A stretch of DNA of 63,974 bases, counting the filler, from Octopus bimaculoides (Eukaryota), in the NCBI RefSeq assembly GCF_001194135.2. It is 6 parts of 6 records of this genome, joined end to end, with 100 filler letters (N's around TTAATTAATTAA, not from the genome) between each part and the next. Parts side by side here need not be neighbours in the genome. Positions count along the whole stretch, not along the records: positions 5,136 to 37,107 come from NC_068984.1; 5 more parts are not named here. One strand, 5' to 3'. The notes below the pieces were generated by a model. That model searched no databases, was not told where the DNA came from, and saw nothing but the letters and a program-made list of their open reading frames with translations. Below, piece by piece: positions 1 through 63,974 of this stretch. The stretch's first letter is position 1; each line of letters opens with the position of its first letter. The position numbers were made by a program, and so were the translations under genes.

Positions 1-9
1 TATATATGC

Positions 10-188
10 CAATTAAATGTGGCGGTCCCATAGAGGACGATGTTACTGTTGTTTTTAGCTCCAGGAAGACATTTCCTCCAGCTGGTTAACGGCACAAAGA
101 CAGTGTCGCTAGCCAGCTGGAGGAGATGTCTTCCTGGGGTTAAAAACAACAGTAACATTGTTCTCTATGGGACTGCCACATTTAGTTG
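10..188. mobile_element. Palindromic (foldback/MITE-like) element, 86-bp stem with 7-nt loop
   Basis: Base-by-base pairing of 10-95 with 103-188 without indels: 76 Watson-Crick pairs, 9 G:T, 1 A:C; set in TA-rich flanks. Confidence 0.8.
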
Positions 189-267
189 TCAGATATATAT
201 TACGATTTTGTACTGTTACTGCTTAACTCTCGCTCAGACATTTAATGTAGCCTCTATATATAGCCCT

Positions 268-375
268 TATAGATAGATAGATAGATAGATTGATAGGTAA
301 GCAGACAGATCGATCGAGAGATAGATAGGTAAACAGACAGACAAATAGATAGATAGATAGATAGATAGATAGATC
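268..375. repeat. (AGAT)n/(AGAC)n tetranucleotide microsatellite
   Basis: Direct reading. Confidence 0.95.
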
Positions 376-1719
376 GGCGTTTATCCTGACCAAATTCTTT
401 CAAAAATCTTTTACCAAAAACGTTATATAGTTTATCGTTTAGCGTCGTTCATTGTTTTTATATACCTCTAACCAAAAGATGAGCGAAATCCAAAAAAAAA
501 ACAACAAATATATATAAAAAAAAAATGAAAAGATAAAAAGGAAAGAAAAATAAATAAATAAATAAATTTAGAAATGAACAAAAGAATATATAAATATTTA
601 AAAATCTGAATAAAAAATAAACGTTTGCTTTCTTCTTCTGAATCATTCCGAGTCGAGTTCCAGAAAGATCTTCATTCTTCTCAAAATGGCAATTACCGGC
701 TGGTAGGATCTACGTGGAGCTTGGGTGAGTGAGTGCGCGCGCGCGTTTATGTGTGTATGAGTGTGTATGTATGTATGTATGTATGTGTGTGTGTGCGTGT
801 GTGTTTGTTTATCGGTGTGTATGTTGTTTGTTCTTCGTTTTTGTTTGTTTGTTTTTGTGCTTTTGGGATAATTTCTGCTGTTTTTTTTTTTTGCTTTTGT
901 AAATTTGTGGTTAGTGTTTTTTTGTTTGTGATCGACACACAGACAGACGTACAGACGTATATAGATGTAGACATATAGCTAAACGTGTATATAAGTATAT
1001 ATACTCACACAGGCACACACACGCAAACACACGTACGTACACACAATTATATATATGTTTATATATATATATATATATATNNNNNNNNNNNNNNNNNNNN
1101 NNNNNNNNNNNNNNNNNNNNNNNNNNNNNNNNNNNNNNNNNNNNNNNNNNNNNNNNNNNNNNNNNNNNNNNNNNNNNNNNNNNNNNNNNNNNNNNNNNNN
1201 NNNNNNNNNNNNNNNNNNNNNNNNNNNNNNNNNNNNNNNNNNNNNNNNNNNNNNNNNNNNNNNNNNNNNNNNNNNNNNNNNNNNNNNNNNNNNNNNNNNN
1301 NNNNNNNNNNNNNNNNNNNNNNNNNNNNNNNNNNNNNNNNNNNNNNNNNNNNNNNNNNNNNNNNNNNNNNNNNNNNNNNNNNNNNNNNNNNNNNNNNNNN
1401 NNNNNNNNNNNNNNNNNNNNNNNNNNNNNNNNNNNNNNNNNNNNNNNNNNNNNNNNNNNNNNNNNNNNNNNNNNNNNNNNNNNNNNNNNNNNNNNNNNNN
1501 NNNNNNNNNNNNNNNNNNNNNNNNNNNNNNNNNNNNNNNNNNNNNNNNNNNNNNNNNNNNNNNNNNNNNNNNNNNNNNNNNNNNNNNNNNNNNNNNNNNN
1601 NNNNNNNNNNNNNNNNNNNNNNNNNNNNNNNNNNNNNNNNNNNNNNNNNNNNNNNNNNNNNNNNNNNNNNNNNNNNNNNNNNNNNNNNNNNNNNNACAAG
1701 TTAGAAGTTCATATTGGTG

Positions 1720-2190
1720 CCATATATTTGGATTTGTACATAGTCGTTCTAGAGAATGTTTAAGAAACCATAAGAAAATTGTGTTTCTTTTAAAATTTGA
1801 GATTACATAGACAGTATTTTATGGGCAGTTCCCATGAGCACTATCTTCAGAATTTCTGCTATTTTGGGGTTTCCTGGTATCCGAGCTAGGTAGCAATCAG
1901 CCCCTTTTGCTATCATTCCTAGCGCACCTGTGACAACAGGTATTGTTTTAATCTTCAGGTTCCACATTTTGCTAATTTCTATTTCAAGATCTTTATATTT
2001 GCTCAGTTTTTGGTAGGTCTTGACAGATACGTTTATATCGATTGGGACAGTCATATCAATGAGGAGGCATGATTTTTGTCTGAAGTCTTTCAATATAATG
2101 TCTGGCCTATTTGCATCTATCTTTCTGTCAGTTTGAATGGTTAAGTTCCAGTGGAGTGAGATGTGATCATTCTCAAGAACTGGAGGTGGT
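1720..2190 (-). mobile_element. 3' fragment of an R4/Dong-like non-LTR retrotransposon (restriction-like endonuclease domain)
   Basis: Minus strand reads PPPVLENDHISLHWNLTIQTDRKIDANRPDIILKDFRQKSCLLIDMTVP...KLSKYKDLEIEI...IPVVTGALG, the RPD..D..K-Y-L and GALG motifs of RLE-type LINEs; abuts an (ATT)n run. Confidence 0.85.
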
Positions 2191-2199
2191 TAGTGTTCC

Positions 2200-2380
2200 C
2201 AATTATTATTATTATTATTATTATTGTTCAGTAGTTTTATTTTTATAACGTGCTTTCACTTCACTACCGAGCGCAGCCTTGGGTATGTGCTGTGGTTTGC
2301 TGTGATGCTCTTATGGTTACTGCATTGAAAGTGTTTTGCGTAGGATGTGTGCAGTGCCCAGGAGTGCAATTTTCTGTACT
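2200..2380 (-). mobile_element. 3' terminus of an R4/Dong-like LINE with (TAA)n tail
   Basis: Reverse complement encodes VQKIALLGTAHILRKTLSMQ* followed by a 3' UTR ending in ...AAAACTACTGAACAATAATAAT; (TAA)n on both sides. Confidence 0.85.
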
Positions 2381-2407
2381 ATTATTATTATTATTATTAT
2401 TATTATT

Positions 2408-2620
2408 AAGGTGTTAAACTGGCACGCTGGACGAAATGCTTGGCGGTATTTCGCCCGTCACTACGTACTGAGTTCGAATTCCGCCGAGGTCGTCTTTGCC
2501 TTTCATCCTTTCAGGGTCAATAAATCAATTACCAGTGAAACACTGGGGTCGATGTAATTGACTAGTCTCCCACCACCCCACAAAATTTCAGGCCTTGTGC
2601 CTATAGCAGAAAGGATTATT
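2408..2620 (+). mobile_element. tRNA-derived SINE, family B
   Basis: B-box-like GAGTTCGAATTCC, body ...GGGGTCGATGTAATTGACT...GCCTTGTGCCTATAGCAGAAAGGATTATT; over ten copies in the window. Confidence 0.85.
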
Positions 2621-2870
2621 AAGGTGGCGAATTGGAAATTAACAAACGGGGCACAATCGTCAGCGCGTCGGACAAAATGCTTACGTCCATCTTTATGTGC
2701 TGAGTTCGCTTTGTGCCTATAACAGAAATGGTTGTCCGTCTTTACGTTCTGAGTTCAAATTCCGCCTAGGGTCCCCTCTGCATTTCATTTCCTTCGGGGT
2801 CAATAACCGACCGGTCCCCTCCCCCAAACGTACAGGCCTTGTGCCTTTAGTGGAAACGATTGTTATTATT
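2621..2870 (+). mobile_element. tRNA-derived SINE, family B (tandem with the previous copy)
   Basis: GAGTTCAAATTCCGCC...GGCCTTGTGCCTTTAGTGGAAAC matches the other copies. Confidence 0.8.
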
Positions 2871-3266
2871 ATGGCTGTTGTTACTGCGGTTGTTATGTAA
2901 TTTCCACAATTAATCACGTCTGTATTTTTACTCATTTCCAGTTGTTGTTGTTGTTGTTGTTGTTGGTATCGATGGTGGTTGTGGTAGCGGCTATGGGGAT
3001 GGTGGTAACGGCGGTGGTTCTGTTGCTGCTGCTGCCGTTTCAGCTCTTGTTTAGGTTAGCTAATTTTCTTGGCGCGGAAATATATTTGTTACAGCTCTGA
3101 GTTAATTAATTTTCTGCGCGTTGGTACATACATACATATATACATATAGAGACACATAGACATACAAACATACATACATCGATGTGTGTATGTTTGTGAT
3201 TCTGTGAGATATATATATATATATATACATAGACACAGACAAATATATATATATATGTATATATAC

Positions 3267-3301
<35 letters not shown>

Positions 3302-3438
3302 TGTATATAGATGTATACATATATGAATATATATATACACACACACACACACATACATACATAGTTATATACACAGGTACAGATCACGTTATATAATATT
3401 TCAAATACCATTTCTCACCAATATACACCGCAGTGTCA

Positions 3439-3482
<44 letters not shown>

Positions 3483-4318
3483 GTGTGTGTGTGTTTATTT
3501 ATTCATGTATATACTTATTTATACATGTATGATTATATATGCATATATTCATACAGAGATAAATGCGTATATCTAAATATATATACATATAAATATANNN
3601 NNNNNNNNNNNNNNNNNNNNNNNNNNNNNNNNNNNNNNNNNNNNNNNNNNNNNNNNNNNNNNNNNNNNNNNNNNNNNNNNNNNNNNNNNNNNNNNNNNNN
3701 NNNNNNNNNNNNNNNNNNNNNNNNNNNNNNNNNNNNNNNNNNNNNNNNNNNNNNNNNNNNNNNNNNNNNNNNNNNNNNNNNNNNNNNNNNNNNNNNNNNN
3801 NNNNNNNNNNNNNNNNNNNNNNNNNNNNNNNNNNNNNNNNNNNNNNNNNNNNNNNNNNNNNNNNNNNNNNNNNNNNNNNNNNNNNNNNNNNNNNNNNNNN
3901 NNNNNNNNNNNNNNNNNNNNNNNNNNNNNNNNNNNNNNNNNNNTATAGTTATGTATTTATGTACATCTGTGTGTGTGTGTGTTTAATTATTTAGCATATT
4001 CCATCCAAACATGCTTTTTCTGTATTCGTATTTTGAAGTTGTTGATATGTTTGTCTGTCCGTGTGTCTCGAATTTCGCATATTTGTCTGTCTCTCTCTGT
4101 CTGTTCGTCTATCCAACGTTCTATCTGCTTTCATGTGCATATATCGCCTCCCTCACTCTCACACATTCCACCTATTCCACCACCACCTCCTCCTTCTCAC
4201 CTTCTTCCCTCTCCTCCTTCTTCGTCTTCTTTCTCCTCCTCCTCCTTTATTGACATTTACCTTTGTTTATTCATACATATCCAGACCCTTTCAATAGCCC
4301 TCTCGTACTCACTTCCTG

Positions 4319-4344
<26 letters not shown>

Positions 4345-4363
<19 letters not shown>

Positions 4364-4562
4364 TTGTCCCCTACCGTCGCTTGACATCCGATGGTGGTGT
4401 TTTTGTCTCTGTAACCTAGCAGTTCGGCATAAGGACCGATAGAATACGAACTAGGCTTACAAAGCATATGCCCTGGGGTCGATTTCTTTAAGTAAAAAAA
4501 AAACCTTATAAAGCGGTGCTCCAGCATGGCCACAGTTGAATGTCTGAAGCAAGCAAAAGATC
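4345..4562 (+). mobile_element. SINE family A, 3' half
   Basis: CGCTTGACATCCGATGGTGGTG...GCGGTGCTCCAGCATGGCCACAG matches the tails at 6770-6975 and 16390-16590. Confidence 0.85.
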
Positions 4563-4569
4563 AAACTAA

Positions 4570-5035
4570 TAGAGGAATAAAAAATATATAAGCGGCCAGC
4601 TGTTAGGAATGTGCTCGCAGAACTTTTCTGACAGCCGTGACTGGGTCCTCCTGCTTTTGTAGCATGGTGTAGGGTTCTGTTGCCAGACATAAGGTCTTCC
4701 AGCTGCCACCCTTTTCACTACCTCCTCCTGGTACTTGAGGTAGGCGCCTGTGTTAATTTTGAGGCCGTGTGAGAAGATAAATGGAGGCATAACGTCGCCA
4801 TCACGAGTGATCACTCCAAACACCATGGTGTTGACTGGATGTTTGACTTTTTAAAAATCATTTTCGGTACGTGTCCTCAGATTGTACTATCCTCAGATTC
4901 ACACCCACACGCACTGAAATGTTCGTATTTGGAGCTTCCGGCGCGAATGCCAAACAGCACAGCATGTCGTTTCCAAATCTCTGGCAGAGTGAACTGTGTC
5001 ACGGTGCTGTTTTTCTCACAGACAGTGCCCAACTG
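4570..5035 (-). mobile_element. Internally deleted Tc1/mariner-superfamily (maT/DD37D-like) transposase remnant
   Basis: Minus strand: N-terminal TQFTLPEIWKRHAVLFGIRAGS joined to KHPVNTMVFGVITRDGDVMPPFIF...AAGRPYVWQQNPTPCYKSRRTQ (equivalent of the second catalytic QQD.AP.H motif). Confidence 0.8.
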
Positions 5036-5135
5036 NNNNNNNNNNNNNNNNNNNNNNNNNNNNNNNNNNNNNNNNNNNNTTAATTAATTAANNNNNNNNN
5101 NNNNNNNNNNNNNNNNNNNNNNNNNNNNNNNNNNN
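5036..5135. other. Artificial scaffold join (44 N + TTAATTAATTAA + 44 N)
   Basis: Identical 100-bp geometry at five places; the 12-mer puts stop codons in all six frames. Confidence 0.95.
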
Positions 5136-5186
<51 letters not shown>

Positions 5187-5192
5187 CATATT

Positions 5193-5352
5193 ATACGACG
5201 GGCTTCTTTCAGTTTCCGTCTACCAAATCCACTCACAAGGCTTTGGTCGCCCCAAGGCTATAGTAGAAGACACTTGCTCAAGATGCCACGCAGTGGGACT
5301 GAACCCGGAACCATGTGGTTGGTAAGCAAGCTACTTACCACACAGCCACTCT
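5193..5352 (-). mobile_element. SINE family A, tRNA-like head
   Basis: Reverse complement GAGTGGCTGTGTGGTAAGTAGCTTGCTTACCAACCACATGGTTCCGGGTTCAGTCCCACTGCGTGGCA (A/B-box-like). Confidence 0.9.
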
Positions 5353-5369
5353 TGAGCCTGTTGTTAATA

Positions 5370-5405
<36 letters not shown>

Positions 5406-5649
5406 GCATTAAGTGAAAGGGATGAAGTCGAGAGAGGCAATTTATATAAAAATGCCTTGCTGTATCTAGTTACATCCCTTTATATCCTGAGTTCATATCC
5501 CGTCGATTAAATTAATTACCAGCCAAATACTGGGTCAATATAATCTACAGCCTTGTTCCTGCGTCAGAAACCATCATTAATATCATTATTAGCATTTTTT
5601 TCACCCTATACTATCGCTATCACCAACACTTACATAATCATCTGCACGC

Positions 5650-5765
<116 letters not shown>

Positions 5766-6450
5766 TCACCTCCATTTCTAATGTGTTTAGAAATAGACTT
5801 TTAAGGTATACACCAAACAAATTTATACCCTCGAACATAGAATTCATAGAAAAAAAAACTTTTCTCCAAGAAGAAATATAAAAAAAAAAATAGTAAAAAA
5901 ACGAAAAAAAAAAAAGTAGAACCGCAAAAGCAGCAACAGCATCATCTATTGTCAGTAGACCTTGAAATTAACTTAGTGTACTTTAAAATAGCTATTTTTC
6001 TAGTTTTTATTTTAAACTTTCTGACCTTTTTTTCATCTTGTATTTTTTATATTTATCCTTAATTTCTACAGCCCTGTTATACGATAGGAGAAAGTTATGA
6101 AAATGCCCTTTGACTTTACGTGTATAAACAAAAATATAAATAAATATTACGTATACCAGCGGAGGCATTGCCGTATGGTTAAGAAGTTCCTTTTTACAAT
6201 TACGTGGTGTCGCGTTCGATCTCACTGTGCGGCATGTGTCTGTTATGTTAGCCTTGGGTTGATTAATACACCCTGGGTATAATTTTGTTGACTGGGAATG
6301 ATATAAAGGTGCTGTCTTAGAACTGCGACAGCCTAATGACTGGGATAAATAAAAGTATATATGTATGCATGCATGTATGTATGAATGCATGTATGTATGT
6401 ATGTATGCATGCATACATAAATGCATGCATGTATGTATGTATGTATGTAT

Positions 6451-6975
6451 GTAGGAGTGTCTGTGTGGTAAGTAGCTTGCTTACCAACCATATGGTTCTG
6501 GGTTCTGTCCCACTGCGTGGCACCTTGGGCAAGTGTCTTCTACTATAGTCTCGGGCCGACCAAAGCCTTGCGAGTGGATTTGGTAGACGGAAACTGAAAG
6601 AAGCCCGTCGTATATATGTATATATATATNNNNNNNNNNNNNNNNNNNNNNNNNNNNNNNNNNNNNNNNNNNNNNNNNNNNNNNNNNNNNNNNNNNNNNN
6701 NNNNNNNNNNNNNNNNNNNNNNNNNNNNNNNTATATATATAATATATATATGCATGTGTGTGTATATGTTTGTGTGTCTGTGTTTGTCCCCCAACTTCGC
6801 TTGACAACCGATGCTGGTGTGTTTACGTCCCCGTAACCTAGCGGTTCGGCAAAAAGGAAGCGATAGAATAAGTATTAGGCTTACAAAGAATAAGTTCTGG
6901 GGTCGATTTGTTCGACTAAAGGCGGTGCCCCAGCATGGCCGCAGTCAAATGACTGAAAAAGAGTAAAAGAGTATG
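6451..6975 (+). mobile_element. Full-length SINE family A with internal (TA)n/(TG)n tract
   Basis: Head 6451-6612, microsatellite plus N gap, tail 6770-6975. Confidence 0.9.
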
Positions 6976-8001
6976 TATGCATGTACGTATATATGTACGT
7001 ACGTATGTAAAAAATAAAAACAAATATGAAACAAAAACAACAAAAGTCAAAAAGACGTAAACTGAGTATATTAGGTTGATGCTCAGCTTAAGATGAAAAA
7101 AAGGGCGGGGGTGATAAAAAGTAGCATGGCTCTTCGTTAGAAAGAAGGAAGAGGAAAGGTCCGGAGAGAAGGAAAAGATTAGTCTGAGAAAAGTACGCGT
7201 GTCGTTACATGGCCGAAGTGACCACATACATATGTATGCATGTGTGTGTGTGTGTGTGTGTGTGGGTGTATGTGTGTTTGTGTGTGTGTGGAGTGTACAC
7301 ACAGATATATNNNNNNNNNNTTATTTCCTAGTATTTCTAGCAAGTTGTGTGACGACAAAAATCCTGCCTCATTTGGACATCTTTGGTGTAGTCAGTTACA
7401 CGGTTGCCCAAGAAATACTTATTACGCTCAGATGGGCGCAAATCAAATGGATTGGATGACATTTTAAGCTAGAGACATCTATCATTACAACATTAATCCT
7501 GAAGAACAACAGATCATAATCATCTTGGGAAAGATACATTTCAGGAATTCTTAATTTACTATCTTTAGGATTACATGGGAATTTAAGCTCTGCTAACAAG
7601 AGACTCGTTAACCATGAAGAACATCTCGCTATTTACTAGCGTAAATATTATGATCGTAATAATTTATTACACTAATCTGTAACAATAGGTGATCACATTG
7701 TAATATGTACTATGTTTTCGCTAAATGTTTTAGATGTTCATGTAATTACAGACACTCTCTCGAACCTCCGACAATGTGGAATGGAATATTCATGATATAA
7801 AGGCTAGAGGGAGAGAAAGCTGCTGCATCAACACAGAGCTGATATTTTATTCATCGACTCGGAGGATATGGAAGTCCAAATTTTCCTCGGTGGTATTTCA
7901 ACCCACAATGCAGAGAACTGACATATTGCAGCCCATTCGATTTGATGCTCTAACAATTCTGTTGACCAACTGTATTAGCTTCTATTTACTGCTATCTCTA
8001 A

Positions 8002-8214
8002 AGTAGCGAGTTGGTAGAATCGTTAGAACGCCGGACAAAATGCTTTGCGGAATTTCGTCAGTTTTTACGTTTTGGATTCAAATTCCAACGAAGTCGACTT
8101 TGCTTTTCATCCTTCGAGGTCGATGAAATAAGTACCAGTTGCGCATTGGGGTCGATGTAATCGGCTGGTCACCTCCCCTCAAATTTCAGGCCTTGTGCTT
8201 CAGTAGAAAGAATT
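8002..8214 (+). mobile_element. tRNA-derived SINE, family B
   Basis: AGCGAGTTGGTAGAATCGTTAGAACGCCGG...GATTCAAATTCC...GCCTTGTGCTTCAGTAGAAAG. Confidence 0.85.
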
Positions 8215-9159
8215 TTCTGCTATTTGTACTAGGCCATTGAAAGGCGTGTGGTTGCTAGTGATGTATCTGCGTATAACGGTGTCATAAGGAAACGTCAATG
8301 AGTCAAGTAGGTCAGCTAAATGCAATAATGTCACTACAGTAAGTTGTAATGTTTTCCAATTAATGTTTCGTTCATTTCCAGCCAGCCTCCTGCTATTGGA
8401 GACCTGCAAAGATCATCGGCTGGACATTATATTTTCCTTCATCCCACAAAAAAAATTACATTAAAATCTTCGCGCAGATTTTACTTTGAGAGCAATACTG
8501 ACCAAGTAGCTGACATGATTAGACACAAATTATAGATAGTTAATATCTTCAATAGAACTCCTAAAAGCCAATTGGTTACGAGGTATCTTTAATCTAAAAC
8601 ACGGTCATTTTCAGCAAGTCGAGCGACCACGTAGGTGCTCTTTCTTTAGCTAGGCGTGTTTTATGAAATTTTAAGAACTCAATAACTACAAAAAATGAAA
8701 AGTAATTAATTGAATTTCAACATCGATACGAATCTGAACTGTTACAGCTGAAAATGAAAGATTACCATAACATTTCATATAAGAGATGAAAGAAAAAGAA
8801 GAAAAAAATATCCATTAAGTAATGAAGAAATAATTGATCGTTCTGGATAACAATTCATTTTCCTTAAGTTACGTACTAAATGACGAAACCCATAAGTTAA
8901 AATAATGTTTGATTTTAAAAATAGCTAATTTTTTTTCAAATCATACTTTAACGTCTTGAATTAGCACACTTGGGTATTCAAAAATACAAGGTGGTCAGGA
9001 TTGGAACGACTTTTATCAGATCATTTCAATCAAGTCTGACCTGATAACAGCAACGAATATTGACCTCGTATATTATATGAGAAAAAAATGGCAAACCAGT
9101 TTATTGACGCCTTTTACACGTTGAAGTTTCCAAATCGAATAAATAAACCCTACGAGGGA

Positions 9160-9350
9160 TGCTCTATGTCGTCGCTCTAACTGCAAGAAATAACAACTAA
9201 ATTTCTTTCAGATGTTACCTTGCCGGCTTAGAAAAGGATCACATTGTATAACTTGATCCTAAGTTCTCTGTACTTAGGAAAAACACAAGACAGCCACACT
9301 TGGAATCAATTTGATCAGAGGACAGTTCGTTTTTGGGCTAAACAACAGCA
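9160..9350 (+). repeat. Old dispersed repeat (related copies near 12020-12200, 21340-21520, 23175-23350, 56265-56420)
   Basis: Loose shared motifs (CTAG(A)AATAGC...CAAAT..., TGATCA...) seen by eye; family not identified. Confidence 0.4.
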
Positions 9351-9475
9351 ATTCAAATAGGCATAAAATCACTGAAGGTAAAAGCTGCTACTTCTAACAT
9401 TTCAGCATTACAATGTTTAACATAGAAAAAATTGATGCTAATAAAAGTAAAGACTGGATGTCTTCAGTGACTTAC

Positions 9476-9651
9476 CTGCCGTTCTGTAAGATCAAGAGCA
9501 ACAGCAATCTCGTAACGCCGAAGTCTGGTGAGGTAATTGTGAATTGCGAATTCTTTTTCCAATTCCCGTATTTGATGTTTTGTAAATGCAGTCCTTTCTT
9601 TTCTGGGCTTAGTTGTTAAATCAAGTTTATACGATGACGAGTTATGAGAAT
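9476..9651 (-). CDS. Meox: Mox/Meox (mesenchyme homeobox) internal exon encoding most of the homeodomain, up to the start of helix 3
   Basis: 176-bp exon: acceptor TTTTTTGTGTTGCAG| (phase 1), donor CGGCAG|GTAAGT (phase 0); translates (D)[69 protein letters not shown] and [14 protein letters not shown] are Meox-diagnostic; the intron before VKVWFQNRR is at the position I recall for vertebrate MEOX. Confidence 0.96.
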
Positions 9652-9975
9652 CTGCAACACAAAAAATGCAATAACGTTTGTATTTCGAGAAATTTGATCC
9701 GGTGTAAATTTAATATTGTTATATAGCAAAACATAAGAGTAAAAACAAGCACAGAGTTAGAAATACGTAGAATTTAGTTTTACCATTTCCGCTTTGAAAT
9801 GTATGTATGCTTGTATGTATGTATGTATGTATGTATGTATGTATGTATGTATGTATGTATGTGGGTTTCTGCCTGTCTTTCTGTCAGTCAATAAAAATAT
9901 AATGAAACATTAGGTGAATTCCAACATGAACATAACATCAAATATATCTATGAAATATGTATATCATATATCGCA

Positions 9976-10007
<32 letters not shown>

Positions 10008-11527
10008 NNNNNNNNNNNNNNNNNNNNNNNNNNNNNNNNNNNNNNNNNNNNNNNNNNNNNNNNNNNNNNNNNNNNNNNNNNNNNNNNNNNNNNNNNNNNN
10101 NNNNNNNNNNNNNNNNNNNNNNNNNNNNNNNNNNNNNNNNNNNNNNNNNNNNNNNNNNNNNNNNNNNNNNNNNNNNNNNNNNNNNNNNNNNNNNNNNNNN
10201 NNNNNNNNNNNNNNNNNNNNNNNNNNNNNNNNNNNNNNNNNNNNNNNNNNNNNNNNNNNNNNNNNNNNNNNNNNNNNNNNNNNNNNNNNNNNNNNNNNNN
10301 NNNNNNNNNNNNNNNNNNNNNNNNNNNNNNNNNNNNNNNNNNNNNNNNNNNNNNNNNNNNNNNNNNNNNNNNNNNNNNNNNNNNNNNNNNNNNNNNNNNN
10401 NNNNNNNNNNNNNNNNNNNNNNNNNNNNNNNNNNNNNNNNNNNNNNNNNNNNNNNNNNNNNNNNNNNNNNNNNNNNNNNNNNNNNNNNNNNNNNNNNNNN
10501 NNNNNNNNNNNNNNNNNNNNNNNNNNNNNNNNNNNNNNNNNNNNNNNNNNNNNNNNNNNNNNNNNNNNNNNNNNNNNNNNNNNNNNNNNNNNNNNNNNNN
10601 NNNNNNNNNNNNNNNNNNNNNNNNNNNNNNNNNNNNNNNNNNNNNNNNNNNNNNNNNNNNNNNNNNNNNNNNNNNNNNNNNNNNNNNNNNNNNNNNNNNN
10701 NNNNNNNNNNNNNNNNNNNNNNNNNNNNNNNNNNNNNNNNNNNNNNNNNNNNNNNNNNNNNNNNNNNNNNNNNNNNNNNNNNNNNNNNNNNNNNNNNNNN
10801 NNNNNNNNNNNNNNNNNNNNNNNNNNNNNNNNNNNNNNNNNNNNNNNNNNNNNNNNNNNNNNNNNNNNNNNNNNNNNNNNNNNNNNNNNNNNNNNNNNNN
10901 NNNNNNNNNNNNNNNNNNNNNNNNNNNNNNNNNNNNNNNNNNNNNNNNNNNNNNNNNNNNNNNNNNNNNNNNNNNNNNNNNNNNNNNNNNAAAAAAAAAA
11001 AAATTTTAAGCCCACCCCAAAAACACTCAGTTTTTCAAAACGTGGGGAAAATATATCTAGTTTGTTATAGTGTGGTGAACATTTTAGCTTAAACGCACTT
11101 AAGGCAAGATGAGTTTGTTTTCACTCAAATCTCTGATTATAACTATTTTCTGTTCAGTTATGTTTTAGTGCCTTCATGGATGGCATATAACTCACTAGTT
11201 CTCAATTCCTTTATATAAAATTTTGCTTTAATTTTTTGCTTGAATTAATCAGAGGCGGTATAATAGCTCCCATGAGCATTTTTATGCCCCCCAAGGGTTT
11301 ACTTGAAGAGAGAAAACAGTTAGTTTTACACTGCGGGTGTCTTCCTCAGATCTGGCCCAAATGTTTACAACACAGTGTACTCTGCTAAATGCAAGCAACG
11401 ACTAAATGGTTGTGTTAAATAGGATGACAGATTAATTCAACCAATATCAACATATATTCCCTTATTCCTACTCTCTGGTCATTCATTCTTTCTTTCTTAG
11501 TTTATACACTCTCTTATCTTAATACTT

Positions 11528-38961: not shown

Positions 38962-39869
38962 GACTAGTTATGCTTAATTAAAAAATAACTTATTAACCGA
39001 AGTTTTAACATCATCTCCTTACAAATAGTCACCTTGCGCAGCAATACACCGGTCTCAGCGTTCCTGCCCCTTTTGGAATCCGGTCTGGAAGTTATTTTTC
39101 GTAAGCAAGTCGAAGACCTTCTGCGATTCACTCTGGATCTCGACAACGGTGTTTAAACGGTAACCTTTGAGCTGCATTTTAATATTGGGGGAAGAGATGG
39201 AAGTCGGCAGGTGATAAATATAGTGAAGAGGGCGAGTGCAGAAGCGATACTGTGTTGTCTTGGTGAGAAACTCACGTGTGGAGGAAACTCAGTGACAGGA
39301 TGCATTGTTGTCGTAAAGAATCCAATTCTTCGTGCTCCACAGATCCGGTCGCTTTCGCCATACGTCCTCTCTCAAACGCTTTAAAACGTCGCAGTAGAAC
39401 TCCCGATTGACGGTCCGGTTATGGAGGACGAATTCTCGATGCACAATACTACATTTCTGGGGATGAGGCTCGTAGCAGGTCTTCCAGATACCTCATTGTC
39501 GTCCAGGGACTTCTTTTGTTTTTGAAGGTCCCGTACCACTCGAAACATTGCATACGACCAGTTGCCTCGTCGCCGTAAGCCTGCCAAAATATGCTCAGTG
39601 TCGCCGTGGCAGACTTTCCAAGATTTAACGCAAAATTTCACGTTGGCTCTTTCTTCCAGCTTCCTGTCCATAACAAAAATCGCAGGCTACAGCATACATG
39701 TGATCACAACAACACAAATTTCACAACTTGCGAAGTAAACAGTGATATCACTGAGCACACTGCCTCGCCTCATGAAGGTCACTGCTAGCTCTCACTGCGC
39801 ATGCAACCGTAAACAGCCATCTGCTGGCACGCTACAAAACTAGTCTGAGAACTTTTTGATACCACTTGT
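38962..39869 (-). mobile_element. Mariner (DD34D-like) transposon remnant, frameshifted and internally deleted
   Basis: Minus strand MDRKLEERANVKFCVK..., SGRPATS, KRLREDVWRKRPDLWSTKNWILYDNNASCH, DRCIAAQGDY; inner TIR AACTAGTC (39838) has its inverse GACTAGTT at 38962, with the rest of that TIR in the N gap. Confidence 0.9.
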
Positions 39870-41800
39870 TTCTGTATCCCACACTAGAGTTAGGTTGCAA
39901 TTTTCATATATATATATATATATATATATANNNNNNNNNNNNNNNNNNNNNNNNNNNNNNNNNNNNNNNNNNNNNNNNNNNNNNNNNNNNNNNNNNNNNN
40001 NNNNNNNNNNNNNNNNNNNNNNNNNNNNNNNNNNNNNNNNNNNNNNNNNNNNNNNNNNNNNNNNNNNNNNNNNNNNNNNNNNNNNNNNNNNNNNNNNNNN
40101 NNNNNNNNNNNNNNNNNNNNNNNNNNNNNNNNNNNNNNNNNNNNNNNNNNNNNNNNNNNNNNNNNNNNNNNNNNNNNNNNNNNNNNNNNNNNNNNNNNNN
40201 NNNNNNNNNNNNNNNNNNNNNNNNNNNNNNNNNNNNNNNNNNNNNNNNNNNNNNNNNNNNNNNNNNNNNNNNNNNNNNNNNNNNNNNNNNNNNNNNNNNN
40301 NNNNNNNNNNNNNNNNNNNNNNNNNNNNNNNNNNNNNNNNNNNNNNNNNNNNNNNNNNNNNNNNNNNNNNNNNNNNNNNNNNNNNNNNNNNNNNNNNNNN
40401 NNNNNNNNNNNNNNNNNNNNNNNNNNNNNNNNNNNNNNNNNNNNNNNNNNNNNNNNNNNNNNNNNNNNNNNNNNNNNNNNNNNNNNNNNNNNNNNNNNNN
40501 NNNNNNNNNNNNNNNNNNNNNNNNNNNNNNNNNNNNNNNNNNNNNNNNNNNNNNNNNNNNNNNNNNNNNNNNNNNNNNNNNNNNNNNNNNNNNNNNNNNN
40601 NNNNNNNNNNNNNNNNNNNNNNNNNNNNNNATATATAATTTCAATAAGGGATTTGGAAAATAGGCGTACGGTTAAAAAAATAGACATAATGTTAAAGAAG
40701 TATTTCCTCATTGAAGCCATAAAAAACATCCTGAATATAAGGAGAGACAAAGATAACAAAATAAAGATAAAAAAAAAATAAAGAATAAGAATTAATAAGA
40801 AAACATACAAAGATGAGAAATCAAATTAAAAACAAAAAATAACAATAATAGTTAAATAAATAGTAAGGATAGGTCGAGGTATTCTTAACAAGTAAATCAA
40901 ATTAAGATGAGGATATCATTGGATGCAGTTTTTATAAAATACAATATTACAGGCAGTGTTGTATACAGAATTATATAGTTCATAAGATATATCTGAGGCG
41001 TATTACCTGATAACTCATTATAAATATACCCATTCTGACTGATAGAGTAAAAGTCTTGAAATTGAAGGGAAAAACAGTGTAATCACCGAATAAACGTAGT
41101 ACACTAGCTGCATTAGATCTTTTGATGATAAGGGGATAGATAAAAATTGTAGCTAAATTACCATCTCATGACCCTTACTGTGATCCACTTCTGCCACTCC
41201 AAAATTGTAGTTGTTTCTCTCTAAGCTTATTCTGCTACAATAGTAGCAGCATGGAATTCTTTCATTCTCTAGCCCCGACGAAATATTTACTAAAAATTAT
41301 AAGAAGAATATTCTGTCTGTTGAAAATCTATATTTTTGCTACTGAAGATGGCGGCGTATTTCAAACTGATGTAATGCTTGCATTGTTTTAGATTAAATAG
41401 AGCCGCCGAAAACGCATTAATACCTTGACATCCTTGTTACTTATTTGCTTTATACACACACATACACACACACACACCTATATATATACATATATATATA
41501 CACACACACCTATATATATACATATATATATACACACACACCTATATATATACATATATACACACACACACACACNNNNNNNNNNNNNNNNNNNNNNNNN
41601 NNNNNNNNNNNNNNNNNNNNNNNNNNNNNNNNNNNNNNNNNNNNNNNNNNNNNNNNNNNNNNNNNNNNNNNNNNNNNNNNNNNNNNNNNNNNNNNNNNNN
41701 NNNNNNNNNNNNNNNNNNNNNNNNNNNNNNNNNNNNNNNNNNNNNNNNNNNNNNNNNNNNNNNNNNNNNNNNNNNNNNNNNNNNNNNNNNNNNNNNNNNN

Positions 41801-41835
<35 letters not shown>

Positions 41836-41840
<5 letters not shown>

Positions 41841-43184
41841 GATCGTTACGTTGTTATTGCGGCTGCATCGTTATCTTGTTTACTGTTACATCACTGTTAC
41901 AGTGTATCTAAACCATCCATCACAATATCGTGGTGGTACCACGACATTTGGAGACGAAGGATAGCCCGTGGTCTAGGGTACACATCGATAACGCTGGATC
42001 GCTGAACAGCGCTTACCATCAAATCATTGTTGATAGCGGTACACAGTCACCAGAGGTATACAGGTGCAATAAACCAACCGCAAAGACAACAATAAGGTTA
42101 CTGTATGAATTATTTGCCCGATACAGTGTTCCAGACGCGTTAGTATCAGATAATGGAACACAATTTACGGGTCGTGAATTCAAAAATTTCTACAAAATAC
42201 ATGCGATAAAGCATATTTTTTCCCCACCTTACCACCAGTGGTAAAACAAGCAGGTAGAAAGATTCGTTAATACTATCAAGCGAGCGTTAAAAAGAGTAAA
42301 TAATGACGTAGGTAATGATGAAGCCCTAATGAAATTCTTGAGGGTATGTAGAGTAACGCCCAATCCGAATACCAGTCTCTGGCAGTGCTAATGTTCATGC
42401 GAAAAATAAATTCGATCTTCCATAAATTATTGCCAGGAAAAAATATATTTAATGGAAATACAGAAAATGCAACAAAATATTTCGAAGTAGGAGATAAAGT
42501 TCATTTAAAAATTTACAAATATGGCAACGAAGGCTGGGAGGATGGTTTTGTGACTAAAAGACTAGGAAATATGATGTGTGTAATTAAAGGATTACACTGG
42601 GAACATGAGACACTTAAACCAATTAATGACGAAACATACTGAAAAACAAAAGGAAATACCAATGGAAGTCTGCTATGACGTGCTTGAGGTGCCAGCACCG
42701 AAAGTGATAGACCCTCGTAGAAGCAGCAGTAGAAAAAGGAAACAGACTGTACACTTAGAAATAATGTCAGAACGAAGAAGATATTAAATTTTCTATAAAG
42801 AAAAAAAGGGGAGAGGTGCTGGAAAAATAAAAAAATAAAATAAATTTCACTTCTTACGGAAGTCGAAATCTCAGAAGGAGTGATGTGTTGAGAGCTACGA
42901 CACCTCCTTGCGAGAAGTAGCCTGGACTAAGCGATTATAAATAGTAGCGATCGGAATGGAGTTTGTGTGTTATTTCAGTTGAGTTCACAGTGAAGTCGGA
43001 AGCTGTCGGCTGGTTTGTTGGTTTGGAATATTGATTGTTGGTTCATGAAGAGATTGTTCGACCATTACGTTGTTATTACGGCTGCATCGTTATCTTGCTT
43101 ACTGTTACAACACTGGTACAGTGCATCTAAGCCATCCGTCACAATATCGTGGTGGTACCACATTTGGAGACGAAGGATACAACA
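41836..43184 (+). mobile_element. Deleted Ty3/Gypsy LTR retrotransposon: partial LTR, PBS-like, integrase, PPT, LTR, PBS-like
   Basis: Integrase PWSRVHIDNAG...LFARYSVPDALVSDNGTQFTGREF...SPPYHQW*NKQVERFVNTIKRAL (41964-42380); PPT AAAAAAAGGGGAGAGG then TG at 42817; 41836-41963 matches 43055-43179 with 10 substitutions and one 3-bp indel; (TA)n on both sides. Confidence 0.9.
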
Positions 43185-43838
43185 TATATATACATATATA
43201 NNNNNNNNNNNNNNNNNNNNNNNNNNNNNNNNNNNNNNNNNNNNNNNNNNNNNNNNNNNNNNNNNNNNNNNNNNNNNNNNNNNNNNNNNNNNNNNNNNNN
43301 NNNNNNNNNNNNNNNNNNNNNNNNNNNNNNNNNNNNNNNNNNNNNNNNNNNNNNNNNNTATATATATATATATCAATATCAAACATAAATAAAAAACAGA
43401 ACACAAATGATATCGCGGTACACGTGTTTCAAGCTTTATAAACAATCTGTTATTATATCAGCATAGGTATAGTATTGATATAAAAGATGGTGTAAAGCTC
43501 TCCTCAGCCGTAGTCCAAAGATTACATCACAAAAGAAAAAGTACACGTAGTATTACTCATTATAATAGGTTTATCACATCCCTTTGAAAAGGTATATGTG
43601 TTAATTAGATGAAACCTGCCTGTATATCTATTTCCTTTAAAATTAATCATTTTTTAGGATAATGAGAAATGTAATTATAATTGTACAAAATATTATATCC
43701 TATATCTTCACTGTATATAATTTTTTTATATTGAAACAAAGTGCATAATACGAACGCACCAAAAAGGAAAGTGCGAAAATTCATTATAAAATATAATTTT
43801 TATATAATAGTGAATATTAATGTAATAGTAGTTTTATT

Positions 43839-43957
43839 ATAAAACCAAGGAATAGATTACCTATATCTATACAAGTAAGAAGAGCTAGCAAGAATATCAT
43901 AAAACCAAGGCATAGATTATCTATATCTATATAAGTAAAAATAGCTAGCAAGAATAT
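43839..43957. repeat. 60-bp tandem duplication (2 copies)
   Basis: ATAAAACCAAGG.ATAGATTA.CTATATCTATA.AAGTAA.AA.AGCTAGCAAGAATAT twice at 60-bp spacing. Confidence 0.9.
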
Positions 43958-45081
43958 TTATCGACTATATAGTAAGAAGAGAATCGTTGGATTTCAAAAA
44001 TCTGCCCATGCTGTACCACTATTCAGCATAGACTGTGAGTTTATATTTAACTAGCGTGTATAAGATAGAAAGAAAAGATAAAAGTCAAAAAAATAAAAAG
44101 TAAAAAATAAAAAGAAAGAAAGAGATCTTGATATTATGTAAATAGAGGAATTTATTTGTAAATGATATGTGACAATTATTCGGTAGCCATGATGAAACTC
44201 CGAATGTCGGATGTCGGGGCGGAAACCCACGCCGCCATCTCTTCAATTATCTGGCCATTGAAAAATGCCTGCACACCTACGTACATGCGCCTTTGTTTAG
44301 NNNNNNNNNNNNNNNNNNNNNNNNNNNNNNNNNNNNNNNNNNNNNNNNNNNNNNNNNNNNNNNNNNNNNNNNNNNNNNNNNNNNNNNNNNNNNNNNNNNN
44401 NNNNNNNNNNNNNNNNNNNNNNNNNNNNNNNNNNNNNNNNNNNNNNNNNNNNNNNNNNNNNNNNNNNNNNNNNNNNNNNNNNNNNNNNNNNNNNNNNNNN
44501 NNNNNNNNNNNNNNNNNNNNNNNNNNNNNNNNNNNNNNNNNNNNNNNNNNNNNNNNNNNNNNNNNNNNNNNNNNNNNNNNNNNNNNNNNNNNNNNNNNNN
44601 NNNNNNNNNNNNNNNNNNNNNNNNNNNNNNNNNNNNNNNNNNNNNNNNNNNNNNNNNNNNNNNNNNNNNNNNNNNNNNNNNNNNNNNNNNNNNNNNNNNN
44701 NNNNNNNNNNNNNNNNNNNNNNNNNNNNNNNNNNNNNNNNNNNNNNNNNNNNNNNNNNNNNNNNNNNNNNNNNNNNNNNNNNNNNNNNNNNNNNNNNNNN
44801 NNNNNNNNNNNNNNNNNNNNNNNNNNNNNNNNNNNNNNNAGAGGGAGAGAGAGAGGGAGGGAGAGAGAGAGGGAGAGAGAGAGGAGGAGAGAGAAAGAGA
44901 AAGAGAATAAAAAAGATTACAAGTAACAAAGTTATACATTTTCTACCGTTCTTCCTGGTATGTCGTAATACTAAACTTGCTTCTTACCTTGCCTCAGGAA
45001 CAAAAAAACTGTAGCGGAAGAATATAGTCTGTTTGATTTATTTAGCGTGTTGCTGTTGCATATTTTATTGATTCATATATA

Positions 45082-45490
45082 CAGGGTATGCCAGATTTAA
45101 CTATCTATTTCTGCGAAATCGGACAATTTTTATAAATCACTCACTCTTATTTATGTTTATCATGTTTAATGTATTAAACGTGTATACATTTTTAATATAG
45201 TCTATTATTTTATAACTTGATTTTATAATTTTAGTTTCATTCCTGTTGGATCCTGCTTATATGTCTATAACGGTTTTTTTTAAAAATATAGCCGCAGACA
45301 TGTTTTTTTTACCATTATTCCCGGGATGGAGCAAAACAGTATAACTGAACTTAAAGAAAGCATTCAGTTAGCAATGCAGGAGTAACTCCTGAAATGCTTC
45401 AAAATGTGCTTCGCAACGCTAAGGATAGATTTGGAATTTGCAGAGATACAGACGGTGCACATGTTGAAAATAAGGTTTTGACGTAAGATT
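45082..45490 (+). mobile_element. Tc1-like transposon remnant (left TIR-like end plus transposase C-terminus)
   Basis: TA|CAGGGTATGCC start; 45325-45485 reads EQNSITELKESIQLA...TPEMLQNVLRNAKDRFGICRDTDGAHVEN with a frameshift. Confidence 0.6.
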
Positions 45491-45744
45491 TATAAATCTT
45501 CTTGTTTTTGATATCATAATTTAGTAATAAAGACAGAATTCTGAGGTATATTTGTGTATATACAATTAGTAAGCCTAGTTTTGTGATGGCTACCGAATTA
45601 TTGTCACATATTATTTATAGATATATATGATAAGCCTAGTTTTGTGTTATTTGATGCTACAATATATAAACGTTACACTAATTACAAGTAATTAACCATT
45701 TCCAGTCATTTCCCAGAAACGGCTTTAACATTTATTTACTATAA

Positions 45745-46078
45745 GGCGGCGAGCTTACAGAATTGTTAGCACGCCGGGCGAAATGCTCAGCAGCATTTCG
45801 TCCATATCCACATTCCGAGTTCAAATTCCACCGAGGTCGACTTTGCCTTTCATCCTTTCGGAGTCAATAAAATAAGTACCAGCTGAGCACTGCGATCGAT
45901 GTCATCGATTTGCCTCTTCCTCCGAAACTGCTGGCCTTTTGCCAAAATTTGAAATCAATATGTATTTACTACTTTTCAAATGAAAGCGAGATCGATAAAT
46001 TAAGTACTATGGTCGATCTAAACGACTGGTTCCCTCCTCCAAAATTTCGGACCTTGTGCCGAGTGTAGAAAGGAATAA
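45745..46078 (+). mobile_element. Family B SINE plus a second 3' fragment
   Basis: AAGGCGGCGAGCTTACAGAATTGTTAGCACGCCGGGCGAAATGCT...GAGTTCAAATTCC. Confidence 0.85.
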
Positions 46079-46173
46079 CTATGGAACTGGATAATTTATA
46101 TAAACTGAACTCAGTTTTACTTGAAGTGGTTGCGACTGAAATTTGGCGACTGACGCATAAATTTCTCGGTGAG

Positions 46174-46513
46174 AATTCCGAGAACAACGGAAATTTCGTT
46201 TACATGTTGTGAATTCAACGTGTATCGACCACAAGTGTCACACCATATTCATATTCATTTATGACCTTAAATGTATTTATATTCTAGTTATTATGACCCG
46301 GTCATCAACATCATGGTAGCATGTAAATTAGCTAGGTGTGACACAAAGTTGTTTGCATTTTAATAAGTACCTCTTATCCACTTAAGTGTGCGCGTGTGTG
46401 TGTATACATATACATACATATATATATATATATATACATACAAATATATACATACATATATACACACATATATGCATGCATGCATATATATACGTATATA
46501 TACATACATACAT

Positions 46514-46596
<83 letters not shown>

Positions 46597-46817
46597 GGCA
46601 CACAGATATAACTTTTAAAATGATACTTAATAAATTGTGAACAACTTTGTCATACCCAGCAAATTTATATACTGCTATAATATTGACGACCGGTTCTTAG
46701 CAACTAAAGTATCAATGCAGTGAATGCCACAAATAAATATCAGTACGGCGTGACACTTGTGTCAGATACACTGTAAATTCACAAACACTGAACGAAACCT
46801 CCAATGTTCTCAGAATT
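46174..46817. mobile_element. Old foldback element with ~195-bp inverted arms around a (TA)/(CA) microsatellite core
   Basis: 46174-46369 pairs with 46624-46817 almost in register, about 70% identity by eye (e.g. CACAAGTGTCAC / GTGACACTTGTG). Confidence 0.8.
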
Positions 46818-47259
46818 TATTTACATCACTTACTAAATTATATATGTGTATATTACAATGAAAAATGCAGGCGCATGCAAGTTTATAATATTCTTAAGTT
46901 ATTGCACCTGGAAATGTACAGAACAAGATTTCTACAGTAGAATTTGCCTAATTCATCACCTCTAAAGGAAACTAAAAAGTACTTAAAATTAAAATTCTTC
47001 AGTACTTGAAATATTGCAGCCGAAAATAACATTTTTTAAATGTTGCTATGTTTTATTAAAGCAAAAACTATAAACCCATTACTGCCCATCCGATCGTAAG
47101 ACTATTCAGAAACTCTTTTCATGTGTAGCCCTAGTAATTTTTATTATTTTCAGAAAAAATTTTTTAATTATTTAAGTCTGTATTTAAGCCCATGTGCTTA
47201 TTTTTGGAAAAAGCATTATTTGAAAAGTAAAATAAAATAAAATTAATTTGAAATAAATA

Positions 47260-47360
47260 CAGTAGAATTCGCCTAATTAGTCATCCCTGGGAGAAAATTG
47301 AAAGTGACAAATTAGGTGAAGTAACGAATTAGCCAAAGACGAATTAGGTTAACTCTACTG
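47260..47360. mobile_element. 101-bp pogo/Tigger-like MITE
   Basis: TA|CAGTAGAATTCGCCTAATT...AATTAGGTTAACTCTACTG|TA; a lone left end recurs at 46935. Confidence 0.75.
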
Positions 47361-47988
47361 TATTAATGCTAACTAATAAATTTTACTTATTTGTCAGATT
47401 AATTTATTTTTTTTAATGTGAAAGGATTAACTGAGCATATGGTTGATTTGAAACCTTTTAATGACCATTCTACTGCAATCAATGTTTTTTTTTTTTTTTT
47501 TTTTTGTAATGGGATTTCAATTCAAGTGAAAAGATATCTTGTGTAATATTATTTACAACTTCATATTTTATTGTTTGTACTTGATACAACTAAATAAAAT
47601 GACTATTTTAACTGTATATTTCAAGACATGATTAAAAAAAACTTTTTGGTTTAAATTTATTTTTGATTATATTTGTACTATGTTATTAAAGATTTACGTG
47701 TTTTCTTTTTAGATTCTCATAATAAATAAAATAAATTATCTCAAATTTACCTAATATAGTGGATTTTGATTTTAAAGATGTTATTCTCGGCTGCAATATT
47801 TTAAGTACAGTAGAATTTTAAGTACTTTTTAGTATTTAGTGTTTATTTACGATGGACAGCAGAAAAGTCCAATTGCCATCAATTGTTGTCAACTTACTCC
47901 CTCTCTCCTTAAAGCTACGTATTTGTCGCACTCACTTTTGTTTCCCTTCATGGGCATTTAAATGTTACTTATGTGTATGTTCATGTGT

Positions 47989-48024
<36 letters not shown>

Positions 48025-48404
48025 AAGTATGTATGCAGTGTCGCGCGCGTGTATATCCCTGAAGTCGATTTCAGGCGTTATTTTCCCTTTTTGAAATATC
48101 ATATTTGGAATCTCAACTTTTTTCTACTGAACCAAATTTCGAATTTTATAGCTCAAAATGTAGCTTAGGAGGTGACCAATCTAAAAATGCGTAAGCATCA
48201 AATTTGGTACAAAAAAAAAATTGAATCAATGACAAAGCCTAAAAGTGGTCGTGAGTGAGTAAATGTTGACCTTAAGAATATTATTCACACACTGCTGTGT
48301 GTAAATGATATTTATTACAATATAGTGTATTTTATGAATATGAGGCAGATCTTTGCAAGATACCTAAATACTGAAGTAAATCAAACATTTTACAAAGTTG
48401 CTTT

Positions 48405-48615
48405 CCAATTTTGGAAGAAGGCCATCATCGAATCCGGAGGAGAGAGGAATTGATTACATTGACCTCAGTGCTCAGCGGATACTCATTTTATCGAGTACCG
48501 AAAAGACAAAAAGAAAAGAAGACTTCGGCGGAATTTGTACTCAGAATGTAGAGACAGACGAAATGCTGCGAAGCTTTCACCGTGCGTGTTAACGACTGTG
48601 CCAGCTCGTCGTCTT
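48405..48615 (-). mobile_element. Family B SINE (diverged)
   Basis: GACTTCGGCGGAATTTGTACTCAGAATGTAG...GCCAGCTCGTCG. Confidence 0.75.
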
Positions 48616-49467
48616 AGTACAGGAATAAGTAGCATTACTTGAAAATTGTTTTTAAGTACTTTTGGCACATTTAGCTTATATAATAACTTTTTTCCTTTTG
48701 AACATTTTCTTGAAAAGGTTAGCACCACGGCACTCGTCTTGATGAGTTCTATCCTATGAAGTAAAAACAAAATTAGATTTTGAATTTGATTTTAAGTGTT
48801 ATCACTATTTTCAGTACATTTGAATTTTTTTAATATATAATTGGCATCATCGGATTCCTCAATTGGAGAGCTATCAGAAACGTTAAATTTAAATATAGCT
48901 TTCTTTTGAAATAAGAATAATATTTGGAGTCTCCCATTTTTGATCTCACATATTTTACTGAAACTTTTTTTCTGCCGAAGCAATTTTCAAATTTTGTAGC
49001 TGAAAATGTAGCTTATGATGTGACCAATCTAAAAATGTAACCACCATCTAATTTGGTTGAAACCTGAGTTAGTGACAAAGTCTAGAATTGGTCGCGAGTG
49101 ACCTTAAGAATATTATTCATGCACTACCATATGTGAATTATATGTATGTATATAGATGTGTATGTGAGTACATGCATATATACTAATATATACCAATAAA
49201 CCGATTGGGAAAACCTATCACTAACGTACCTATAATGACTATTGAAAACAACTGTAGGCCAAATTTACTCAAATAAAGGAAAAATATGTAATGACCATTA
49301 TCTATAACTTGCCTTATATATATATATACGAAGCATGTATGTTAATATGTGTGTGTATACATATATACCTATACACACACACATATATATGCATATATAT
49401 ATATATGCAGAGAAAGTGAGAGGGAGCGATAAGGAGCAAGCGATAGTGAGTGAGAGAGAAAAAGTGT

Positions 49468-49680
49468 TTAGTTTCAAATTGTGGCACAAGGCCAGCAATT
49501 TCGAGGGAGGGGGCAGATAGTTACGTCGCTCCAAGTGCTCAAATGGTACATATTTTATCGACCCCGAAAGGATGAAAAGCGAAGTCGACGTTGGCAGAAT
49601 TTGAACTCAGAACGTAAAGACGCACAAAATATTGCGAAACATTTTGTCAGGCGTGCTAACAATTCTGCCAGCCCGCCATC
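49468..49680 (-). mobile_element. Family B SINE
   Basis: TGGCACAAGGCCAGCAATTTCG...TTTATCGACCCCGAAAGGATGAAA...GAATTTGAACTCAGAACG. Confidence 0.85.
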
Positions 49681-50010
49681 TTGTTTTGGAGAAATATTAA
49701 AAACTTGAACAAATTTCATTTGAGCCACTAACATTTACAATCATCAGTGTACGACCCAGATGAAAGAGCCTTGACCTACTAAAAACTAACAGCCAAATAT
49801 ATCTATTATAAATATAAAAAAGACCTCTCCCTTGTATCTTACAATAAGACATGCTAAACAATGCGGTCCAATGCATAGGTAAAATACTGAATGGTCTCCA
49901 TTGGAATGCATTTGATTTCAGCACCCACACATACGCTTGCTGCATGAATATTTATATACACTTGTGTATGAATGCAAGTATGCATGTATGTATGTATGTA
50001 TGTATGTATG

Positions 50011-50051
<41 letters not shown>

Positions 50052-50199
50052 CTTAGAGTCGTTCATAGAGCTAAGTGCTTTATGTATGCGAAACTACTGG
50101 TCACTCTATGACCGGACATATATTTAACTAGAATGAAATATATTCCTGCTATATACTTTAGACACACATATTCCCATACATCTCTCGCCTCTAACTGCC

Positions 50200-50800
50200 T
50201 CTCCCCTCCACCCTCACATTTATACACCTCCTAACTCAGTACGCTCACCACATACACCATTATGCAAACACCTATAGACACTGTTCAATTCAGTACTCAC
50301 ACTACACACCACACCAGTACAGCGCCTAACTCAGTACCCTCACCACACACCATTGCGCACACACCCACATACATTCATGCACTTACACACATCCTCCCAC
50401 TCCACACACACTTGTACCCCACATCTCTCAGTACCCACACTACATACCGTTATGCACAACAAAATGCACACACACACTCCATGCACTAACATCCACACAC
50501 CCATACCCACACACATTCCATGCACTAACACACACACACAATAGCCTCACACACATACTATACACAGCCTCACACACATACTACACACAGCCTCACACAT
50601 ATACACGCGTCCATACACACACAAATACACGAAACGAACATCACTCCACAAAATCCACGCACTAGGTTACTTATACACATACACCCACACGTTCCCACGC
50701 CCACATAATTTTAAGCTCGCACACACATACATTCACACGTACTCACCCCCAGTCATACATATATACTCACACACCATCCTCACATACACGCATGCGCACT
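50200..50800. repeat. CA-rich cryptic low-complexity tract
   Basis: Degenerate CACAC/CATAC/CTCAGTAC units. Confidence 0.8.
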
Positions 50801-50929
50801 CTTATTCAGCCGGGTCACCGTTATCATCACCCTTTCACTCAGCTTCTCTCTTCCGGTCATTTCATCGTGTTGAACCGTTAAGCCCTACGCATCTTTTCTC
50901 TTTCCTTTTTTTTTTTTTTTTTTCGTTCT

Positions 50930-51073
50930 CACTCCATTTTTTTACCCTCTTAATCTTGTCTGTGAAAGAGCGTAGGCTCGAAACGTCAAAGGCTTTTCCA
51001 TTCTTCACAAGTGTTAAATTAATACACCTACTTGTTTCCACACCTGTCTTCGTCTTTTGTTTTCTGTAAATTT
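50930..51073 (+). mobile_element. Penelope-type terminal repeat fragment with a decayed hammerhead motif (50955-50993)
   Basis: CTTGT-CTGTGAA-A-GAGC-GTAG-GCTC-GAAAC-GTC-AAAGG. Confidence 0.55.
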
Positions 51074-51662
51074 NNNNNNNNNNNNNNNNNNNNNNNNNNN
51101 NNNNNNNNNNNNNNNNNNNNNNNNNNNNNNNNNNNNNNNNNNNNNNNNNNNNNNNNNNNNNNNNNNNNNNNNNNNNNNNNNNNNNNNNNNNNNNNNNNNN
51201 NNNNNNNNNNNNNNNNNNNNNNNNNNNNNNNNNNNNNNNNNNNNNNNNNNNNNNNNNNNNNNNNNNNNNNNNNNNNNNNNNNNNNNNNNNNNNNNNNNNN
51301 NNNNNNNNNNNNNNNNNNNNNNNNNNNNNNNNNNNNNNNNNNNNNNNNNNNNNNNNNNNNNNNNNNNNNNNNNNNNNNNNNNNNNNNNNNNNNNNNNNNN
51401 NNNNNNNNNNNNNNNNNNNNNNNNNNNNNNNNNNNNNNNNNNNNNNNNNNNNNNNNNNNNNNNNNNNNNNNNNTACTTAACACAACAAAGCTTATACAAA
51501 GCTTTACATTTTACTTTTGACAATCTTTCTCTAGCAAAATGAAACCGGTCAAGTCAATAAACATCTTTAAAATTGCATTTTCAAACCTTCTTTCATATAT
51601 ATATATTTTGTGGATTTTCATCGATGAGTTCATGAACCTTGGTTCTTTTCTCTAAAACTATA

Positions 51663-51698
<36 letters not shown>

Positions 51699-52061
51699 TG
51701 TATGTATCTATGTATGTATGTATGTATGTATGTATCTATGTATGTATGTATGTATGTATATATATGTACTATTGAACCTTGGGCGGGGCATTATGCCGAT
51801 AACAATAAACACACGGACTGGTTCAGTTCTTTATTGTTATTGTTCAGTATTGTTCATGTTGTTATTATATTTTTTTGTCAATTATTCCATTTCTTTTGAG
51901 CTCATGTTCCAGCGTTGGCACTTGTCCAAGATCTGTCCGAGATGAGTATGTGAGTGTGTATATGTGTGTATGTGTGTGTGTGTGTATTTATACGTGTGTG
52001 CATCTGTATGTATGTGTATGTGATTACAATACTGACTTATGTCATTTTTATATACATATTG

Positions 52062-52230
52062 GTGCAGGAGTGGCTGTGTGGTAAGTAGCTTGCTAACCAA
52101 CCACATGGTACCGGGTTCAGAACTACTGTGTGACACCTTGGGCGAGTGTCTTCTAGTATATCCTCGGGCCGACAAAAGCCTTGTGAGTGGATTTGGTAGA
52201 TGGAAACTGAAAGAAGCCAGTGGTATATAT
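52062..52230 (+). mobile_element. SINE family A head
   Basis: GCAGGAGTGGCTGTGTGGTAAGTAGCTTGCTAACCAACC...GGAAACTGAAAGAAGCC then (TA)n and a gap. Confidence 0.9.
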
Positions 52231-53086
52231 ATATANNNNNNNNNNNNNNNNNNNNNNNNNNNNNNNNNNNNNNNNNNNNNNNNNNNNNNNNNNNNNNNNN
52301 NNNNNNNNNNNNNNNNNNNNNNNNNNNNNNNNNNNNNNNNNNNNNNNNNNNNNNNNNNNNNNNNNNNNNNNNNNNNNNNNNNNNNNNNNNNNNNNNNNNN
52401 NNNNNNNNNNNNNNNNNNNNNNNNNNNNNNNNNNNNNNNNNNNNNNNNNNNNNNNNNNNNNNNNNNNNNNNNNNNNNNNNNNNNNNNNNNNNNNNNNNNN
52501 NNNNNNNNNNNNNNNNNNNNNNNNNNNNNNNNNNNNNNNNNNNNNNNNNNNNNNNNNNNNNNNNNNNNNNNNNNNNNNNNNNNNNNNNNNNNNNNNNNNN
52601 NNNNNNNNNNNNNNNNNNNNNNNNNNNNNNNNNNNNNNNNNNNNNNNNNNNNNNNNNNNNNNNNNNNNNNNNNNNNNNNNNNNNNNNNNNNNNNNNNNNN
52701 NNNNNNNNNNNNNNNNNNNNNNNNNNNNNNNNNNNNNNNNNNNNNNNNNNNNNNNNNNNNNNNNNNNNNNNNNNNNNNNNNNNNNNNNNNNNNNNNNNNN
52801 NNNNNNNNNNNNNNNNNNNNNNNNNNNNNNNNNNNNNNNNNNNNNNNNNNNNNNNNNNNNNNNNNNNNNNNNNNNNNNNNNNNNNNNNNNNNNNNNNNNN
52901 NNNNNNNNNNNNNNNNNNNNNNNNNNNNNNNNNNNNNNNNNNNNNNNNNNNNNNNNNNNNNNNNNNNNNNNNNNNNNNNNNNNNNNNNNNNNNNNNNNNN
53001 NNNNNNNNNNNNNNNNNNNNNNNNNNNNNNNNNNNNNNNNNNNNNNNNNNNNNNNNNNNNNNNNNNNNNTATATATATATATATAT

Positions 53087-53400
53087 ATTAACTGTAGAAC
53101 TAGAAATGTAGTCTACTGCATAAGGTGCATAGAGAGTGTTTGTAATGACAAGAATATGATATATCTAGGTGAGACATCTTGAAGCATTACGGAGAGACTA
53201 AATGACCACTTGAGACAATACGACGACAAAAAAACAGTCCTCCATAATATATCAACATGACAAAGACTAGCATGGAGGCATACTGGGTCAACTTAATCCG
53301 CATTTTATCCAAGTACCTGGCGGACCCAACACTCAGGAAAATACAGGAGTACGTCTTCATAAATGAATCATCCGCATTACTAAATAGGAAATATACGTAG
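53087..53400 (+). mobile_element. Penelope-like element GIY-YIG endonuclease remnant
   Basis: INCRTRNVVYCIRCIESVCNDKNMIYLGETS*SITERLNDH...KYLADPTLRKIQEYVFI...LLNR: VVY/IYLGET, the CxxC insert and ERL.EH are typical of PLE GIY-YIG; one stop and frameshifts. Confidence 0.85.
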
Positions 53401-53481
53401 AAGATAGTCATACCATACCGCAACACCCACAGTTTATATATACAAATGTAGAGTTGCTAGTAGACTGTTATATAGACGTAA

Positions 53482-53530
<49 letters not shown>

Positions 53531-53657
53531 CGTGTAAGTAAACAGATAGACAAATAGATAGATAGGTACATAGGTAATACGGACAGACAAGCACACACAC
53601 ATACATGCATTTACAGGTAAAGGTTGAAACATGTGGCCATATACACACACGATACAC

Positions 53658-53704
<47 letters not shown>

Positions 53705-53714
53705 NNNNNNNNNN

Positions 53715-53762
<48 letters not shown>

Positions 53763-53978
53763 AGGAGATACATGTCCATATATAACAGACACACATACAT
53801 AGTCACACAAACCCATACGCATAGACACACCCAAACATGCACACACAGAGACAGAGGTATACAGACAAATACACACACATACACACATACAAACATACAC
53901 ACACATACACACAAACATGAACACATAACCACATGAATATACAGAATACATACGTACGAATGTACATACACGCATACA

Positions 53979-54027
<49 letters not shown>

Positions 54028-54652
54028 NNNNNNNNNNNNNNNNNNNNNNNNNNNNNNNNNNNNNNNNNNNNNNNNNNNNNNNNNNNNNNNNNNNNNNNNN
54101 NNNNNNNNNNNNNNNNNNNNNNNNNNNNNNNNNNNNNNNNNNNNNNNNNNNNNNNNNNNNNNNNNNNNNNNNNNNNNNNNNNNNNNNNNNNNNNNNNNNN
54201 NNNNNNNNNNNNNNNNNNNNNNNNNNNNNNNNNNNNNNNNNNNNNNNNNNNNNNNNNNNNNNNNNNNNNNNNNNNNNNNNNNNNNNNNNNNNNNNNNNNN
54301 NNNNNNNNNNNNNNNNNNNNNNNNNNNNNNNNNNNNNNNNNNNNNNNNNNNNNNNNNNNNNNNNNNNNNNNNNNNNNNNNNNNNNNNNNNNNNNNNNNNN
54401 NNNNNNNNNNNNNNNNNNNNNNNNNNNNNNNNNNNNNNNNNNNNNNNNNNNNNNNNNNNNNNNNNNNNNNNNNNNNNNNNNNNNNNNNNNNNNNNNNNNN
54501 NNNNNNNNNNNNNNNNNNNNNNNNNNNNNNNNNNNNNNNNNNNNNNNNNNNNNNNNNNNNNNNNNNNNNNNNNNNNNNNNNNNNNNNNNNNNNNNNNNNN
54601 NNNNNNNNNNNNNNNNNNNNNNNNNNNNNNNNNNNNNNNNNNNNNNNNNNNN

Positions 54653-54683
<31 letters not shown>

Positions 54684-54693
54684 CACGCACACG

Positions 54694-54731
<38 letters not shown>

Positions 54732-55188
54732 GACATATATATATATGTATATATATATAAAATAAAATAATACACATCTATACCAGTAATTTTAAATAAC
54801 ATCTTTATCATACGATTTTAAATAGCATCTCCCTCATTCGATTGACTACACGGAAATTCATCTTTTTTATGACGAGTGAATGTATTACCTAATTTTGATT
54901 ATCAATTTTGGATTTCAATTCGAAGGGTAATACATTCATGAAACGATCGTAAGATATCTCAATCCTTTTTAAATAATCATACTTTATATATTTATTTATT
55001 AATACAATATTATCTTTTTAATATGGACGTACATCTGTGATTTTTTATGCAATTTTTCCTGCTTTTACTTTATAATATATAATCGCTCTAATTGAATCTC
55101 TAAATACATCTAATATTTTAGATATTTTTCATACCAGGAGCACTCATCTGAAATCCAGTACACTTTATTCCCATTGAATGTATTTGAT

Positions 55189-55228
<40 letters not shown>

Positions 55229-55230
55229 TA

Positions 55231-56200
55231 TAATTTGAGTGGAGGCAATACGAGCGGAAAACAAGAGGGACATGACCTATTATCCAGCAGAATATTCAAT
55301 ATATATGCACACTTACTTCGACATTAATAAAGCGGCATAAAGCACAACACAATAGAAGTATTAATAAGATACAATCATATAGACATATATATATTTTTAT
55401 AAGCCCGCAAATATCTAAAAATATTTTAAAACATTTATAAATACATAGGTATTTCTAAAAATATAGGAATAAAATATGTACAAAATATACACATACACGA
55501 ATTCGTTGGAACGTGATTATGTGAGTTGTCCTGTCTTCATGATGTCTTTCGTGTCGTGGAGCATCCTGATGAGGGGAGTGTCTGGTTCTTTTAAAATATG
55601 AAATTCTTGTCATATTAACTGACGTGTCTCTGAAACGGTCCGTCGATGAAACTTTTGGATCCATTGAACATTGTCTCTAATCTTAGTATGTCTGTTTAAG
55701 GTTGTAAAATGTCTGACTTTCTACTTTCCACACGCTTTGTGTTCTAACTTGAAATTTTTAGTCCTTATATCATATCCTATGAACTTATAATTTACTATAT
55801 CCTATTTCATATCGACGTCTTCTATTTTAAAATGCCTATGTATTTATAAATGTGTTTATATATTTTTAGATATCTAAGTGTTTTTAAATATTCTAAGTGC
55901 TTGTATTCTGGCCTCTAAATTTTTATTCCTCTATAGTATATCGTGTGAACTTATAATTCACTATGTTTTATATAATATTGACGTTTTTATATCTTATTAT
56001 GTGTATATTTTGTACATTAAATATTTGCGGGCTTATACAAATATGTATATGTCTATATGACTGTATCTTATTTATACTTCTATTATGTTGAGCTTTATGC
56101 CGCTTTATTAATGTTGAAGTGTGCATATATATTGAATATTCTGCTGGATAACAGGTCATGTCCCTCTAGTTTTCCGCTCGTATTGCCTCTACTCAAATTA
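55231..56200. mobile_element. ~970-bp foldback element with ~180-bp inverted arms, TA at both ends, internal hammerhead ribozyme
   Basis: 55231-55414 pairs with 56021-56200 at roughly 90% identity; TA at 55229-55230 and 56201-56202. Confidence 0.8.
55562..55648 (+). ncRNA. Type I minimal hammerhead ribozyme motif with intact catalytic core
   Basis: Stem I CATC/GATG, core CTGATGA (55566-55572), stem II GGGGA/TCTCT, GAAA (55632-55635), quasi-palindromic stem III ACGG-T-CCGT, cleavage triplet GTC (55642-55644). Confidence 0.7.
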
Positions 56201-57191
56201 TAAATTGGAAAAATACTAGAACGTTAAATTACAAAAAAATACTAGAACGTTAAATTACTAAAAAGCTAGAAAAAGCAGCCAAATTTCCTCCCAAAGAACA
56301 CCCCTAGCGTCACAAAATGAGGAAAGATATACTAGATTATGGTAATCCTAGGTAACTCGAAAACTGTGGGGAATTCAGCATTTGAATGCTCCTTTTGATC
56401 ATAGGTCTGCTCGATCAACTGTATACTCCTTGGTTTTCAATATTTCCACCTCATACGGAAGGGTAAGCAAAACTACACAACAGCTTGGCTTGTTACTATG
56501 GAAACAGGTACCAATATGTCTGTGGCTTTCGACTGGCTAAAATTACCCAAAATTTGCAAAACTTATAAAGCCATTTCCATAATTAGCATACAAAACTACA
56601 TCAGTACACCAAGTTTGAAATCAGTTGCAACAAAATTGAAGAAAGCCAAACAAAAGCCATTCCTACACATACAGACACGAATGCATTTCAAGGCATTATA
56701 GACTGTTTTGAGAGCAACACCAACCCTTGAAGCAACGTTTTTGGTGCTATGTCCTGCTTTTTATAGAGTTTCAATCTTGTTAGCTGCCACATTAAATCGT
56801 TTACTTGCCGAATGTAAACAAACAAAGGAGAGTATTTGAACAATTGAATGTCGAAGACATATTTTAATTATTTTTGTGCAATTTCAAACTAAATTTAATA
56901 CAATAAACTTATCTAAATAATCGGGAATACTTTACGGCGCACCCTATATATATATATATATANNNNNNNNNNNNNNNNNNNNNNNNNNNNNNNNNNNNNN
57001 NNNNNNNNNNNNNNNNNNNNNNNNNNNNNNNNNNNNNNNNNNNNNNNNNNNNNNNNNNNNNNNNNNNNNNNNNNNNNNNNNNNNNNNNNNNNNNNNNNNN
57101 NNNNNNNNNNNNNNNNNNNNNNNNNNNNNNNNNNNNNNNNNTATATACATACATATATATATGTATATATATATATATATACGTGTATATG

Positions 57192-57240
<49 letters not shown>

Positions 57241-57464
57241 GTATGTATGAATATTTATATGTGTATGTGTATGTGTGTGTGTATCTGTGTGGAGAGAGGG
57301 AGAGAAATAGATAGATAATCTACATATATACATATATTTGTCCGTACGTACGTACATACAAACATACATACATGCGAATGTATGTGGTGTTGTGGTTAGA
57401 GAGTTTATAAGGAATAACAATGTTACTATCTCGCCTTTTCATTCTTATTTTATTACTCATAGTA

Positions 57465-57675
57465 AAGCGTTGAGCCGTCTGAATCATTAGCACATCTCGA
57501 CAATGAACTTAGCTGTATTTTGTCCGTGTTTACTTAATTCCGCTGTAGTGAACTTTGCCTGTTATTCTTTCGGGATTGATAACATACGTACCAGTTGAGT
57601 ATTGTGGTCAAAATAATGGACTAGCGCCTTCCGCAAAATTTCAGGCTTTGTTTCTAAAATAGAAAGACTTATGAT
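57465..57675 (+). mobile_element. Family B SINE (diverged)
   Basis: GAGCCGTCTGAATCATTAGCAC...ACTTTGCCTGTTATTCTTTCGGG...AAATTTCAGGCTTTGT. Confidence 0.65.
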
Positions 57676-58060
57676 TATTATAATTACTCAGAATAATAAT
57701 ACGTGACATTTGTATAGCAGCTAATTCAATGTAGCTGTAATATCCTGTTTCAGCTGGAATTATGTTAAACAAAATCATTGTTATAAATTCACACATAGTA
57801 ACGGTCACCATCAGTCTATTTAAATACACCTCCATATTCTGAGTCTTGACATGCAAATATGTAACAAACATAGATGTGGTTTATTCTCAAACAACAGAAT
57901 AGAAAATGCTGGTCCATGAAAATAGTAAATTATGGACATGTAGGCACACAGATACACATACTCATACACACGCACACGTACTCATACGCACATATGCATA
58001 TATACATAAATACATACATCTATGCATGTGTGGGTGTGTATGTGTGTGCATGTGTGTGTG

Positions 58061-58091
<31 letters not shown>

Positions 58092-58259
58092 CTGTGTGTG
58101 TCTGTGTGCCCCGGGGCATTAACTGATGAGTGTTCAATAATGCTTACAACACTAACGTTGCTTCTGGTACATATATATATATATATACACACACACATAT
58201 ATATATGCATATATATATATATACATATATACATATATATGTATATATATATGTATATA

Positions 58260-58291
<32 letters not shown>

Positions 58292-58834
58292 NNNNNNNNN
58301 NNNNNNNNNNNNNNNNNNNNNNNNNNNNNNNNNNNNNNNNNNNNNNNNNNNNNNNNNNNNNNNNNNNNNNNNNNNNNNNNNNNNNNNNNNNNNNNNNNNN
58401 NNNNNNNNNNNNNNNNNNNNNNNNNNNNNNNNNNNNNNNNNNNNNNNNNNNNNNNNNNNNNNNNNNNNNNNNNNNNNNNNNNNNNNNNNNNNNNNNNNNN
58501 NNNNNNNNNNNNNNNNNNNNNNNNNNNNNNNNNNNNNNNNNNNNNNNNNNNNNNNNNNNNNNNNNNNNNNNNNNNNNNNNNNNNNNNNNNNNNNNNNNNN
58601 NNNNNNNNNNNNNNNNNNNNNNNNNNNNNNNNNNNNNNNNNNNNNNNNNNNNNNNNNNNNNNNNNNNNTATATATATATATTTATAGCCCTTACCGTTTG
58701 TTCTCACTGTTCTGTCTTGTTTTTACTGTCTTGTTCTCACTGTCCTGTTCTTGTTTACACTTTCACCCTCTGCAAAAATTTCCAAATTTTAATTAATTTG
58801 CCTGCGGGAAGGACTGTTCCAACGAAGTCGTGTA

Positions 58835-59115
58835 TTGTCCTTGCCTTCGAAACGTGGAGTAAATGGAGCAGGGACAACTGAAGAAGGGTAATATTCTTTA
58901 TGATGCATGACTCGTTTCTCTGTTTGTTTGTTTTCGTTGTTCGAAAACAAAAAATCCTTTTCTGTCTTCGTCTTTATGTTTCCGTTTCTCATAGTGTTTA
59001 ACGTTTTTTGTGATGTCCTGTACCCACATATGCTTGTATGTATACATATAGATGTTGGTATGTACATATACGTATGGATATATGCATATAATTATATATT
59101 ATTTATGTTATTATG
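58835..59115 (+). repeat. Dispersed repeat family P
   Basis: Reverse-complement match to 31390-31660. Confidence 0.8.
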
Positions 59116-59334
59116 TATGTATATACATATATTATTCAAAGAAATTCCAACTTTGATTTTCACGTTTTATTTTAAAAACATATCATTGAATTTTTCCACA
59201 ATTTTATTGTTTCTCTTGTTTTACTCTAAGTTGAAGAGGTCGGAAAAACTGAAACTGGTTCTAAGTGTTCTTCATGATAAAATTCTTCTTCGTCATCATC
59301 ATCACCATCATCATCATCTCTCACTTCTTTTTTT

Positions 59335-59424
59335 CTTCTCCTTCTTCTTCTTCTTCTTCTTCTTCTTCTTCTTCTTCTTCTTCTTCTTCTTCTTCTTCTT
59401 CTTCTTCTTTTTCTTCTTCTTCTT
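59335..59424. repeat. (CTT)n microsatellite
   Basis: Direct reading. Confidence 0.95.
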
Positions 59425-59524
59425 NNNNNNNNNNNNNNNNNNNNNNNNNNNNNNNNNNNNNNNNNNNNTTAATTAATTAANNNNNNNNNNNNNNNNNNNN
59501 NNNNNNNNNNNNNNNNNNNNNNNN
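59425..59524. other. Artificial scaffold join
   Basis: 44 N + TTAATTAATTAA (59469-59480) + 44 N. Confidence 0.95.
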
Positions 59525-60597
59525 ATGAAGAGGAAAAACGGAGGGAAAATAATACACACACACACACACAGACACACAAAGACACACACACATATACACA
59601 TACACACACACGTACACTCACCCATACGCACACACATATATGATACGTAACCAGACGTCGGGACCTGCCCAGTGATTGTTAGGAAGAATGGATTGGAATA
59701 AAAGGTAAAAGAAATTGAAAAACAGAAGCAAAATTAAGATAAAAGAAACTGTAATATAAAACTATAATGGTAGATGCATAATAGATGCGAGTTAACGTTA
59801 AGAGTTAAGTTCCTTGAGAAAAGTAATACAGGAAACATAAGGAAACAAAATGTATGCATAATGTGTGTATAAATGATAAAGTAAAGATGGTTATCAATGA
59901 AACGTAAGTAAAACTAATTCTGCAAATAAAAATACGCTGGATATAGGTTATGTCTGCTTTATTACCAGTTAACTCAGTAGTTCGTTAATTAATCAATTAA
60001 TTGGTTTATCACACTTTTTGTATTCTTTCCACCAATGACTACCGATATGAAAGAATTGAACAGAACAGTAAGATAACATACAACCACAACTAATCGGTTG
60101 CATGGCCAGACAGGCTAACAGTGAATATGCGTTGATGAGAAAAAAAAGCAAATGGCGACTGTTGTACAACTCGGTATACCAGCCTCTTGACAAAACAGCA
60201 AAATGGTTCACATACTAGTTGAACCGTTGCCGGGACCCTAACAGGTACTACTAATCCGAGTCAGAGTAGACCTGGGAGCAATAGGGGCTAAGAGGTGGTT
60301 CCACATACATATAGATACACACACACGTATACATATATATACATGCACATGTGATACATATGTGTGTGTCTGGGAGATATATTATGGTAGTGGAATATTA
60401 TTTAACTGCTATTTTTAAATTTCGGTATGTGGTGAAGCAATTTTGCTGAACCCTAATTATAATTATGCTTATAATTATAGAATTTTTGTATAAGCTTACA
60501 TCTTTTAACATACCGAACTACTTGGTAAAATTATTTATTATTAATTATTAGTTTTACTCTATATCAGTATATATATATATATGTATATATACATACA

Positions 60598-60740
60598 TAC
60601 GACGGGTTTCTTTCAGTTTCCGTCCACCAAATCCACTCACAAGGCTTTGGTCAGCCCGAGGCTATAGTAGAAGACACTTGCACAAGGTGCCACGCATGTG
60701 GTTGGTAAGCAAGCTACTTGTCACACAGTCACTCCTGCGC
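60598..60740 (-). mobile_element. SINE family A head with an internal deletion
   Basis: ACGACGGGTTTCTTTCAGTTTCCGTCC...GGTGCCACGCA/TGTGGTTGGTAAGC lacks the B-box segment. Confidence 0.85.
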
Positions 60741-60770
60741 TTTATTTTCATATAAACAATATGTATATAA

Positions 60771-61137
60771 AATATTGAACACACGTACACAAGGTATGTG
60801 TTTTGCTAGTTCGTGGGTAGGCTGCGCTTATATGCGTAAGATAATATATTCTTATTAATGTTCCTAGTGTTAAAACATCTGGAAGTCATAGACAAGCGAG
60901 AAAACTCGCATCAGGTCCCATTAAGGAGCGATAGACAACGATGAGTTGTCATTTTTGTGACTTGTCAGTCCTGCGTACTCGAACGTACAGAACTTGACGC
61001 AAGTTAACTCGCTTATCTATGACTCTCAGGTGTTTTAACACGAGGCGCATTGATGAGAATATATTCTTTTGTGCCTACAATCGCAACCTACCCATGAGCT
61101 AGCAAAATACATACCTTGTGTATGTGTGTTCGATATT
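60771..61137. mobile_element. 367-bp palindromic element with 130-bp arms in exact register
   Basis: 60771-60900 vs 61008-61137: 108/130 identical, no indels; pairing continues about 18 bp inward. Confidence 0.85.
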
Positions 61138-61314
61138 GCTTATATCCTACGAGCAGCTTCTATATAAATATAAATTCAGATTCAATGGGGTATATAAATA
61201 CCACTTGCTATAAACAGACCCATCGCTCCAAAACCACCAATTACTCACTATTAAGATACACACGGTCAATGCAATAAACATAACAGAAACAGGCTTACCT
61301 TGCGTGGAATACAA

Positions 61315-61390
<76 letters not shown>

Positions 61391-61481
61391 GTGTGACAAC
61401 AAAAGAATGAGACCTCGATATTAGATAAATAGAAGATTATTTATATATGTTATAATTTAGAACAAACAGTAATAGCCATTA

Positions 61482-61540
61482 ATAGCCGACGAGAATGCAT
61501 CGTAGCTCTTCGCTCCGACATTCGAAACTCCGAGTACTAT
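61482..61540 (+). ncRNA. Type I minimal hammerhead ribozyme motif, U4C core variant
   Basis: Stem I ATAG/CTAT, core CCGACGA, stem II GAATG/CATTC, GAAA, stem III ACTC-C-GAGT, cleavage triplet GTA. Confidence 0.6.
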
Positions 61541-61590
61541 AATGACAACTTACTGTTTGTTCTAAATTTTATATATATATATATATATAT

Positions 61591-61690
61591 NNNNNNNNNN
61601 NNNNNNNNNNNNNNNNNNNNNNNNNNNNNNNNNNTTAATTAATTAANNNNNNNNNNNNNNNNNNNNNNNNNNNNNNNNNNNNNNNNNNNN
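61591..61690. other. Artificial scaffold join
   Basis: 44 N + TTAATTAATTAA (61635-61646) + 44 N. Confidence 0.95.
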
Positions 61691-61714
61691 TATATATATA
61701 TATATATATAATAA

Positions 61715-61912
61715 TACAAAGAATATATATACATGTATACACACATATATGTACATACTTACATCTACATGTGTATATATATGCATATCAGGGTACAGGA
61801 CGTTAGAACAATGAACTACAGACAACGGAACGAACACATAGGAAACCGGAAAGCCACTTGGAATATTCCTTCATCAGCTGTCTCTATTCTAACCTGACGT
61901 TTCGACATTCTT
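61715..61912 (-). repeat. Dispersed repeat family P (diverged)
   Basis: CATATCAGGGTACAGGAC...CCTTCATCAGCTGTC...GACGTTTCGAC parallels 31440-31660. Confidence 0.6.
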
Positions 61913-62514
61913 TTATTCTTTTGTTTCAGATCTAAGGTTATGACCATGCTCACACGCATACACATGCATATATGTGTATGTGTGTGTCTGATGTATATCA
62001 CATTCATGCTTATACATGCAGAAAGAGAGTATCACAAAGACAACACGTGTATTGTGTTGCAAACATCCTTTCCCTGGCATCAATATCTAGAAAAGTCACA
62101 GAGTACGCATGGAAAGAAATGAAACCAGAGACACGCTACACAATTGTTTTAATTACGTCAGCTTAACGTAATTAAGGTTTTTGTGAGAAAGCATCCTGCT
62201 TCATTTCATACATATATATCATCATCATTATCACCACCATCATCATCATCATCATCATCTAGTGTTTGTTTTCTATGCTGGCATGGCTTGGATGCGTTGA
62301 TCAGAGCTGGTAAGGCCAGGGAGGGACTGCCCTACATTCCACTCTGTATTCTGGCAAGGGTTTCATGGTTGGATGCCCTTCCAAATGCTAAACCCTTCAC
62401 AAAGTGCACCGAGTGACTGTTTTTGTGATACTAGCACCAACATATATGCTTGTGAATTTATATGAATATGTATATATGACTATATGAATATATATGTATA
62501 TACATACATATATA

Positions 62515-62548
<34 letters not shown>

Positions 62549-62812
62549 GCAAGAGAGTTAGGGGTTGAGGATTCAACCCACTAAAGGATAGTATCTATCC
62601 AATATACTGCTGGGAGGGTACCCAATTATTATTACACTAGTGTTATACCAAGTGTAATAACTGGGAGCCGGTAAGGGGGGGGGGCTGTTTTACCCTAAAT
62701 TTATATATCAATTAGAAAATGGAGGATAATATGCTGTACCCAATGACTTGCAGACAGTGTATCCTGTTGAATTCATTAACTTAATTTGTAACTAAAGTGA
62801 CAAAAAACCACA

Positions 62813-62912
62813 NNNNNNNNNNNNNNNNNNNNNNNNNNNNNNNNNNNNNNNNNNNNTTAATTAATTAANNNNNNNNNNNNNNNNNNNNNNNNNNNNNNNN
62901 NNNNNNNNNNNN
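62813..62912. other. Artificial scaffold join
   Basis: 44 N + TTAATTAATTAA (62857-62868) + 44 N. Confidence 0.95.
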
Positions 62913-63974
62913 AAGAGATCACCGATAAACAATGGAAAAGAAAAGATAAATATTGTTGATAAACAAATAATAGGTTCCATTGATTAAAAAAAAGACGGTT
63001 AATATCAGGTGAAAATAAACGAGTGGGTACACATGAGAAGCAACAGGCAGCAATGACAAACGAACACTGACAAGAAAACAATTCTCACCTGTTGATAAAT
63101 CAGCAACAGGTACAATTTATAAATGAACAATAGATATTGTTGGTATACAAGCACGTCGGTGTCTTTAAAGAACTCTCTAGAATTCGATCCAATTATTCTG
63201 TAATAAGAGTAAGAGTCATTTATCATGGCCTCGGGCGGTACAGTACGCTGGGCCAACAGTGATATACCTTGACCTGAGGTTGACTAGAGTCTTGCTTGGA
63301 TAAATGAGGATATGTGGAGACTTAACCAATGGACAACGCTTGGTGTTAGTGGGGCTGGGTTTAATCTATTGCTAAGTTGTAGACAACTAGCAGCACCTCG
63401 GAGGCCCGTATCTCGCAAAGCGTTGGGACCAGGTCCCCAGTCCGAGGGTAGTTTCATATCTTCCATTCTTAATGGGCCATTAAGGCAGCCATTTCTCTTC
63501 TGACGTAGCCAAACCGGGGAACCAGTCTGATTCAGTAACATACACCATCTGTTCGTAGTCACGAGCAGACATAGACTCCCACTCCACCCACACGACCCTC
63601 ACCCTTTTCATCCAGAGGAACAACCGAGATGTGATAGCTAAAGTGAGAGAGAACTGCCTGAATAGGATAAGCTGAGTGAAATGAGGTGACTAAGTCAAGA
63701 ACTCGATAAGCCACTCAGTTTAGAAATCGAATTCACGACCATATTATTGTGAGTTCAACAACTCCACAACTTGACAACCAGACCTCACTCTCCATATCGT
63801 TCAACGCCAACTGCACCGAATAACCTAGATATTTAAACAGTCTGGGGCTAGCATACTTATCTTGACCATACATACAAGCACACAAATGTATATCTATAGA
63901 TATAGATATATATATATATTCGCACACATGTGTATGGGTGTGCGTGTGAGTGCGTGTATATATATATATATATA

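What the first reader, a model, noticed from the sequence alone, without database searches (positions are those of the whole stretch)
9476..9651. Hidden Mox/Meox homeobox exon, missed by the ORF track, with no partner exons in 64 kb
Seen: a 176-bp minus-strand exon encoding a Meox-type homeodomain up to ...DLTERQ. From memory it differs from human MEOX2 at 4 of 44 residues (E>H, A>K, H>I, N>A), and both intron phases match the vertebrate layout. I found neither the VKVWFQNRRMKWKR exon in 1-9475 nor a first coding exon with a phase-1 donor in 9652-63974. Inference: very long TE-inflated introns (possibly over 50 kb) or exons hidden in N gaps. Established: Mox is an ANTP-class gene ancestrally linked to the Hox cluster and involved in mesoderm/muscle patterning. 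No other homeobox is visible here.
Basis: partly seen in the sequence, partly recalled or inferred. Interest (0 to 1): 0.7.

Follow-up and report, generated by a model that had tools for sequence, protein, structure and literature searches.

The report
Middle exon of octopus Mox gene
The 176-base stretch is the real middle exon of the Mox (Meox) homeobox gene of an octopus-like cephalopod; the gene is already known, and its other two exons are missing only because this 32-kb assembly fragment is too short to hold them.

Summary
Window 9651..9476 (minus strand) is a 176-nt exon with a consensus acceptor (T-rich tract, cAG|AT) and a consensus donor (CAG|GTAAGT). It encodes [14 protein letters not shown] plus homeodomain residues 1-44.

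Every family-named database hit is Mox/MEOX, at 74-91% identity. The best solved non-Mox homeodomain, HoxA9, reaches about 62%. A 1439-nt intron-less contig from another species (L004) encodes a 353-aa Mox protein. Its residues 221-279 match the window's exon 58/58. At DNA level there are 37 differences, all synonymous, and similarity stops exactly at both predicted splice sites. The exon is therefore under strong purifying selection, and in a relative it is joined to an exon 1 of about 220 codons and an exon 3 of 74 codons.

Neither partner exon is in the piece. Only 4.3 kb lie downstream, and two mollusc relatives have exon 3 at 4.0-4.6 kb. Upstream there are 27.5 kb without exon 1, 3.4 kb of it N. 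The piece ends in microsatellites at both ends, and every gap is flanked by microsatellite. Assembly fragmentation, perhaps with a long intron 1, explains the lone exon.

A dispersed repeat matches only Octopus vulgaris proteins. Octopus meox2 is already annotated and published, so this is ordinary and already known.

The parts
9476..9651 (-). Exon 2 of a Mox (Meox) homeobox gene: 176 nt, made of 2 nt of a split codon (C|AT = His in the related transcript) plus 58 codons.
   Evidence: Searches give the sequence and frame. Pfam Homeodomain; named Mox hits; 58/58 aa identity to P0239, with DNA similarity bounded exactly by 9651 and 9476.
9476..9607 (-). The homeobox part of the exon: homeodomain residues 1-44 ([44 protein letters not shown]), covering the N-terminal arm, helix 1, helix 2 and the start of helix 3.
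   Evidence: Pfam positions 1-43 of 57; alignment A1 has 34 invariant columns across Mox proteins, including LTRLRRYE.
9617..9631 (-). The conserved pre-homeodomain motif YKLDL (Y/F-K/Q-L-D-L in lophotrochozoan Mox proteins).
   Evidence: present in the mollusc, annelid, nemertean and brachiopod Mox sequences.
9652..9670 (-). 3' splice site of intron 1: a T-rich tract (tgcattttttgtgttgc) and the AG at 9653-9652. Phase 1.
   Evidence: The acceptor is at the same position and phase in L001, L002 and L003 and in the vertebrate-type L005. Identity to the L004 transcript falls to 5/19 just upstream.
9470..9475 (-). 5' splice site of intron 2: GTAAGT directly after CAG (Gln44). Phase 0.
   Evidence: Of the 120 first-search hits, 109 are genomic ORFs that diverge right after ...ERQ, and 100 of those continue with V, a GTN codon. 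The L004 transcript continues with VKVWFQNRR.
9671..37107 (-). Sequence upstream of exon 2, most likely part of intron 1. It holds no Mox exon 1 and no other recognisable gene. It carries 3387 N in eight gaps, microsatellites, SINE-like copies and a mariner-like remnant.
   Evidence: no exon 1 match and no LHHYP motif; no Pfam domain above its cut-off; repeats and gaps.
5136..9469 (-). Sequence downstream of exon 2, the first 4.3 kb of intron 2. It holds no exon 3 and carries 112 N in two gaps.
   Evidence: no WFQNRR motif and no exon 3 match; relatives have exon 3 at 4.0-4.6 kb; the sequence was read through.

Best explanation
This is exon 2, the middle of three coding exons, of the single-copy-type Mox (mesenchyme/mesoderm homeobox, Meox) gene of a cephalopod, most likely an octopod. 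After splicing, a phase-1 acceptor joins it to a long, poorly conserved exon 1. In the related transcript exon 1 has about 220 codons and an N-terminus of MDQRVYSMNAPALHHYP. A phase-0 donor joins it to exon 3, which supplies the rest of helix 3 (VKVWFQNRRMKWKR...) and the C-terminus. The product is an ANTP-class homeodomain transcription factor.

Shown here: the exon, its splice signals, its family, strong purifying selection, and the exon 1-2-3 join in a relative.

Inferred: that the window's own species splices it the same way, and that the partner exons lie on neighbouring sequence outside this 32-kb fragment. That puts exon 3 more than 4.3 kb downstream and exon 1 more than 27 kb upstream.

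From the literature: Mox acts in mesoderm and muscle, and octopus meox2 is expressed in arm tissue and endothelial cells.
For: - Sequence and frame.
- Pfam Homeodomain, E 1.4e-12.
- All family-named hits are Mox/MEOX: Mya arenaria MEOX2-like 87%, Biomphalaria MOX-2 87%, Lamellibrachia MOX-2 84%, bird MEOX1 74-90%, Tubulanus MOX-2-like 88%, Terebratalia 'mesoderm homeobox' 80%. The best non-Mox solved structure, HoxA9, scores 47 bits at about 62% identity.
- P0239, a 353-aa Mox protein, is 58/58 identical to the exon and is encoded without interruption on the 1439-nt contig L004.
- blastn of L004 against the window gives 79.2% identity over exactly 9651..9474. All 37 differences within the exon's 58 codons are synonymous (5 first, 0 second and 32 third codon positions), and the flanks are at random identity.
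- pN/pS is 0.04-0.10 against three other lophotrochozoan genomic exons, which have the acceptor and donor at the same positions.
- The intron positions are conserved to a vertebrate-type MEOX exon.
- Octopod origin: the ORF of a dispersed repeat hits only two proteins, both from Octopus vulgaris.
- Fragmentation: the piece starts with (AC)n and ends with (CA)n, and all gaps are flanked by microsatellite.
- Relatives have exon 3 at 4.0 and 4.6 kb, against 4.34 kb available here.
- Octopus meox2 expression is published (PMC9712504; PMC9115989).
Against: - No transcript or protein of the window's own species was found, so splicing at 9651 and 9476 is shown only in a relative. That relative is diverged to synonymous saturation.
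- L004 is taken to be an mRNA-derived contig because its ORF is uninterrupted. The library type of SRR27666065 could not be checked, so a processed retrogene cannot be strictly excluded.
- Exons 1 and 3 were not located, so the intactness of the whole gene in this genome is not demonstrated.
- The species assignment rests on one repeat family.
Confidence: 0.9

Rival explanations
1. It is an orphan or pseudo-exon: a leftover of a broken or partly duplicated Mox gene that is no longer spliced into a functional mRNA.
For: No partner exon lies in 32 kb. Partial duplication of this very exon does happen: intron 2 of the L001 Mox locus carries 5-7 decayed copies of the exon's 3' end plus the donor site.
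Against: The exon is complete, has consensus splice sites on both sides, and shows 0 non-synonymous against 37 synonymous differences to a distant relative. The decayed copies in L001, by contrast, are 64-83% identical and carry stops. The lack of partner exons is expected from the size of the piece alone.
Confidence: 0.04
2. It is the same functional gene, but with a short intron 1: exon 1 is hidden inside one of the N gaps of the piece, 983 N at 10008-10990 or 730 N at 17687-18416.
For: Exon 1 has about 661-682 coding nt in the relative. That would fit only in these two gaps. Its Gly-rich, GC-rich stretch could be hard to assemble.
Against: The 730-N gap has (TA)n on both sides. The 983-N gap has (TA)n on one side and poly(A) on the other. 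No trace of exon 1 coding sequence or of the conserved N-terminal motif reaches either gap edge. The exon would have to fill the gap almost exactly.
Confidence: 0.05
3. The exon belongs to another ANTP-class homeobox family (Hox, Evx, Gbx and so on) and only resembles Mox.
For: Only 44 of 60 homeodomain residues are present. One hit carries a non-Mox name: 'Homeotic protein deformed-like' from Tribolium, P0196.
Against: P0196 itself has the Mox signature sequence ([12 protein letters not shown]...[21 protein letters not shown]), so its name is an annotation slip. All other named hits are Mox. Identity to Mox is 74-100% against about 62% to the best Hox structure. The intron at homeodomain residue 44/45 and the pre-homeodomain YKLDL motif are shared with Mox genes.
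Confidence: 0.01

Closest known systems
Cephalopod Mox transcript P0239 / L004 (Logan assembly of SRR27666065, unnamed)
   Same: It is 58/58 aa identical over the exon. The split codon and both exon junctions fall exactly where the window's splice sites are.
   Different: It is a different species: 21% nucleotide divergence, all synonymous. It is a spliced sequence, so it says nothing about intron lengths. Its exons 1 and 3 have no counterpart in the piece.
Octopus vulgaris meox2 / 'Homeobox protein mox-2' (Styfhals et al. 2022, PMC9712504; Petrosino et al. 2022, PMC9115989)
   Same: It is the same gene family in the same animal group as inferred for the window. It is annotated, RT-PCR validated, and expressed in arm tissue and endothelial cells.
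   Different: No sequence of it was available here for direct comparison. The published forward primer lies in exon 3, which the piece lacks.
Other lophotrochozoan Mox genes: Mya arenaria MEOX2-like, Biomphalaria glabrata MOX-2, Lamellibrachia MOX-2, Tubulanus MOX-2-like, Terebratalia 'mesoderm homeobox'
   Same: They are 80-88% identical over the exon and share the YKLDL-type motif and His at homeodomain position 11 (molluscs and others). The splice positions are the same in the genomic loci L001-L003.
   Different: They have a few substitutions (e.g. A21/I22 against N/L or T/L). The window and P0239 carry two extra codons between the acceptor and YKLDL compared with L001-L003.
Vertebrate MEOX1/MEOX2 (Gax)
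   Same: 40 of 44 homeodomain residues are identical. The phase-1 acceptor and the phase-0 donor after Gln44 are the same, and the exon is 173 nt against 176 nt.
   Different: There are four homeodomain substitutions (E11H, A18K, H22I, N37A). The pre-homeodomain motif is YKLDL rather than YK(S/A)D(V/L). Vertebrates have two paralogues.

Membership tests
Mox/Meox (ANTP-class homeobox family) | It contains an ANTP-class homeodomain. | tested here: met
   Pfam PF00046 at 47.7 bits (cut-off 22.9), positions 1-43 of 57. Only the part encoded by exon 2 is present.
Mox/Meox (ANTP-class homeobox family) | It is closest in sequence to recognised Mox proteins rather than to other homeobox families. | tested here: met
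   Named hits are MOX/MEOX at 74-91% identity and 76-144 bits. Full-length Mox proteins of a nemertean, a brachiopod and an annelid are 80-88% identical. The best non-Mox solved homeodomain, HoxA9, scores 47 bits at about 62% identity. No formal phylogeny was made.
Mox/Meox (ANTP-class homeobox family) | It carries the Mox signature residues in helices 1-2 (…[20 protein letters not shown]). | tested here: met
   These columns are invariant in alignment A1 of 11 Mox sequences, the window included. That the signature is exclusive to Mox rests on my own knowledge.
Mox/Meox (ANTP-class homeobox family) | It has a phase-0 intron inside the homeobox, between homeodomain residues 44 and 45. | tested here: met
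   CAG|GTAAGT at 9476/9475. The same break occurs in 109 of 120 genomic hits, in L001-L003 and in the vertebrate-type L005.
Mox/Meox (ANTP-class homeobox family) | It has a phase-1 intron a few codons upstream of the pre-homeodomain Y/F-K motif, giving the three-exon layout. | tested here: met
   AG|AT at 9652/9651. The phase and position are the same in L001-L003 and L005. The junction is confirmed by the L004 transcript.
Mox/Meox (ANTP-class homeobox family) | The homeodomain is complete, with the recognition helix (VKVWFQNRRMKWKR) encoded by exon 3 of the same gene. | not testable with these tools
   Exon 3 is not in the piece. It is present in the related transcript and in L001 and L002. 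Sequence beyond 5136 is not available.
Mox/Meox (ANTP-class homeobox family) | It is transcribed and spliced in the organism itself. | not testable with these tools
   This is shown only for a related species (L004) and reported for O. vulgaris in the literature.
Extended Hox complex (Hox-Evx-Mox linkage) | It is physically linked to Hox or Evx genes. | not testable with these tools
   No other homeobox lies in the 32-kb piece, and that is far too short to judge. Cephalopod Hox genes are reported as widely dispersed (PMC9635652).

The most novel reading that the evidence does not exclude
Intron 1 of this octopod's Mox gene is really longer than 27 kb and filled with microsatellites and SINE-like elements. 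That is at least six times the 4-5 kb of intron 2 in the bivalve-like and gastropod-like relatives. The gene would then be another example of the stretched developmental loci of cephalopods, standing alone without any Hox or Evx neighbour.
Probability: 0.6. Interest if true: 0.15.

Novelty: already known. Interest (0 to 1): 0.1.

Why it matters
It matters little beyond annotation. The result shows that a start-codon ORF track misses internal exons of well-known developmental genes, and that fragmented short-read scaffolds can present a normal gene as a lone exon. The exon is a useful anchor for joining scaffolds or for finding the Mox locus in a better assembly of this species. It could also be used there to ask whether Mox is still linked to Hox or Evx in cephalopods. 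It reveals no new biology by itself.

Tried and rejected
- I searched for exon 3 with a WFQNRR-type regex in six frames and with tblastn of two mollusc exon-3 peptides at E<=100. I also ran tblastn with the full cephalopod protein and ten other full-length Mox proteins. All found nothing.
- I searched for exon 1 with the same tblastn runs and with a regex for the conserved N-terminal motif (MDQR.Y, LHHYP). Nothing was found.
- I compared all ORFs of L001-L003 with the piece to find conserved exons. Only exon 2 matched.
- A Mox/homeodomain profile against all 1146 six-frame ORFs gave no second homeobox.
- Rfam and tRNA scans of the piece gave no hit, so the SINE-like repeat could not be tied to a tRNA head.
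- Pfam on 18 of the longer ORFs gave nothing above cut-off, only a weak DDE_3 tail.
- Looking up genomic loci for Mya arenaria P0121 and Batillaria P0247, to measure intron lengths in annotated genomes, failed because they are not on record.
- The Albertin 2015 octopus genome paper is not held.
- The O. vulgaris Meox2 primers do not match the window, since they lie in exon 3 and the UTR. The forward primer matches L004 with 2 mismatches, so L004 is not O. vulgaris.
- I considered and rejected a Hox or other family assignment, a chance ORF, and a decayed pseudo-exon.

Full report
**What is there.** The piece is 31,972 bases (5136-37107), 34.6% G+C, with 3,499 N in ten gaps. On the minus strand, 9651..9476 reads tgcattttttgtgttgcAG|AT TCT CAT AAC ... 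GAA CGG CAG|GTAAGT. In the frame that starts at 9649 it gives 58 sense codons: [58 protein letters not shown]. The two leading bases make the upstream junction phase 1. The exon ends in phase 0 after Gln44 of the homeodomain. The only start-codon ORF in this frame is 32 aa, which explains why an ORF track did not show the exon.

**Is it more than chance?** Pfam Homeodomain matches at E 1.4e-12, covering profile positions 1-43 of 57. A profile built from Mox sequences, searched against all 1146 six-frame ORFs of the piece, hits this ORF at 7.9e-37 and nothing else below 0.9.

**Which family?**
- A search of 5.8 billion proteins gave 309 hits. Every hit that carries a family name is MOX/MEOX.
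- A probe was made of the exon peptide plus 20 exon-3 residues taken from mollusc relatives (VKVWFQNRRMKWKRVKGTKL). Its best named hits are MEOX2-like of the bivalve Mya arenaria (87%), MOX-2 of the snail Biomphalaria (87%) and MOX-2 of the annelid Lamellibrachia (84%).
- Full-length proteins from the representative search are named MOX-2-like (Tubulanus, 88% over the exon) and 'mesoderm homeobox' (Terebratalia, 80%).
- The best solved non-Mox homeodomain, HoxA9, reaches only 47 bits and about 62% identity.
- One hit is named 'deformed-like' (Tribolium, P0196), but its sequence has the Mox signature, so the name is an annotation slip.

**Exon structure.** Of the 120 listed first-search hits, 109 are single-exon genomic ORFs that diverge immediately after ...ERQ, and 100 of those continue with V (GTN). 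Three lophotrochozoan genomic loci (L001, L002, L003) have the acceptor (AG|AT) and the donor at the same codon positions. A vertebrate-type MEOX exon on L005 is cAG|AC...CAG|GTACGT, 173 nt, phase 1 / phase 0, one codon shorter than here.

**Is the exon used?** The representative search returned P0239, a 353-aa protein whose residues 221-279 equal the window's peptide 58/58, plus Val. P0239 is encoded as one uninterrupted ORF on a 1439-nt contig (L004, Logan assembly of SRR27666065). An in-frame upstream ATG there gives the conserved lophotrochozoan N-terminus MDQRVYSMNAPALHHYP.

blastn aligns L004 939-1116 to window 9651-9474 at 79.2% identity without gaps. Identity is at random level just outside both ends (5/19 and 5/15). 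All 37 differences within the exon's 58 codons are synonymous: 5 at first, 0 at second and 32 at third codon positions, with about 39 synonymous and 135 non-synonymous sites.

Two things follow.
- The exon has been under strong purifying selection since a deep split.
- In a relative, the sequence equivalent to this exon is joined to exon 1 through the split codon C|AT = His, and to exon 3 (VKVWFQNRRMKWKRVKGAQLVKDKVTGQLKPLM...). The joins fall exactly at the predicted junctions.

I infer that L004 is mRNA-derived, but the library type could not be checked. Against L001-L003, pN/pS is 0.04-0.10 with saturated synonymous sites.

**Where are the partner exons?**
- No match to exon 1 or exon 3 of P0239 or of ten other full-length Mox proteins exists in the piece. 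The N-terminal motif is absent as well.
- Downstream, only 4,340 bases are available, 112 of them N. In L001 and L002, probably a bivalve and a gastropod judging by their exon 3 sequences, exon 3 lies about 4.0 and 4.6 kb downstream. Its absence here is therefore uninformative.
- Upstream, 27,456 bases are available (3,387 N) without exon 1 and without any other recognisable gene.
- Only the 983-N and 730-N gaps could hide a coding exon 1 of about 661-682 nt. The 730-N gap lies between (TA)n arrays, and the 983-N gap lies between (TA)n and poly(A), so a hidden exon is unlikely.
- The piece itself begins with (AC)n and ends with (CA)n. This suggests a whole small scaffold of a short-read assembly that broke at microsatellites.
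- The lone exon is therefore best explained by assembly fragmentation, with an intron 1 of at least about 27 kb if the scaffold is correct.

**Organism.** A dispersed SINE-like element occurs at least four times in the piece, with copies 80-94% alike. The ORF through one copy matches only two proteins in the whole database, both from Octopus vulgaris, at 65% and 53% identity. Together with the AT-rich, microsatellite-rich sequence, this points to an octopod. L004 must come from a different, distantly related cephalopod. Its synonymous sites are saturated. It differs at 2 of 20 bases from the published O. vulgaris Meox2 forward primer, and the reverse primer has no match in it.

**What it does.** By homology, the gene encodes an ANTP-class homeodomain transcription factor. 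Exon 2 supplies the N-terminal arm, helices 1 and 2 and the start of helix 3. Exon 3 supplies the DNA-reading part of helix 3. Mox genes act in mesoderm and muscle (established knowledge; brachiopod data in PMC4404124, listed). [quoted passage not shown]

**Comparison and novelty.** All Mox-defining features that could be tested are met: homeodomain, best similarity, signature residues, and both intron positions and phases. The complete homeodomain, expression in this species and linkage to Hox or Evx cannot be tested on this piece. The gene is already known and annotated in octopus, so nothing here departs from the known family. Interest 0.1.

Noticed in passing
window 5192-5351 (+), 6429-6623 (-), 16157-16321 (-), 33040-33211 (+); second segment 6852-6961 / 16463-16572: A dispersed SINE-like element occurs in at least four copies that are 80-94% alike, each next to a (TA)n or (TG)n array. 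The ORF through one copy matches only two database proteins, both from Octopus vulgaris. Neither Rfam nor ARAGORN detects a tRNA-like head.
   Followed up: partly
window 5138-5168, 37030-37107 and the flanks of all N gaps (e.g. 9979-10007, 17622-17686 / 18417-18459, 26437-26471 / 26881-26930): The piece starts with (AC)n and ends with (CA)n, and every N gap is flanked by microsatellite. This looks like a complete small scaffold of a short-read assembly that broke at simple repeats. Tandem repeats make up 9% of the non-N bases.
   Followed up: partly
window about 31739-31843 (+), within ORF 31493-31927: There is a remnant of the C-terminal end of a Tc1/mariner-type DDE transposase (...RDIWPPRSPDLNPLDFSVWSILE...). 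Pfam DDE_3 matches at E 0.023 and 15 bits, below the cut-off.
   Followed up: partly
window 35270-35524 (-); 24534-24719 vs 35066-35251; 35467-35651 vs 36179-36363: An ORF here (...IPADDNVSLKEMEKLSKYKNLEIEVTRMRSIKTETIPFIVGALG...) resembles, from memory, the tail of non-LTR retrotransposon ORFs, but Pfam gives no hit. Nearby there is an 84% inverted copy and a 79% direct repeat, so further dispersed repeats are present.
   Followed up: no
window 24402-24476 and 24652-24726: A 75-nt segment is repeated at 99% identity 250 nt apart, directly after the 398-N gap. It may be an assembly artefact or a very recent local duplication.
   Followed up: no
window 15670-16203 (+) and 35766-36059 (-): Long Asp/Asn-rich pseudo-ORFs arise here from (GAT)n and (ATC)n trinucleotide arrays. 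They are not genes.
   Followed up: no
L001 11253-12961 (intron 2 of a probable bivalve Mox locus): Five to seven decayed copies (64-83% identity) of a 70-115 nt segment lie scattered through intron 2. The segment spans the 3' end of Mox exon 2 plus its donor site. They are repeated partial duplications of the exon-intron junction, and some keep ...LDLTERQ|GT.
   Followed up: partly
first-search hits: In 8 of the 109 genomic Mox exon ORFs the residue after ...ERQ is Ala (GCN) instead of Val (GTN). This may indicate GC-AG introns at this conserved junction in some taxa.
   Followed up: no
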